Shown here: positions 1-64,000 of the stretch, one piece after another
Layout: every line of letters begins with the position of its first letter
Position numbering within the stretch: position 1 is the stretch's first letter
From: a virus
Taxonomy: Duplodnaviria > Caudoviricetes
Length of the DNA: 64,000 nt
Direction: 5' to 3' (one strand)
IMG/VR virus record: IMGVR_UViG_2513237266_000002
Location: 1 to 64,000 of that record
Made by a program: the position numbers and the translations under genes
The notes under the pieces: generated by a model
The model's input: only the letters and a program-made list of their open reading frames with translations
Database searches by the model: none
What the model was told of the DNA's origin: nothing

Positions 1-1176
1 TCATAAAGTTATTTTTTTCAATGAATTCATAGAGGTATTATTATCATACTCCTTCAAGTACCTTCCATAATGCCTGAACAGCATTTCTGGCCCTTTATGG
101 CCCATTTGAGTTGCTAACCAGAATAAGTTGGCTCCACGGCTGATATGGCTGGTGGCGAATGTATGCCTTGTCTGGTATGGGTTACGATAGCGGATGCCTG
201 CTTTTCGTAGAGTTGGCACCCATGCTTTTTTCCTGATTGCGTCAGCACTGGCCCATGGTTTGTTACTTTTGGGATCTTCGAATATCGTTTCATCCTTCAT
301 AAAAGTAAACAGTTTCTGGCTGGCTAAAGCTGCCAATGCCTCTTCAGTCAATTCTACTTTCCGAGTACCGGCCTTTGTTTTTGTTCCTTTGATGACGCCA
401 ACTACGCTGGCGTTCTGAACGTGGGCTGTCTTCCCTACAAAGTCGATATCACGCCAACGAAGAGCACACAGTTCAGAGCTACGCAGCCCGGTATGTATCG
501 CGAACCTGAAAAGATTCTCCCACTGCTTATTGCCAGCAGCAGAGAGCAAAGCGTCAACTTCTGCTGGTGATAGCGGATCAACCACATAACTACTTTCTGC
601 CTCTGATTTATCACTTTGGTATCGTGAGGCTGTTACCAGTGATACAGGGTTAATCTGAAGCACACCATCCGTCACCGCTTCATCCAAAGCTGAACGTAGG
701 AAGGAAAGTTGGTTTCGGATAGTCTTCAATGTTGTTTTCTGGCTCTGGATCCATGTCTTCAATGCGGCCGGCGTCAACTCACTTGCGGGAAAAATATGAA
801 GTGATGACAGCGCGCTTCGGCATTTCTTATATCCACCAATCGTTGAAGGGGATAGTTTCCTCGTTTCGCATATCACCAGATACTCGTCCAGGTACATCTT
901 TACTGTTTTACCTGCGGCAGCGTTGCCGAAAATTTTTAACCGGGTAGAACGGGGAAAGTATTCCGCATAAACAAAAGTCCCCCTTTCGATCTTATTGTGA
1001 ATCTCGCCGAGGGTGCGCTCGGCGTATTTGATGTTTTTTGGAGTTACGTCCAGATTAGAAAGGGGTTCACGGCATTTAACCCCTTTATAAGTGAAGGTAA
1101 TATTAATGGTTTCGCCGTTGCGGTGTTTCCTGATGGTTACGCCGCGCGGGAGTTTAGGCGATTCTGTCGTGCCCAT
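1..1176 (-). CDS. int: Tyrosine integrase with N-terminal arm-binding domain
   Basis: TGLRSSEL, YQTRHTFAT, MGHKGPEMLFRHY catalytic motifs; adjacent xis. Confidence 0.95.
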   Translation of the reverse strand: MGTTESPKLPRGVTIRKHRNGETINITFTYKGVKCREPLSNLDVTPKNIKYAERTLGEIHNKIERGTFVYAEYFPRSTRLKIFGNAAAGKTVKMYLDEYLVICETRKLSPSTIGGYKKCRSALSSLHIFPASELTPAALKTWIQSQKTTLKTIRNQLSFLRSALDEAVTDGVLQINPVSLVTASRYQSDKSEAESSYVVDPLSPAEVDALLSAAGNKQWENLFRFAIHTGLRSSELCALRWRDIDFVGKTAHVQNASVVGVIKGTKTKAGTRKVELTEEALAALASQKLFTFMKDETIFEDPKSNKPWASADAIRKKAWVPTLRKAGIRYRNPYQTRHTFATSHISRGANLFWLATQMGHKGPEMLFRHYGRYLKEYDNNTSMNSLKKITL

Positions 1177-1343
1177 TTTGCAACCTCACTAAGATCTATC
1201 CATCTTTCCTTAACGCCGTCGACCTTTAGCACTTGAACTCCTTCACGCCATACTCCGCGTTGTACGCGTTTGTTTATGGCATCAGGGGTTTCGCCAGTCT
1301 CTTTGCAATAAGTTGAGATGGGAACACAATCGAGGCTCAGCAT
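1137..1343 (-). CDS. xis: Excisionase
   Basis: Small ORF overlapping the int start; GGAGA RBS before ATG at 1343; close homolog at 48935-49144. Confidence 0.8.
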   Translation of the reverse strand: MLSLDCVPISTYCKETGETPDAINKRVQRGVWREGVQVLKVDGVKERWIDLSEVAKWARQNRLNSRAA

Positions 1344-1381
1344 ATATTTCTCCATTACCCCAGCTGCACCCGGGGAAAATT

Positions 1382-1951
1382 TTAGCTGTTGCTGGTGGTT
1401 GGGATTAGTTTCTGCCAAATCGCTGAAACATATTTAGCCTGGTGGCGGGCATCAGCCAGTGCGTTATGTGCTATCCCATCAAATGGCATATCACGCTTAG
1501 GATCGAAACCTACAACTCTGCCTAATGTGACGATAGTTCTGACGTCGTGATCGTTCCAAAATTGCCACGGGCAAACCTGGCCGGCACGCTCATATGCTCC
1601 GCGCAATATAACGTTGTCGAAAGTAGCTCCATTGCCCCAAACTTTTAAATATTTTGGGTTATCAGAATGCCGATTAATGAAATGGCTAAGTTCAGATAGG
1701 GCAGACGATATCGGCATCGCATCATCAACACAGATTGCTGCTCGTGCTTCTGAGCTTTGTCTTAACCACCACAGAATAGTGTCACCATCCGGCACCGCTC
1801 CCTGCTCCATAGCGCTTTCAAGGTTAACGGCGGTGTAAAACTCCTGACCCAGTTCACCGCTTTGCGGATCGAAGAACACGGCACCAATGGAGACGATAGT
1901 GGCATTCGGTTTTTTGCCCATGGATTCTAGGTCGATCATTAAGTTGTTCAC
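1382..1951 (-). CDS. DEDD 3'-5' exonuclease (phage type)
   Basis: MIDLESMG, WGNGATFD and HNALADA motifs; GTG start inferred. Confidence 0.85.
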   Translation of the reverse strand: MNNLMIDLESMGKKPNATIVSIGAVFFDPQSGELGQEFYTAVNLESAMEQGAVPDGDTILWWLRQSSEARAAICVDDAMPISSALSELSHFINRHSDNPKYLKVWGNGATFDNVILRGAYERAGQVCPWQFWNDHDVRTIVTLGRVVGFDPKRDMPFDGIAHNALADARHQAKYVSAIWQKLIPTTSNS

Positions 1952-1952
1952 G

Positions 1953-2660
1953 TTAAATATTCTCCTGCTGCGGTGCTGCTGCGAAATGCTCGACACCTTT
2001 AGCCCAAATAGCTTTGATGGTCGTCCATGTGACAGGAACGGTGATTTCAATTCTTCCGCTGCCGTCGCAGGTTTCGCAATCATCATCACCAAAACACTCT
2101 GGGCAGTTTATAAATTTCGTTTCTGAAAACTCACCGGACAGCACACTCTTTGCGCCGTTCTCAGCGGTTAGTTTCTTCGGGACCAGCACGTAACCATCCT
2201 GAGTTACCGGAGAGTTACCAGCCTGAAGCATGACGGCGCGGCAGGCGTTCCAGCCATCACGATAACCACGTACTTCACCGCCATATGCGCGAGATACCTG
2301 CAGAGGCGTAATTTCATCCGGCACTACCGGCGCAGGAGGGGCGGTGTAGAGTGGGACTGTTTTGTATTCAGGCACACCCGGTTTTCGCTCTTGATTCCAC
2401 TCATCGACCCAGCCGTCTACAACATTTTTGCAGGTTGATATGGCGTCGGTGTCTAAGTTGACTCCCTGCATTGCATACACAACGGGCTCAGCACCAAACG
2501 CAGCAATAGCCCCATCTATCACCTTCACAGCGTCAGCCATTGCGTAGCCGAGATTACCGCCGTCGCTTTGTGCTACTGCTTTGCTGAGTATTTCACGTAT
2601 CTGGTGCAGGCGATCGAGTGATACAGGACCTTGCGCTGGGTGGTTTGTGCTTTTAGTCAT
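1953..2660 (-). CDS. Eaa/Ea-like mosaic early protein with CxxC..CxxC zinc motif
   Basis: PLYTAPPAPVVP and GWNACRAVML segments typical of Eaa-like proteins; CPEC/CETC. Confidence 0.6.
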   Translation of the reverse strand: MTKSTNHPAQGPVSLDRLHQIREILSKAVAQSDGGNLGYAMADAVKVIDGAIAAFGAEPVVYAMQGVNLDTDAISTCKNVVDGWVDEWNQERKPGVPEYKTVPLYTAPPAPVVPDEITPLQVSRAYGGEVRGYRDGWNACRAVMLQAGNSPVTQDGYVLVPKKLTAENGAKSVLSGEFSETKFINCPECFGDDDCETCDGSGRIEITVPVTWTTIKAIWAKGVEHFAAAPQQENI

Positions 2661-2997
2661 TCCATGCCTCCAGCTCGTTCTGGATTTCCTCGTCAACCTC
2701 GTCATTGGTGGCGTCTTCGTTCAGAAAGTCGCGCGCCTCTTTGAGATACTGTTCACGGCGTTCGTGGTACCAGGCAGAGAACTCCGGAGACCATCCTCGA
2801 TTAGCCCCCTGAAAATCTACCATCGCATTATCCTCTGCCATACGCTCGACCATGCAATAAGCGGTAGTAAGGGCGCATTCCCGGATGTAACTGCGAAGGT
2901 GGTGTTTACGCCAGTACGGACTGTGTTTTGAGTCGCAGCGGCCTTTAAATTCGACAGTCCAGCGACGGATGCAACGTGCGTTCAGTGACTTACTCAT
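2653..2997 (-). CDS. Phage hypothetical early protein
   Basis: Overlapping stop/start coupling within the leftward operon. Confidence 0.7.
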   Translation of the reverse strand: MSKSLNARCIRRWTVEFKGRCDSKHSPYWRKHHLRSYIRECALTTAYCMVERMAEDNAMVDFQGANRGWSPEFSAWYHERREQYLKEARDFLNEDATNDEVDEEIQNELEAWND

Positions 2998-3248
2998 TGT
3001 GCTGTTCCCTGTCTGGCTCTATTCAATAGCTGGTTAAACATCATGGTTAAGCTGTTACTGCACCCAAAGGGCATATCGTTAATACGGTAAGTCGGTATGC
3101 CATTGCGAATACCTGATTTAACGATCCGGCCAGTGGTATAGAGTTGCGATAATGCGCCAGCGACCGCGGGTGTCTTTTTGTTCATACCTTTGGCGATTTC
3201 ACCGCTGGTGGTATTCGGATGAGCCTGGAGATATTCAAATACGGTCAT
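2994..3248 (-). CDS. Small winged-helix DNA-binding protein
   Basis: TSGEIAKGMNKKTPAVAGALSQL wHTH pattern; ATGA overlaps. Confidence 0.7.
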   Translation of the reverse strand: MTVFEYLQAHPNTTSGEIAKGMNKKTPAVAGALSQLYTTGRIVKSGIRNGIPTYRINDMPFGCSNSLTMMFNQLLNRARQGTAQ

Positions 3249-3412
3249 GGCGTTTTACCTTTACGTTCCTGTTCCAGTTGCACCAGAGACTCTTTTAATG
3301 CTGCGAACGTAGCTTCCAGTCTGGTGGCGACTTCGCGCATAAGTGGTGCATGCTTTGGTGGCAATTCAGCAACGGAGGCAAAAGCCTCCGCTACGAGTTC
3401 TTTTACCTTCAT
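3245..3412 (-). CDS. 55-aa helical protein (Ead/Ea22 N-terminus-like), not in ORF track
   Basis: MKVKELVAEAFASVAELPPKHAPLMREVATRLEATF...; ATGA overlaps with both neighbours. Confidence 0.65.
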   Translation of the reverse strand: MKVKELVAEAFASVAELPPKHAPLMREVATRLEATFAALKESLVQLEQERKGKTP

Positions 3413-3948
3413 GCGGCGCATTGGCGCAGCTCCACCAGTTCGTTAAAGCGATTCATGAACAGGCCATATGACTGGCCTGGACGAACTGGGTTGATGATGA
3501 ATAGATCCGTTGGGACAATTCCCTCGAGGCAAGGCCACACGGAACCTTCGTCAATCTCAAAATCGCGGCGTTCGCTGGCAAGCATCACCAGATCGGCATA
3601 TTTCACGGTTGGGTGTTGCCCCGTCGGTAGGCCAAATTTCTGGCGTATAGCAGCGTCTACGCGAGCTTCGATCACCTGATAATCAGGTAACAGGCGCTTA
3701 AGCGGGGAGGGAATATCCTGCAAGTAGGCTTCGGCAGCATCATGAAGCAGTGCTTCTAATGCAAACTCCTGCGGAACGAGGTGGCTGGTTAAAACGCTAT
3801 GTTGGCCGACGCTGTAAAACTCAGGAAGATGCCCTGCAAAGCGGCAGATATGAGACAGCGCAGTAGCGATATCCTCGATCACGATATCGTCCTGGTGGAT
3901 ATCGAGGTAATTAAAGTGTTTGCCTGATAATGTCTGAATGTAGCTCAT
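3409..3948 (-). CDS. YfdR-like HD-domain hydrolase
   Basis: IEDIATALSHICRFAGH, YSVGQHS, LLHDAAEAY motifs. Confidence 0.85.
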   Translation of the reverse strand: MSYIQTLSGKHFNYLDIHQDDIVIEDIATALSHICRFAGHLPEFYSVGQHSVLTSHLVPQEFALEALLHDAAEAYLQDIPSPLKRLLPDYQVIEARVDAAIRQKFGLPTGQHPTVKYADLVMLASERRDFEIDEGSVWPCLEGIVPTDLFIINPVRPGQSYGLFMNRFNELVELRQCAA

Positions 3949-4317
3949 GGTTTTCTCCATATTGGCGCGCTGCACCGCGTAAATTTTGGTTGTACAAATC
4001 CCTCACCGGGTGGTGACTAATAATTTAAATAAATGGCTTTAAGAGGTACGTCTTGCGACAGGTGACTGCACTCACCTGTTAATTTCTCCACTCAACTGGA
4101 AGCGCGCTCCGGTAGTTTTGGATTAACGACAGACCTTAATAGTTAAGGGACAGAACGCGCTTTCATGTTGTGCCCTGAAAAAGGCTGGCGGTTACCGGAC
4201 AAACGGGAAAACACCGGGCCGCCAGAACAGGGAGTTACTTGTTATTGCTTTGGCCTGCTTTTAACCACATCAGGCGTGGTGGTATCCTTTAAGCCCCTAC
4301 AACAAAAAGGAATATTC

Positions 4318-4578
4318 ATGTCACATATACATAGCCGAGAACATATGGATGATGGAAATGTTGTTACTGTCCAATGTTCACATCAGATAAATGTTTTACT
4401 CATGGACGATTCAAATTACAGCTCTTACAAACGTGGTGGTCGTTGCACCTATTACGGTGGTTTCTATGAACGATTTCCTGCCAATATTGCAGTTCCGCAC
4501 TCAGGCTTCTGGAATGTGGTGCTAGCCCTTCCCGCCGGTCATCGTGCAAATATCAGATACTCCATTAACGTCATCTGA
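4318..4578 (+). CDS. DUF1883-like small beta protein, moron oriented against the pL operon
   Basis: QINVLLMDDSNY, YYGGFY, VPHSGFWNVVL; AAGGA RBS before ATG 4318. Confidence 0.7.
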   Translation: MSHIHSREHMDDGNVVTVQCSHQINVLLMDDSNYSSYKRGGRCTYYGGFYERFPANIAVPHSGFWNVVLALPAGHRANIRYSINVI

Positions 4579-4743
4579 TAGCAGTATTTGGCCTTTCGCC
4601 TGAGTGCATGCACTCTCAAGGGCGGTAATGATTGTTTGTTGTGTACCGTCCTTTAAAAAACACATATCCGTTATGTTCTGCTGGTTGGTGGTATCGTAAG
4701 ACCAGAGCAGTTGGTCATTATCATCTAGGCATTCAACCTTCAT
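4522..4743 (-). CDS. Hypothetical protein, first gene of the pL operon
   Basis: GGGAGA RBS before ATG 4743; 3' end overlaps the convergent DUF1883-like gene. Confidence 0.55.
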   Translation of the reverse strand: MKVECLDDNDQLLWSYDTTNQQNITDMCFLKDGTQQTIITALESACTQAKGQILLSDDVNGVSDICTMTGGKG

Positions 4744-4763
4744 TTTTTGTCTCCCAGTCATCC

Positions 4764-4828
4764 GCGAATCATCCGGTTATTCATATGCCACCGGCGGCTA
4801 CTTCGTGGGCGTCCTGCCTGTTCGCTGT
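4764..4828 (-). ncRNA. Structured pL leader RNA (three-way junction)
   Basis: GCGAA/UUCGC closing stem with GGC-GCC and CCGGU-ACCGG hairpins, starting just after pL +1. Confidence 0.5.
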
Positions 4829-4837
4829 TGATGAACA

Positions 4838-4895
4838 AAATCTAACTTAACTTAGCTTTCAGATCAAGAAAAAACACCAAACTATTCTTAGCCTG
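4838..4895 (-). promoter_or_regulatory. pL promoter and OL operators
   Basis: TTGATC-17bp-TAGATT on the minus strand; CTAA-N6-TTAG-type palindromes shared with OR. Confidence 0.7.
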
Positions 4896-4921
4896 ATGTT
4901 AAGAGGAAGGTTAGAGGTGGG

Positions 4922-5548
4922 TTAAAGCTCGTACTGAACGCCTTTGACAACGCCGATGATCAGGCAATTACCGTTAATCGAAATGTTTGGATAGCGTGGA
5001 TTTAAGGGAACTAAGAACTTTTGAGGCCCATCGATGACAAGTTTTTTTACAGTAGCCTCGTTTGTCCCATCAAGCCTGGCTACGACTATCTTTCCATGAA
5101 TTGGCTCTGCATCTGGATCTACTATGACTGTTGCCCCTTCAGGGATTGTTGGGAGGCCATTAGGGTTTGTCATCGAATCACCTTTAACCTCCAATGCAAA
5201 GGAGCTATCCCCTATCCGGAGTGATGTCTCTATCCACTTATCTACTTCGCTGAAAACTTCTGCTGCTTTACATTCTGTAAACTGTCCAGCCTGAACCCAG
5301 GATATCACCGGAATCCTTCGCATCTTGGTTATCAGATTGCCTTCAAATTCAGTGCCATAAAGTATGTAATCAATTGATGTGTTGAAATACTTCGCAAGTT
5401 TCGCAAGTGACTCGCCGCCTGGCACATTAACGTCTTTTTCCCAATACCCAACCGCCACATCACTAACACCGCAGAACTTACCCAGTTCTTTCTGCGAGGT
5501 TTTGGTTATGCGCCTGAGAGCTTTGATGCGCTGACCGACAGTTTCCAT
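4922..5548 (-). CDS. cI: CI-like repressor (HTH plus S24 autopeptidase)
   Basis: N-terminal HTH; VQAG cleavage site, GDSM and TVKKL; divergent from cro. Confidence 0.95.
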   Translation of the reverse strand: METVGQRIKALRRITKTSQKELGKFCGVSDVAVGYWEKDVNVPGGESLAKLAKYFNTSIDYILYGTEFEGNLITKMRRIPVISWVQAGQFTECKAAEVFSEVDKWIETSLRIGDSSFALEVKGDSMTNPNGLPTIPEGATVIVDPDAEPIHGKIVVARLDGTNEATVKKLVIDGPQKFLVPLNPRYPNISINGNCLIIGVVKGVQYEL

Positions 5549-5573
5549 TTGAACACCATAAATAAATTAAAAG

Positions 5574-5641
5574 GCTAAGCAATCTTAGTTTTTATTGACC
5601 AAAGTTAGATTTGTTATTAATATCTAATCAAACTTAGCTAA
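5574..5641 (+). promoter_or_regulatory. pR promoter and OR operators
   Basis: TTGACC-17bp-TAATAT (5595-5623); CTAAGCAATCTTAG and CTAATCAAACTTAG palindromes. Confidence 0.75.
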
Positions 5642-5650
5642 GGAGGCGTT

Positions 5651-5878
5651 ATGACAACCGATGATATTGAAAACTACTTCGGCAGTACTGAGAAGGTTGC
5701 CGAATTTTTTGGAATCACAAGCGAGGCTGTTTACCAGTGGCGTAATAGAACTGGTCGCCTTATCCCAAAAGGGCGTGCAGCTGAAGCAGCCTATCGGACC
5801 GGGGGGAAATTGGTTTTTCATCCCGACCTTTACGAAAAGCGTAGCGATGCTTCAGTAAAACTCAAACCACAGGAATAA
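5651..5878 (+). CDS. cro: Cro-like repressor
   Basis: KVAEFFGITSEAVYQW HTH; position. Confidence 0.9.
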   Translation: MTTDDIENYFGSTEKVAEFFGITSEAVYQWRNRTGRLIPKGRAAEAAYRTGGKLVFHPDLYEKRSDASVKLKPQE

Positions 5879-5888
5879 GGGGGTAGCT

Positions 5889-6440
5889 GTGGGTAACGAA
5901 CCTATTTGGAAAGTCGAACGTCAGCCAGCCTGGCTGGTGGCGGCGATAAAAAAAACGATCACCGATCTTCCTGGTGGTTATGCCGAGGCGGCGGAATGGT
6001 TGGGCGTGACAGAGAACGCATTGTTTAACCGCCTTCGTGTTGACGGCGACCAGATCTTCCCACTGGGCTGGGCAATGGTTTTACAACGTGCTGGTGGTTC
6101 AACTCATATCGCTGATGCCGTTGCGCGCCATTCTCAGGGCGTATTTGTACCACTGGCAGATGTTGATGATCTGGATAACGCCGACATAAATCAGCGCCTG
6201 ATGGAGTCCATTGAATGGATAGGCCGTCATTCTAATTTTGTACGTAAAGCCACGGCTGATGGGGTAATTGACGCAGATGAGCGTGCTCAGATTGAGGAAA
6301 ACAGCTATCAGGTTATCGCGAAGTTCCAGGAGCACGTAACGCTTCTTTATCGAGTTTTTTGTGTCGCTGAAAAGAGTGACGCCCGCGAGTGTGCAGCTCC
6401 GGGCGCCTTGGCGAACAACTCTTCGAGTATGGAGAAATAA
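5889..6440 (+). CDS. YmfL-family (CII-like) regulator
   Basis: LPGGYAEAAEWLGVTENALFNRLR; position after cro. Confidence 0.8.
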   Translation: MGNEPIWKVERQPAWLVAAIKKTITDLPGGYAEAAEWLGVTENALFNRLRVDGDQIFPLGWAMVLQRAGGSTHIADAVARHSQGVFVPLADVDDLDNADINQRLMESIEWIGRHSNFVRKATADGVIDADERAQIEENSYQVIAKFQEHVTLLYRVFCVAEKSDARECAAPGALANNSSSMEK

Positions 6441-6612
6441 TCCGCATGAGCAGTTTAACGGCTTTTAACCGTCTACCGCAACTCAGGATGATCCCGGTTT
6501 CGGGTACTCCGTTGTTTCGGTATGAACGCAGATTATCAAACCGCTGGGTTCCGTGTAACCACAGTAGGGCGGTTTCAATTGTGGGGGTCTACAACCGGAG
6601 GGCAAAACGCCT

Positions 6613-6792
6613 GTGCGCGAACTTAACCGAAGGTTCAAAGACCACCGCGGAGTGCCAGTCCGTGTTATCCGCTGGGAGCCAGAAACACAGCGCGTTATCT
6701 ATCTGCGTGATGGCTACCCGCACGAATGCTTCAGCCCACTTGAGCATTTCAGGCAAAAGTTCAGGGAGATAACGGACGATCATGAGCACTAA
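6613..6792 (+). CDS. DUF4222-like small protein (59 aa), not in ORF track
   Basis: MRELNRRFKDHRGVPVRVIRWEPETQRVIYLRDGYPHECFSP...; overlaps the start of the replication gene. Confidence 0.65.
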   Translation: MRELNRRFKDHRGVPVRVIRWEPETQRVIYLRDGYPHECFSPLEHFRQKFREITDDHEH

Positions 6793-7648
6793 ATTAACCG
6801 GCTACGTATGGGATGGTTGCGCGGCGTCGGGCATGAAGTTGTCTAGTGTCGCGATCATGGCTCGCCTTGCTGATTTCAGCAGCGATGAAGGTGTTTGCTG
6901 GCCGTCCATTGAAACTATTGCTCGCCAGCTTGGCGCAGGGCCGAGCACTATCAGAACGGCAATCGCAAAGCTTGAAAAAGATGGCTGGCTCACGCGTACA
7001 CAGCGCCGTAATGGTAACCGTAATGCTTCGAACGTGTACCGCCTGAATGTGGCGAAACTTCAGGCTGCCGCATTTTCTCAACTGTCAGATTCTGACACGT
7101 CAAAATCTGACGCATCAAATTTTGACGCCTCAAAAACTGACCCGTCGAAATCTGGCAAAAACGGCGGTTTTGACCCGTCAGAATCTGGCGGGGATCCGTC
7201 AGTAAAATCAAAACAAGATCCACAAGTAACTTCAAAACCCTCTTGTCCGGTTGCGGCGCAACCCGACCCTGAGGTTGTGATTACTGATCAGGCCAGACAG
7301 GTTTTGTCTTACCTGAACCAGACAACAGGTTCACGCTACCAGGTATGCAGCACGTCGCTGGAGAACATTCGCGCCCGTCTGCGGGAACAGTTCACTGTTG
7401 ATGATCTGTGCCTTGTGGTGGATTACAAAAACGCTGATTGGCGTGATAGCGAGCAGGCTCAATATCTCCGCCCGGCAACTCTGTTTATTCCAAAAAACTT
7501 CCCCGGTTACCTGCAAAGCGCGACCAAATGGTCTGCCGCTGGGCGACCTGAACGCGTTAACGGTAAATGGGCGGCTAACTCAGCCAGCCGCGCAAACTTC
7601 CAAAATGTTGACTACTCACTGCCAGAAAATTCGGGGTTCCGCTCATGA
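6782..7648 (+). CDS. Replication initiator (HTH N-terminus, conserved phage C-terminal domain)
   Basis: CWPSIETIARQLG HTH; YLRPATLF..KNFPGYL C-terminus; internal iterons. Confidence 0.85.
   Translation: MSTKLTGYVWDGCAASGMKLSSVAIMARLADFSSDEGVCWPSIETIARQLGAGPSTIRTAIAKLEKDGWLTRTQRRNGNRNASNVYRLNVAKLQAAAFSQLSDSDTSKSDASNFDASKTDPSKSGKNGGFDPSESGGDPSVKSKQDPQVTSKPSCPVAAQPDPEVVITDQARQVLSYLNQTTGSRYQVCSTSLENIRARLREQFTVDDLCLVVDYKNADWRDSEQAQYLRPATLFIPKNFPGYLQSATKWSAAGRPERVNGKWAANSASRANFQNVDYSLPENSGFRS
7082..7190 (+). repeat. Iteron-like 15-bp repeats (TGAC-N3-TC, AAA-rich spacer), probable origin
   Basis: tctgacacgtcaaaa / tctgacgcatcaaat / tttgacgcctcaaaa / actgacccgtcgaaa / tttgacccgtcagaa. Confidence 0.75.
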
Positions 7649-8967
7649 TGCCAAATAAATATTGCCAGGCGCTGGCAGAACTGCGCAGTAAACCAGCTCA
7701 CGAATTGAAAGAAGTTGGAGATCAGTGGAGGACACCGGATCTGCTTTTCTGGGGGATCAACGCGCTATTTGGCCCATTAGTCCTGGACTTGTTCGCTGAC
7801 GACGACAACGCGAAGTGCCCGGCGTGGTACACCGCCGAAGATAACGCGCTGACGCAGGAGTGGTCTGAACGTCTGGCAGAACTGGGTGGCGCTGGCTATG
7901 GCAACCCACCGTATAGCCGTTCGCAGTACCACGAGAAACAGGCGATCACTGGTATGACGCACATCATGAAGTACGCAGCAGTCCAGCGCGAGAAGGGAGG
8001 TCGCTATGTATTCCTGATAAAAGCCGCGCCGAGTGAAACGTGGTGGCCGGAAGATGCCGATCACATTGTATTCATTCGCGGGCGCATTGGGTTCGATCTG
8101 CCTGTGTGGTTTGTACCTGCTGACGAAAAACAGAAGCCCACCAGCGCGTTTTTTGCCGGTGCCATAGCTGTATTCGATAAGTCATGGCGTGGTGAGCGGT
8201 TCAGCTATATCAACCGCACAGAACTGGAGGCAAAAGGGCGGGCGTTTATGACTTTGGCGCAATTTGCTGCCAGCAAGTCTCAACCTGCAACTGCCACACC
8301 ACCTGTAGCTGACAAGCCAGAAGCAGAGTTGCCACTTACCCAGAAAGATATTTTTGATATCAGCGGTGTCGAGGCGTGGGCATGCGTTAGAGCTGCGTTC
8401 GGCGATAAAGAAGAATACACATTCAGTGAATCGAAGTTTGGGCATACCTGGGCGGCTGATTCGGTCGATGCGCCTGAGTTTGCACAGGTATCACCATTAA
8501 CGATCGACAAGGCTAAGCTGCTCATCCGCGAAAGCATTTTGTTCGGTGTGGATGAGTGGCTTTTGTCGATTCAATTCGATGACTCCGCTACACGCTTGGA
8601 TATGTCGGAACGTATTCGCACTGTTGCCATTGAAGCATCCGGTGAATATGGCATGAACAGCACTGATTTCATTGCAGCCATGGGAAGCCTGGATGTTTCA
8701 AGATGGTCCAATATTCGCCAGATCCGCATGCACATCCGTGAGAAAGCTCAACCAGTAGCCGATCCGCATCCCGAGTCCCGTATCTGGCCGCTGGAGGTTG
8801 GAATTGTATTCGATCAGGTGGATGGCGCTGACATGCTGGATGAAACACAGCAGAACAAGCTGAAAGCCAACATCAATCAACTCTGGCTGGAACGAACGGC
8901 CACCAGCGAAATCATCACAATTGCGCGTGGTCTTGTCGGCAGCATGCAGGGGGTAACCTATGCGTGA
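7645..8967 (+). CDS. Phage N6-adenine DNA methyltransferase with long C-terminal extension
   Basis: DQWRTP, LDLFA, NPPYS, FIRGRIGF motifs. Confidence 0.88.
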   Translation: MMPNKYCQALAELRSKPAHELKEVGDQWRTPDLLFWGINALFGPLVLDLFADDDNAKCPAWYTAEDNALTQEWSERLAELGGAGYGNPPYSRSQYHEKQAITGMTHIMKYAAVQREKGGRYVFLIKAAPSETWWPEDADHIVFIRGRIGFDLPVWFVPADEKQKPTSAFFAGAIAVFDKSWRGERFSYINRTELEAKGRAFMTLAQFAASKSQPATATPPVADKPEAELPLTQKDIFDISGVEAWACVRAAFGDKEEYTFSESKFGHTWAADSVDAPEFAQVSPLTIDKAKLLIRESILFGVDEWLLSIQFDDSATRLDMSERIRTVAIEASGEYGMNSTDFIAAMGSLDVSRWSNIRQIRMHIREKAQPVADPHPESRIWPLEVGIVFDQVDGADMLDETQQNKLKANINQLWLERTATSEIITIARGLVGSMQGVTYA

Positions 8968-10894
8968 GATTATCGTTGATAACTTTGCTGGTGGCGGTGG
9001 CGCATCAACGGGTATTGAACTGGCGATCGGGCGCAGCGTGGATATTGCGATCAACCACGACGAAAACGCCATTGCGATGCACAAGACGAACCACCCGGAC
9101 ACACTGCATTATTGTGAATCCGTTTTTGACGTGGATCCGGTTGCCGCCACCGGCGGTAATCCTGTCGGCCTGGCATGGTTTAGCCCGGACTGCCGACACT
9201 TCTCGAAGGCAAAAGGCGCAAAGCCAGTGAAAAAAGAGATACGCGGTCTGGCCTGGATTGTTCTGCGTTGGGCACTGGCGAAGAGACCGCGCGTGATGAT
9301 GCTGGAGAACGTGGAAGAGTTCAAAACGTGGGGACCGCTGCTGGCCGATGAAATGCGTCCGGATCCTGCCCGCACTGGCGAAACATTCAATGCATTTGTC
9401 GGCATGCTGTCCACTGGCATTCCTGCTGACCACCCGGCACTGTCAGAGGTTTGTGAGTTTCTGTCTATTGAAAGAGGTAGCGAGCAGGCGCAACAGCTGG
9501 TGGATGGGCTTGGATATGATGTTGATTATCGCGAACTACGCGCGTGTGATTACGGCGCGCCGACGATCCGCAAACGCTTCTTCATGGTTATGCGCTGCGA
9601 TGGCTGCCCAATCCAGTGGCCTGCTGTTACCCATGGGGATCCTAAGTCTCTGGAGGTGCAGAGCGGCAGGCTGATGCCATGGCGTACCGCTGCGGAATGT
9701 ATCGACTGGAATGTTCCGGCCCTGTCCATCTTCGACCGCAAAAAACCGCTGAAGGAGAACACTCTGAAGCGGATCGCGCGAGGCATACAGCGCTTTGTTA
9801 TCGAAAGTTCGTCGCCGTTTATCGTGAAGTGCAATCACACCAGCACCAAAACGAGTTACGACTGTTTCCGTGGTCAGGCGTTGGGCGAACCCCTACAGAC
9901 GATTACCAAAACCCACGGTTACGCGTTAGCTGTTCCACATCTTACAAAGTTCCGTACTGGCGCAACCGGGCAGCCCGTTACCGAACCTGTCCCGACGGTA
10001 ACCGCTGGCACATCAAAACGTCCAGGTGGGAACGGGCATGCACTCGGGATTGTTGAGGCTGCGTTGACACCATTCCTGGCGGGTAATGGTGGTAGTGAAT
10101 ACCAGGCGAAACCGCGCCCGCTGGATAAACCTGCTCATACCATTCTGAAGCAATCCCGAGCCTGTCTGGTTGCACCAGTGATAGCCCGCCAGTTTGGGGC
10201 CAGCGTCGGCCACCGTGCAGACGAACCGAGCGCAACCATTACCGCTGGTGGTGGCGGTAAATCTCAGCTGGTAACGCCTACGCTGATTCAGATGGGTTAT
10301 GGCGAACGACCTGGGCAAGAACCGCGCGTGCTGCGACTGGATAACCCGCTGGGGACCGTTACTGCAGGCGGAAATAAATTCGCGACGGTGAGCGCGTTCC
10401 TGGCAAAACACTACGGCGGTAACTATACGGGACCGGGTGTCAGTATGGATGAACCCGCGCACTCAGTAACCACTGTCGACCATCATGCAGTAGTTGCCTC
10501 TCATCTGGTGAAACTGCGTGGAACGTGCCGCGACGGGCAACGCCTTGATGTGCCCATGCCAACAATCACCGCTGGTGGCCAACACGTGGGTGAGGTACGC
10601 ACATTTCTCGAGACGTATTGCGGGGAAAGTGACGATGAATGGCTGGTAACGATCGATGGGGTTAAATACCAGATCGTTGATATCGGAATGCGCATGTTGC
10701 AGCCGCATGAACTCTACAAAGCGCAGGGCTTCCCGGATGGATACGTTATTGATCAGGACTACCGTGGAAATCGCTACGCAAAAGATAAGCAGGTAGCCCG
10801 CTGCGGTAATGCGGTACCACCACCATTCGCCAGGGCGCTGGTGGAGGCAAATCTTCCGGAACTGTGTGCAGTGCAACAACAGGAGGTGGCATGA
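8960..10894 (+). CDS. C5-cytosine DNA methyltransferase with repeat-expanded variable region
   Basis: DNFAGGGG (I), SPDC (IV), ENV (VI), RKR (VIII), CGNAV (X). Confidence 0.9.
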   Translation: MREIIVDNFAGGGGASTGIELAIGRSVDIAINHDENAIAMHKTNHPDTLHYCESVFDVDPVAATGGNPVGLAWFSPDCRHFSKAKGAKPVKKEIRGLAWIVLRWALAKRPRVMMLENVEEFKTWGPLLADEMRPDPARTGETFNAFVGMLSTGIPADHPALSEVCEFLSIERGSEQAQQLVDGLGYDVDYRELRACDYGAPTIRKRFFMVMRCDGCPIQWPAVTHGDPKSLEVQSGRLMPWRTAAECIDWNVPALSIFDRKKPLKENTLKRIARGIQRFVIESSSPFIVKCNHTSTKTSYDCFRGQALGEPLQTITKTHGYALAVPHLTKFRTGATGQPVTEPVPTVTAGTSKRPGGNGHALGIVEAALTPFLAGNGGSEYQAKPRPLDKPAHTILKQSRACLVAPVIARQFGASVGHRADEPSATITAGGGGKSQLVTPTLIQMGYGERPGQEPRVLRLDNPLGTVTAGGNKFATVSAFLAKHYGGNYTGPGVSMDEPAHSVTTVDHHAVVASHLVKLRGTCRDGQRLDVPMPTITAGGQHVGEVRTFLETYCGESDDEWLVTIDGVKYQIVDIGMRMLQPHELYKAQGFPDGYVIDQDYRGNRYAKDKQVARCGNAVPPPFARALVEANLPELCAVQQQEVA

Positions 10895-11277
10895 AACTTG
10901 TACTCCCGTTCCCTCCGAGCGTGAACACTTACTGGCGCGCCCCTAACAAGGGGCCGCTGGCCGGTCGTCACCTCATTAGCGCTGATGGTCGTAAATACCA
11001 GAGCGCTGCCTGCGTGGCGATCATTGAGCAATTACGACGTCTCCCGAAGCCATCGACTGAACTGGCAGCGGTAGAAATCACTCTGTACCCGCCGGATGCG
11101 CGCCGCCGGGATATCGATAATTACAACAAAGCCCTGTTTGACGCGCTGACGCATGCGGGTGTCTGGGAAGATGACAGCCAGATTAAGCGCATGCTGGTGG
11201 AATGGGGACCCGTAGTGCCGAAAGGTCGGGTAGAGATAACGATCAGCAGATATGAACCGGCGGGTGCAGCCGCCTGA
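10891..11277 (+). CDS. rusA: RusA Holliday-junction resolvase
   Basis: PFPPSVNTYW, RRDIDNYNKALFDAL, WEDDSQI. Confidence 0.92.
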   Translation: MKLVLPFPPSVNTYWRAPNKGPLAGRHLISADGRKYQSAACVAIIEQLRRLPKPSTELAAVEITLYPPDARRRDIDNYNKALFDALTHAGVWEDDSQIKRMLVEWGPVVPKGRVEITISRYEPAGAAA

Positions 11278-11290
11278 TATGGAGAAAAGT

Positions 11291-11977
11291 ATGAGCCAGT
11301 TAATCGTGAATGGTGTAGTAACAATGTCCAGCCGTGATATTGCGGATCTGGTGGAATCACGACATGACCATGTTAAACGGTCCATTGAACGCCTGGCAGA
11401 GCGCGGTGTTATTGAACTCCCCCCAATGGGGGAAGTTAAAAATCACCTCAATCAGTCGGTATCGGTTTATCTGATAGGGAAGCGGGACAGTTATATCGTT
11501 GTCGCGCAGCTGTCGCCGGAGTTTACCGCGCGTCTGGTTGATCGCTGGCAGGAGCTTGAGCAGGCACAGCAGCAGACGATTCCTCAATCATTCTCTGAAG
11601 CCCTACGTCTTGCAGCTGACCTTGCAGAACAAAAACAGCAGTTGACTAACGAACTTGCTGCCGCGGCGCCGAAGGTAGAGTTTGTTGATCGGTACTGTAC
11701 AGCCAGTGGGTCAATGTCATTCCGCCAGGTGGCAAAACTGCTTAAGGCCAAAGAGCCAGATCTGCGGTTATTCCTCCTTGAGAACGACATCATGTATCGC
11801 CTTGGCGGAACGATGACCCCACGGTATCAGCATATTGATGCGGGCCGTTTTGAAGTGAAAACCGGCACATCCGTAACCTCAAATCATGCATTCAGCCAGG
11901 CACGTTTCACGGCGAAAGGCGTGCGCTGGATTGGTGGACTGTGGGCAGAACACATTGCCAGGGGGCAGGTCGCGTGA
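11291..11977 (+). CDS. Antirepressor (Rha-like N-terminus, KilAC/ANT C-terminus)
   Basis: MSSRDIADLVESRHDHV, PQSFSEALRLAADL, APKVEFVD. Confidence 0.85.
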   Translation: MSQLIVNGVVTMSSRDIADLVESRHDHVKRSIERLAERGVIELPPMGEVKNHLNQSVSVYLIGKRDSYIVVAQLSPEFTARLVDRWQELEQAQQQTIPQSFSEALRLAADLAEQKQQLTNELAAAAPKVEFVDRYCTASGSMSFRQVAKLLKAKEPDLRLFLLENDIMYRLGGTMTPRYQHIDAGRFEVKTGTSVTSNHAFSQARFTAKGVRWIGGLWAEHIARGQVA

Positions 11978-12969
11978 GAGCTCTGCTTACCCCCGAGATC
12001 GCCCATCGTATGGGGATTGTGCTGTTCCGTCCCGGTGCGGAACTGATGCACCTCTTCATGCGTGGTCGCGTTCTGCTCGAGCCTGAACCAGAAGAAATGG
12101 CGTCTTTCAGTACCGGGGCTGTTCCGGCAGCCATTCAGCCGCTGGCTGATGATCCGGTAATGCGTCAGGTCTTCGAGAATGAGAGGGTTATTCAGCGTGC
12201 CGGTGGGCTTCCTTCCCTTGAGCAATGGTTGAGTACCCGGTTTGATTGCCAGTGGCCACATTCATCGTGGCACGATAAGAACTTCACAACAATGCGGCAC
12301 CCACCAGGAAGTATTCGCCTGTGCTGGCATTGCGATCACACTTTGTCGGGGCAGCATACCGAACAGCTTGCAGGTATAGCCGCAGGAAACCTGGTATCCT
12401 GGATTCTGGAAGTCATTCGGCGTGATTCTGGTTTTCCCGAGTCGCATATCCTGACGCTTCCGGAACTGTGCTGGTGGATGGTCAGAAACGACCTGGCTGA
12501 TGTTATTCCGGAAAGCGTTGCGCACAAAGGGCTGCGCCTTCCGGATGAGAAGATCCGTTCTGTCATGAGGGAAAGCGACATAGTGCCTTCCTCGTCAGCA
12601 ACCAGACTCGTGCAGGAGAAGGCGAAAAAGATCCTCACGCTTTCTGTTGATCCGGAGTCGCCAGAGTCTTTTATGCTCAGGCCAAAACGTCGCCGCTGGA
12701 TAAATGAGACGTACACCCGCTGGGTTAAAACACAACTCTGTGAGTGTTGCCGACGGCCAGCAGATGATCCGCACCATATCGTAGGGCACGGTATGGGGGG
12801 AACAGCAACAAAAGCCCATGATCTCTTCGTGATCCCTCTGTGCAGAGAGTGCCACGACGAGTTACACGCCGATGTACCGGCATTCGAGCAGAAGCATGGT
12901 ACGCAGCTTGAGCTGCTACTGCGTTTTATGGATCGGGCGCTGGCGATCGGTGTAATTGCGAAAGCTTAA
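11974..12969 (+). CDS. DUF968/YdfU-family protein (HNH-like C-terminus)
   Basis: CECC..ADDPHH, KAHDLFVIPLCRECHDELH. Confidence 0.85.
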   Translation: MRALLTPEIAHRMGIVLFRPGAELMHLFMRGRVLLEPEPEEMASFSTGAVPAAIQPLADDPVMRQVFENERVIQRAGGLPSLEQWLSTRFDCQWPHSSWHDKNFTTMRHPPGSIRLCWHCDHTLSGQHTEQLAGIAAGNLVSWILEVIRRDSGFPESHILTLPELCWWMVRNDLADVIPESVAHKGLRLPDEKIRSVMRESDIVPSSSATRLVQEKAKKILTLSVDPESPESFMLRPKRRRWINETYTRWVKTQLCECCRRPADDPHHIVGHGMGGTATKAHDLFVIPLCRECHDELHADVPAFEQKHGTQLELLLRFMDRALAIGVIAKA

Positions 12970-12983
12970 GTGTATGGAGAAAA

Positions 12984-13352
12984 GTGATGCGTGATATTCA
13001 AATGTTACTTGAAAGATGGGGCGGTTGGGCTGCCAGTGATAGTTCTGGCGTGGACTATTCTCCTATAGCTGCAGGATTTAAGGGGCTGTTGCCGCAAACA
13101 GGTAGATCCCGACCGTCATGTACTGACGATGATGCGCTGATCATCGAAGGTTGCCTGGCGCGATTGAAAAGCCGGAAACCATATGAGCATTCACTGCTTG
13201 TAGCTCACTATCTGTATGGAATATCCAAGAGGAAGATCGCAAAAGTGCGTAAAAAAGATGAGAAATTGATACGCATCGAGATACAGATGGCTGAAGGATT
13301 TATAGACGGATGTTTGGCTATGCTTGATATTCGACTTGAAATGGATGATTGA
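12984..13352 (+). CDS. Q: Late antiterminator Q
   Basis: MRDIQMLLERWGGWA..., AEGFIDGCL; position. Confidence 0.88.
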   Translation: MMRDIQMLLERWGGWAASDSSGVDYSPIAAGFKGLLPQTGRSRPSCTDDDALIIEGCLARLKSRKPYEHSLLVAHYLYGISKRKIAKVRKKDEKLIRIEIQMAEGFIDGCLAMLDIRLEMDD

Positions 13353-13374
13353 TTGTTAAGATCAAGACTGCCGG

Positions 13375-13797
13375 TTAGCCTTGAGGCCCGGCAGTATCTG
13401 GTAGTTGGCTCGAACGTGATGAGGCCTCAAGGATGGAGTCGCTGCCAATAGAAACGAGTATTTCAATTGTCTTGGCCTTTGCCTGCATCAGCCTAGCTTC
13501 AATTTCAGGGGTTAAATGCTCTGAGCTTAGCTGTTTTTCGATCTCTGCTAAATCTCGTTTACACTTCGCTCGTTTAGCTGCATCTTCTGGTGATTCAAAC
13601 CCATGCCTAGAAATGAACCAATTCATCACGTAGGTAAGGACAGCAGCAACACCAGGCACTAGGGCATAAGCAACCGTTCTCCACACACTGTTGGGGTCTG
13701 TAAGAACTGCGCCAACTAAAACGCTGAGTATCGCTCCCCAACCACCAGTAGAAAGTGTCGCTTTTCCAGTACTTAAACCTTTACTTTGAGAACTCAT
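13375..13797 (-). CDS. Two-TM membrane protein with coiled-coil tail; gene 3 of cargo operon
   Basis: Two hydrophobic segments; ATGA overlap with upstream gene. Confidence 0.75.
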   Translation of the reverse strand: MSSQSKGLSTGKATLSTGGWGAILSVLVGAVLTDPNSVWRTVAYALVPGVAAVLTYVMNWFISRHGFESPEDAAKRAKCKRDLAEIEKQLSSEHLTPEIEARLMQAKAKTIEILVSIGSDSILEASSRSSQLPDTAGPQG

Positions 13798-14063
13798 TTT
13801 TGTCTTGAATTCTCCGTAATAGCCTCATCAATAAGACTGGTAAGCATTTTCCCGTTTTTTCTTGGTACCTTAACAATGAGTGTTTTAGTTGTGCCAGTAT
13901 CTTCATCGTGATACCGGAACTCAAAGGTTCTGGTAGGAAACAATCTACGCCATAGCAAAGCAGATGCCGAATAGCAGAAACGACTAAAGGTAGGAATGAT
14001 CATAATCACCCCTATCCAGAAGATCAGTTGCGCTATTTGCAAGTTTAATGCCACGTTAATCAA
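13794..14063 (-). CDS. Small single-TM protein; gene 2 of cargo operon
   Basis: IAQLIFWIGVIMIIPTF hydrophobic stretch; 4-bp overlaps on both sides. Confidence 0.7.
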   Translation of the reverse strand: MINVALNLQIAQLIFWIGVIMIIPTFSRFCYSASALLWRRLFPTRTFEFRYHDEDTGTTKTLIVKVPRKNGKMLTSLIDEAITENSRQK

Positions 14064-14929
14064 GCCTCAGCAGGGCGTTTTCGCTTAACTTTGGTTATAG
14101 CATACTTTGTTGAAGCATTACGTGCAGTGAAAGTTTTCGTTGTTTTGAGGTCAACGACAAACAAATCTTCTTTGGTGAAACTAACAATCCCATTTTGGAC
14201 TTGATGTATAAAAAGTTGATCCTCAAACGAAACAGCGTGTTCCTCTCCGAGGTACTCAATCCTCCAACCTTTTGTTCCTTCGAAGTTTATTTGGACGAAT
14301 CTTACGTTTACTTCTTCCACTGATTCTTCTTTTTCCAGCAAAGTACCCCTAGGAAGCGGTTTTATTTCCTCAGTTTCTTCACCTTCCAGACGGACGACTT
14401 CGACACCGTCTTCATTCAGAACTTTGAACACAGCGCCTTCTTTCCCGTCTAAAGGTGCGCGCACAACGTTCACTAAAGCATTCCTGATTTCTGGATCAGT
14501 CACTAGCTTGGCTACAGAATCATGACAAACAATCTCTTCACCTTCGAGCTCAAGAACGGATTGGTCTGTTCCTGCTCGTTTCGTGATGGAAATGACTTTC
14601 TTACTTCCCAACTGTCGAATTAACGATAATGCAGGTGCACCAATTGCTGCGCCGGCTAACCCTGTCAATCCGATCACTTTCGCAACATTGATTGCATGTG
14701 GGACAAGCTCCATCATCGTATAGGATACGCCGAGAGAGCCAGCCTCAGCCGGGTTTGTCACCATCAACTTCACTGTTTGTTGACCGTCGTTAAGCCGTTT
14801 ATCGGCGGCTGAAATCAAATCCGCCATAGAACCTATGGAAATGCTAAGTGTTTTTGCATCAATTTTATGCTGTGCCAATTCAGTGTCTTCTGCATCATAG
14901 AAGATCTGAAAAGAAGTAGTATTGGTCAC
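14060..14929 (-). CDS. 289-aa hypothetical protein; gene 1 of cargo operon
   Basis: Long AT-richer ORF; central Gly/Ala hydrophobic helix; beta-rich C-terminus. Confidence 0.8.
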   Translation of the reverse strand: MTNTTSFQIFYDAEDTELAQHKIDAKTLSISIGSMADLISAADKRLNDGQQTVKLMVTNPAEAGSLGVSYTMMELVPHAINVAKVIGLTGLAGAAIGAPALSLIRQLGSKKVISITKRAGTDQSVLELEGEEIVCHDSVAKLVTDPEIRNALVNVVRAPLDGKEGAVFKVLNEDGVEVVRLEGEETEEIKPLPRGTLLEKEESVEEVNVRFVQINFEGTKGWRIEYLGEEHAVSFEDQLFIHQVQNGIVSFTKEDLFVVDLKTTKTFTARNASTKYAITKVKRKRPAEA

Positions 14930-14984
14930 TATTTGCTCACTATGGTTTGATTTTTTTCCATAAAATACCTGTTTTAATGATAAA

Positions 14985-15050
14985 AAACATTATTGCGGTC
15001 CGCAAAAAGTAATGTAACGTGTTAAGAGTGGTTACTTGGTCACATCGCTT
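14985..15050 (+). promoter_or_regulatory. Late promoter pR'/qut region
   Basis: ttgcggtccgcaaaaagtaatgtaacgtgttaagagtggttac resembles lambdoid pR' regions; lies between Q and lysis. Confidence 0.5.
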
Positions 15051-15164
15051 AATCATAACGTTCAGTCACTGAGTGTTGTTTTTTTGATGCTAAAATGTGC
15101 GACTTATCTCTCTGAAATGTATCTCCTTTTCCTTGACTATGGGATTTCAATCTAAGGAGGTTCT

Positions 15165-15413
15165 ATGATGGGAGTCTGTTCTTGCGGTGGTAGGCTTGAT
15201 GAGTCGCAGTATTCCACCGACAGCTTAGGTAATACGTTTAAATCTTGCCCAAGATGCTCGCAGATTTCTGGGCATCATGTTTTCTATATTATTGAAGAAT
15301 TTGGCGAGAGAGATATGGGCGATGGCAGGGTTATCGTGCAACCATATTGTCCATCGTGCAGAAACTACCAAGAAAGATCGTTAGTTCCAGCATTTGAGTG
15401 CAGTAGCTCATAA
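15165..15413 (+). CDS. Small Cys-rich (zinc-binding) moron protein
   Basis: CSC, CPRC, CPSC; AAGGAGG RBS; own terminator. Confidence 0.75.
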   Translation: MMGVCSCGGRLDESQYSTDSLGNTFKSCPRCSQISGHHVFYIIEEFGERDMGDGRVIVQPYCPSCRNYQERSLVPAFECSSS

Positions 15414-15431
15414 TCACAACTTTCAGTATAA

Positions 15432-15454
15432 GGCCACCTTCGGGTGGTTTTTTT
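15432..15454 (+). terminator. Rho-independent terminator
   Basis: gccaccttcgggtggt plus T-run. Confidence 0.8.
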
Positions 15455-15576
15455 ATGGCAACTCAGTCTTGTCTAATGCACAAAGGCCATTGTAGTCGCA
15501 GAATGGAATTCTTCTATTGCTGGTGTCGCCAACCAGAGTTATCTGTATGTCACGCATATAATTTTAGGTAAAAGAC

Positions 15577-15768
15577 ATGCTAAATCAGGAAGATATGACA
15601 GAAACCGCGAAGACTGTTTTCAATGAGTTAAGCGATAAACCAGCAACGGTTGGGGAGATTGCACAGAATACCCACCTCAGCCGCGAACGTTGCCAACTCA
15701 TACTTACGCAATTGGTGATGGCGGGATTATCTGACTACCAGTTCGGATGTTATAAGCGTCTCCAGTGA
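15577..15768 (+). CDS. Small winged-helix (TrmB-like) regulator
   Basis: PATVGEIAQNTHLSRERCQLILTQL. Confidence 0.7.
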   Translation: MLNQEDMTETAKTVFNELSDKPATVGEIAQNTHLSRERCQLILTQLVMAGLSDYQFGCYKRLQ

Positions 15769-15898
15769 TATGTTTTTTTGCACTATGTGAACTACATCAA
15801 CAGTTTAGTTTTTTCTTATTTCTGGCTTAAAAATAGTTTTTGACATAACTCTTTAGCTATTAAGATTTTTCACCTTATCAACTTGAAAGAGGTGAAAA

Positions 15899-16231
15899 AT
15901 GAGTGTTGAAAATTATGAAATTGCTTTAAATGATGTTGACCCAACTAACTTGGGTGCGGTTAAAGACTTATTGGAGACACACTCCCATCTTTTCAATGAC
16001 TATTTTCTAGCCGGTTATGGCGGTGATGCCCGATACTCCGTTATTGATGGCTCATTTGAAGTTATCGGTATTGGAGATGGTTTTTTTGAGTATGAAGTTG
16101 GGATTAATTTTTATGCTGGGTGCTCAGGAATGAACGATACCCTTGAAGACCAGGGAATGCTTGAATATGAAGTTAGAGATGGAAGCATCCACATTGAAGT
16201 AGATGAAGCTGTCTGGAGAGTAGACAATTAG
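15899..16231 (+). CDS. Highly acidic hypothetical moron protein
   Basis: GAGGTG RBS; 23 D/E vs 4 K/R in 110 aa. Confidence 0.75.
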   Translation: MSVENYEIALNDVDPTNLGAVKDLLETHSHLFNDYFLAGYGGDARYSVIDGSFEVIGIGDGFFEYEVGINFYAGCSGMNDTLEDQGMLEYEVRDGSIHIEVDEAVWRVDN

Positions 16232-16413
16232 TTCCCGCTTACTAATCGCCGCCATGAGTGTTCTGGCGGCTTTCTGCTGTGGAAATGGGCGGCTGGTGGG
16301 TGTTAGCGCACCCGGCCAGCCATCAGCTCATGCTTTCAGGTCACAAGCTAACCAAGGCCCACTGCTTTAGCGCAAAAGCAACGTGAGCCTATCAGAGTTA
16401 CGCTTACCGATCT

Positions 16414-17466
16414 ATGAAAAATACTGTAAAAATAAACAGTGTTGAGTTAATCAACGCTGATAGCCTGCATTACGTCGCCACCCTCCCGGATAACTCTATT
16501 GATCTGATAGTTACGGATCCGCCGTACTTCAAAGTGAAGCCCAACGGCTGGGACAACCAATGGAAGGGGGACGAGGACTACTTACGCTGGCTTGATAGCT
16601 GTCTGGCTGAGTATGCTCGCGTTCTTAAACCTGCTGGCAGCATTTACCTGTTTTGTGGTCACCGACTGGCCTCAGATATAGAGATTATGATGCGTGCCCG
16701 GTTCAACGTTTTGAATCACATAATTTGGGCAAAACCATCGGGCCGCTGGAATGGATGTAACAAAGAAAGCCTGCGTGCGTACTTTCCATCTACGGAACGG
16801 ATTTTGTTTGCTGAGCACTATCTTGGGCCGTACACAGGTAAAGAGGATGTTTACGAAAGGAAAAGCACAGAGCTAAAGCAGCACATTATGACGCCGCTGA
16901 TTGACTACTTTCGTAATGCCCGTGAATCACTGGGTGTCAGCTCGAAAGAAATAGCTGAGGCAACCGGAAAGAAAAACATGGCGTCACACTGGTTTGGTGC
17001 AAGCCAATGGCAACTACCAAATGAAGTGGACTATAGAAAGTTGCAGGAACTGTTCACGCGGATCGCTATCGATAAGCACATTCAGCAGAAGCTTGAACAT
17101 CCTCACCATCAGCTGGCAGCTACCTATCAGTCATTAAACCGCAAGTATTCAGAATTGCTGGAGGAATACAAAACACTCCGGCGCTGCTTCTCTGTTTCCG
17201 CTTTTGTTCCGTATACCGACGTATGGACGCATAAGCCTGTTCAGTTTTATCCAGGCAAACATCCATGCGAAAAACCTGCCGACATGCTGAAGCAGATCAT
17301 TAGCGCCAGCAGCAGACCAGGGGATATCGTTGCCGATTTCTTTATGGGCTCTGGTTCAACTGTGAAAGCTGCAATAGAACTTGGTCGTCGGGCGATCGGC
17401 GTAGAACTGGAAACCGACAGGTTTATTCAGACCACCGAAGAGGTGGAAAAACTCAACAAAACATAA
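16414..17466 (+). CDS. Beta-class N4/N6 DNA methyltransferase with inserted HTH
   Basis: TDPPY, HPCEKP, DFFMGSGS. Confidence 0.9.
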   Translation: MKNTVKINSVELINADSLHYVATLPDNSIDLIVTDPPYFKVKPNGWDNQWKGDEDYLRWLDSCLAEYARVLKPAGSIYLFCGHRLASDIEIMMRARFNVLNHIIWAKPSGRWNGCNKESLRAYFPSTERILFAEHYLGPYTGKEDVYERKSTELKQHIMTPLIDYFRNARESLGVSSKEIAEATGKKNMASHWFGASQWQLPNEVDYRKLQELFTRIAIDKHIQQKLEHPHHQLAATYQSLNRKYSELLEEYKTLRRCFSVSAFVPYTDVWTHKPVQFYPGKHPCEKPADMLKQIISASSRPGDIVADFFMGSGSTVKAAIELGRRAIGVELETDRFIQTTEEVEKLNKT

Positions 17467-17608
17467 CGATCATCACGCCCCTGTGGATGTGGTGATCACC
17501 ATTTTCAGGCACCGGGAATCATCCTTACTTTTATTTGAACAAAAGAGCCCGGTTGCCTGATCCCCTTCAATCACACACAGCGCCATCCGAACTATCGGAG
17601 GTGAGGCT

Positions 17609-17887
17609 ATGACCAGAATGAGCACCATTTACAGCAGACTTTCATATGGATCAGGAACCACGCTTGCCGGCTGCGGTGTATCAGCGAAGGCATATGCCGA
17701 AACAGCTAAAACAGCAAAAGAGGTGTCCTGGATGTTGGCCGACAGAATTGCAGGGTTAAGCCTGAGTGACTGGGCAATTATTGTCGGTATCGCCTGCACC
17801 GTTATCACCTGTGCAGTGAACTGGTATTACAGGAAAAAGGAAAGGGAGGATCGGCTTAATGGCAATGTCACCAAAGCTGAAGAATAA
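17609..17887 (+). CDS. Holin with dual-start motif (M-T-R-M)
   Basis: TM segment WAIIVGIACTVITCAVNWYY plus charged tail; precedes endolysin. Confidence 0.85.
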   Translation: MTRMSTIYSRLSYGSGTTLAGCGVSAKAYAETAKTAKEVSWMLADRIAGLSLSDWAIIVGIACTVITCAVNWYYRKKEREDRLNGNVTKAEE

Positions 17888-18407
17888 ACTGAGCGCAGCG
17901 GTCGTTGGCTTGATTCTTGCGGGGGCTTCTGCACCTGTGATTCTCGATCAGTTTCTTAATGAGAAAGAGGGTAATAGCCTGACGGCATACCGCGACGGTG
18001 GCGGACTCTGGACCATTTGCCGTGGCGCCACGATGGTTGATGGTAAGCCAGTAGTTCAGGGCATGAGGCTGTCTTCTGAGAAATGCTCCCAGGTAAACGC
18101 CATAGAACGCGACAAAGCGCTGGCGTGGGTTGAGCGAAATATCAAGGTACCACTGACCGAACCACAGAAAGCCGGGATCGCGTCTTTCTGCCCATATAAC
18201 ATCGGCCCCGGAAAATGTTTCCCATCTACGTTCTATAAGCGAATAAATGCTGGCGACCGTAAAGGTGCTTGTGAAGCGATCCGCTGGTGGATTAAAGACG
18301 GTGGCCGCGACTGTCGTCTGACCAAAGGCCAGAAAAACGGCTGCTACGGGCAGGTAGAAAGGCGAGACCAGGAAAGCGCGCTGGCGTGCTGGGGGATAGG
18401 CCAGTGA
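17859..18407 (+). CDS. SAR endolysin (T4-lysozyme-like muramidase)
   Basis: N-terminal SAR segment; EG..AYRD..WTICRG catalytic E-D-T triad. Confidence 0.92.
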
Positions 18408-18922
18408 GCCTGCGCTATCAGTTTATTGCCATTTCGTTGCTGGCGGTCGTTGCATTCATCGCCGGTAGCGTATGGAGCAGCCGCGATTGGGAAAAAAAGT
18501 GGGCGGAACGTGACAGCGCGGAATCATCGCAAACAGCGAACGCGCAGACCGCCGCCCGCATGATTGAACAAGGGCGTATTATTGCCCGTGATGAGGCTGT
18601 AAAAGATGCACAAGCACAAGCTGCTAAATCTGCTGCCACTGCTGCTGGCCTGTCTGCCACTGTTAGCCAGCTGCGCACCGAAGCAACAAAGCTTGCCACC
18701 CACCTGGACGCCGCAAAGCACACCGCAGATCTTGCCGCTACCGTCCGAAGCAAAACAACAGACGCCACCGCCGGAATGCTCGCCAACATGCTCGGAGATA
18801 TTGCAGCAGAAGCTAAACGATATGCTGGAATCGCTGACGAACGCTATGCCGCCGGGATGACTTGTGAACGCATTTACGACTCGGTGAGAGAGTCAAACAA
18901 TAAACCTATAGCTTCGCATTAA
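18404..18922 (+). CDS. i-spanin (Rz-like, DUF2514-type)
   Basis: N-terminal TM plus Ala-rich coiled coil; follows endolysin. Confidence 0.85.
18606..18860 (+). CDS. Embedded o-spanin lipoprotein (Rz1-like)
   Basis: Lipobox LASC, Pro-rich, nested in +1 frame of Rz. Confidence 0.8.
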
Positions 18923-19066
18923 CGGGGCTTTAGTCGTTACAGTAGGCATTAACTGAGAATCATCAATAATGTAATTCGTATAGAATTATTTTAATAATAA
19001 CAATAACTTGATGTGTTTTTGACTGTGTGTGATTATGTTCCCTCATTGCTGATACTGAGGTGAATT

Positions 19067-19309
19067 ATGATTGATTTGCAAAAGCTGGCTGATTATTTAG
19101 GTTTGACTCTTGATGACCTTGAGGAGTCAGGAATTACCGAAGATGATATTCAGGAAAATCATGGCAATTCAGGCGAAATGCATTATTCGTATTTCTTAGT
19201 AATTCCTGATGATGCCAATTTTGAAATATTGAAGAAAGCTAGCATTCCGTTAAAGCCAGGAGAACTTTTAAATATTTCACGTTGGGAGTTGGAAGCAGAA
19301 ACAGAGTAG
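19067..19309 (+). CDS. Small acidic hypothetical moron protein
   Basis: GAGGTG RBS; 19 D/E vs 5 K/R; terminator 19332-19356. Confidence 0.75.
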   Translation: MIDLQKLADYLGLTLDDLEESGITEDDIQENHGNSGEMHYSYFLVIPDDANFEILKKASIPLKPGELLNISRWELEAETE

Positions 19310-19651
19310 TGCATATGAGGTTATATTCTCTGGCCCTGCATGAGCAGGGCTTTTTATGCGCGCAATGCATTACTGCAAGTGATAATTATTATTTAACTAA
19401 CCCTCCCGGCAGGGTGGCCTGCCACAGGGGGGGCAACGGCGCGGGATTTGGCTGATTTGGTCATGAGTCACCTCTGATTGAGAGTTTACTCACCTAGTCC
19501 CGTGTCCACTAATCGCGGGTAGGATCAGATTGCATTATCTGAATCAGAAGAACACGGTGCACTTCAGCTTGACTGAGCATCCATTAAAGCAGGCATTCGA
19601 TAGTGTCAGTGATAATGCTATTCGCTACAATGACTTCATAGACTATATGAG

Positions 19652-20203
19652 GTGGAAATGGACGCAAACTACATTGCTTATGAAACGTTAGTGGCTAACC
19701 GTGCAGCTGCTGATTGGGCCTTTTGGTCAATGATTGGTACATGGCTTTCGGGGATTGCTACATTTTTAGCCGTTATTACTTCGCTATACATCGCACTGAG
19801 AAATCCCAAGGCGTTTATAGGTGGGCGGGTAAGACTGGGACGAATGTTTTCTGAAGTTGATGATAAGGAAGTCGTAAGGATAACCGTTGTAAATAAGTCG
19901 CTTCATTCAATTAGGATTAAGGCAATTTTTTGGGTTGTTGATGGCGAGAATGAGCTTCAGCAACAGTTCAGGAATCAGGAGTCTGATTCGCTTCCCATTC
20001 GTTTAGAACATGGTGATGAGGCGAATTACCGAATAATTATTAACAATGATGAGAGTTGGCTGAAGAGAATAGCTAAACGACTAAAGGATGAAAATTCGTC
20101 GGTTGAAAAAATGCGGTGTGTTGTAGCGCTCTCAACTGGTGAAAGATACAGGTTAAAAATTGACAAAAGAGTTAAAGCTAAAATTCAGCAGTTTATGAAG
20201 TGA
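19652..20203 (+). CDS. Single-TM membrane moron protein
   Basis: WAFWSMIGTWLSGIATFLAVITSLYIAL TM; AT-rich. Confidence 0.75.
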   Translation: MEMDANYIAYETLVANRAAADWAFWSMIGTWLSGIATFLAVITSLYIALRNPKAFIGGRVRLGRMFSEVDDKEVVRITVVNKSLHSIRIKAIFWVVDGENELQQQFRNQESDSLPIRLEHGDEANYRIIINNDESWLKRIAKRLKDENSSVEKMRCVVALSTGERYRLKIDKRVKAKIQQFMK

Positions 20204-20349
20204 CCACTCAAAAATAGCCGCCTCTGTGCTGAATTTTATTGCCACCACAAAGGCATTATCATAGGCACTCAGTGAATGCCTGCGATAATGCTTTACTAAA
20301 CATTTATCCGTTTTATCCTGATAGCTCTTGAATACAAGGAGTTTGGGTA

Positions 20350-20553
20350 ATGAAATTTCTTTGGGTTATTTGCATTATTTGTGGAGTTATTGGATTTGTG
20401 CAGGGGATTGTTGGGGTGTTCGGCGCAGTTAGCGCTCCTCAGCAGGCAGCTGGTGCAGCAATGGGCGTCGCATGGGCGGTAATTCCATATTGCATCTGTC
20501 GTGCTATCCAGCAGATGAGACCTCAAGAAGTCGTAATTAAAAAAGTCGATTAA
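20350..20553 (+). CDS. Small two-TM membrane protein
   Basis: AAGGAG RBS; two hydrophobic helices; terminator 20581-20604. Confidence 0.75.
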   Translation: MKFLWVICIICGVIGFVQGIVGVFGAVSAPQQAAGAAMGVAWAVIPYCICRAIQQMRPQEVVIKKVD

Positions 20554-20645
20554 TTGTTGTCATTTGTCATGGGCTGAAGGACCCCGCGGCAGCGGGGTTT
20601 TTTTGTAGCATCACAATGTGCAGAGCCATCGTAATAGCAATGTTG

Positions 20646-20759
20646 TCATACCAATGGAACGCCAGTAAGCCTGAAATGAATCAGGCTCAGAATAAACCAC
20701 AGTATCGTTGCTGTTGCAGGGGCAAACAGAATTGTAACCAAGATATTGGAAGCTTCCAT
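20646..20759 (-). CDS. 37-aa hydrophobic peptide, not in ORF track
   Basis: AAGGAGA RBS; MEASNILVTILFAPATATILWFILSLIHFRLTGVPLV. Confidence 0.55.
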   Translation of the reverse strand: MEASNILVTILFAPATATILWFILSLIHFRLTGVPLV

Positions 20760-21140
20760 AATTTCTCCTTTTTATACATTGAGGGAGATAGCCTCGAATT
20801 GAGGTTATCTATTGTAGTGTTTAATGATTTTTTATATTAAATTCATGGTATTGCGGGAGAATGCGTTTTCTCCTTCTAAAGTCCGCCCTTAATCAATTAG
20901 GTAGCTCGAACTAGCTAGTGAGCATGCTTCTCCAGTAGTGAGTCGTAATTGCTTGTGGTCTCTTAAGTCGCCACTTGAATTGGGTTGAAAATGGTTTAAT
21001 CGCGGAACGAATTTCAAATCAATGAGGTTGAAATACTGGTTATCAGAGGGGAGTTGGTGTCCAACATGTTGGACGGGAAACAGAAAGAAAAACAGGCTTC
21101 TAACAACAGATTGATGTAATTGATATTCATTATCGTTTAC

Positions 21141-21336
21141 GGGTCCTTTCCGGCGATCCGGCCTGTTACGGGGCGGCGACCTCGCAGATTCTCGCTATTT
21201 ATGAAAATTTTCAGGCATTTGCCGTTTCCGTTCTTCTTCTCGCTAATTCATTGTTTTAACTGTAAACACCCCCTGAAAAGAAAGGAAATGATAAGCCTTA
21301 AAAACGGCTAAATAGCCAGAGGGCGTTTCCTTTCTC
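21141..21336 (+). other. cos: Lambda-type cos (cosQ, cosN, cosB)
   Basis: GGGTCCT 21141-21147; GGGCGGCGACCT 21171-21182 matches the lambda cohesive end; R-site-like GCGTTTCC elements. Confidence 0.95.
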
Positions 21337-21359
21337 TGTTTTTGTGTATGGAGTGAGCT

Positions 21360-21905
21360 ATGGAGGTCAACAAAAAGCGTCTTTCTGAAATATTTGGGGT
21401 CAGCGTGCGAACCATTCAGAACTGGCAGGATCAGGGAATGCCTGTAGCACGTGGCGGTGGAAAAGGTAATGAGGTCCTCTATGAATCTTCCGCGGCTATC
21501 GAATGGTATTCCGCACGCGACGCGGCGATTGAGAATGAGAAATTACGGAAGGAGGTTGAAGACCTTCGTCTTGCATCGGAATCCGACCTTCAGCCTGGTA
21601 CGATTGACTATGAGCGTCACCGCCTCACCCGAGCGCAGGCAGATGCCCAGGAACTAAAAAATGCAAAAGATTCCGCTGAGGTGGTGGAAACCGCATTCTG
21701 CACGTTCGTGCTGTCGCGGATGGCCGGAGAAGTAGCCAGCATTCTTGATGGAGTTCCTCTGTCGGTTCAGCGGCGCTTCCCGGAGCTGGAAAACCGACAT
21801 ATTGATTTCCTCAAGAAGGACATCATTAAAGCCATGAACAAAGCAGCTGCGCTGGATGAAATAATACCGGGGTTGCTGAGTGAATATATCGAACAGTCAG
21901 GTTAA
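21360..21905 (+). CDS. nu1: Terminase small subunit
   Basis: MEVNKKRLSEIFGVSVRTIQNWQDQGMP, lambda gpNu1-like. Confidence 0.96.
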   Translation: MEVNKKRLSEIFGVSVRTIQNWQDQGMPVARGGGKGNEVLYESSAAIEWYSARDAAIENEKLRKEVEDLRLASESDLQPGTIDYERHRLTRAQADAQELKNAKDSAEVVETAFCTFVLSRMAGEVASILDGVPLSVQRRFPELENRHIDFLKKDIIKAMNKAAALDEIIPGLLSEYIEQSG

Positions 21906-23802
21906 GGGGCTGCAGCACTCTGCGCGCGCGGGTCTACTTTCGCTGTACCGACCTGAGCCGCAAACGGCGGTTGAATGGGCAGACGATAATTACTATCTCC
22001 CCAAAGAGTCGGCCTACCAGGAAGGACGCTGGGAAACGTTGCCGTTTCAACGCGCGATCATGAATGCGATGGGTAACGATTACATACGTGAGGTCAACGT
22101 TGTTAAGTCTGCCCGTGTTGGCTATTCAAAAATGTTGCTGGGTGTTTATGCGTATTTTATTCAGCACAAGCAGCGAAATTCCCTTATCTGGCTGCCCACT
22201 GATGGTGACGCCGAAAACTTCATGAAGTCGCATGTTGAACCAACGATCCGCGATATTCCGTCACTTCTGGCGCTGGCCCCCTGGTATGGAAAAAAGCACC
22301 GGGACAATACGCTCAGTATGAAACGCTTCTCCAACGGTCGCGGGTTCTGGTGTCTGGGTGGTAAAGCGGCGAAAAACTATCGTGAGAAATCGGTCGATGT
22401 CGCCGGTTACGATGAACTGGCGGCATTCGATGAAGATATTGAGAAAGAGGGTTCCCCGACGTTCCTGGGTGATAAACGTATTGAGGGCTCTGTCTGGCCT
22501 AAATCTATTCGTGGTTCAACGCCAAAAACAAAGGGGACCTGCCAGATTGAGCGTGCTGCCAGCGAATCCGGGCATTTCATGCGTTTTCATGTTGCCTGTC
22601 CGCACTGTGGTGAAGAGCAGTACCTGAAGTTCGGCGACAAAGAAACCCCGTTCGGGTTCAAATGGACACCTGGCGATCCCTCCAGCGTCTTTTACCTGTG
22701 TGAACATAATGCCTGCGTCATTAAGCAGCAGGAGCTGGATTTCAGTGAAGCTCGTTACATCTGTGACACCACCGGGATCTGGACGCGTGATGGTTTATCC
22801 TGGTTTTCATCAACAGGCACCGAAATCGACCCGCCAGACAGCGTGACGTTTCACATCTGGACGGCATACAGCCCGTTTACCACCTGGGTACAGATCGTCA
22901 AAGACTGGCTAAAAACGAAAGGGGATACCGGAAAGCGTAAAACCTTCGTGAACACCACTCTGGGCGAAACATGGGAGCCTAAAATTGGTGAACGGCCTGA
23001 CGCGGAGCTCATGGCCGAACGCAAAGAGTTTTTTGGGGCATCCGTACCGGATCGTGTTGCTTATCTGACAGCCGGGATTGACTCACAGCTGGATCGATAT
23101 GAAATGCGCGTCTGGGGATGGGGACCCGGAGAGGAAAGCTGGCTGATTGACCGGCAAATCATTATGGGCCGTCATGATGATGAAGCGACCCTCGTCAGGG
23201 TGGACGAGGCGATTAACAAAACCTACCCCCGAAAGAATGGCGTGGAAATGTCGGTATCCCGTATCTGCTGGGATATCGGCGGTATTGACCCCACCATTGT
23301 CTACAATCGCTCAAAAAAGCATGGCCTGTTTCGCGTGATCCCGATTAAAGGGGCTTCCGTTTACGGCAAGCCCGTCGCGAATATGCCGCGTAAACGCAAC
23401 AAGAACGGCGTTTATCTTACGGAAGTGGGTACTGATACCGCAAAGGAGCAGATTTATAACCGCTTCACACTTCAGCCGGAAGGGAGTGATCCTCTTGCCG
23501 GTGCCGTGCATTTCCCCAATAACCCCGAAATTTACGATCTGGCTGAGGCACAGCAGCTTACTGCTGAGGAGCAGGTTGAAAAATGGGTGGACGGGCGTAA
23601 GAAAATCGTCTGGGACAGCAAAAAGCGACGAAATGAGGCGCTGGACTGCTTCGTGTATGCGCTGGCGGCCCTGCGGATCAGTATTTCGCGATGGCAACTG
23701 AATCTTGATTCACTGCTCGCGAGCCTGCTGGAGGAAGAGGGGGGGCGGACCAATAACAAAACCCTGGCTGATTATGCCCGGGCATTATCTGGAGATGAAT
23801 AA
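21880..23802 (+). CDS. A: Terminase large subunit
   Basis: MNISNSQV..., [12 protein letters not shown], lambda gpA-like. Confidence 0.96.
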
Positions 23803-24008
23803 TGGCGACACAGACTGATCTGGATGCCGCCCGTGCTGCGTTGCATGACCTCATGATGGGAAAGCGGGTGGCAACGGTGCAAAAAGACGGCCGGCGGGTT
23901 GAGTTCACTGCGACTTCAGTCAGTGACCTGAAGAAATACATTGCCGAACTTGAGTCACAGGTTGGCACCACTCCACGACGCCGGGGACCGGCAGGATTTT
24001 ACGCATGA
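23802..24008 (+). CDS. W: Head-tail joining protein gpW
   Basis: [28 protein letters not shown]. Confidence 0.95.
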
Positions 24009-25597
24009 AAACACCTGCTTTGTTAGGACCGGACGGTAAAACCGCTCTGCGGGATTATGCCGGATATCATGGCGGTGCTGGTGGCTTTGGCGGTCAGCTC
24101 CGCGCCTGGAATCCACCGAGTGAAAGCGCAGATGCTGCGTTATTGCCTAATTTTTCCCGTGGTAACGCGCGCGCTGACGATCTGGTCCGCAATAACGGTT
24201 ATGCGGCAAACGCGGTACAGCTCCATCAGGACCACATTGTCGGATCGTTTTTCCGGCTCAGTTATCGCCCCAGCTGGCGTTTTCTGGGCATTGGAGAGGA
24301 AGAGGCCCGGGCGTTCTCCCGTGAAGTTGAGGCGGCCTGGAAAGAATTTGCGGAGGATGATTGCTGCTGCATTGATGCGGAACGTAAGCGTACATTCACC
24401 ATGATGATCCGCGAGGGTGTTTCCATGCATGCGTTTAACGGTGAGTTATGTGCACAGGCCACCTGGGACAGTGATTCCACGCGTCTTTTCCGCACACAGT
24501 TCAAAATGGTTAGCCCAAAACGCATCAGCAACCCCAATAACGCCGGAGACACGCGAAACTGCCGGGCAGGTGTCAGAACAAATGACAGTGGCGCCGCGCT
24601 GGGATATTACGTCAGCGAGGATGGCTATCCGGGGTGGATGGCGCAGAAGTGGACCTACATCCCGCGTGAACTGCCCGGCGGGCGGCCTTCCTTTATCCAC
24701 GTGTTTGAACCTCTGGAAGATGGGCAGACACGCGGTGCCAACGTGTTTTACAGCGTCATGGAGCAAATGAAAATGCTCGATACGCTGCAGAATACGCAGC
24801 TCCAGAGCGCGATTGTCAAGGCGATGTATGCCGCCACGATTGAAAGTGAGCTGGATACGCAAACCGCGATGGACTTTATTCTCGGCTCAGACAGTAAAGA
24901 GCAGCAAAGCAAGATGACCGGCTGGCTGGGGGAGATGGCCTCGTACTATACCGCGGCGCCGGTTCGTCTCGGGGGCGCGAAGGTGCCGCATCTGATGCCG
25001 GGCGACTCCCTGAATCTTCAGTCAGCGCAGGACACTGACAACGGCTATTCGACGTTTGAACAATCTCTGCTGCGCTACATTGCTGCAGGGCTGGGGGTGT
25101 CGTATGAGCAACTCTCTCGCAACTATTCGCAGATGAGTTATTCCACCGCCCGCGCCAGTGCTAACGAGTCCTGGGCGTACTTTATGGGGCGTCGCAAATT
25201 TGTTGCCTCCCGCCAGGCCTGTCAGATGTTTTTATGCTGGCTGGAAGAGGCCATTGTCCGCCGCGTGGTGACATTACCGTCTAAAGCCCGGTTCAGTTTT
25301 CAGGAGGCGAGAAGCGCCTGGGGAAATGCTGACTGGATCGGCTCCGGGCGAATGGCCATTGACGGACTGAAGGAGGTGCAGGAGGCCGTCATGCTCATTG
25401 AGGCGGGGCTGAGCACCTATGAGAAGGAATGCGCCAAACGCGGGGAAGACTATCAGGAAATCTTTGCCCAGCAGGTTCGTGAAACGATGGAGCGCCGCGC
25501 TGCGGGACTTAAACCGCCAGCGTGGGCGGCTTCGGCCTTTGAGTCTGGACTGAAAAAATCGAATGAGGAGGGGACCGATGACGCCAGAGCTGCGTAA
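24005..25597 (+). CDS. B: Portal protein
   Basis: Lambda gpB-like ([18 protein letters not shown]). Confidence 0.95.
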
Positions 25598-26915
25598 TCT
25601 CCCGCACATTGCCAGTATGGCTTTCAATGAGCCGCTTTTACTTGAACCCGCCTATGCGCGGGTTTTCTTTTGCGCGCTCGCTGGTCAGTTAGGTATCACC
25701 CGTCTGACCGACACCGTGTCGGGCGTTACACTTGGCGCAGAGCAGATGGCTGAACCGCTGACACTCTTTGGTGATGATGAGGAAATGGGGCCAAAGCCGG
25801 CGCGTAGCTACCAGATCACTGATGGTATCGCGGTGCTGCCTGTTTCCGGGACGCTGGTCAGTAAAACCCGCTCACTCCAGCCGTATTCGGGGATGACGGG
25901 GTACAACGGCATCATCGCCCGCCTCCAGCAGGCAATCAGCGATCCGGGTGTAGACGGTATTCTTCTTGATATGGATACGCCAGGTGGAATGGTGGCGGGT
26001 GCCTTTGACTGTGCGGACATCATCGCCCGCATGCGGGATATCAAACCCATCTGGGCGTTAGCCAACGATATGAACTGCAGCGCTGGCCAGCTGATTGCCA
26101 GTGCGGCATCACGTCGGCTTGTGACGCAGACGGCCAGAACGGGATCCATCGGGGTCATGATGGCCCACAGCAATTACGGCGCCGCCCTTAAAACCAGCGG
26201 CGTTGAGGTCACGTTGATTTACAGCGGCGATCACAAGGTGGACGGGAACCCCTACGAGAAATTACCCAAAGAGGTACGCGCAGATTTTCAGGCGCGTATC
26301 GACGCTACCCGGCAGATGTTCGCTGAAAAGGTGGCGGGTTATACCGGCATGTCGGTTCAGGCCGTTCTTGATACTGAAGCCGCTGTGTTTTCAGGCCAGG
26401 AATCAGTTGACAACGGCCTGGCGGAGCAGCTGGTCAACAACATGGATGCGCTGAACGTTATGCGCGATGCAATTAACAAACGAACGATGATTTCCCGAGG
26501 AGGAAGCATGAAAGGTACTACTGCATCCGCAGATACCACTCAACCAGCAGCATCTGCTGACCAGACCGTGACCACCGTTGACGTGCCTGCTGCGGTCGTT
26601 ACTGACCCTGCAGCGGGCGCAACTGTTGATATCAGCAGCCAGGTGGCAGCGGCGGTCGCAGCCGAAAACGGTCGCATTATGGGGATCCTGAACTGTGAAG
26701 AGGCGAAAGGGCGTGAATCACAGGCGCGCGCGCTGGCGGAAACGCCCGGGATGACGGTGGAAAGTGCCCAGCGCATCCTTGCCGCGGCTCCTCTGAGTGC
26801 TCAGGCGCGTACGGATACCGCGCTGGATCGTCTGATGGAAACCGCACCCGGCACCGTAACGGCAGGTAACGCTTCTGCTGAGGCGGGTGACGATTTGTTA
26901 AATACGCCTGTTTAA
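25578..26915 (+). CDS. C: S49 head maturation protease
   Basis: LDMDTPGGMV, CSAGQLIAS, TGSIGV. Confidence 0.93.
   Translation: MTPELRNLPHIASMAFNEPLLLEPAYARVFFCALAGQLGITRLTDTVSGVTLGAEQMAEPLTLFGDDEEMGPKPARSYQITDGIAVLPVSGTLVSKTRSLQPYSGMTGYNGIIARLQQAISDPGVDGILLDMDTPGGMVAGAFDCADIIARMRDIKPIWALANDMNCSAGQLIASAASRRLVTQTARTGSIGVMMAHSNYGAALKTSGVEVTLIYSGDHKVDGNPYEKLPKEVRADFQARIDATRQMFAEKVAGYTGMSVQAVLDTEAAVFSGQESVDNGLAEQLVNNMDALNVMRDAINKRTMISRGGSMKGTTASADTTQPAASADQTVTTVDVPAAVVTDPAAGATVDISSQVAAAVAAENGRIMGILNCEEAKGRESQARALAETPGMTVESAQRILAAAPLSAQARTDTALDRLMETAPGTVTAGNASAEAGDDLLNTPV
26508..26915 (+). CDS. nu3: Scaffold protein from in-frame internal start in C
   Basis: GGAGG RBS then in-frame ATG at 26508, as in lambda. 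Confidence 0.75.
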   Translation: MKGTTASADTTQPAASADQTVTTVDVPAAVVTDPAAGATVDISSQVAAAVAAENGRIMGILNCEEAKGRESQARALAETPGMTVESAQRILAAAPLSAQARTDTALDRLMETAPGTVTAGNASAEAGDDLLNTPV

Positions 26916-26924
26916 GAGGTCAAC

Positions 26925-27257
26925 ATGTCTAACACTGAACAATTTACGCACAATCAGCCCCTCGGGAACAGTGATCCGGCGCATACCGGTTTTGCACCTG
27001 GTGAACTGACGAAAGCAGTACCGGCGATGACGCCCCTGATGCTGGATGCCACTTCCGGCAAGCTGACCGTCTGGGATGGCCAGCATGCGGGGGCTGCCTG
27101 TGGCGTTCTGGCGGTGTCTGCCGACCAGAGCAGCACTGAGCTGGCATTCTATAAGTCCGGCTCTTTCCGTATTGAAGATGTACTCTGGCCGGATGCGGTG
27201 ACGGATGAACACATCAAACGCAACGCATTCGCAGGTACAGCCATCAGTATCGTCTGA
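26925..27257 (+). CDS. D: Head decoration protein
   Basis: [24 protein letters not shown]. Confidence 0.93.
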
Positions 27258-27324
27258 CATCCGACTTAACACTAACCATCATCCACAGAAGCCGCCATCG
27301 CGGCTTTTTTTACGGGAAACATCT

Positions 27325-28350
27325 ATGTCAATTTACACAACGGCCCAACTGTTGGCGGTCAATGAGAAGAAATTCAAGTTCGATCCGCTTTTCCTGCGTA
27401 TCTTCTTCCGTGAAAGCTACCCTTTCAGCACTGAGAAGGTGTATCTGTCGCAAATTCCGGGCATGGTCAACATGGCGCTGTACGTCTCGCCTGTTATTTC
27501 CGGCAAGGTTATCCGCTCCCGCGGCGGCGCAACGTCAGAGTTTACGCCGGGTTACGTCAAGCCCAAGCACGAGGTAAACCCGCAGATGACGCTGCGCCGC
27601 CTGCCGGATGAAGACCCGCAAAATCTGGCTGACCCGGCCTACCGCCGCCGTCGCATTATCCTGCAGAACATGAAGGATGAAGAACTGGCGATTGCTCAGG
27701 TGGAAGAGAAACAGGCTGTGGCTGCTGTTCTCAACGGTAAATACACCATGACCGGCGAAGCGTTTGAACCTGTTGAGGTGGATATGGGACGCAGTGCCGG
27801 AAACAACATCATCCAGGCAGGTGCTGCGGCATGGAGCACCCGCGACAAAGAAACCTATGATCCCACTGACGATATTGAAACCTATGCGCTGAACGCCAGC
27901 GGCGTGGTCAATATTATCGTCTTTGATCCGAAGGGCTGGGCGTTGTTCCGTTCATTCAAAGCGGTAAAAGAGAAGCTCGACACCCGTCGCGGTTCTAACT
28001 CTGAACTGGAAACGGCGCTGAAGGATCTGGGTGAAGCGGTCTCCTATAAGGGAATGTATGGCGATGTGGCCATTGTCGTTTACTCCGGGCAATACATTGA
28101 AGACGACACCAAAAAGAACTACCTGCCGGATTTGAGCATGGTGCTGGGTAATACCCAGGCGCGCGGTTTGCGCACCTACGGCTGCATTCAGGATGTTGAT
28201 GCCCAGCGTGAAGGCATTAACGCTTCCACGCGTTATCCGAAAAACTGGGTACAGACAGGCGATCCGGCGCGTGAGTTCACCATGATCCAGTCTGCACCAC
28301 TGATGCTGCTGGCTGACCCGGATGCGTTCGTGTCTGTCAAACTCGCCTGA
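27325..28350 (+). CDS. E: Major capsid protein
   Basis: MSIYTTAQLLAVNEKKFKFDPLFLRIFF. Confidence 0.96.
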   Translation: MSIYTTAQLLAVNEKKFKFDPLFLRIFFRESYPFSTEKVYLSQIPGMVNMALYVSPVISGKVIRSRGGATSEFTPGYVKPKHEVNPQMTLRRLPDEDPQNLADPAYRRRRIILQNMKDEELAIAQVEEKQAVAAVLNGKYTMTGEAFEPVEVDMGRSAGNNIIQAGAAAWSTRDKETYDPTDDIETYALNASGVVNIIVFDPKGWALFRSFKAVKEKLDTRRGSNSELETALKDLGEAVSYKGMYGDVAIVVYSGQYIEDDTKKNYLPDLSMVLGNTQARGLRTYGCIQDVDAQREGINASTRYPKNWVQTGDPAREFTMIQSAPLMLLADPDAFVSVKLA

Positions 28351-28395
28351 TGTCCATTCTGTGGCCCTGCGGGGCCCTGTTCCGGAGTTGTTCTT

Positions 28396-28800
28396 ATGAC
28401 AGAAAAAGAAAAGTTGATTGCGCGGCTTAATGAGCTTGGCGCGCAGCTTGGTCGGGAAGTGAATACCAGTGGCACCATTCAGGAGCTCTCTATGCGCATT
28501 GCGGAGCTGGAGGAAGAACTGGATGAAGGCACGGATACCGATAGTGTTGAAAATGGTGGCGTGAGTGATGGTAGTGCATCCACCGGCGCCGTAGACCCCG
28601 TGCCGCCAGTGGATACTGTATTAAGCGGTAGAACAGATGACGCGCTGACGGCAGTCGAAACGCTGGCCACGCTGCACATTGAGGCGCTGCACGCGACCCG
28701 CGATGAACGGGTATCTATTGTGGAGGCGGGGACCGTGATCCGCGTGACAGAAGCGGATGCGGACAGCCTGGTTGCACTTGGGCTGGTCCGCGAGCACTAA
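28396..28800 (+). CDS. FI: DNA packaging protein FI
   Basis: LIARLNELGAQLGREV; position. Confidence 0.85.
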   Translation: MTEKEKLIARLNELGAQLGREVNTSGTIQELSMRIAELEEELDEGTDTDSVENGGVSDGSASTGAVDPVPPVDTVLSGRTDDALTAVETLATLHIEALHATRDERVSIVEAGTVIRVTEADADSLVALGLVREH

Positions 28801-28811
28801 CAGGGGGCTGT

Positions 28812-29165
28812 GTGGCTGATTTCGATAACCTTTTTGATGCTGCAATAACACAGGCCGATGACACTATTCGGCAGGTTATGGGGACTTCTGCAACAGTAAC
28901 GTCCGGCGCTATTTCTGGCGTCACGTTGAGTGGTGTTTTCGATGATCCGGAAAATATCGGTTACGCCACACCCGGCATCCGTGTCGAGGGGACCAGCCCG
29001 TCGCTGTTTGTGAAATCAGCAACGATTGGGCAGCTTGCACGGCTGGACTCGCTGGATATTAACGGAAAGCCTTTCTGGGTTGATCGTATTGGTCCTGATG
29101 ACTGTGGCTCCTGCCATATCTGGCTTGGTACGGGTTCTCCTCCCGCAGCGACCCGGCGCCGTTAA
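28812..29165 (+). CDS. FII: Head-tail joining protein FII
   Basis: MADFDNLFDAAI..., PDDCGSCHIWLG. Confidence 0.92.
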   Translation: MADFDNLFDAAITQADDTIRQVMGTSATVTSGAISGVTLSGVFDDPENIGYATPGIRVEGTSPSLFVKSATIGQLARLDSLDINGKPFWVDRIGPDDCGSCHIWLGTGSPPAATRRR

Positions 29166-29174
29166 GGGGGAACT

Positions 29175-29729
29175 ATGTCTTTAAAAGGGCTTGAACAGGC
29201 TATAGCAAACCTGAACAGCATCAGCAATACGGCGGTTCCGCGGGCCTCGGCGCAGGCTGTTAACCGTGTCGCCACCCGGGCAGTCAGCCGAAGCGTTGCC
29301 GTTGTTTCGAAAGATACGCGGGTGCCACGCAAGCTGGTAAAACAACGCGCTAGGATAAAACGCGCCACGGCGAAAAAGCCGATGGCAATGATCCGCGTGA
29401 ACCGGGGCAACCTGCCCGCGATAAAGCTCGGTACCGCCAGCGTACGGTTATCCCGCAGAAAACGGGACAAAAAAGGGGCCAATAGTGTGTTGCGTATTGG
29501 CCCTTTTCGTTTCCCCGGGGCCTTTATTCAACAACTGGAAAATGGTCGCTGGCATGTGATGCGACGGACATCCAGACCCCGCTATCCGATCGAAGTGGTC
29601 AGCATTCCACTGGCAGCGCCACTGACGACCGCATTTAAAGATGAGCTGCCGAAGCTCATGGAATCGGATATGCCTAAAGAACTTCGGGCATCCCTTAAAA
29701 ACCAACTCAGGCTGATTCTGAAACGATGA
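29175..29729 (+). CDS. Z: Tail protein Z
   Basis: KGLEQAIANL..AVPRASAQAVNRVA. Confidence 0.92.
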   Translation: MSLKGLEQAIANLNSISNTAVPRASAQAVNRVATRAVSRSVAVVSKDTRVPRKLVKQRARIKRATAKKPMAMIRVNRGNLPAIKLGTASVRLSRRKRDKKGANSVLRIGPFRFPGAFIQQLENGRWHVMRRTSRPRYPIEVVSIPLAAPLTTAFKDELPKLMESDMPKELRASLKNQLRLILKR

Positions 29730-30124
29730 AACACACTGATATTAGAAAGGCGATTATTGATGCGCTGGAGAGCCATATTGGTAAAGACGCGCTCTATTTT
29801 GACGGACGTCCAGCAGTACTGGAGGAGGGGGATTTTCCGGCGGTCGCTGTCTTCCTGACGGATGCCGGGTATACCGGCGAAGAACTGGATGCTGATATCT
29901 GGCAGGCCACGCTGCATATCGAAATCTTTTTACCGGCGCAGGTACCCGATTCCGAGCTCGATGACTGGATGGAGTCACGTATTTATCCGGTGCTTGGCAA
30001 TGTGCCAGGACTTTCTCTGCTGATCAATAACATGGTGCAGCAGGGGTATGACTACCAGCGTGATGACGATCTTGGGCTGTGGAGTTCGGCTGATCTGAAA
30101 TATTCCATTACTTACGAAATGTGA
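29726..30124 (+). CDS. U: Tail terminator U
   Basis: MKHTDIR..FDGRPAV..WSSADLKYSITYEM. Confidence 0.93.
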   Translation: MKHTDIRKAIIDALESHIGKDALYFDGRPAVLEEGDFPAVAVFLTDAGYTGEELDADIWQATLHIEIFLPAQVPDSELDDWMESRIYPVLGNVPGLSLLINNMVQQGYDYQRDDDLGLWSSADLKYSITYEM

Positions 30125-30131
30125 GGACGTA

Positions 30132-30869
30132 ATGACTACACCAAACCCACTGGCGCCGGTAAAGGGTGCCACTACCACGCTCTGGATTTATTCCGGATCG
30201 GGTAACCCCTTCGCCAACCCATTATCGGATGTTGACTGGACGCGCCTGGCAAAGATTAAAGACCTGCAGCCCGGTGAACTGACTGCCGAATCAAACGACG
30301 ACACCTATCTGGACGACGAAGATGCCGACTGGACTGCTACCGCGCAGGGGCAGAAATCGGCGGGGGAGGCCAGTTTTACGCTGGCCTGGAAACCTGCCGA
30401 GAGCGGGCAGCAGGATCTGGTTCGCTGGTTTGATGACGGTACCGTGCTGGCGTACAAAATCAAATACCCGAATGGCGCCATCGATGTGTTCCGTGGCTGG
30501 GTAAGCAGCCTGGGTAAAACGGTGACGGCAAAAGACACCATTACCCGTTCTGTCAAAATCAGCAACAACGGCAAACCAGGTCTTGCTGAAGACAGCGCTG
30601 CTGCAGTGATAGACGTAACCGGCGTCAGCCTGGATAAATCGACCACCACCGTTGCGGTTGCTGCCACCACCACGCTGAATGTCACCGTGGCGCCAGCCAG
30701 CGCGAGTGATCAATCTTTCCGGGCCACCACCACGGATGCAGGTAAAGCCACGGTGACTGTCGCCGGTACGGTGCTGACGGTAACCGGCATTGCCGCCGGA
30801 ACCGCCGACATTATCGTGATGACCAACGACGGGCTTTTTGTCGCGACCTGTAAAGTCACCATTTCCTGA
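30132..30869 (+). CDS. V: Major tail tube protein with Ig-like C-terminus
   Basis: PVKGATTTLWIY..WTRLAKIKDLQPGE. Confidence 0.93.
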   Translation: MTTPNPLAPVKGATTTLWIYSGSGNPFANPLSDVDWTRLAKIKDLQPGELTAESNDDTYLDDEDADWTATAQGQKSAGEASFTLAWKPAESGQQDLVRWFDDGTVLAYKIKYPNGAIDVFRGWVSSLGKTVTAKDTITRSVKISNNGKPGLAEDSAAAVIDVTGVSLDKSTTTVAVAATTTLNVTVAPASASDQSFRATTTDAGKATVTVAGTVLTVTGIAAGTADIIVMTNDGLFVATCKVTIS

Positions 30870-30906
30870 CCTCCGGGGCTTGTGGCCCCGCTTTCTGGAG
30901 TAACCC

Positions 30907-31314
30907 ATGTTTTTAAAAAGTGAGCCGTTCGAACGCAACGGTAAGACCGTCACGCTCTACGAACTGTCGGCGCTGCAGCGTATTGAGCATCTTGAACACC
31001 TGAAGACGCTGGAAAGTATCACCGATGCCGACATGCAGGCGGCGATGGATATGACGATTAAATCCGGCGCACTGCTGGTGGCCATGTCTTTATGGCATGG
31101 ACATCCCCTGAAAGGGACGCACAAAACGCCGAAAGAAGACGTTGAGCAGATCCAGAATGAAGTGCTGATGACCTGGCCGCTGGAGATTGTTTCCGCAGCA
31201 GAGTACAGCGTGAAGCTGCTGTCTGGCATGGTGCCGCTGCAGGAAGCGAATGATCCAGAGGATATCGCTGTGACTGAGCCGGTCAGTCTGGAAAAGTCCT
31301 CGCCAGCGAGCTGA
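30907..31314 (+). CDS. G: Tail assembly chaperone G
   Basis: MFLKSEPFE..VTLYELSALQRIEHL. Confidence 0.9.
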   Translation: MFLKSEPFERNGKTVTLYELSALQRIEHLEHLKTLESITDADMQAAMDMTIKSGALLVAMSLWHGHPLKGTHKTPKEDVEQIQNEVLMTWPLEIVSAAEYSVKLLSGMVPLQEANDPEDIAVTEPVSLEKSSPAS

Positions 31315-31643
31315 CATTCGTCCTGAAACTGGCGCGTGAATTTCGCCGCCCGGACTGGCGCGCCATGCTTGCTGGTATGTCGTCAACGGAATACGCCGAC
31401 TGGCGAATGTTCTACCAGGACAATTTTTTTAATGATGTGCAACTGGATGCACATTTTTCCTCGCTGATGCATATCGTTATCACCGCGCTTGACCCCAAAA
31501 CCACATCAACCCCTGCCAGCTTCAGCCTGCTTTCACCTTCAGCGGAGGATATTGCCGACGATGAACCCGGTGACGCTGTGCTGATGGCAAAGGCCGAGGG
31601 CATTTCAGGAGGTGTTCGCTATGGCCCAGACGGCAGTGGGTGA
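31290..31643 (+). CDS. T: Tail chaperone T, expressed as G-T by -1 frameshift at GGAAAAG (31290-31296)
   Basis: -1 frame reads ...LKLAREFRRPDWRAMLAGMSSTEYADW, lambda gpT-like. Confidence 0.85.
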   Translation, partial: GKVLASELTFVLKLAREFRRPDWRAMLAGMSSTEYADWRMFYQDNFFNDVQLDAHFSSLMHIVITALDPKTTSTPASFSLLSPSAEDIADDEPGDAVLMAKAEGISGGVRYGPDGSG

Positions 31644-34137
31644 CCTGGTCGTGAACCTTGACGTTAATTCGTCAAAGTTCAACGAGCAGATGGAGTACGT
31701 AAAACGGCAGTTTAAGCAGACGGGGGACGCAGCGAATGACTCTGCCCTGAAAGTGCAACAGTCATTTACCCGCCAGGAGAGCGCAGCGAAGAAGGCCGGT
31801 ATTTCTGTAGGCCAGTATAACGCCGCGATGCGTATGCTGCCTGCGCAGTTTACGGATATCGCCACCCAACTGGCCGGTGGGCAGAGTCCGTGGCTTATCC
31901 TGCTGCAGCAGGGCGGTCAGGTGAAAGACTCCTTCGGCGGTATTATTCCGACCTTCCGGGCGTTGCTGGGCACCATATCGCCGGTGATGGTTGGGGTTGG
32001 CGCGCTGGCTGCCGCCACTGGAGCGGTGGTTTACGCCTGGTATCAGGGCTCGTCCACGCTGTCTGATTTCAACAAAACGCTGGTTCTGTCCGGTAATACT
32101 GCCGGGCTGACCTCAAACCGCATGCTGGTGCTGGCGAAATCCGGCGAGCAGGCGGGACTCACGTTTAACCAGACCAGCAGCGCGCTGACGGAGCTGGTCA
32201 ACGCCGGAGTGCGTGCCGGTGTCCGGTTCGATGAGATGAGTCAGGCGGTAGCAAAATTTACCGATGCGTCGGGTGTGCCGGTCGATAAGGTGGCGGCGGC
32301 ATTCGGCAAACTGACGAACGATCCGACCTCTGGTCTGATTGCCATGGCGCAGCAGTTCCACAACATTACCGCGGAACAGATTGCTTATGTGGCGCAACTG
32401 CAACGCGCCGGTGATGAAGCAGGGGCGCTGCAGGCAGCTAATGATGCGGCGACGAACGGTTTTCGTGAGCAGACAAAGAGCCTGCGCGACAATATGGGGT
32501 CGATTGAGTCTGCTGCCGACAGCCTGAAGCGTGCCTTTAAATCGATGTGGGATGCGGCGCTCGATATCGGGCGGCCTGACACCACGCAGGAGATGGTAGC
32601 CAAAGCGGAAGCGGCCTTTAAGCGGGCGGATGAAATCTGGAATCTGCGTAAAGGTGATGGTTATGTCAATGATGATGCGCGTGCCAGCTACTGGAACGAT
32701 CGGGAGTCTGCCCGCCTTGCACTGGAAATGGCGCAGCAGCAGGCCAGCGTGGCAAAGGCCACTGAGGATAACGCCGCCCGCGAGGCGGTGATTGAATCTG
32801 ACCGCCAGAAGTATGCCGCGCAGGCGCAGTCGAATTATGCAAAGACGCAGACTGCGCTGGAGAAGTACACGGCCCGTCAGAATGAACTGAACAAGGCGCT
32901 TAAAGACGGACGGATCCTCCAGGCTGATTACAACATCAATCTGGAAGCTGCGAAAAAAGAATACGACGACTCGCTGAAGAAACCCAAAGCCCCTTCAGCG
33001 GTAAAAACACCTGCAGGTGTAAAAAGTGTCGATACTGCCAGCGCGCAGACGCTGGAGCTGGAGGCTCAGTTACGCACCCTGCAGGAGCATAAGAGCATCA
33101 CGGATACCATCAGCCAGCAGCGGCAGGAATTGCGGAAACAACAATCCCGCTTTTCGGTGGTGGAAGAAGCCGCCAAAAAGCGCGCGCTGACCGCCGATGA
33201 AAAATCGGTGCTGGCGAACAAAGACGAGGTACTGGCGCGGGCCGAAGTGAATGCCCGGCTGGGCGATCAGATAGTTGCCCAGGAACGGTTAAACCGCCTG
33301 CAGGACAGCTCGCAGAAGTACGTTACCCAGATTGGGGAGAAAACCCGGGCGCTTGTGGCCGGGGGAAGCATGAGCAGTCGCGGCGCACAGCGGCAAAACG
33401 AAGAAGCACAGCTGCGGCAGGGCTGGATGAATGCCGGCGGTACGGACACCGATCAGGGTTATCAGAACGAACTGGATGCACTGAAGAAATATTATGCCGC
33501 ACAGGACGAGCTCCGCGGCAACTGGCAGGCCGGGGCGAAATCAGCGTGGGCTGACTATGCCGATTCAGCAGCTGATGCCTATGGTTCGATGAAGTCCGCT
33601 GCTTCAGCCACATTCGATGGTATCAGCCAGAATATGGCCGATATGCTGACGACAGGGAAAGCAAACTGGGCAGATTTCACCCGTTCAACGTTGTCGATGC
33701 TGACGCAGATCCTGATGAAGCAGGCCATGGCTGGCCTGGTCAGTTCTGCCACGTCAGCGCTGGGTTTTGCTGGCGGTGGTTATACCGGATCCGGCGGCAA
33801 GTATGAGCCTGCAGGTGTGGTGCACCGTGGAGAGTTTGTCTTTACGCAGGAAGCCACCAACCGAATCGGTGTCGGCAACCTTTATCGCATGATGCGCGGC
33901 TATGCGACTGGTGGTCTGGTCGGGGGGAGTGGCGGTGGCGTTGCTTCTCCTTTTGGTGTCAGCGTGTATGCGCCGGTTTCGGTTACAACAGGCCAGGGGG
34001 ATTCCGGTCAACAGAAAGGAAGCGGCGATGCGCTGGGGAAAGCCTATCAGCAGGTGATCAACAGCTCCATCAGGGAAGGTATCACCAGAGAAGTCCGGCC
34101 GGGTGGCATCATCTGGAATGCAACAAAACAGAGGTAA
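31621..34137 (+). CDS. H: Tape measure protein
   Basis: LPAQFTDIATQLAGGQSPWLILLQQGGQVKDSFGG. Confidence 0.95.
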   Translation: MAQTAVGDLVVNLDVNSSKFNEQMEYVKRQFKQTGDAANDSALKVQQSFTRQESAAKKAGISVGQYNAAMRMLPAQFTDIATQLAGGQSPWLILLQQGGQVKDSFGGIIPTFRALLGTISPVMVGVGALAAATGAVVYAWYQGSSTLSDFNKTLVLSGNTAGLTSNRMLVLAKSGEQAGLTFNQTSSALTELVNAGVRAGVRFDEMSQAVAKFTDASGVPVDKVAAAFGKLTNDPTSGLIAMAQQFHNITAEQIAYVAQLQRAGDEAGALQAANDAATNGFREQTKSLRDNMGSIESAADSLKRAFKSMWDAALDIGRPDTTQEMVAKAEAAFKRADEIWNLRKGDGYVNDDARASYWNDRESARLALEMAQQQASVAKATEDNAAREAVIESDRQKYAAQAQSNYAKTQTALEKYTARQNELNKALKDGRILQADYNINLEAAKKEYDDSLKKPKAPSAVKTPAGVKSVDTASAQTLELEAQLRTLQEHKSITDTISQQRQELRKQQSRFSVVEEAAKKRALTADEKSVLANKDEVLARAEVNARLGDQIVAQERLNRLQDSSQKYVTQIGEKTRALVAGGSMSSRGAQRQNEEAQLRQGWMNAGGTDTDQGYQNELDALKKYYAAQDELRGNWQAGAKSAWADYADSAADAYGSMKSAASATFDGISQNMADMLTTGKANWADFTRSTLSMLTQILMKQAMAGLVSSATSALGFAGGGYTGSGGKYEPAGVVHRGEFVFTQEATNRIGVGNLYRMMRGYATGGLVGGSGGGVASPFGVSVYAPVSVTTGQGDSGQQKGSGDALGKAYQQVINSSIREGITREVRPGGIIWNATKQR

Positions 34138-34140
34138 GCA

Positions 34141-34488
34141 ATGGCGATCGAGCATTTTGCATGGCGGATTAAAGCATCCAGCCAGCCGACCCTGAAAAGT
34201 AAGGATACCATCCGTACGGCGCAGTTTGGTGATGGCTATAAGCAGGTGTCAGGTGCTGGGCTGAATGATGAAACGCTCAGTTATGAGTTTTCATTTACCG
34301 GCGAACCGCAAACCGTCCGGGATATTTATGCTTTCCTGCGGCGCCATAAGACGAAATCATTTTCGTTTACCCCTCCAGGCGGTGATCTTGCGCTGTGGCG
34401 CGTTGAGGCAGAGAGCCTGCAGCGCGTCACCAAAAGTAAAACAGTGGAAACCGTTTCGGCCACGTTTGAACAGGCATTTGCACCATGA
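34141..34488 (+). CDS. M: Minor tail protein M
   Basis: AQFGDGYKQ..GLN. Confidence 0.9.
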   Translation: MAIEHFAWRIKASSQPTLKSKDTIRTAQFGDGYKQVSGAGLNDETLSYEFSFTGEPQTVRDIYAFLRRHKTKSFSFTPPGGDLALWRVEAESLQRVTKSKTVETVSATFEQAFAP

Positions 34489-35240
34489 GCTTAAACAGTG
34501 ATTATCAGAAACTTGAGCCGGGCAATGCTGTCCGGCTTTTTGATGTCGATGGCACCGCATTTGGTGTTTCCGACGTTCTCCGCTTCCACGCCTACAACAT
34601 TGCCCACACTCCCGATGAAATTGCCGCTGCTGGTGGAGATGACAATAAGCTACCGGCGAAATCGATCTGGTGGCAGGGGCAGGAATATAAAGCCTGGCCC
34701 TGCCAGATCGAGGGTATTGAGACGGCGACCGACGGGACCAGCGCGCAGCCGACGCTGTCGGTCGCTAACCTGGACAGTTCCATTACGGCGCTGTGTCTTG
34801 CTTATGATGACCTGCTGCAGGCAAAGGTCACGATTCATGACACGCTGGCGCAGTATCTGGATGCGAAAAACTATCCGGAGGGCAACCCGTCTGCGGATCC
34901 GCAGCAGGAAAAGCTGAAGGTGTTTTACATTGACGCCAAGAGCACTGAAACCAACGAGTTGGTGGCGTTTACGTTGTCCAGTCCAATGGACCTGCAGGGG
35001 CTGATGATCCCGACGCGCCAGCTACATTCGCTTTGTACCTGGTGTATCCGGAACAAATACCGCTCAGGTGATGGATGTGACTACGCCGGAACCCGTTATT
35101 TCGACAAGCACAACAACCCGGTTAACGATCCGTCACTCGATGAATGTCCCGGTACGCTCACTGCGTGCAAGTTGAGGCATGGCGAGGGGAACGAGTTGCC
35201 GTTCGGTGGCTTCCCTGGCACATCGCTGATCAGGAGCTGA
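34485..35240 (+). CDS. L: Minor tail protein L
   Basis: CTW..Y....CDY..C....C FeS cysteines, FGGFPG. Confidence 0.93.
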   Translation: MSLNSDYQKLEPGNAVRLFDVDGTAFGVSDVLRFHAYNIAHTPDEIAAAGGDDNKLPAKSIWWQGQEYKAWPCQIEGIETATDGTSAQPTLSVANLDSSITALCLAYDDLLQAKVTIHDTLAQYLDAKNYPEGNPSADPQQEKLKVFYIDAKSTETNELVAFTLSSPMDLQGLMIPTRQLHSLCTWCIRNKYRSGDGCDYAGTRYFDKHNNPVNDPSLDECPGTLTACKLRHGEGNELPFGGFPGTSLIRS

Positions 35241-35241
35241 T

Positions 35242-35952
35242 ATGCGTCAGAAAATTATCGACGCCATTATGGCGCATGCTGCTGCTGAATATCCGTGTGA
35301 ATGCTGCGGCGTAGTGGTGCAAAAAAGCAGGGTGCAGCGGTACATTCCCTGCCGTAATCTGGCAACCGATCCGACAGAGCATTTCCACCTGTCGCCGGAA
35401 GATTACGCCGCTGCCGAAGACTGGGGAACAGTGATTGCCATTGTCCACAGCCACCCGGATGCCACGACGCAGGCGAGCGAACTGGATAAGGCACAGTGTG
35501 ACGCTACGTTACTTCCGTGGCACATCGTCAGCTGGCCGGAGGGGGATCTGCGTACCATTCAGCCGCGGGGCGAGCTGCCGCTACTGGAGCGCCCATTTGT
35601 GCTCGGTCACTTCGATTGCTGGGGGCTGGTGATGAGTTATTTCCGGCAAACGCACGGCATTGAGCTGACGGATTACCGCGTGGATTATCCCTGGTGGGAA
35701 GACAGTTATCCCGAAAACTTCTACCACGATTGCTGGTATGAATGCGGATTCCGTGAATTCAGTGGCGTACCGCAGCCAGGTGATATGGTTATCATGCAGG
35801 TCCAGGCTAATAAGTGGAACCATGCAGGGATCCTGCTGGAAGGCAATATGCTACTCCACCATCTTTATGGCCATTTGAGTCAGCGTGTGCCTTATGGCGG
35901 CTACTGGCAGGAACGGACGATGAAGGTTCTACGGCATAAATCTCTGTGCTAA
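35242..35952 (+). CDS. K: Tail assembly protein K (JAB plus NlpC/P60)
   Basis: ECCG, VHSHPD, DCWGLV, NHAGI. Confidence 0.93.
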   Translation: MRQKIIDAIMAHAAAEYPCECCGVVVQKSRVQRYIPCRNLATDPTEHFHLSPEDYAAAEDWGTVIAIVHSHPDATTQASELDKAQCDATLLPWHIVSWPEGDLRTIQPRGELPLLERPFVLGHFDCWGLVMSYFRQTHGIELTDYRVDYPWWEDSYPENFYHDCWYECGFREFSGVPQPGDMVIMQVQANKWNHAGILLEGNMLLHHLYGHLSQRVPYGGYWQERTMKVLRHKSLC

Positions 35953-35983
35953 CCTTTATGGACGTTTACTCAGGGAATGGAAT

Positions 35984-36406
35984 ATGAACAAAATACTTTT
36001 AGTCTTGTCTATTGCGTTATTGTCTGGATGTTCAACTGAGGTGGTTCCTCCAAGTAAAGCAAAACTTGCTCCGGCAAATCAGCTCTATAAATTTCAAGAG
36101 ACTAATCCGAATGATGGTGTACTTACTGTTGTGCGTGACAGCGGATTTATCTCTGCAGGCTGTGCAGCAAGTTTGTATATCAACGGTGAGAAAGCCGCAA
36201 TTTTAAACCAGAAGGAAAAGGCTATTTTTCATCTGCCTCCAGGTGAATGGGCGGTCGGAGCTACATTTGATGGGAAAGGTATGTGTAACTCCGGAATTGA
36301 AAGGCAAGAACGCTATATAAATATAAAAACTGATGATAGTAAGACTGTCAGAATATATATAGACAATGATGCCAATGTAGATATAAAACCTACTACAGTG
36401 CAATGA
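35984..36406 (+). CDS. Lipoprotein moron between K and I
   Basis: Lipobox LSGC; AT-rich; terminator 36408-36430. Confidence 0.8.
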   Translation: MNKILLVLSIALLSGCSTEVVPPSKAKLAPANQLYKFQETNPNDGVLTVVRDSGFISAGCAASLYINGEKAAILNQKEKAIFHLPPGEWAVGATFDGKGMCNSGIERQERYINIKTDDSKTVRIYIDNDANVDIKPTTVQ

Positions 36407-36440
36407 AACCACCTCCTGGTGGTTTTTTTATGGAGCGATT

Positions 36441-37031
36441 ATGTCTGAGGTTATGACGCAAATAGAATTAGGTGGTGTTCTTGGGAAGACATTTGGTAAA
36501 CAACACTATCGATTAGTCGGAAGCGCATCCGAAGCAGTAAGAGCCCTATGCTGTACAATTAATGGATTCGAAAAGTTTCTGAATTCAAGTAAGCTGCGTG
36601 GTCTTACTTATGCGGTGTTCAAAGGTAAAAAAAATCTGAGTGAATCTGATCTTGGATATCCTGTTTCAGGTGAGGTTATTCGCATTATTCCTGTCGTTAT
36701 AGGCAGTAAAAAAGCTGGCGTGTTACAAACCATATTGGGAGCAGCTTTAGTTGTAGTTGGTGCTGTAGCAACATATTTTGGGGGCGGCGCTGTTGGCGTG
36801 CCTATGATGAAAATTGGTGCGGCAATGGCACTTGGCGGCGTTGTTCAGATGCTCTCACCTCAACCGTCAGGTCTTGCCAGTAAGCAAAGTGCAGATAACC
36901 ACGCTTCATATGCTTTCGGTGGGGTGACAAATACTGCCGCACAAGGTTATCCGGTCCCGCTGCTTTATGGTCGCAGACGCATTGGAGGGGCGATCATCTC
37001 TGCTGGTATATACGTCGAAGACCAGCAATAA
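36441..37031 (+). CDS. I: Tail assembly protein I
   Basis: IRIIPVVIGSK, QGYPVPLLYG. Confidence 0.93.
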   Translation: MSEVMTQIELGGVLGKTFGKQHYRLVGSASEAVRALCCTINGFEKFLNSSKLRGLTYAVFKGKKNLSESDLGYPVSGEVIRIIPVVIGSKKAGVLQTILGAALVVVGAVATYFGGGAVGVPMMKIGAAMALGGVVQMLSPQPSGLASKQSADNHASYAFGGVTNTAAQGYPVPLLYGRRRIGGAIISAGIYVEDQQ

Positions 37032-37085
37032 CAAAATAATCTTCCTTTCAGGCTACCTTATGGTGGCTTTTTTTATGGGCGCAAT

Positions 37086-40000
37086 ATGGCTACAGCAACC
37101 CCGATTAAAGGCCGCAAGGGCGGCAGTTCCAGTTCACGAACCCCTACCGAACAGCCTGATGATCTGCAATCTGTAGCGAAGGCTAAAATCCTCGTTGCGC
37201 TTGGGGAAGGGGAATTTGCAGGGCAATTAACCGGAAAAAATATCTACCTGGACGGCACGGCGTTGGAAAACTCCGATGGCACCAAAAACTTTAGCGGCGT
37301 GACGTGGGAATTTCGCGCGGGAACTCAGGCACAAAATTACATTCAGGGCATTCCCGGTACCGAAAACGAAATCAACGTTGGAACTGAAGTATCAAGCGCA
37401 ACAGCCTGGACGCGTACCTTCATCAACACCCAACTATCAGCCGTTCGCTTGCGACTGAAATGGCCTTCTCTGTTTAAGCAAGAGGACAACGGCGATCTGG
37501 TAGGGTATTCCATCAATTATGCAATAGACCTGCAAACTGATGGTGGGACCTGGCAAACCGTTCTTAATACCAGCGTAACCGGCAAAACGACGTCTGGTTA
37601 TGAGCGCAGCCACCGTATTGATTTACCGCAGGCTGGCAGCACCTGGACAATCCGACTGCGTAAGATTACCGCTGACGCAAACAGCGCCAAGATCAGCGAC
37701 ACGATGACGCTGCAAAGCTTCACGGAGGTGATTGATGCCAAGCTGCGCTATCCGAACACCGCGCTGCTGTACATCGAATTCGACTCAAGTCAGTTCAATG
37801 GTTCGATTCCACAGATATCCTGTGAACCACGTGGCCGGGTGATCCGAGTGCCTGATAACTATGACCCCGATACGCGGACTTATAGTGGTACATGGCAGGG
37901 CGCGTTTAAGTGGGCCTGGACCGATAACCCGGCGTGGATATTTTACGATCTGGTTATTACCGATCGCTTTGGTCTGGGTAATCGCCTGAGTGCAGCCAAC
38001 ATCGATAAATGGACGTTGTACCAGGTATCGCAATATTGCGATCAGCCGGTACCGGATGGAAAGGGTGGAAGCGGGACAGAGCCACGCTATACCTGTAACG
38101 TCTATGTTCAGGACAGGAATGACGCTTACACTGTGCTGCGTGACTTTGCGGCTATATTCCGGGGTATGACGTACTGGGGCGGTGATCAGATTGTTGCGCT
38201 TGCCGATATGCCGAGAGATGTGGATTACGCTTACACCCGCGCTAACGTTATCGACGGACGCTTTACCTATTCCAGCAGCACGACAAAAACGCGGTATACC
38301 ACCGCGCTGGTTTCCTGGTCTGATCCGGGTAACGCTTATGCGGATGCGATGGAGCCAGTATTTGAGCAGCCTCTGGTGGCCCGGTACGGATTTAATCAGC
38401 TGGAAATGACAGCCATCGGCTGTACCCGGCAATCAGAAGCGAACCGAAAGGGTCGCTGGGGTATTCTCACCAACAATAAGGATCGCATTGTTTCGTTTGA
38501 TGTTGGCCTGGACGGAAACATTCCGCAGCCGGGATACATCATCGCCGTGTCAGACGAGCTTCTGTCTGGCAAAGTTATGGGCGGCCGCATCAGTGCTGTT
38601 AACGGTCGCGTGATTAAACTTGACCGCGTAGCTGATGCAGCAGCAGGCGATCGCCTTATTCTGAATCTTCCCTCCGGTGCGTCACAGAGCAGGACTATTC
38701 AGGCGGTTAACGGGGAATCAGTCACAGTCACCACGGCATACAGTGAGACACCACAGGCCGAAGCTGTATGGGTGGTTGAGTCAGACGAGCTCTACGCCCA
38801 GCAGTATCGTGTTGTCAGTGTCTCCGATAACAATGATGGTACCTTCTCGATTACCGGCGCATGGCACGACCCGGATAAATATGCCCGTATCGATACCGGA
38901 GCCATCATTGACCAGCGGCCGGTGAGTGTGATCCCGCCGGGTAACCAGTCGCCGCCGGCGAACATTGTGATCAGCTCGTTTTCAGTGGTGCAGCAGAATA
39001 TCAGCGTCGAAACCATGCGTGTGAGCTGGGACCAGGCGCAGAATGCTATCGCCTACGAGGCACAGTGGCGCCGCAATGATGGTAACTGGGTAAATGTGCC
39101 GCGCAGCTCCACCACGTCATTCGATGTTCCGGGTATTTATGCCGGGCGCTACCTCGTGCGTGTGCGTGCCATTAATGCCGCTGAAATTTCCTCTGGCTGG
39201 GGCTACTCCGAGGAGAAAACGCTGACGGGCAAGGTGGGAAATCCACCGAAACCTGTCGGCTTTGCGACAACGCCGATCAACTGGGGGATTCGCCTGAACT
39301 GGGGATTCCCGGCTAATACCGGGGACACGCTGAAAACGGAAATTCAGTACACCGCGAACAGTGATTTCTCAAATCCCCTTTTGTTGTCGGATGTGCCTTA
39401 TCCGTCTGCCGAATACACCCAACTGGGGCTGAAGGCGGGGCAGGAATTCTGGTACCGCGCGCAACTGGTAGACAGAACGGGTAATGAATCAGGCTGGACC
39501 GACTGGGTTCGTGGCCAATCCAACGCGAATGCTGACGACTACCTGGGCGATATTGCTGATGACTTCCTGACGTCTGCAGACGGTGACCGCCTGACAAGCG
39601 ACATTGATACCAACCTGGAAGCCGCGTTGCTGAATGCGCTGGCCAACCATGCAACCGTGGAACACCAGTGGGCGCAGTATGGTGAAGTACGCGCGGATAT
39701 TCTGGTGGTTAAAACGACCATTGCGCAGGTCGATAAGGCCATGGCTGAAATGTCGACGCAGGTGCAGGCACAGTTCAATGATGTGACTGCCGCGCTGGAA
39801 GATAAGCTCACCGCCGTGGTTGATGCCACCGGAGCCTCTGCAATTTACACCCTCAAAACCGGAGTCCGGATTAACGGCGTGATGTATAACGCCGGAATGT
39901 CGATTGCGGTGCTGGCGGAAACGGGTAAGCCGGTAGTCACTCGTGTCGGATTTAACGCCAATCAGTTCGTCCTGATGAGTGGCAGCGGTGATACGCAATA

Positions 40001-40271
40001 TTCGCCGTTTGCGGTGGTCAATGGTCAGGTCTTTATCAGCGATGCGTTTATCCAGTATGGCCAAATCACGCTGGCAAAAATTGGCGAACTGCGCTCCGCT
40101 AATTATGTTCAGGGACAAACGGGCACCATCATGAAATCGGACGGAACGTTTGAAATGAATGGAGCAGTTGCCGGGGAGGGGGCAATGAAAATCACCAACA
40201 CAACCCAGAGCGTTAAGGACGGGAATGGCGTCCTTCGCGTGCAGATTGGGAAATTAACAGGAGTGTTTTGA
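37086..40271 (+). CDS. J: Tail tip / host specificity protein J
   Basis: KGRKGGSSSSRTPTEQPDDLQS, WTDNPAW; 1061 aa. Confidence 0.95.
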   Translation: MATATPIKGRKGGSSSSRTPTEQPDDLQSVAKAKILVALGEGEFAGQLTGKNIYLDGTALENSDGTKNFSGVTWEFRAGTQAQNYIQGIPGTENEINVGTEVSSATAWTRTFINTQLSAVRLRLKWPSLFKQEDNGDLVGYSINYAIDLQTDGGTWQTVLNTSVTGKTTSGYERSHRIDLPQAGSTWTIRLRKITADANSAKISDTMTLQSFTEVIDAKLRYPNTALLYIEFDSSQFNGSIPQISCEPRGRVIRVPDNYDPDTRTYSGTWQGAFKWAWTDNPAWIFYDLVITDRFGLGNRLSAANIDKWTLYQVSQYCDQPVPDGKGGSGTEPRYTCNVYVQDRNDAYTVLRDFAAIFRGMTYWGGDQIVALADMPRDVDYAYTRANVIDGRFTYSSSTTKTRYTTALVSWSDPGNAYADAMEPVFEQPLVARYGFNQLEMTAIGCTRQSEANRKGRWGILTNNKDRIVSFDVGLDGNIPQPGYIIAVSDELLSGKVMGGRISAVNGRVIKLDRVADAAAGDRLILNLPSGASQSRTIQAVNGESVTVTTAYSETPQAEAVWVVESDELYAQQYRVVSVSDNNDGTFSITGAWHDPDKYARIDTGAIIDQRPVSVIPPGNQSPPANIVISSFSVVQQNISVETMRVSWDQAQNAIAYEAQWRRNDGNWVNVPRSSTTSFDVPGIYAGRYLVRVRAINAAEISSGWGYSEEKTLTGKVGNPPKPVGFATTPINWGIRLNWGFPANTGDTLKTEIQYTANSDFSNPLLLSDVPYPSAEYTQLGLKAGQEFWYRAQLVDRTGNESGWTDWVRGQSNANADDYLGDIADDFLTSADGDRLTSDIDTNLEAALLNALANHATVEHQWAQYGEVRADILVVKTTIAQVDKAMAEMSTQVQAQFNDVTAALEDKLTAVVDATGASAIYTLKTGVRINGVMYNAGMSIAVLAETGKPVVTRVGFNANQFVLMSGSGDTQYSPFAVVNGQVFISDAFIQYGQITLAKIGELRSANYVQGQTGTIMKSDGTFEMNGAVAGEGAMKITNTTQSVKDGNGVLRVQIGKLTGVF

Positions 40272-40585
40272 TGGAATGGGGGATACAGACATGGGACGCT
40301 AATGGCGTCCCTAATAACTACGGAATCAAACCAATCAGCGTAGTTGGTATAATCGACCTGTTAGTGGATCAGAAAACCGGCTCTTATTCTTTCAACCTGG
40401 AACCTGGCCTGAAAGTTGGCTTTACAGTAGGGACTGCGGAGGCTGCAAGTTTGATTGCGTACACAAACAAAAGAAACATTCTTGCTTCCGGTAACACAAT
40501 TACAATTCAGCCATCAACGGGCGACGGTGTTAACGACTATCCTGCAAATCAGGTTCAGCTGATTGTTTTTGCGGAGAAGGTGTAA
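40268..40585 (+). CDS. Tail-tip associated small protein
   Basis: WGIQTWDANG; coupled to J. Confidence 0.7.
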   Translation: MMEWGIQTWDANGVPNNYGIKPISVVGIIDLLVDQKTGSYSFNLEPGLKVGFTVGTAEAASLIAYTNKRNILASGNTITIQPSTGDGVNDYPANQVQLIVFAEKV

Positions 40586-41259
40586 TGGCAAAATATGGTG
40601 TTTTGCTAGCGTTACCCAATGGAAATCCTTTTGTTACTCCGGATTCCACACCATTGACACTTTATAAAAAAGTGTCGTTAAACTCACAGTATAATGGTGA
40701 TTTTAACTCTGCGGTTATTGAGGAAAATATTGTTAATCAAAAAGCAGGGATTGTATTCGCAAGAACAAGTACTGCGGCAAAAATCTCAGCCGTAAAAGAA
40801 GGGAGCTTATTTAATGTTTCTGCTTCGAACTACAGAAGGGCTGCTTTTACTCTTGAAGCATATTTTTTCGCAATAACTCCGCAAACCTTACCCAGTCACG
40901 GTATCGCTATATGGGACGAATCAGGCACACTGGTTCTTACAAACGAATCAAGGGTATTGACAGATCTGACAACTATCGGGACACCTGGAGCGGCTACGGG
41001 TGGAATTAATATCGATGTCACAATGCCGGGGAAATGGGCCGTAAATCCGATGGGGCTGGGATCTGTCATCATCCACGCTGGTTCTGCACCAGGTGGACAG
41101 CCAATATTTCAGTCCGTTGATGTGGGGACGGGTTGCCATGACGACACTGGTGGTACAAGAATTAGGGGGCAAAGTTCAACCACCGCCAGTGGTGCCACTA
41201 TAGGGGCAACGAATAGCGGAATTGTGATAACGGCGATAAACACAGCCGCATATGATTAA
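40585..41259 (+). CDS. Tail-tip associated protein
   Basis: GIAIWDESGTLVLTNE; coupled. Confidence 0.7.
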   Translation: MAKYGVLLALPNGNPFVTPDSTPLTLYKKVSLNSQYNGDFNSAVIEENIVNQKAGIVFARTSTAAKISAVKEGSLFNVSASNYRRAAFTLEAYFFAITPQTLPSHGIAIWDESGTLVLTNESRVLTDLTTIGTPGAATGGINIDVTMPGKWAVNPMGLGSVIIHAGSAPGGQPIFQSVDVGTGCHDDTGGTRIRGQSSTTASGATIGATNSGIVITAINTAAYD

Positions 41260-41366
41260 ACTGATCGATTTAAACGATCAATTTTAGAATATTGATCTAT
41301 TAAAACTATTTTTATTATTCAATGCTATTGGTTATTTTTGTTTAAATAATTAACCCTGGTGTCGAA

Positions 41367-41606
41367 ATGAAAAATATAATTATTCCAGTTATTGTCTGTC
41401 TGATGATTTCAGCATGTTCTGGGCCTGTTCTGGAGAAACAGAAACCGGTTTGTCAGGCTGAGTTTGTGACTGGCGGGTTTACACAGTCGGTACACATTTA
41501 CGGTGTTCGAAAAGTTGCTAATCAGACTGAGTACAGGGCCGGTTATCCCTTTAACTGGCGATGGGTGAATAAAAATAACTTCACCAGTTCGAATTGTCCT
41601 CAATGA
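41367..41606 (+). CDS. cor: Cor superinfection-exclusion lipoprotein
   Basis: Lipobox ISAC; KQKPVCQAE..IYGVRK..EYRAGYPFNWRWV; position after J as in phi80/N15/HK022. Confidence 0.85.
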   Translation: MKNIIIPVIVCLMISACSGPVLEKQKPVCQAEFVTGGFTQSVHIYGVRKVANQTEYRAGYPFNWRWVNKNNFTSSNCPQ

Positions 41607-41664
41607 AATACCAAAAATAACCCGCTCCGGCGGGTTTTTTATTATCTGAATTCAGGAGATATCC

Positions 41665-43017
41665 ATGTCAGCAGGAACCTTAACCCTGACGAATAATTCT
41701 GCTGCGGTCGCTGGCAGCGGGACCGCGTTTACTACCGAGGTGGCGGCAGGAGATTTTATTGTTGTCACAGTCGGAGGCGTTCCCTATACGCTCCCGGTTA
41801 AATCAGTGGAAAGCGGTACAGCGTTGACGCTGGTCAGTAATTTTACCGGGCCAACACAGTCTGGCGCTGCCTGGTCAGCTGTTCCTCGTATGGCGCTGAA
41901 TATGGTCACCGCAGCGCTGGTGGCACAAAGTGCAGAAGCCTTGCGCGGACTGAACTATGACAAGCAGAACTGGCAGCAGGTATTCAGTGGTACGGGGAAT
42001 ATCACGGTAAAACTGCCAGATGGCAATTCTTACACAGGACCCGCCTGGAGGGACATTACCACAGCGCTTGAAAGATGCGCCAAAAAAGGTAATAACTCCG
42101 ACATTACTGAATTGTCAGGTTTAACCACTCCACTTAGCGTTTCTCATGGTGGCACTGGGGGAGAGGACGAGCAAAGTGCTCGTCGCGGTATATCAGCCTC
42201 AACAAATACCCCTCTTACTGATAAGTATGGTGATAATTGGTACGCTGCATTTAGTTCTAGAATTGATTTTGCAATGTTCAGCCATGGAGATACTGTAGAT
42301 ATAACGGAAGCATGGGATGCGCCCTCTAAATTTACGAGTGTAAATTATTTTCCTTCTACAAATGAAAATGTTGGAACAGCGATAGCTGCGAGTCTTGGGT
42401 CGGACAATGACTATTTTCTGAATTCTAAAAATTCAGCCCTGTCAGGGTACCAGTCGTGGAAAGGTTGGGTAAAACTATGGCATACAAAAAATACTGTAGT
42501 CGATTCAAGCGGATTTATTAAAAAATCATCACCCGTTATCAAAATATTCACTGATGGAAAACATGTAGTCAATGAAGAGTCTGATGGATGTACTGTGGTC
42601 AGACAAAGTAAAGGTGTCTATCTGATTGATGGGTGCATAGGGCTAAACGCTGATGCAGCATGGGGTGGAACTGATGGAGGTTTTGAAATTCCCGTTGACA
42701 GAAACAAGCAACCCCGTATCTGGCTGGACTATAAAGTCAATGCTGATGGTTCGGTGCTGGTCAGGACATATCACCGGGTTCATCCCTCGGCACCGGAGTT
42801 TGCTCAGAACAGAATAGGGAATACCGATATTAACGGTGTGTTTACTGAGACAGTTGCTGATGGCGAACTTGTCGACATTCCTGCAGATTCTTTTGTGTCC
42901 GTACGCGTGGAAATGCCGGAAGACAGCATCTGGAACCAGAGGCAGAAAGAAACACGGGAGGCTCTGGAAAAAGCTGAACGCGAGCGCCAGCAAAATCAGC
43001 AGGGTGCTCAGTCTTAA
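41665..43017 (+). CDS. Side tail fibre protein
   Basis: MSAGTLTLTNNS N-terminus, NSDITELSGLTTPLS..GGTG motif, conserved C-terminus, AT-rich variable middle. Confidence 0.85.
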   Translation: MSAGTLTLTNNSAAVAGSGTAFTTEVAAGDFIVVTVGGVPYTLPVKSVESGTALTLVSNFTGPTQSGAAWSAVPRMALNMVTAALVAQSAEALRGLNYDKQNWQQVFSGTGNITVKLPDGNSYTGPAWRDITTALERCAKKGNNSDITELSGLTTPLSVSHGGTGGEDEQSARRGISASTNTPLTDKYGDNWYAAFSSRIDFAMFSHGDTVDITEAWDAPSKFTSVNYFPSTNENVGTAIAASLGSDNDYFLNSKNSALSGYQSWKGWVKLWHTKNTVVDSSGFIKKSSPVIKIFTDGKHVVNEESDGCTVVRQSKGVYLIDGCIGLNADAAWGGTDGGFEIPVDRNKQPRIWLDYKVNADGSVLVRTYHRVHPSAPEFAQNRIGNTDINGVFTETVADGELVDIPADSFVSVRVEMPEDSIWNQRQKETREALEKAERERQQNQQGAQS

Positions 43018-43131
43018 AAATGGCAGTTGCCGCAGTCACGTCGTATGCAACGTAACTGCGGCAGGCAACAGAGTGTTCATGCCCGCATTGCCTGCGATGA
43101 AGATAGCAAAGATGGTGATTGCCGTCTTTCA

Positions 43132-43365
43132 TTATCGCCAAAGTCGCTTACCCTGCCTGACTGCTTCCATAATTGCAGCGCCAGTATGCTCGTATTCAGG
43201 AAGAGCCAGAACACGCCAGTTTTTTTGCATGAACACCAGAAGACAACAGCGCTCATCCACTGTCCCTTTAATGGCAAAGTTACGCAGATTGTCAGGGGGA
43301 ACTGGGAGCTTTTCACCGGGTTTTGGGAAGTAAATCCTGACGCCGGATATGATTAAGTTGTCCAT
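43132..43365 (-). CDS. Hypothetical protein downstream of dinI-like gene
   Basis: 3 bp after dinI-like stop, same strand. Confidence 0.6.
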   Translation of the reverse strand: MDNLIISGVRIYFPKPGEKLPVPPDNLRNFAIKGTVDERCCLLVFMQKNWRVLALPEYEHTGAAIMEAVRQGKRLWR

Positions 43366-43368
43366 AGT

Positions 43369-43611
43369 TCATTCGCTCACCAGCCACATATCAGCTTCTT
43401 CAAACATTTCCTGAACAGTACGGCTTATTTGTTCCTTCTCATGCTTACTGGCGTCAGTATTGATCGCCGGTAGTGTCATCATCGGTTTTACCCGAACATC
43501 AGCATCGGGGAAAATCCGGTGAACCCTCTTACTCAATTCGCCCAGAATGATATCCTTTGCACCGGCCAGACCATCAAAATTCCTTTTGTCATAAACGAGT
43601 TCCACGAACAT
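43369..43611 (-). CDS. DinI/MsgA-family protein
   Basis: MFVELVYDKRN..ELSKRVHRIFPD..QEMFEEADMW. Confidence 0.85.
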   Translation of the reverse strand: MFVELVYDKRNFDGLAGAKDIILGELSKRVHRIFPDADVRVKPMMTLPAINTDASKHEKEQISRTVQEMFEEADMWLVSE

Positions 43612-43628
43612 TGCTTATTGCCTCTTTA

Positions 43629-43668
43629 CTGGATGTATATACAGTATTTATACTGTGTTTTTATCCGG
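43629..43668. promoter_or_regulatory. LexA (SOS) box pair between divergent genes
   Basis: CTGGATGTATATACAG (43629-43644) fits CTG-N10-CAG; second box with one mismatch at 43653-43668. Confidence 0.85.
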
Positions 43669-43686
43669 TATTCAAGAGAGGGCGTG

Positions 43687-43929
43687 ATGATGCCACGACG
43701 CAGCGATATTGAAATAGCCTGGTATGCTTCGATACAGCAGGAACCGAATGGCCGGAAGACCGTCACCACACAGCGGTTTGTCCAGGAACTGAGTAAGGTT
43801 AACTGGAACTGGACGATGAAGCAGGCCAACGAATGGATCGAGTGGTATGTGACAACATTCCGCGATGTATCAACGCAGGAAGGCGAGAACCGTACCTTTC
43901 AGCTGTTCAATCCAAACGGAGGACTATAG
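43687..43929 (+). CDS. Small protein upstream of umuD-like gene
   Basis: GAGGG RBS; coupled to next gene. Confidence 0.7.
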   Translation: MMPRRSDIEIAWYASIQQEPNGRKTVTTQRFVQELSKVNWNWTMKQANEWIEWYVTTFRDVSTQEGENRTFQLFNPNGGL

Positions 43930-43931
43930 CC

Positions 43932-44321
43932 ATGGGCTTTCCTTCACCTGCGGCAGATTACGTTGAAACAAGGATCTCCCTCGATCAGCAGCTAATCAGT
44001 CAGCCCGCAGCGACTTATTTCATGCGGGCATCGCGTTCACATTTCAGGGAAGGGATAATCCAGGGGGCGCTACTTGTTGTTGATGCGTCACTTTCTCCCT
44101 GTGATGGCTCGCTGCTGATCTGCGCGATAGACGGAGAATTTAGGATCAAGCGATATCGGACACATCCTCAACCCCACCTCGTTAATCTGGAGAACGGGAG
44201 AAAGGAGGCGCTGCCAGTAGATGATGGCGGTTACAGTTCTGCACCCGCTATATTTGGGGTGCTTACTTACATCATCAATGACGCCAGGAATGCAGAGTTT
44301 GATGATTGCCCGGTGATGTGA
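43932..44321 (+). CDS. UmuD'-like (HumD-type) S24 protein
   Basis: Begins MGFPSPAADY, the post-cleavage N-terminus of UmuD. Confidence 0.82.
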   Translation: MGFPSPAADYVETRISLDQQLISQPAATYFMRASRSHFREGIIQGALLVVDASLSPCDGSLLICAIDGEFRIKRYRTHPQPHLVNLENGRKEALPVDDGGYSSAPAIFGVLTYIINDARNAEFDDCPVM

Positions 44322-44368
44322 GCACATCACTGTTAAGTGAAGTATGAAGTGGGGTTACGTGGTTGAGG

Positions 44369-44485
44369 TTAATTATCATTTCTGTCTGGATTGTTAGACA
44401 AACCAATCCCTACTTTTACCGCAGCGAACAACATGATGCACAGAGTGGTAATCACGGCAAATACCAATGAGAGACTAGTAATCAT
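44369..44485 (-). CDS. 38-aa single-TM peptide, not in ORF track
   Basis: MITSLSLVFAVITTLCIMLFAAVKVGIGLSNNPDRNDN; weak RBS. Confidence 0.4.
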   Translation of the reverse strand: MITSLSLVFAVITTLCIMLFAAVKVGIGLSNNPDRNDN

Positions 44486-44668
44486 AGGGCTTCTTAATGT
44501 CAGATGAATTCTATTGTCAGACAACTGTATAGAGAAAAGGTTCCTGGCAATTATCGTGCTTGCTACTCAAGAGGATATTACAATCCGATAGATCGTAGTT
44601 GGCTGGTGATCTGTCGATAGTTTCACCCCAATAATTCCCCGGAGTTTCCCCGTACAGAAAATAGACAT

Positions 44669-44697
44669 AAAAAAACCAGCCGTAACAGGCTGGTTCT
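44669..44697 (-). terminator. Terminator downstream of tRNA-Pro fragment
   Basis: aaccagcc/ggctggtt stem with A-run on plus strand. Confidence 0.8.
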
Positions 44698-44708
44698 TAG
44701 AGGATTTT

Positions 44709-44753
44709 TGGTCGGCACGAGAGGATTTGAACCTCCGACCCCCGACACCCCAT
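44709..44753 (-). pseudogene. 3' half of tRNA-Pro(GGG), att-core-like fragment
   Basis: Reverse complement ATGGGGTGTCGGGGGTCGGAGGTTCAAATCCTCTCGTGCCGACCA matches the proL 3' half including CCA; 5' half absent. Confidence 0.9.
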
Positions 44754-44765
44754 ATTTGCGATAAG

Positions 44766-45971
44766 TTAGGTCTGTACTAACGCTTCAGTTTCTGTAAGTG
44801 AGGTTTGATAGTGTTTTACTGCCTCAGCAAAGGCTTGCGCGGCATCTGCATTTGATACCATATATTCTTCAGTTACCCCTGTTTGAGAATGGAAAGTAAT
44901 ATTTCCATAAATGCAAATAGGGATTTGGTAGTTGTCTTTAAATCGACGGTCTGGCGAGCCATTCTTATTCGTTTTCGCCCAGGTATAACCATCTATGCTT
45001 GAGTCACTGGGAACGCCTTCTTCCTCATGGAATCTTCGATATTCTGAACTGATTTGTAATTCGCGTAAATCAATCAGAGCGAACGCCCCATCAGCTCGTG
45101 GTATGACTGCAACTCCAGGATAAAGCAAAATATCGTCGCCATTCACATTTTCAAACCGCATCGCGCGCCCTGTGAATTGAATGAGATCCGTTGAACTGAA
45201 ATCAAAGGTAACAGGGTGACGATTAACAGAACGGGTTGCTAATGTTCTTTCGGCAAACTGGTCTGTAGCTTTATCTGCAGTAATATCCCATTTTTTGACA
45301 CTCGATTTTAACATATCAAATGCACGGACCATCGCTGCATATGCGCGCTGTGATGTATCACTGCTCTCGAATGTTATGGCTATTTTGGTGTTGTCTTCCC
45401 AGGATACCAGGCGAGATATCTCAGCTTGGGTTAGGGGGAGTACTGTCTCAAGTTCTGCGATGCGTCGTTTGTAAAACCAACGGAATAGACTTGATTTGCG
45501 TCGAACCAGCTCGCTCTTTTGTTTTGATTCTTCAGCAAGAGCCTCTTGTAGATCTGCTTTTATCTCTGCCCTTTGTTCTCGCGCTTTAGCAATCAAATCT
45601 CGTAAAGGTAAAAGGGAGGTACTTGTCAGGACTTCTACCGAAGCGCTGGATATTTCATTCATGCCAGCCATTGGCATATATATTTTAGCGTTCGATGGTG
45701 TGTTACTTGGGGATGCCTCGGGCATTCCCAAATGAGGTTCTGTAGAGGCCGGATTTAATGGATTGGTAACTGAGCGCCCATCATCATAGGGCAGGGTAGG
45801 TGTAGTATAAGATAAGCCTGTGCCCGGTAGTCCGACGGTCGCTCTGACCCCTTTTTTTCCAACATTGACAGTTGCTCCAGGCACACCAATGCTTGCGCTT
45901 ATTCCACGCTTGCCAATGTTGAGCCTAACGCCAGGAAACAGAGTAAAGGTTTGTCTGAAACGAAGAGACAT
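44766..45971 (-). CDS. DUF4236-domain protein
   Basis: MSLRFRQTFTLFPGVRLNIGKRGISASIG..GTGLSY; C-terminal NKNGSPDRRFKDN. Confidence 0.85.
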   Translation of the reverse strand: MSLRFRQTFTLFPGVRLNIGKRGISASIGVPGATVNVGKKGVRATVGLPGTGLSYTTPTLPYDDGRSVTNPLNPASTEPHLGMPEASPSNTPSNAKIYMPMAGMNEISSASVEVLTSTSLLPLRDLIAKAREQRAEIKADLQEALAEESKQKSELVRRKSSLFRWFYKRRIAELETVLPLTQAEISRLVSWEDNTKIAITFESSDTSQRAYAAMVRAFDMLKSSVKKWDITADKATDQFAERTLATRSVNRHPVTFDFSSTDLIQFTGRAMRFENVNGDDILLYPGVAVIPRADGAFALIDLRELQISSEYRRFHEEEGVPSDSSIDGYTWAKTNKNGSPDRRFKDNYQIPICIYGNITFHSQTGVTEEYMVSNADAAQAFAEAVKHYQTSLTETEALVQT

Positions 45972-46108
45972 AAAGTTATCCCTATGTAGTTTTGTTCACC
46001 AAAGTTCGAAATGTTTTTATATGAACATTGAGCTGATACAAAAGCTTATCCTTAGCTCATCTTCATACTGCCATGATACAGCGGTTTGCTTGCTGGTGAA
46101 GAAAAACG

Positions 46109-46134
46109 AAAAAGCCCGCATAAGCGGGCTTTTA
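46109..46134. terminator. Bidirectional terminator
   Basis: aaaaagcccgcataagcgggctttt. Confidence 0.8.
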
Positions 46135-46260
46135 TGTCACTCGGGAGCCGCGGCTCCTTTGCGTATCCTTTTTTGTCCCCTCACCGTCTGGTCGGTGTCC
46201 TGCTGAGACTGCTAACTTCCTGTTATTGCTAGCGATGTCCTATCACTGTCCAATCATGAT

Positions 46261-46292
46261 TGGTGGAGCTGGCGGGAGTTGAACTCGCGTCC
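46261..46292 (-). other. tmRNA (ssrA) 3'-end fragment; probable att core at the prophage 1/2 junction
   Basis: Reverse complement GGACGCGAGTTCAACTCCCGCCAGCTCCACCA, one mismatch to the enterobacterial ssrA 3' end; flanked by phased YGTCY repeats. Confidence 0.88.
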
Positions 46293-46642
46293 TGAATGTA
46301 TTTAACTCATTGAAAATAAATATTTATTTCGCATTGACAGGCTTCAAGTGCATTTTACGTGCATATCGAGGTCTGTCTAACGTCCTGATTCTGTCCAACA
46401 TTTTGCAATATTTACCATGTAGCAGGGCTGACTAGGATCGGAAAATTTGGGGTTGTTTTGTGCGGTTCATAGCTTTTCAGGACTATTCACTACTGTTCAA
46501 TCGTTGAAGATTTACCCATTAGGTAATACTATGTTATTTGATAACTGCGGTTATCACGATCAAGGGCTACTGGTGACGCAGTTATCATCAGTGGCTTTTT
46601 GTGTCTTTACTACAACGTCAGTAAAGCGTTGAGGAGGCTAAC

Positions 46643-46981
46643 ATGAGAACAGTAGCGAGAAGATCGATACAGACGATTGAGCGTCGGACTCAACTCGTCA
46701 GTTCTTTTGTGGACTCAAAAACAGAAAAAGAATTCTTCGTGAGAAGGTTGAGCGACCGTGTATCACCGGCGCGCCAGCTGTTTATCGTGACACTTAATAA
46801 TGACGTTCGTGACGGCGATGTTATCCCTTTCGCTGAGATCGCCATGAACAACCAAAAGTTGCGATATGTGGTCAGGCCTGTGGATCAGTACCCTCAGTAC
46901 GTGAATGGCAATCTGCTTGAGCGAATTGAAGCGGCGATTGCTCAGTACATGAAGAATCATAAGGAAATCAACTACCATTAG
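46643..46981 (+). CDS. Hypothetical protein, gene 1 of att-proximal cargo pair
   Basis: GAGGAGG RBS; 11 bp before next gene. Confidence 0.8.
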   Translation: MRTVARRSIQTIERRTQLVSSFVDSKTEKEFFVRRLSDRVSPARQLFIVTLNNDVRDGDVIPFAEIAMNNQKLRYVVRPVDQYPQYVNGNLLERIEAAIAQYMKNHKEINYH

Positions 46982-46992
46982 AAGGCTGCAGC

Positions 46993-47760
46993 ATGGCTCC
47001 TGCGCTAATACCGTCTTACAGCAAGGATCTGAGCATTACGCCGTTTGGCGAAAAGCTACTGATTGAATCATTCTACTTTTTCACGCTTGAAGCTGGCCTT
47101 TTAAGGGCTGATGAATACATCGTCTCAGCCGGTGAGTATCAATATTATCTCGATGTGTATCAGTTGGGTTGCTCGACTGATGATTTCTTTTTGGATCATG
47201 GCCTTGACCTGATTGATATGCACATTCCAATGCAAGATATTGTTAACACTCTTTTGGCGTTGGATATGGTAGACGATAATAAAACAATTCGAATTGGTCG
47301 AATTCAATTCAATGATTTTAACTTCATTGAAGAAAACGGGCAGATGATGACTGGTAAACAGGTAAAAAGCGCTGTTATCGCTCCAGACTTCCAGTCGGCG
47401 GGCCTTGCCCGAGAAGTATACAAAATGCTCGCCAGGAAACATGAGTTTCTGATCTGCGATAATATTCAGAGCATCGCTGGTGGTGCTCTTTGGGCAAGCA
47501 GTATCATTCGTATCGCAGAGGTGAGGATCTACAATTCGCGCACGAAGAAATTCATGGACATCCTTGGTCCCGGTGCGCGTGGTGTTTCAGGTACTTTGCC
47601 CTGGAGTGCGAATGATTTGTCTGTAGATGAGATTGTTCGCTGGGGTCGTGCGTATGATGATGAAAACTGTTGTCGTCATATTGTGCATGTTATCTGTAAA
47701 GACCGACTCATAGACGATCAATTTCATGATTATGTTTCGATAGGTGGCGCAACAGAATAA
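46993..47760 (+). CDS. GNAT-like acetyltransferase-fold protein, gene 2 of cargo pair
   Basis: VIAPDFQSAGLAREVY resembles acetyl-CoA motif A; LICDNIQSIAGGALW. Confidence 0.6.
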   Translation: MAPALIPSYSKDLSITPFGEKLLIESFYFFTLEAGLLRADEYIVSAGEYQYYLDVYQLGCSTDDFFLDHGLDLIDMHIPMQDIVNTLLALDMVDDNKTIRIGRIQFNDFNFIEENGQMMTGKQVKSAVIAPDFQSAGLAREVYKMLARKHEFLICDNIQSIAGGALWASSIIRIAEVRIYNSRTKKFMDILGPGARGVSGTLPWSANDLSVDEIVRWGRAYDDENCCRHIVHVICKDRLIDDQFHDYVSIGGATE

Positions 47761-47770
47761 CCATCAAACA

Positions 47771-47794
47771 GACCCGGCAAATGCCGGGTTTTTT
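47771..47794 (+). terminator. Terminator between cargo operon and convergent int
   Basis: acccggcaaatgccgggt plus T-run. Confidence 0.8.
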
Positions 47795-47801
47795 CTTCAA
47801 A

Positions 47802-48980
47802 TCACTTCTTCATTCCAGCTTCCATTGCGGTTTTACCGTCATATTCAGCTAGGTATTTACCGTAATTGCGGAATAACATTTCCGGCCCTTTGTGGCCCAT
47901 CTGTCCAGCAAGCCAGAAGAGGTTAACGCCCTGGCTAATATGCTTGGTGGCGAACGTGTGACGGGTCTGGTACGGGTTACGGTAACGCACGCCTGCTTTT
48001 TTCAGTGTCGGTACCCATGCTTTTTTGCGGATCGCGTCGGCGTTCGCCCAGGGCTCCCCCGTTTTCGGATCGCTGAATATGAACTCACTTTTCATAAAGG
48101 TGTATTGTTTCTGCGCCTGCAGGGCTGCCAGCGCTTCACTGTTCAGCTCCACCTTACGGGTACCGGCTTTTGTCTTGGTACCTTTAAGTACCCCTACGAC
48201 ACTAGCTGCCTGTACGTGGGCGGTGTTCGCTATAGTATCGAGATCAGGCCAGCGCAGCGCGCACAGTTCGGAGCTCCGCAGACCGGTATTGAAGGCGAAG
48301 CGGAACAGGTTTTCCCATTCCGGGTATCTGCAGCTCTGGTAAATAGCGAGGGTTTCCGCTGGCGTGAACGGGTCAACCACGTAATCGTCGGCGCTTGGAC
48401 TGTTGTCGATCACATGGTACCGGCTGGCACTGACAAGGGTTACCGGGTTAATGGTCAGCAGACCATCCGTAACAGCTTCATCGATGGCGCTGCGTAGAAA
48501 CGAAAGGTTATTTCTGGTCGTTTTCAGCTTTGTTTTCCGGCTTGCTATCCAGTTTTTAAGGACCGCCGGCGTCAGTTCTGACACGTGGAGTTTATGTAGG
48601 GCTGACAGCGCCGACAGGCATTTTTCATAACCGTTGATAGTCGACGGGGACAGGTTGCGGTTCTGGCAGATTTTCAGGTACTCGTCCAGGTAAGACTTTA
48701 TATTTTTGGTCTTCTTCACTACCCCGAACAGCTCCAGCTTTTTGGAGTTGGGGAAATATTTCGCATATTCAAAGGTGCTACTGACGATCTGGTTTTGTAT
48801 CTCCCCGAGCAGGCGCTCGGCGTACTTCACACCGCGCGCGTTTGCTTCCATTTTGGAGAGGGGCTCCCGGCACAGAACCCCTTTGTATGTGAAAGTGATA
48901 ACCAGAGTGTCGCCAGTTTTATGCTGGCGGATGGTTACTCCTCTTGGGAGAGATAATGATCCTTGTTCTTTCTTGCCCAC
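47802..48980 (-). CDS. int: Tyrosine integrase, paralog of 1-1176
   Basis: TGLRSSEL, YQTRHTFAT, MGHKGPEMLFRNY. Confidence 0.95.
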   Translation of the reverse strand: MGKKEQGSLSLPRGVTIRQHKTGDTLVITFTYKGVLCREPLSKMEANARGVKYAERLLGEIQNQIVSSTFEYAKYFPNSKKLELFGVVKKTKNIKSYLDEYLKICQNRNLSPSTINGYEKCLSALSALHKLHVSELTPAVLKNWIASRKTKLKTTRNNLSFLRSAIDEAVTDGLLTINPVTLVSASRYHVIDNSPSADDYVVDPFTPAETLAIYQSCRYPEWENLFRFAFNTGLRSSELCALRWPDLDTIANTAHVQAASVVGVLKGTKTKAGTRKVELNSEALAALQAQKQYTFMKSEFIFSDPKTGEPWANADAIRKKAWVPTLKKAGVRYRNPYQTRHTFATKHISQGVNLFWLAGQMGHKGPEMLFRNYGKYLAEYDGKTAMEAGMKK

Positions 48981-49144
48981 TTTGAAACCTCCGTTAAGTC
49001 AATCCAGCGTTCTTTAACGCCATCGACTTTTAATACATGTACTCCCTCCTTCCATAACCCCCTTTGTATCCGTTTGTTAACGGCTTCTACCGTTTCCCCC
49101 GCGTCCCTGCAGTACGTAGAAAGGGGTACACAGTCAAGACTCAT
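48935..49144 (-). CDS. xis: Excisionase
   Basis: MSLDCVPLSTYC.., paralog of 1137-1343. Confidence 0.8.
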   Translation of the reverse strand: MSLDCVPLSTYCRDAGETVEAVNKRIQRGLWKEGVHVLKVDGVKERWIDLTEVSKWARKNKDHYLSQEE

Positions 49145-49442
49145 GGCTGACCTCCCGCCCGAAAGCCTGGGCATTTTCCAGTTCATTAGCTGCATAAATC
49201 AGCGCGTTGTGATGTGAGCGAAAACCACCATCGAGTTCGCGAGCAGCTCTGTCGCGCAAGATGTCGATCGCAGCCTGATAGTCATTCTGGCAATCGGCTG
49301 ACTTTTCAGCCGAACAGGCTGGCAGCTTCCCCAGTACCATCAACATGTTTTCCGGGGCGATGGGAATGGTGGCGAGCCCCAGCTCTTTGGCCTCCACCGC
49401 TAAACGGGTCCAGCGGCTAATAATGTCTTGGTGTTTACTCAC
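49134..49442 (-). CDS. Phage hypothetical early protein
   Basis: Coupled in leftward operon. Confidence 0.65.
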   Translation of the reverse strand: MSKHQDIISRWTRLAVEAKELGLATIPIAPENMLMVLGKLPACSAEKSADCQNDYQAAIDILRDRAARELDGGFRSHHNALIYAANELENAQAFGREVSHES

Positions 49443-49873
49443 GGCAAATCCTCCCATTTGAGGTTTTTACCTGTTCGGCGATGGATTTCATTCCTTTTCA
49501 AATGCAGCAGATGTCTACAGTAATCACAGCAATCCATGTTGTTCTTCGGATTTTTAATCGCATTTGCTCTCCGATATGTGTACGTACCGCAGGCGCAACG
49601 AACCACGTAGCGCATACTGTCTCCTTGTTTGATAGCGGCGATCCCAATTACGGTCATTCGCCCGAAAACCCTCCCTCGGAATAAATAAAATTGTTCCCGC
49701 TGCGTTCGATCCATTTGACATATTTCAAGAGTAGGGAGTGGTGTTTCGCTATCCCCCTGCTCGCGTTTTTTGTCTGGCTGCCAATCAATGCCCTTACCGA
49801 TAACCCTGGCTGCAACACGATCCGCTGGAACTCTAGTCACATCGAATAAATCTTTTGCCATTCCGAACACCAT
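49439..49873 (-). CDS. Hypothetical protein with GRVFGRMTV..CACG..CCDYC motif
   Basis: Resembles N-terminal zinc/DNA-binding repeats of phage HNH/AP2 proteins. Confidence 0.55.
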   Translation of the reverse strand: MVFGMAKDLFDVTRVPADRVAARVIGKGIDWQPDKKREQGDSETPLPTLEICQMDRTQREQFYLFRGRVFGRMTVIGIAAIKQGDSMRYVVRCACGTYTYRRANAIKNPKNNMDCCDYCRHLLHLKRNEIHRRTGKNLKWEDLP

Positions 49874-49964
49874 TAGAAGTTCATTAAAAATTTGTACTCA
49901 ATCAGCGCGCCGAACACGACGGCCACCAATAACAGGCCAAACAACATTGACAGGAGGAAAGATT

Positions 49965-50189
49965 TCATCGTGTCGCCTCCCGCTGAACAGTTTTGTACGC
50001 ACGCAGCATGTCGCGAGATTTACCTGATAAAGCCGTCTTCATGAAGAACATCCCAGTACGGGTTGCAATGATGTCTGGTGTGCAAAGCAGCGTGGCATCG
50101 ACCACCCGGTTATGTTTACGGAACTCAAACACCGTACTGGTGATAACGATGTTCGCTACGGCGCCATAGTCCTGGTATTGGATTTTCAT
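49965..50189 (-). CDS. Phage hypothetical protein
   Basis: ATGA overlap coupling. Confidence 0.7.
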   Translation of the reverse strand: MKIQYQDYGAVANIVITSTVFEFRKHNRVVDATLLCTPDIIATRTGMFFMKTALSGKSRDMLRAYKTVQREATR

Positions 50190-50407
50190 TTTCTGTCCTT
50201 CAGTTTGCTGTATCGTTCATGGCTCATCACTTCCCAGTTCTGGCCGCCGTCACGGGACAGTAACCGCCAGCGGCGATTAACCCTCAGGCTCAAGTTTCCG
50301 GAGCCGTGCATACGGCAGGGATGAATTCGCCTGGCTCTGAACTGGCGGAGTATATTGACCGCCTGCAGGTGCACCCACTCAGGAATTCGTATCGCTGTCA
50401 GGGCCAT
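50186..50407 (-). CDS. Small basic RelE/ParE-like fold protein
   Basis: LSLRVNRRWRLL....WEVMSHERY pattern. Confidence 0.5.
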   Translation of the reverse strand: MALTAIRIPEWVHLQAVNILRQFRARRIHPCRMHGSGNLSLRVNRRWRLLSRDGGQNWEVMSHERYSKLKDRK

Positions 50408-50591
50408 TGTCCTTGCCTCCTGCTGGTGGGGTTACCGTGTAACCGGCTCGTTCTGCCATCCATAGAAATGTCTCAAGCGATGCTGTAACCTCGCCGTTCT
50501 GAACCGGACGCGCGTGGATAACCTTTCCGTTCTCGATCGTCAGCACGATATTTACTGGTTCGTGCGTGATAATTGGTGTCTGATCACTCAT
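50379..50591 (-). CDS. Phage hypothetical protein
   Basis: Coupled in leftward operon. Confidence 0.65.
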   Translation of the reverse strand: MSDQTPIITHEPVNIVLTIENGKVIHARPVQNGEVTASLETFLWMAERAGYTVTPPAGGKDNGPDSDTNS

Positions 50592-50946
50592 GGCTTGTTT
50601 CCGCTGTGACTGATTTTTTCTTGGCAAACTCAACCAGCTCAGAAATGAGCTCGTCGATTAATGCCTTTCCGCTTTCTGTAAGGAACTCACCGCTGCCATT
50701 CACATCTACGGCGTTGCTGTAAATTCCTCGGATGGCTTTTACACCTTCAATATTTCCGTACTCACTGAGGATCATTTTTTCGAATCGCCTCAACAGGCCG
50801 TCAATTAGTATTTCTGTTAATTCGATAGTGTTAATTCCACCCTTAGGCATATTAATGATGATGCAGGTGCTTCCTGTTTTTCGCTGATGGCGTAATAGCG
50901 CAGATTTAAGAATTCTGTGGCGATACGTATTGATTAAATTATTCAC
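50584..50946 (-). CDS. Phage hypothetical protein
   Basis: GTG start after AGAGGA; coupled. Confidence 0.65.
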   Translation of the reverse strand: MNNLINTYRHRILKSALLRHQRKTGSTCIIINMPKGGINTIELTEILIDGLLRRFEKMILSEYGNIEGVKAIRGIYSNAVDVNGSGEFLTESGKALIDELISELVEFAKKKSVTAETSHE

Positions 50947-51130
50947 GTCGCTTTTCCTCTGCTTCACACCAGTACAATAAATTCGCCGAAGCATTAAGAG
51001 CCATACCTAGCAAAGAATTTTTTTGATTTGTGTTTAACTCACTATTGCTTATTACTATTTCCAGAATGGTGTTTAGGTTCTCTGCCTCTAAAAGTATTTC
51101 ATCTATCCCAGCCGTCTTTGGGTTCCACAT
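50939..51130 (-). CDS. Small helical hypothetical protein
   Basis: GGAGA upstream; coupled. Confidence 0.55.
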   Translation of the reverse strand: MWNPKTAGIDEILLEAENLNTILEIVISNSELNTNQKNSLLGMALNASANLLYWCEAEEKRRE

Positions 51131-51237
51131 TTTCTATCTCCCATATGCTTTTTTTAGGTAAAGCCGCGCGATTACCTCGTAACCGCAGGACGCATAAAGG
51201 CATGCTGTTCTATATGCCGATTTATCTATAATGAGAG

Positions 51238-51624
51238 TCATATGAAGTGCCTCACAGCCAAAGAAGCGACAACCCTTCCGTGGATACGCATGTCTTTTTG
51301 CTCACCAGCATTAAGCGTGAAAGTTTGGTAATGGAGATTGTCAGAAATAATCTTTAATGCGCCGTTCGGCAATGGCTCTATTCGCTTAATGAACAGGCAG
51401 CTACGACCGAAAACATCGCCCGTAAAAACATATATACCGGGTGTAAGAACGCGGCCTCCACAATCAACAAAAGCCACTACCTCACAGGGTTCGATAGTCG
51501 GCTGCATTGAATCACCTTCCATCCTGCAGCTCTTAACTCTGTTTCCAAAATCATTAATATTGTCAGAGCCAAATAACATTTGAGGCGCTTTAATTGGCTT
51601 GTTAAAAGAAAGTGAAGTTTGCAT
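51238..51624 (-). CDS. Stand-alone S24 peptidase-domain protein (no HTH)
   Basis: MEGDSMQPTI, FIKRIE, IISDN, IHGRVV. Confidence 0.8.
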   Translation of the reverse strand: MQTSLSFNKPIKAPQMLFGSDNINDFGNRVKSCRMEGDSMQPTIEPCEVVAFVDCGGRVLTPGIYVFTGDVFGRSCLFIKRIEPLPNGALKIISDNLHYQTFTLNAGEQKDMRIHGRVVASLAVRHFI

Positions 51625-51685
51625 TTCATTTCCTCAAGGTGAGTTTGCACCCACTCAAATAAGTGTTTGTAAATTTATTTTTTAT

Positions 51686-51904
51686 TTAAAGTTTATAAGT
51701 ATCGAAGTCAGCAATGCTCTTGTTTAAATTATTCAATGTCTGGACTACCAAAGTAATTAGAGCGTGCTCTCGTTCTTCTTCAGCGCTCGTCATTTGTTCC
51801 AAGAGAAGCCATAACGAACATTCGCAGCACCGCACATCATGTGACCAGCTTAGAATTGTTCTGCTTGTTTCTTCCTTATTCAAAGTGACGGTTTTATCAT
51901 TCAT
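51686..51904 (-). CDS. Small helical hypothetical protein
   Basis: GGAGA RBS; ATGA overlap. Confidence 0.6.
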   Translation of the reverse strand: MNDKTVTLNKEETSRTILSWSHDVRCCECSLWLLLEQMTSAEEEREHALITLVVQTLNNLNKSIADFDTYKL

Positions 51905-52116
51905 TGTTTATTCTCCGGCCAATCTTGACCAATCTCATTGTTTAACGTGGAGAGATTTTTTTTAAGTTGATTTATGCAAATTTTAATAACTGATGCAGGC
52001 TTGTAAGCAGCCTCAGGATCGGATTCAGTATATTCAAGTGCGTTAATTACGCGGTCAATATCCATGGCTAATTGATGGATCTTACCGTTTTTTGATATAA
52101 GCGTTTCTATACTCAT
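51901..52116 (-). CDS. First gene of prophage 2 pL operon, hypothetical
   Basis: GGAG RBS; position. Confidence 0.6.
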   Translation of the reverse strand: MSIETLISKNGKIHQLAMDIDRVINALEYTESDPEAAYKPASVIKICINQLKKNLSTLNNEIGQDWPENKQ

Positions 52117-52279
52117 TTCGTGGCTCCGTTATTTGCCGTTAAATTAATAATACTAGATGTTTTAATATCTGCAATACTAAAAGTATAGTTTTGTGGCGAG
52201 ATAATGCTTACTTATTGAAATGTAAGGATATAAAAAAAGCCTGTCAGGATAGACAGGCTTTGTACTGTTAGTAGCTAAA

Positions 52280-52981
52280 TTACAGCCACATCATAGCTTG
52301 AACGACGACCCCTATGATCCGGCAGTTGCCATTGATAGGAGTAAGAGGGTATTGAGGATTCAATGGCTTGAGGTAAGTCTTGCCTGCGTCGATTACCAAC
52401 TTTTTAAAGGTTGCTTCGTTTGCGTCGGTAAGTTTGGCGACAACTAGGCTTCCATTTGTTGGCTCTTTGCCTGTATCGACTAAGACATACATACCTTCAG
52501 GAATGCTCATTCCTACAGGAGAGGTCATTGAATCACCCTGTACTTTTAACCAGAATCCTTGTCCTTCAATGTGAGCGTCGGAATCGTACCACTCATCAAT
52601 CTCTTTGAGAGTATATGGCTCAATAGCCTCACACCATGCTCCTGCGCTTACCCAACTAATTAGCGGATAGGTGCCTCTTGGTTTGGATGGGCCATGATAA
52701 GTAATGTTTGATACCTGAGATAAAAGCTCAGCCTCTTTTGCAAGCGCAGGGCTGAAACTCGAAATCGGCTCGTGAAGCAGTTTCGCAAACTTAGCTGCAA
52801 CTGGAAGATTCAGTGGGTTTCTCCCGTTCAGGTAGTGACCGACTGCACCTTGAGAGATGTCCAGTTCGTCAGCTATATCAGCCTGCGTGATCCCCAACTC
52901 CTTTTTCTTCGAGTCATACAAAGCTTTTAAGCGTATTGCGTCTTGAAGCTGCTCTGTGGTCAATCTGCTTTTCTTTTCCAT
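52280..52981 (-). CDS. cI: Lambda-like CI repressor
   Basis: LTTEQLQDAIRLKALYDSKKKELGITQ; VSAG, GDSM, TFKKL. Confidence 0.95.
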   Translation of the reverse strand: MEKKSRLTTEQLQDAIRLKALYDSKKKELGITQADIADELDISQGAVGHYLNGRNPLNLPVAAKFAKLLHEPISSFSPALAKEAELLSQVSNITYHGPSKPRGTYPLISWVSAGAWCEAIEPYTLKEIDEWYDSDAHIEGQGFWLKVQGDSMTSPVGMSIPEGMYVLVDTGKEPTNGSLVVAKLTDANEATFKKLVIDAGKTYLKPLNPQYPLTPINGNCRIIGVVVQAMMWL

Positions 52982-53073
52982 GGCCTGATTTAATACCAAA
53001 AGTTTGATTATGTCTCCTACCTATAGTACCCTTCATTTTAATACTTTTAGTAGTATTTAATCGTAGAGGACGT

Positions 53074-53280
53074 ATGAACCAGATTACTCTTAAGGAATAC
53101 GTGAAAGAGCACGGCCAGGTAAGAGCTGGCGCAGCGCTCGGAGTAACGCAAATTGCCATAAGCAAAGCATTAAGAGCCGGTCGGGAAATCTTTGTTGTGA
53201 TTTCTGAAGAAGGGGCTGTTTCAGCTTTTGAAAATAAAGCATTCCCATCTAAGCGGCGAAGCGATGAAACCAGAGCCTGA
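53074..53280 (+). CDS. cro: Lambda-like Cro
   Basis: ITLKEYV..GQVRAGAALGVTQIAISKALRAGR..KAFPS. Confidence 0.92.
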   Translation: MNQITLKEYVKEHGQVRAGAALGVTQIAISKALRAGREIFVVISEEGAVSAFENKAFPSKRRSDETRA

Positions 53281-53560
53281 GTTACTCAGCATCTTACCTT
53301 CCGATTTCAGCCAAGCGGATGCTGAGTGGATTAAGCAGCAGTTATTCAGCCTGACACCCACTGCACGACAAAAAGCGCTCCAGCGTTATGCAGCTGTGTA
53401 TCAAGAGACGTTCGAGGCTGAACCCGTTTCCTACCGAAAGGAGAATCGGGCAAGGCATGAAGCAAACACAAGGCTTCGCCTGTTTGTGAGAGATCAGGGC
53501 AGAGCTTTACAGGGGTATACCGCCGAACCTCCCCTGGCTGGAACGCGACAGCGCTCCTGA
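53264..53560 (+). CDS. Hypothetical protein after cro
   Basis: Overlaps cro end; same operon. Confidence 0.7.
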   Translation: MKPEPELLSILPSDFSQADAEWIKQQLFSLTPTARQKALQRYAAVYQETFEAEPVSYRKENRARHEANTRLRLFVRDQGRALQGYTAEPPLAGTRQRS

Positions 53561-53987
53561 TTGTTTCGGGTTTAAAGGTACCCGAACAGAAGCAGGCTTA
53601 AAGGTGCCTGTTCAGGTTGGCAACCAACTGACCCAACTCCTCATATGTACTAGGGAAGTAGTACGTTTTTATGGGGAAGAGGGAAAGGGGGGTAAGGGGG
53701 GATTGGGTGCAGGGGTAGGAATAGGGTCTTTTCCAACAGGAGAGATCCATTGGTTAAGTAGATCACTGTCTTAAGGGCGCAATTAAAAAAAAGCCTGTAT
53801 CAGCAAGGTGGTACAAAGCGCTCAGGCGCTGAGAAACAAAAAGGGTTCTTCCTGGAAGAGTGATTTTTCAGAGGAGCTGAATCAGAAGGGAGGCTGGCAG
53901 CCTTTGGGGAGGCCACCAGCCATGTGAGGGGGAATCCATGAAAACCACATCACAAAATTATTATCTCATCAGCACGGGAGCTGCACA

Positions 53988-55604
53988 ATGGAGCTGACGA
54001 TCACGCCGAATTTTGCACAGGAACGAGCGCTAAACATGTTGCGCCGTGACTGGAAGGCAAACGACACCTTCATGGTGTACTCGCCAACCGGAAGCGGTAA
54101 AACGGGTTTGGCCGCCTTCATTGTCGCCGGGTTTGTCAGCCGTGGGATGCGCGTCCTGTTCTGTGCACCGTACACCATCCTGATCGGACAGACGGCTAAT
54201 CGGTTCGTGGAGTATGGATTACCGGGGGATGAAATCGGTTATATCTGGGCGGATCACCCGAACTACGATCCGGACCGGAAAATTCAGATTGCCAGCGCCG
54301 ACACGCTTATTCGTCGTGTTTTTCCTGAAAATATTGATCTGCTGATTATCGATGAAGCACACCTGCGTAAAAAGCGCATCCTGAAGGATATAGAACGTCT
54401 GCGCGGCAAAGGCGTAAAGGTGATTGGCCTGTCGGGTACTCCGTTTTCCCCGTTCCTGGGAAAATACTATGACCGACTGATTAAACCGACCACCATCGGC
54501 GAGTTAATCCAGCGTGGCGATCTGAGTAAATACGAATTTTACGCGCCAACTAAGCCGGATCTGAAAGGAGTTAAAACCAAAGCATCGCTTGAATACGGGA
54601 GCGATTACAACGAAACGCAGCTGGCTGAAATCATGTGCGGCTCTACGCTGGTGGGCGACATCGTACAGAACTGGCTGGAGAATGGCCGGGATCTGCCTAC
54701 CATCGCTTTCTGCGTCAACGTAGCCCACGCCAATTACCTGACAATTCAGTTTAACCTGGCGGGTGTAAACGCTGAGGTCATGACCGCCGACACTCCAGTG
54801 GATGAACGCCAGACCATTATTCACCGCTTCGAAACCGGTGCAACGAAAATCATCGTTAGTGTGGGCGTGCTGGTGGCCGGCTTCGATAGTGACGTTCGTT
54901 GCATCATCTACGCTAGGCCAACAAAAAGCGAAATTCGCTGGCTGCAGGCGCTCGGGCGTGGCCTGCGCACCGCACCGGGTAAAGAGTCCTGCCTCATCTT
55001 CGATCACAGCGGTACCGTGCACCGTTTGGGTTATCCGGATTCAATCGAGTACGACGATCTTCCCGGTAAGTCTGACGGCATGGAGGAAAGCGCGCGCCGC
55101 GCAGCTGAGGAACGGGCCGAAAAGCTGCCACATGAATGCTCACAATGCCACTACATGAAACCCGCTGGTGTGTACGTCTGCCCGAAATGTGGGCATAAGC
55201 CGCTGGGCGGTGAGGACGTCGATACCGACACCGGCCGCAAACTCAAAAAGCTGGGTAAAAACCAGCATCAGCCCACTAAGGCAGAGAAACAGGCCTGGTG
55301 GAGTCAGATCAAATTCTATCAGCGCCAGCGCGTATCGCAGGGGAAAAAGCCCGTCAGCGATGGCTGGTGCGCAAATACCTTTCGCGAACGGTTTGACGAG
55401 TGGCCTAACGGGTTAAGCGATTTCCCGATGGAGATCACTCCGACCGTCTCTAATTTCATCCGGCACAAACAGATTGCGTATGCGAAAGGGCAGGAGAAGG
55501 CCAGGCGCCTGCAGGAGGCATCAGGCACGGCAGCCCCATCCTCAGTACAGCAAGCACAGAAAGCGATTAGCGATATCAAACAGCAGTTAGGTAAACGAGC
55601 ATGA
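53988..55604 (+). CDS. SF2 (DEAH) helicase with zinc finger
   Basis: SPTGSGKT, IDEAH, GLSGTP, QALGRGLR, CSQC/CPKC. Confidence 0.93.
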   Translation: MELTITPNFAQERALNMLRRDWKANDTFMVYSPTGSGKTGLAAFIVAGFVSRGMRVLFCAPYTILIGQTANRFVEYGLPGDEIGYIWADHPNYDPDRKIQIASADTLIRRVFPENIDLLIIDEAHLRKKRILKDIERLRGKGVKVIGLSGTPFSPFLGKYYDRLIKPTTIGELIQRGDLSKYEFYAPTKPDLKGVKTKASLEYGSDYNETQLAEIMCGSTLVGDIVQNWLENGRDLPTIAFCVNVAHANYLTIQFNLAGVNAEVMTADTPVDERQTIIHRFETGATKIIVSVGVLVAGFDSDVRCIIYARPTKSEIRWLQALGRGLRTAPGKESCLIFDHSGTVHRLGYPDSIEYDDLPGKSDGMEESARRAAEERAEKLPHECSQCHYMKPAGVYVCPKCGHKPLGGEDVDTDTGRKLKKLGKNQHQPTKAEKQAWWSQIKFYQRQRVSQGKKPVSDGWCANTFRERFDEWPNGLSDFPMEITPTVSNFIRHKQIAYAKGQEKARRLQEASGTAAPSSVQQAQKAISDIKQQLGKRA

Positions 55605-56569
55605 AGACGGCAGAAGCAGCAAAAGGCCAATGGGCCATGATTTTCGAACATTATGGACTGCCGCCGATCACCGGTAAACACCATTTCAGAGGCAAATGTC
55701 CGCTTTGTGATTCGATTGGTAAATTCCGCATCGATGACCGCGACGGTGCGGGAACCTGGATTTGCACCTGCGGCTACGGTACGGGATTGGACTTGGTTAC
55801 CAAAACCCAGGGCAAACCATTTAACGAGGTGTGCCGCGAAATTGATGAGCTGATCGGCAATACGTTTAGGCGTGACAAAGTGCCTGAAGCCAGTGACGCT
55901 TCTAAACTGCGGAAAAAGGTACTCAACAATTTTGCAAAAATGGCTCCTTTGCGCGGTACCCCCGGCGCCGATTACCTTAATTCTCGCGGTATTTTTAAGC
56001 TTCCAGCCGAGGCGGTACGGTTAAACCCAAAGCAACGGCATAACGGCCGTGTCTACCAGTCGATCTATTCACTGGCAACAGACGATAAAGGGGAGCTGTG
56101 TTACCTCCACCAGACGTTACTCGATGGCGCAAAAAAGGCTGATATCGGGGCCAGCGCAAAGCGACAGAAATCACTACAGGAAGATAACTATCTCGATCAT
56201 GCCCGGTCAGTTGCGATCCGTATGTTCCCGGTCGCCAGCACCCTAGGCATTGCCGAAGGCATCGAAACGGCCCTATCTGCGCACCAGATTTATAACGTGA
56301 ATACCTGGGCGACTATGACGGCAAATTTCATGAAGAAATTCCGCGTTCCTGCTGGTGTTAAGCACTTGATTATTTTTGCCGACCGCGACGAGAACAGCGC
56401 TACCGGGCTGGCGGCTGCGTATGAATGCGCTCATGCCAATCTGCTGGCAAAGAATGATCTGCAGCGTGTGAGCGTGTACTGGCCGGATCACGATGATTTC
56501 AACAATATGCTCATGAACGGTGATCAGGTTCGTGAGCTGGTTTTCCACAAGAAAAAGGCGGCTGCGTAA
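55601..56569 (+). CDS. Primase (zinc-binding plus Toprim)
   Basis: CPLC..CTCG; IAEGIETAL; IFADRD; DDFN. Confidence 0.9.
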   Translation: MKTAEAAKGQWAMIFEHYGLPPITGKHHFRGKCPLCDSIGKFRIDDRDGAGTWICTCGYGTGLDLVTKTQGKPFNEVCREIDELIGNTFRRDKVPEASDASKLRKKVLNNFAKMAPLRGTPGADYLNSRGIFKLPAEAVRLNPKQRHNGRVYQSIYSLATDDKGELCYLHQTLLDGAKKADIGASAKRQKSLQEDNYLDHARSVAIRMFPVASTLGIAEGIETALSAHQIYNVNTWATMTANFMKKFRVPAGVKHLIIFADRDENSATGLAAAYECAHANLLAKNDLQRVSVYWPDHDDFNNMLMNGDQVRELVFHKKKAAA

Positions 56570-57429
56570 TGCGTATTGATAACAACGAACATAAAGCACT
56601 ATTCACCATCCCGACGGCAGCGCACAGCTCCGCCCTCGCAAACATCAAGCCTTTGCCCGAGCAACGGAGAATCACCGGGCATAAGCAGACTGACGCTTAT
56701 CTTTGGGTGCTGGAGGTTATCCGCCTGAACGAACCCGCACATCTGGGCGCAGCCGAAGTCGCGCTGGAAAAAATTAAAATCTCCCCAAAAGAGGCCGAGG
56801 AACGTTACGCGCGTTATTTGCTGGCGAATGGTGGCGATCCTTTCCAGGTTGCCTTCGGTACCATCGGCATGGATAACCCGGCCCTGGCAATCAAGAACGC
56901 CCGGGAGAACATCAAAAAAGCAGCATCAGTCAGGGCCACGTTCGGCAGCTATGAGGCAGTTCTCGAAGATGTGGAGGCCGAGCGAGTAATCAAGTCTTCC
57001 CCGAAATTTATCGACGATCACCTTTGGGGATGGACTCCGGCCGAGAAGAAAGCTGGCAGAATTAACGGCAGCCGTATGAACAAAATTGATGAACAGCGTC
57101 GGGCTTTTGTTGAGGGATATCGCGATGTGATGCCTGAGCCTTATACGCTGTCTGACGTTGTTCGTGAGTTTGTTTACTGGGATTGGCTCTACAGCGTTCG
57201 CCATAGTGCGGGAAAGGAACTCGGTTATGAATTTGGTTATTCCGAGCATCACGAATCTGTATATGACCGCGAGCGCTACCTTGAAAAATTGCTGGCAACC
57301 ATCAAACCCGTAACGCGAGCTGAAGCTATCGAGGTATGCCGCTGGTTTATGGAAAGCGGAAAGGACGAATTCATGGAAGACAACGGCGCAGCGGTGATTC
57401 TTAACCTGGTAGGGGAGTGTGAAGAATGA
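56569..57429 (+). CDS. Conserved phage hypothetical protein
   Basis: ITGHKQTDAYLWVLEVI; coupled. Confidence 0.75.
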   Translation: MRIDNNEHKALFTIPTAAHSSALANIKPLPEQRRITGHKQTDAYLWVLEVIRLNEPAHLGAAEVALEKIKISPKEAEERYARYLLANGGDPFQVAFGTIGMDNPALAIKNARENIKKAASVRATFGSYEAVLEDVEAERVIKSSPKFIDDHLWGWTPAEKKAGRINGSRMNKIDEQRRAFVEGYRDVMPEPYTLSDVVREFVYWDWLYSVRHSAGKELGYEFGYSEHHESVYDRERYLEKLLATIKPVTRAEAIEVCRWFMESGKDEFMEDNGAAVILNLVGECEE

Positions 57430-58262
57430 AACTGGAGGCATCACTAAAACACTTTAGCCCTCAGGGAATGCACATCAGCGATGACGTGAAAGGAACCTCT
57501 CCGGACCGCCTTACAGGAACAGATGTAATGGCGGCGATTGGTACCACCAGCAGCCGTGCGCGGTTTGGTCTGGCCGCCTTCTTTGGTAAGATCGGGATCA
57601 GCAAAAGCGACGAGCAGCTGGCTGTACAGGCTCTGGCACGTCATGCAATGGAATCAGCGCCCAGGAATGTACGTAAAGCAGCAGCAGGCGAGTTTGGCTG
57701 GTGCATGCTGGTGCTCGCACAATTCGCCTTTGCCGAATACTCCCGTTCAGCGGAAACCAGCGTGAAGTGTCACAGTTGCAGCGGTACCGGGCGAACTACC
57801 CGCGAGCAGATTACCCGCAAAGTTTCTTACCCATGGGGTAAAGCGCCATATTGGGCTAACCGCTCTCGTGCCGTTCGTCCGTCTGACTGGGAGCATTGGA
57901 CTGAGGTAACAGAGGTTGTACCGGCTATCTGTGATATTTGCGAAGGCAAGGGAACAATCAGCGCCCGCTGTCGGTGTGGTGGTAAAGGAGAGGTGCTCGA
58001 CCGTAAGGCCACAAGCGAGCGCGGCGTGCCGGTGTTTAAAACCTGCGAGCGCTGCAGCGGAAATGGATTTTCTGGGGTGCCGTCTACTGCAGCCTATAAA
58101 GCGATACTGAAGCGAGTCCCGGATCTGCATGTCAGAACGTGGACCCGTAACTGGAAACCGTTTCTGGAGGGGCTTGTCGACGTCTGCTATAGAGAAGAAC
58201 AAAAAGCAGACTCGGCGTTTCAGGACGCAACGAGCTTTCGTGATGATGTGAACAAAATTTAG
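57426..58262 (+). CDS. Q: Late antiterminator Q (zinc-finger type)
   Basis: MKLEASLKHFSPQG..TDVMAAIG; repeated CxxCxGxG. Confidence 0.88.
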   Translation: MKLEASLKHFSPQGMHISDDVKGTSPDRLTGTDVMAAIGTTSSRARFGLAAFFGKIGISKSDEQLAVQALARHAMESAPRNVRKAAAGEFGWCMLVLAQFAFAEYSRSAETSVKCHSCSGTGRTTREQITRKVSYPWGKAPYWANRSRAVRPSDWEHWTEVTEVVPAICDICEGKGTISARCRCGGKGEVLDRKATSERGVPVFKTCERCSGNGFSGVPSTAAYKAILKRVPDLHVRTWTRNWKPFLEGLVDVCYREEQKADSAFQDATSFRDDVNKI

Positions 58263-58345
58263 CATATTAGACACATTAAGCTTGATTTTGTCCGAACTTG
58301 TCGTGTAAGCTTCAAATCGTAGGTTATTGCGCCTGCATGAAATCA

Positions 58346-58368
58346 AACCCGCCTCCGAGCGGGTTTTT
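58346..58368 (+). terminator. tR'-like terminator after late promoter
   Basis: aacccgcctccgagcgggttttt; TTGATT-17bp-TAAGCT upstream. Confidence 0.75.
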
Positions 58369-58466
58369 GTTGATTTTAATTAATCAATAAACACCATAGT
58401 CCACGTATTGTTAATGTGTGAGCCTTACTAAAGGCATAGAAGCAAAGACTTGAATGGTGATTAGGC

Positions 58467-58691
58467 ATGAGCGTTGTAATAATCTTAGAGGGTGGCTATA
58501 GGGATTCTCCGTCGCATCTATTGGGGGTGTTTTCTTCCGTAGAAAATGCGAAGCAAAGAGCAAGAGAGATTGTTGGCCTACCCCGTAACACTTGCTACCA
58601 CGACTATTTTTCCATCTACAGGGTAATAGTGGATATTGGTGAGCCAATTCATATAGAAACCTTTGACACTGAAGAAATTTTTAAGAAATGA
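58467..58691 (+). CDS. Small moron protein
   Basis: LLGVFSSVENAKQ motif; own terminator 58697-58727. Confidence 0.65.
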   Translation: MSVVIILEGGYRDSPSHLLGVFSSVENAKQRAREIVGLPRNTCYHDYFSIYRVIVDIGEPIHIETFDTEEIFKK

Positions 58692-59112
58692 TCATCAAGC
58701 CCTGCGGTTAACACCGTGGGGCTTTTGCGTTTCTGGAGGGTAAGAAAATGCACGGGTAGAACGGACAGACCGCAGTCGAAAGGCAATGCAGCAGTCATGA
58801 TGCTGCCCCGAGTCGCGTAATGGCGAGCCTGTGTAGTGATGGGTAAGGGTTCATAGATCAAAATAAGCTCCGGTAAAGCAGCGTGAATGCCAGATGCGCA
58901 CCGGTTATCAGCGGCGATGACGCGACAGCACCTCAAGGGCATGAGCGTGACCACTCCGGGAAGTGGTAAAGAATTTATAGCCTCGCTTATGCGGGGCTTT
59001 TCTATTTCAGGCCCACGGGAATCATCCGCTACGTGCTTTGTTGATAAATCCAGCCCGTGAAGCCTGACCCTTTCATCACACAGCGCCATCCGAAAAAATC
59101 GGGGGTGAGGCT

Positions 59113-59391
59113 ATGACCAGAATGAGCACCATTTACAGCAGACTTTCATATGGATCAGGAACCACGCTTGCCGGCTGCGGTGTATCAGCGAAGGCATATG
59201 CCGAAACAGCTAAAACAGCAAAAGAGGTGTCCTGGATGTTGGCCGACAGAATTGCAGGGTTAAGCCTGAGTGACTGGGCAATTATTGTCGGTATCGCATG
59301 CACTGTTATCACTTGTGCAGTGAACTGGTACTACAGGCAAAAGGAAAGGGAGGATCGGCTTAATGGCAATGTCACCAAAGCTGAAGAATAA
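59113..59391 (+). CDS. Holin, one substitution from 17609-17887
   Basis: Sequence identity with prophage 1 holin. Confidence 0.85.
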   Translation: MTRMSTIYSRLSYGSGTTLAGCGVSAKAYAETAKTAKEVSWMLADRIAGLSLSDWAIIVGIACTVITCAVNWYYRQKEREDRLNGNVTKAEE

Positions 59392-59911
59392 ACTGAGCGC
59401 AGCGGTCGTTGGTTTGATTCTTACGGGGGCTTCCGCGTCCGTGATTCTCGATCAGTTTCTGGATGAGAAAGAGGGTAACAGCACAACAGCGTACAAGGAC
59501 GGCTCTGGTATATGGACTATTTGCCGTGGCGCTACGATGGTTGATGGCAAGCCAGTAGTTCAGGGCATGAAGCTGTCTGCTGAGAAATGCGCTCAGGTAA
59601 ACGCCATTGAGCGTGATAAGGCACTGGCGTGGGTTGACCGAAATATCAAAGTACCACTGACCGAACCACAGAGAGCGGGTATTGCGTCATTTTGTCCTTA
59701 CAACATCGGCCCCGGAAAATGTTTCCCTTCCACGTTCTATAAGCGCATTAACGCTGGTGACCGTAAAGGAGCCTGTGAAGCGATCCGCTGGTGGATAAAA
59801 GATGGTGGCCGCGACTGTCGTCTGACCAAAGGCCAGAAAAATGGGTGCTATGGGCAGGTAGAACGACGAGACCAGGAAAGCGCATTGGCGTGCTGGGGGA
59901 TAGACCAGTGA
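59363..59911 (+). CDS. SAR endolysin
   Basis: Near-identical to 17859-18407. Confidence 0.92.
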   Translation: MAMSPKLKNKLSAAVVGLILTGASASVILDQFLDEKEGNSTTAYKDGSGIWTICRGATMVDGKPVVQGMKLSAEKCAQVNAIERDKALAWVDRNIKVPLTEPQRAGIASFCPYNIGPGKCFPSTFYKRINAGDRKGACEAIRWWIKDGGRDCRLTKGQKNGCYGQVERRDQESALACWGIDQ

Positions 59912-60432
59912 ACAGAAGCCTCATTGTTGTTGGGATGGCGGCCATCACCTTCATCGCTGTGCTCTTTGTGCTACTGGCGCGCAGCAATGCAGCGCTGACC
60001 ACGTCCGAGAGTGATAACCGGGTGCTGCGCAGTGACAACGCACTACAGGCGACGGTAATAACCACTCAGGCTTTCAACTTCAACCGGTTTAACCAGATAG
60101 CCGAAAACGCCAGCCGACTTAACTCACTTATTGATGTCAGCTCCGATAGCACGGTTATCGAATATAGGGAGATTCTCCATCGTGAAAAAACCTGTGATCT
60201 GCCTGTTCCTGCTGATATCTCTGGCGGGCTGCTCAGCTACGCGAACAGTTTACGTGCCAGCGCAATGCACACCGATTCCGGGAACGCTGACACAGTCGGT
60301 GATGGCGCCATTACCACCAACGCGCTGACGTATTGCCAGGCTGTTCTCTGGATCAAGCCGCTGCTGGCCGCCATCGAAAAAGCGAATAACCAGCTGGCTG
60401 GAATTCGTGAAATTGAAAAGGGCAGGCAATGA
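59908..60432 (+). CDS. i-spanin (Rz-like) with extended C-terminus
   Basis: N-terminal TM, coiled coil; GTGA overlap with endolysin. Confidence 0.8.
   Translation: MNRSLIVVGMAAITFIAVLFVLLARSNAALTTSESDNRVLRSDNALQATVITTQAFNFNRFNQIAENASRLNSLIDVSSDSTVIEYREILHREKTCDLPVPADISGGLLSYANSLRASAMHTDSGNADTVGDGAITTNALTYCQAVLWIKPLLAAIEKANNQLAGIREIEKGRQ
60182..60328 (+). CDS. Embedded o-spanin lipoprotein, short
   Basis: Lipobox LAGC, TRTVYVP, Pro-rich; +1 frame. Confidence 0.7.
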   Translation: MKKPVICLFLLISLAGCSATRTVYVPAQCTPIPGTLTQSVMAPLPPTR

Positions 60433-60499
60433 CTATTGCCAGCATGACATTACAAAAGCCGTTCACCGAGTGGCTTTGATAATGTTTTTTGAGTGAGGA

Positions 60500-61513
60500 T
60501 TGTTCAGTATGGCTTCGATAAAAGAATCCACTGATGCCAATGGACAATCAAAATATTACGTCCACTGGAAGGATGAAAAATCCGGTCATGGACGCCGCCG
60601 CATTTTTAAGAATATTGATGATGCCGCACATCTTTTCTGGCAAAAACAGAATATCGAGCTGGATTGTCGAACCGCCAGCTGGGCCGGAATAGACCATTCC
60701 TGGACTTTCCGAAAGTTAATTCTGTTTTATCTTGGCTATCAGGCTGGCAAGATGGAAAAAAATATCATACGGCTGTCGTCATATACGAAATGCCGTCACG
60801 ATCTTCTCGCTGTAGACGGGCCGATACTGGGAAAAAATATTCTCCATATCAGCCATCGCGATATCGTTGATTCGGTTCGCACCGGCTGCCATCGCTGGAT
60901 TCGTTCGGCTTTCTTCCTGCTGGTGGAAAAACGGCTCATCACTTTTAACCCTGTTGACCGTCCCGCGCGCCGGAAGCGTCGACCCATCACCATACCGCCA
61001 TCATCATCGGTCAGAGAGCTACTGAATAACGCGCCAGTTCGCGAGCGTATCGCGTGCTGGCTCGGGATTTGTGGCCTGCGCATCGGTGAGGCTCTGGCGG
61101 TTACTTATAACGACGTGTCAGCCGACTGGATCGACATTCGGGGGCATGTTGTTGATGGCGTTATACATGAGGGGCTGAAAAGAGGCGTGGAGCGCCGGGT
61201 ACGGATGCCGCGTGAGCTTTTCGCATTGCTGGATAAAAGTAAACTCGGTACCTCTGAGCCTCTTATCTGCAACCAGTTTACCGGAGCATGCCTCGCTACC
61301 AGCTACGGCACTCAGGGGGTTCTCGTCAGAACCCTGAACGACTATGGCATTAAGCGATTCCATCATCTTCGCCACTTTGCTGTATCTCGCCTGGCAAACA
61401 AAGGCGTCGATATTCTGAAGGTTTCTCGCCTCATTGGGCATTCAAACATCAAAACTACGATGGACGTTTACGGCCACCTGTTCGGGGAAGTGGTGGAGAT
61501 GGATTTAGACTGA
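60500..61513 (+). CDS. Second tyrosine recombinase in the late operon
   Basis: GLRIGEAL, FHHLRH, LIGHSNIKTTMDVY: full R-H-R-H-Y set. Confidence 0.9.
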   Translation: MFSMASIKESTDANGQSKYYVHWKDEKSGHGRRRIFKNIDDAAHLFWQKQNIELDCRTASWAGIDHSWTFRKLILFYLGYQAGKMEKNIIRLSSYTKCRHDLLAVDGPILGKNILHISHRDIVDSVRTGCHRWIRSAFFLLVEKRLITFNPVDRPARRKRRPITIPPSSSVRELLNNAPVRERIACWLGICGLRIGEALAVTYNDVSADWIDIRGHVVDGVIHEGLKRGVERRVRMPRELFALLDKSKLGTSEPLICNQFTGACLATSYGTQGVLVRTLNDYGIKRFHHLRHFAVSRLANKGVDILKVSRLIGHSNIKTTMDVYGHLFGEVVEMDLD

Positions 61514-61757
61514 GTTATCCACATAGTGGAAATATTAGGGCGATCCACTATCTCCCCATTCTGCGCGGCCTCCGGGCATTAAATCGCAGTTTTCCCGAAA
61601 AAAAGGATATGCCGCATTTTTACCCCCTCTGATATGCCGCACTTGGCACCAGAGAGGACGCGGCCTGCAAGCCAGAATTTGCCGCGTGATACGCCGCACC
61701 CGGATCGGTAAAATCGGATTTTGAACAAAAAATAATCACATTGACTTAGGCGGAAGT

Positions 61758-62360
61758 ATGGCTCCTAAAAAAAGCTTCAGAAAAGCCTACGTCGGTATCG
61801 TTATGGACATGGCATTAGCCCGTAGCAAAATCAGCAATCGGATGGTTGCTCAGCGCTTAGGTGTGGACGAGACGACGATCCGTCGCTGGCGTAAAGAGAA
61901 TATCGAGTTTGAGCGCGCTTTCACTGAGGCTCGCGAAGCTCTCAGAGAGAAAATAAACCGCGTCGCCGGTAAGAGCCTGGACGTTCGTAAACGGAAGGTT
62001 GTCACCACATCGCCGGATGGTGTGAAAACCACGATTGAAGATGTGCTGCCCACGCACAACGATATTGCTGTTTTCTCAAAGGTGCTCGGTCTTGGCACCA
62101 GCGTCTATAGCGAGGAAGAACGTCAGCGTGATGTGCTTCGCGAGGTGATGAAACACAAGGTGGCTGGGAAATACTCCGCGCTGGAGGCGGCGCAGCTGCT
62201 TGAGGCTGAGGGGGTAAAAGTTCCGACAACCCTGCTTATGGAGCTGGGAGCACCGAAAATTTTCGAACCGTTCAACAATATGGATGAGGCAGCCAAAGCC
62301 GACGCGGCGAACCTGACCCCGCAGGAAGCAGCAGATATCTACAAAAAATACATGGGCTGA
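61758..62360 (+). CDS. terS: Terminase small subunit (HTH N-terminus)
   Basis: VAQRLGVDETTIRRW..EF; LTPQEAADIYKKYMG tail; precedes terL. Confidence 0.75.
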   Translation: MAPKKSFRKAYVGIVMDMALARSKISNRMVAQRLGVDETTIRRWRKENIEFERAFTEAREALREKINRVAGKSLDVRKRKVVTTSPDGVKTTIEDVLPTHNDIAVFSKVLGLGTSVYSEEERQRDVLREVMKHKVAGKYSALEAAQLLEAEGVKVPTTLLMELGAPKIFEPFNNMDEAAKADAANLTPQEAADIYKKYMG

Positions 62361-62558
62361 AAAATGCAAAAACAGGCGTTTCGAACTAAAAAAACGCTAT
62401 GCACTTTTTGACCCGTTTTATGCACGTTTTATTCATCCCGATTTGACCACTTTTCTGTTCGAAACAGAGCCTTCACGCCGTTTGCGTGATGGGGGCTGTT
62501 GCGCCAGTGCGGGTAACGACCATTATGTTAAATCGGGGCGTTTTTGAGGAATTTTTCT

Positions 62559-64000
62559 GTGCCGATCCCGTTCCCCTTTGATTTCCGCAAACCGGACTAT
62601 ACCGCCGTGTTTGAGTGGAGAATGGAGAGGCTGGAGCGGATCAGGAAAGCGCCTGAAATGCTTCCGGCGCTCCGTGAGTTTTACCGTACTAACCCGGCCC
62701 AGTTCATCATCGACTGGGGCATGACGACGGACCCGCGTAACCTCGATTTCGGGCTTCCCGTGTCCATACCATTCTTGCTGTTTCCGAAACAGGAAGAGTG
62801 GATAAATTGGATTATGGATCGCCGCAAGGGGCTAGAGAACGGACTGACGGAAAAGAGTCGAGAAATGGGGTTAAGCTGGACCTCTATTGGGCTGGCCTGT
62901 TCGCTTTGCCTGTTCAACAAAGAAATGGTGATCGGGTTCGGTTCCCGTAAAGAGGAATATGTCGACAGTACCGGTAGCCCGAAAGCGCTGTTCTGGAAAG
63001 CGCGTAAATTCGTTGAAATGCTACCTGTCGAATTCCGGGGAGGTTGGAACTATAAGAAACATGCACCTTACATGCGAGTGGAGTTTCCGGAGAGCGGCTC
63101 GGTAATTACTGGGGAAGCTGGCGACAATATCGGACGTGGTGACCGCACCACCCTTTATTTCGTGGATGAGGCGGCATTCCTTAAGCGTCCTCAGCTTATC
63201 GAAGCATCTCTTTCGCAAACCACACGCTGTCGTATCGACCTCTCATCGGTCAACGGCATGGCTAATCCGTTCGCCCAGAAGCGGCACAGTGGGAAAATCC
63301 CTGTGTTTACTTTCCACTGGCGCAGCGATCCGCGCAAGGATGATGAGTGGTACCGCAAAGAATGCGACAAAATCGATAACCCCGTTGTTGTGGCACAGGA
63401 GCTCGACCTGAACTACAACGCGTCTGCCGAAGGTGTGCTGATTCCAAATGAATGGGTGCAGGCTGCCGTCGACGCGCATATCAAACTGGGTATTCAGCCA
63501 ACCGGCAAACGCCTGGGCGCAATGGACGTTGCCGACGAGGGCCGGGACAAAAACTCGTTTTCTACACGTCATGGTTTCCTGCTGGAGAATGTGCGCGAAT
63601 GGTCCGGTGTGGGCAGCGATATTTACCAGTCTGTTGAGAAAGTTTTCGGCTACTGCGACAAAGACAACCTCGAAGAGTATCGCTTTGACGAAGACGGCCT
63701 CGGCGCAGGTGTTCGTGGTGATGCAAGAGCCATCAACGAGCTACGCAGCGCCGCAAGTCGGCCAATGATACTTGCCACGCCTTTTCGTGGTAGTGGTGGC
63801 GTGTTCGACCCAGAAGACGAAGCCGTACGCGGTGACAACGGGCAAAATGCCCGACTTAATAAGGATTTCTTTGCTAACGCTAAAGCACAAAGCTGGTGGC
63901 ATCTACGCAAGCTTTTCAGGAATACCTACCGCGCAGTAGTTGAGGGTATGGACTATGACCCTGACGAAATCATTTCCATCAGCAGCACGATGAAAAGCAA
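62559..64000 (+). CDS. terL: Terminase large subunit (runs off window; absent from ORF track)
   Basis: GTG start, [14 protein letters not shown]..; [10 protein letters not shown] Walker A, FVDEAAF Walker [10 protein letters not shown] nuclease motif. Confidence 0.9.

Follow-up and report, generated by a model that had tools for sequence, protein, structure and literature searches.

The closest described counterpart of the locus reported here is the Cre-loxP system of phage P1, which likewise consists of one tyrosine recombinase gene beside a single palindromic site near the pac/terminase region of a headful phage; the likeness extends to gene relatives in plasmid prophages and to the proposed task of cyclising redundant DNA and resolving multimers. 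The Cre-type recombinases (Cre, Dre and VCre) are two-domain proteins and their site is 34 bp in length with a 13-8-13 geometry, whereas the protein described here carries an extra N-terminal domain (residues 3-52), is not closest to Cre in sequence or fold, and is followed by an inverted repeat whose arms of 8 bp flank a 13-nt centre and which can be read as 11-7-11 only with imperfect arms. The locus also departs from that of P1 in the strict and direct coupling of the gene to one small terminase (TerS) family, in its occurrence in integrating phages with a separate Int and in a satellite, and in its probably late expression. The heterobivalent integrases (lambda Int, Tn916 and Tn1549 Int) provide the best structural and sequence matches and share the predicted three-domain layout with an N-terminal domain of strand-strand-strand-helix topology, and an AT-rich centre flanked by imperfect inverted half-sites of the core type, but here no attB partner, no integration junctions and no evident Xis-like gene were found. 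The Xer systems at cer/psi offer a purely architectural likeness, with one core site and, on one side of it, approximately 200 bp to which an oligomeric accessory protein binds, a part that a TerS ring could play here; unlike in those systems, the enzyme is a single one encoded by the phage and not the host XerCD, and the link between TerS and the recombinase is putative. The pac/cosB regions of SPP1 and lambda share with this locus a set of short repeats in front of terS whose sequence varies together with the DNA-binding helix of TerS, but contain no recombinase. Finally, the helper-embedded PICIs (Tommasini, Mageeney & Williams 2023, PMC10111431) resemble a satellite found in this record in their location within a helper late gene, their captured helper late genes and their copy of the helper packaging-site region; the shared segment there is a cos-like stretch of 258 bp without a recombinase, whereas here a recombinase paralogue and its own palindrome lie beside helper-type repeats.

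The window that was analysed is a stretch of 64,000 nucleotides (positions 1 to 64,000) from the 97.7-kb Caudoviricetes record IMGVR_UViG_2513237266_000002. The features of the locus and the paralogue found elsewhere in the record are listed in Table 1.

Table 1. Features of the recombinase-TerS locus and the satellite paralogue
Feature	Position	Strand	Remarks
Rz-like spanin	59791-60432		phrog_214; upstream neighbour of recombinase
Long hairpin (CATTAC...GTAATG type) with T-run	60448-60490	+	Terminator-like 5' boundary of module, just before recombinase ribosome-binding site
Tyrosine recombinase gene	60509-61513	+	ATG 60509, TGA 61511-61513; 334 aa
Conserved non-coding block, 82 bp	61514-61595	+	Contains core site; ends with motif AAATCGCAGTTTT
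Putative core recombination site	61523-61551	.	ATAGTGGA-N13-TCCACTAT; readable as 11-7-11
Direct repeats GATAYGCCGCA, three copies (61606, 61631, 61688)	61606-61698	+	Putative TerS recognition sites (pac)
Small terminase TerS	61758-62360	+	200 aa, N-terminal helix-turn-helix; phrog_26539, E 1e-22
Large terminase TerL	62544-64000	+	ORF continues to record position 64175; phrog_2, E 5e-26; true start may be further in
Recombinase paralogue, 45% identity	90081-91106 of record

The recombinase gene product matches PF00589 (E 2.5e-15, Pfam) and the integrase family phrog_1 (E 3e-29), and exhibits both the catalytic residue set R-K-H-R-H/W-Y and the catalytic-domain fold of the tyrosine recombinase superfamily. 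The residues R191, K224, H285, R288, H311 and Y321 are unchanged in 17 aligned homologues (43-100% identity), and dN/dS is 0.09-0.15 against relatives of 60-79% identity and 0.04-0.07 against relatives of 97-99%; the gene, which is intact, is subject to purifying selection. A search of the protein against the whole 97.7-kb record identified only itself and the 45% paralogue and did not match the prophage integrase (47802-48980), in agreement with the original prediction of an intact recombinase unlike Int between the spanin gene and terS. The same prediction had named a candidate Cre-like cyclisation system, but neither the sequence nor the architecture of the protein resembles that of Cre. 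A profile search of PDB sequences returned Tn1549 Int, an XerC-like protein and IntI4, with Cre absent among the matches. For the AlphaFold (AF2) model, which has a pLDDT of 88, the best Foldseek hits were Tn1549 Int and full-length lambda Int (4e-9 to 9e-9), with Cre at 2e-5. The VIA Z-scores for residues 63-334 range from 12.7 to 16.6 across many recombinases (13-16.6 to integrase/Xer catalytic domains vs 12.7-13.7 for Cre), and since these values are nearly equal the fold alone cannot place the protein. The predicted layout is an N-terminal domain of three strands and a helix (residues 3-52; pLDDT 85-93 in the AF2 models), followed by a core-binding domain and a catalytic domain. Modelled alone, the N-terminal domain reached a pLDDT of 81 with a sheet-plus-helix topology as in arm-binding, AP2-like domains; it gave no significant match in Foldseek, and a wide VIA search provided weak hits to AP2/GCC-box domains (Z 4.6-5.0) amid generic sheet-plus-helix matches of up to Z 6.1. 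Judged by sequence and predicted structure, the gene product is an integrase-type recombinase and no relative of Cre. Its extra domain and its kinship to the Tn1549 and lambda integrases hint at a more complex, directional reaction.

The inverted repeat begins 9 nt past the recombinase stop codon, and its 8-bp arms, ATAGTGGA (61523-61530) and TCCACTAT (61544-61551), are 100% complementary and 13 nt apart. The perfect 8-bp ends thus stand as first described, and an 11+7+11 geometry can be read into the element, but its arms are imperfect at that length and perfect only over 8 bp. The 97.7-kb record contains the site once, with no second copy found by fuzzy match or by geometry, and an invertible or excisable segment was rejected on this ground. 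An attB-like second copy was likewise absent from three host genomes when up to 3 mismatches were allowed. The 82-bp block behind the stop codon is 80-90% identical in loci where the third codon positions of the recombinase are only 40-57% identical, so the site is conserved with the gene well above the synonymous rate, as the original prediction requires. The motif that ends the block, AAATCGCAGTTTT, is identical in the alignments of all rec1-type loci inspected, and it is at this invariant motif that the recombinase block and the TerS block meet in a mosaic joint. The homology of phage YP3 begins at the recombinase start codon and stops behind the 82-bp block; this phage lacks the repeats and terS, with a gap from AAATCGCA into the terL leader that is either a real deletion or an assembly fault.

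Among 64 loci whose recombinase is at least 94% identical, 63 have a perfect inverted repeat. One or two bases of the left arm differ in the group of 70-80% identity, and the group of 55-59% has the arms replaced by ATATAGC-N7-GCTATAT. The 45% paralogue is followed by its own inverted repeat, GTAAGGAG-N11-CTCCTTAC, and the Arsenophonus loci by TTTAACC-N14-GGTTAAA. The position and the AT-rich centre are therefore kept across recombinase lineages although the arms differ; behind the stop codons of phiSG1 and LS-2018a, the most distant members, no clear inverted repeat was found. As the arms change with the recombinase lineage, we read the inverted repeat as the core site of the recombinase itself. 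Two other readings of this region were rejected. An RNA element or terminator is disfavoured by a z of -0.63 against shuffled sequences and by a fold that bypasses the 8-bp repeat. The DnaA-box match noted in the original prediction is present (TTATCCACA at 61515), but is treated as a chance occurrence, given that approximately 0.75 such matches are expected in the record by our own estimate and that the relatives have TTAACCACA, TAACCCACA or TTAGCCAGA at this position.

The three GATAYGCCGCA repeats, which begin 55 bp behind the inverted repeat, were present where first described but do not appear to serve the recombinase. All three exact occurrences of the motif in 64 kb fall in a stretch of 93 bp, and allowing one mismatch gave 7 matches vs 2.2 expected, a number reached in none of 100 shuffles. 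From viral, genomic and metagenomic collections, 86 distinct recombinase-TerS loci were gathered. A TerS helix of DETTIRRWRK is accompanied by type-A (GATAYGCCGCA-type) repeats in 51 of 51 loci, and DEATIRNWRK by type-B (A[AT][CT]TCCGCA-type) repeats in 32 of 32. The repeat type thus tracks the TerS DNA-binding helix in 83/83 loci, whether the recombinase is at least 94%, 70-80% or 55-60% identical. Because the repeats follow the TerS helix independently of the recombinase type, we read them as putative TerS (pac) recognition sites and not as recombinase sites; with the nearby repeats assigned in this way to TerS, no arm sites are identified for the recombinase.

The assignment of TerS is based on the phrog_26539 match, the helix-turn-helix, the location immediately before TerL and the fit of the C-terminal tail to the TerL type. 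The family retains an N-terminal helix-turn-helix and, in the centre, the motif ALEAAQLLE, and the tail switches with the TerL type. The tail found here, NLTPQEAADIYKKYMG, recurs in the proteins annotated as TerS in phages yong1 and 611R5, the remainder of which is unrelated, and the TerL of these two phages is 82-83% identical to the one encoded here. Relatives of 83-91% identity identified by tblastn are annotated as TerL. The scores of more distant relatives against phrog_26539 are high (phiSG1 gp01, E 1.5e-126; LS-2018a, E 1.5e-86). A portal gene follows TerL, and headful packaging is suggested, by family analogy, both by the head module (the portal and then, in relatives, an SPP1 gp7/Mu F-like gene) and by the pairing of this TerS family with a P22-like TerL in phiSG1. 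In an order-level genome sample, phrog_26539 was found in 1 of 401 genomes, a sample too sparse for this family. Four viral contigs begin between the recombinase gene and terS, at -17, -24, -83 and -211 from terS; these ends are scattered and give no position for a pac cut.

Conservation of the arrangement was surveyed from both sides. Starting from the recombinase, approximately 65 viral contigs and 13 genomes were found in which TerS follows approximately 248 bp downstream and the lysis cassette upstream is variable. The second survey used the TerS alignment as query, which removes ascertainment bias, and counted loci with enough upstream DNA (n=75). The recombinase is located directly upstream of TerS, at 228-270 bp, in 75 of these 75 loci, and a phrog_26539-type TerS without it was seen in 0/75. 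This result and the lack of empty sites indicate that the gene is not an independently inserted element, as the original prediction requires. The junction between recombinase and TerS is also unbroken in all prophage loci examined (>150).

The order holin-lysozyme-spanin-recombinase-TerS-TerL recurs around distant recombinases of 24-43% identity with three unrelated TerL types. The Sodalis phage-plasmid phiSG1 contains two modules, with a recombinase of 24% identity and a P22-like TerL, and the recombinase of Erwinia phage LS-2018a is 31% identical. Those of the Arsenophonus plasmids and of the Yersinia pestis plasmid pTP33, which has been described as phage-plasmid-like (bioRxiv 10.64898/2026.10.03.756212), are 35% and 43% identical, and Erwinia tracheiphila plasmids encode proteins with 30-33% identity to the pTP33 protein when the latter is used as query. 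The distant phage-plasmid relatives have TerL types other than that found here and contain Rep and Par genes; as plasmid prophages, they do not need the recombinase for integration. They additionally carry a serine recombinase. Persisting at 24-43% identity, the pairing of recombinase and TerS is old as judged from these comparisons, and the carriers of the module, which comprise headful phages and phage-plasmids of Enterobacterales as well as at least one satellite, form one lineage. The recombinase and its core are located directly before the putative pac repeats and terS, next to the packaging origin as predicted, and it is well supported that the recombinase-core pair and the pac-TerS pair are held together there by selection.

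A satellite of 11.9 kb is embedded in the prophage, where it splits a baseplate J gene and is bounded by direct repeats of 17 bp (80361 and 92236). It encodes its own P4-type integrase and primase, and the 45% recombinase paralogue is located in its late zone. Behind the paralogue and its inverted repeat are GATAYGCCGCA-like repeats of the helper type in both orientations and a gene for a 174-aa helix-turn-helix protein, and this three-gene cassette was found in three other loci. BLASTP did not match the 174-aa protein to TerS, and hhalign gave a probability of 30% over 33 columns covering the helix-turn-helix only. Satellites of the helper-embedded kind are reported to copy the packaging site of their helper (PMC10111431).

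A terminator scan identified a stem at 60455-60477 with a T-run in the hairpin that precedes the recombinase gene. Most of 70 distinct upstream sequences have the hairpin, with compensatory changes in its stem (e.g. GCCA/TGGC to GCCC/GGGC, and GGCCAC/GTGGC). No recognisable promoter was found from the hairpin to the recombinase start codon. A conserved terminator followed by no recognisable promoter suggests that the recombinase is probably a late gene read by antiterminated transcription, an expression pattern that fits poorly with cyclisation straight after injection, which needs an early enzyme. Contigs from public RNA libraries span recombinase, terS and terL; those of two studies begin at 60496 and 60521, at the 5' end of the recombinase gene, although contig starts cannot establish transcript starts.

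Taken together, these features may be explained by a system in which an active tyrosine recombinase acts on the inverted repeat behind its own stop codon as its core site and the adjacent-encoded TerS recognises the GATAYGCCGCA repeats as pac sites, the two protein-site pairs forming one conserved module at the packaging origin. Recombination would take place between copies of the single site located within one genome copy or on sister copies, and packaged DNA that is terminally redundant or concatemeric, or multimers arising from replication, would become monomer circles. The role would parallel that of Cre-loxP in P1 and be filled by an unrelated, integrase-type enzyme. We infer catalysis at the core site and its biological purpose, and consider this Cre-lox-like explanation the best one, at about even odds (approximately 0.5). 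Since each genome has a single site, recombination requires more than one copy of that genome as substrate, for which the terminal redundancy, replication multimers or, as is likely for the 12-kb satellite, packaged concatemers could serve. Closeness to pac is a prediction of Cre-lox cyclisation logic, with which the plasmid-prophage relatives also fit, and the presence of relatives in non-integrating phage-plasmids strengthens the analogy to P1. In P22 and SPP1, packaging proceeds from pac towards terS and terL. If packaging runs in this direction here, the site upstream of pac would lie outside the terminal redundancy of the first headful. This location, together with the likely late expression and the integrase-type architecture, speaks against a simple copy of the P1 system.

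A further possibility, which we hold to be improbable, is that a TerS ring on the pac repeats serves as accessory architecture for the recombinase, so that packaging initiation and recombination are mechanically coupled. TerS would then impose selectivity for resolution, as PepA/ArgR do at cer/psi, or would let the recombinase create the packaging substrate. Such coupling would explain why this recombinase family has never parted from the TerS family in phages, phage-plasmids and satellites.

Several other explanations were weighed against the Cre-lox-like reading. An unlikely one, on a par with mechanical coupling to TerS, is that the late recombinase makes multimers, fusing monomer circles of the phage or satellite at the single site into the longer-than-unit DNA that headful packaging uses. 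The late-operon position of the gene behind a terminator is consistent with this role, as is a satellite of only 12 kb that keeps a paralogue in its late zone, and PICIs have been reported to undergo packaging as phage-length concatemers (PMC10111431). The original prediction had noted that no Red/RecET/Erf-type recombinase is visible in the early region; none was found among the ten larger early/middle ORFs, and the absence of single-strand-annealing and exonuclease genes from the early region would also suit a multimer maker. As an explanation for the module, this absence fails, since phiSG1 encodes RecET alongside its recombinase-TerS modules; the module is thus not a stand-in for Red, and the same genome weighs against multimer formation. 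Adjacency to pac would not be required for fusing circles, yet it is kept through mosaic exchange. Simple site-specific recombination systems favour resolution over fusion.

Somewhat less probable still is a role confined to plasmid prophages, in which the module keeps phage-plasmids monomeric for stable inheritance and integrated prophages carry it along with TerS. The family is common in non-integrating phage-plasmids with Par and Rep (pTP33, the Arsenophonus and Erwinia plasmids and phiSG1), but these also have a serine recombinase, and neither the strong purifying selection in integrated prophages nor the copy retained by the satellite is expected of a passenger; strict adjacency to TerS would be unnecessary as well. 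Doubtful is the idea that the protein mainly regulates the packaging origin, binding the palindrome to control access to pac or the expression of terS with catalysis secondary, in the manner of the SPbeta-like recombinase-fold repressors. The palindrome is only 55 bp from the TerS repeats, and the recombinase-fold repressors YopR, MrpR and SroF are among the structural matches of the protein. The described recombinase-fold repressors lack the catalytic residues, whereas all six are invariant in the homologues of this protein.

The remaining two explanations are very improbable. A second integrase, for which the recombinase and the region of approximately 245 bp behind it would form an attP for another chromosomal site, would suit the integrase-type architecture, the possible arm-binding domain and the attP-like size of the non-coding region, but is largely refuted by junctions intact in >150 prophage loci, the lack of an attB-like copy in three host genomes, the same module in non-integrating plasmids, and repeats that track TerS and not the recombinase. 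An independent mobile cassette or moron between the lysis and packaging genes, to which the mosaic boundaries near the gene in YP3 and the variable lysis cassettes upstream might point, is largely excluded by the 0/75 TerS loci without a recombinase, the pairing down to 24% identity with three TerL types, and the lack of flanking repeats and empty sites.

A full-text literature search found no description of the recombinase-TerS module. What sets this auxiliary phage recombinase-site system apart as new is its strict coupling to a single TerS family, which is seen in integrated phages, in phage-plasmids and in a satellite. For annotation, such genes should not be called prophage integrases, nor be used for the prediction of attachment sites. 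The lineages carry different core sites and so provide a set of possibly orthogonal recombinase-site pairs that may be of use as tools. Provided that the recombinase does act on its site in this way, it would represent a second, independently evolved system of the Cre-lox type, spread over Enterobacterales temperate phages, phage-plasmids including pTP33 of Yersinia pestis, and a helper-embedded satellite. It would then explain how a concatemer-packed satellite of 12 kb returns to the monomer form, and would mean that integrating headful phages, too, use a dedicated site-specific step for genome topology at the packaging origin.

The window's two prophages carry lysis cassettes that share 89% identity over 911 bp, a possible substrate for inter-prophage recombination. 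A long, conserved hairpin followed by a T-run separates the spanin genes from the recombinase gene, and the hairpin stem exhibits compensatory changes across loci. A second upstream variant is composed of a canonical terminator and then a CATTACGATGGG...CCCATCGTAATG hairpin.

Yersinia phage YP3 has kept the recombinase and the conserved 82-bp non-coding block, while the putative pac repeats and terS are absent and the block runs straight into the terL leader. No small-terminase annotation was found in the stretch of YP3 inspected, and the loss reflects a true deletion or else a faulty assembly. In the metagenome contig L186, terL ends after 213 codons and is followed by a baseplate J gene at 97% identity, an arrangement explained by a genuine deletion variant or by chimerism in the assembly.

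The baseplate J gene of the whole record (G000) holds an embedded 11.9-kb satellite, located beyond the window (locus L081), with the 17-bp repeat ATCAGTGCGCCTGATTA at both of its boundaries. The satellite also encodes copies of the baseplate hub and W genes of its helper, with 79% DNA identity to the helper region.

Coordinates of features within the window and in the records compared
Feature	Record	Position	Content
Lysis cassettes	Window	59005-59911; 17503-18407	
Hairpin and T-run	Window	60448-60490	
TerS C-terminal tail	Window	62310-62360	
Helper baseplate hub and W genes	G000	76409-77831	
Satellite	G000	80361-92252	P4-type integrase; second integrase-like gene; primase; paralogous recombinase cassette
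YP3 locus	L001 (PV092592)	9005-9150	
Shortened terL locus	L186 (ERZ773113 NODE-2319)	4864-7175	
Serine recombinase, phage-plasmid relatives	L246	8243-8848	
	L330	6724-7326	
	L331	6676-7281	

The enterobacterial-type lambdoid module described here is present, at 72-77% protein identity, in two records labelled as Elizabethkingia phage EKP1 (L002, OM284015) and Chryseobacterium sp. 18061 (L096, CACSKA010000001), host labels that may come from contamination or misassignment. In the phage-plasmid relatives, terL and the portal gene are separated by a serine recombinase of the DNA invertase or resolvase type.

The alignment of the phrog_26539 small terminases indicates that the C-terminal tail is exchanged in this TerS family according to the TerL type. 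One tail is also found on unrelated TerS proteins of phages with the same TerL, and another is common to locus L169 and Erwinia phage LS-2018a. This swapping of tails with TerL type is a neat marker for contact between TerS and TerL.
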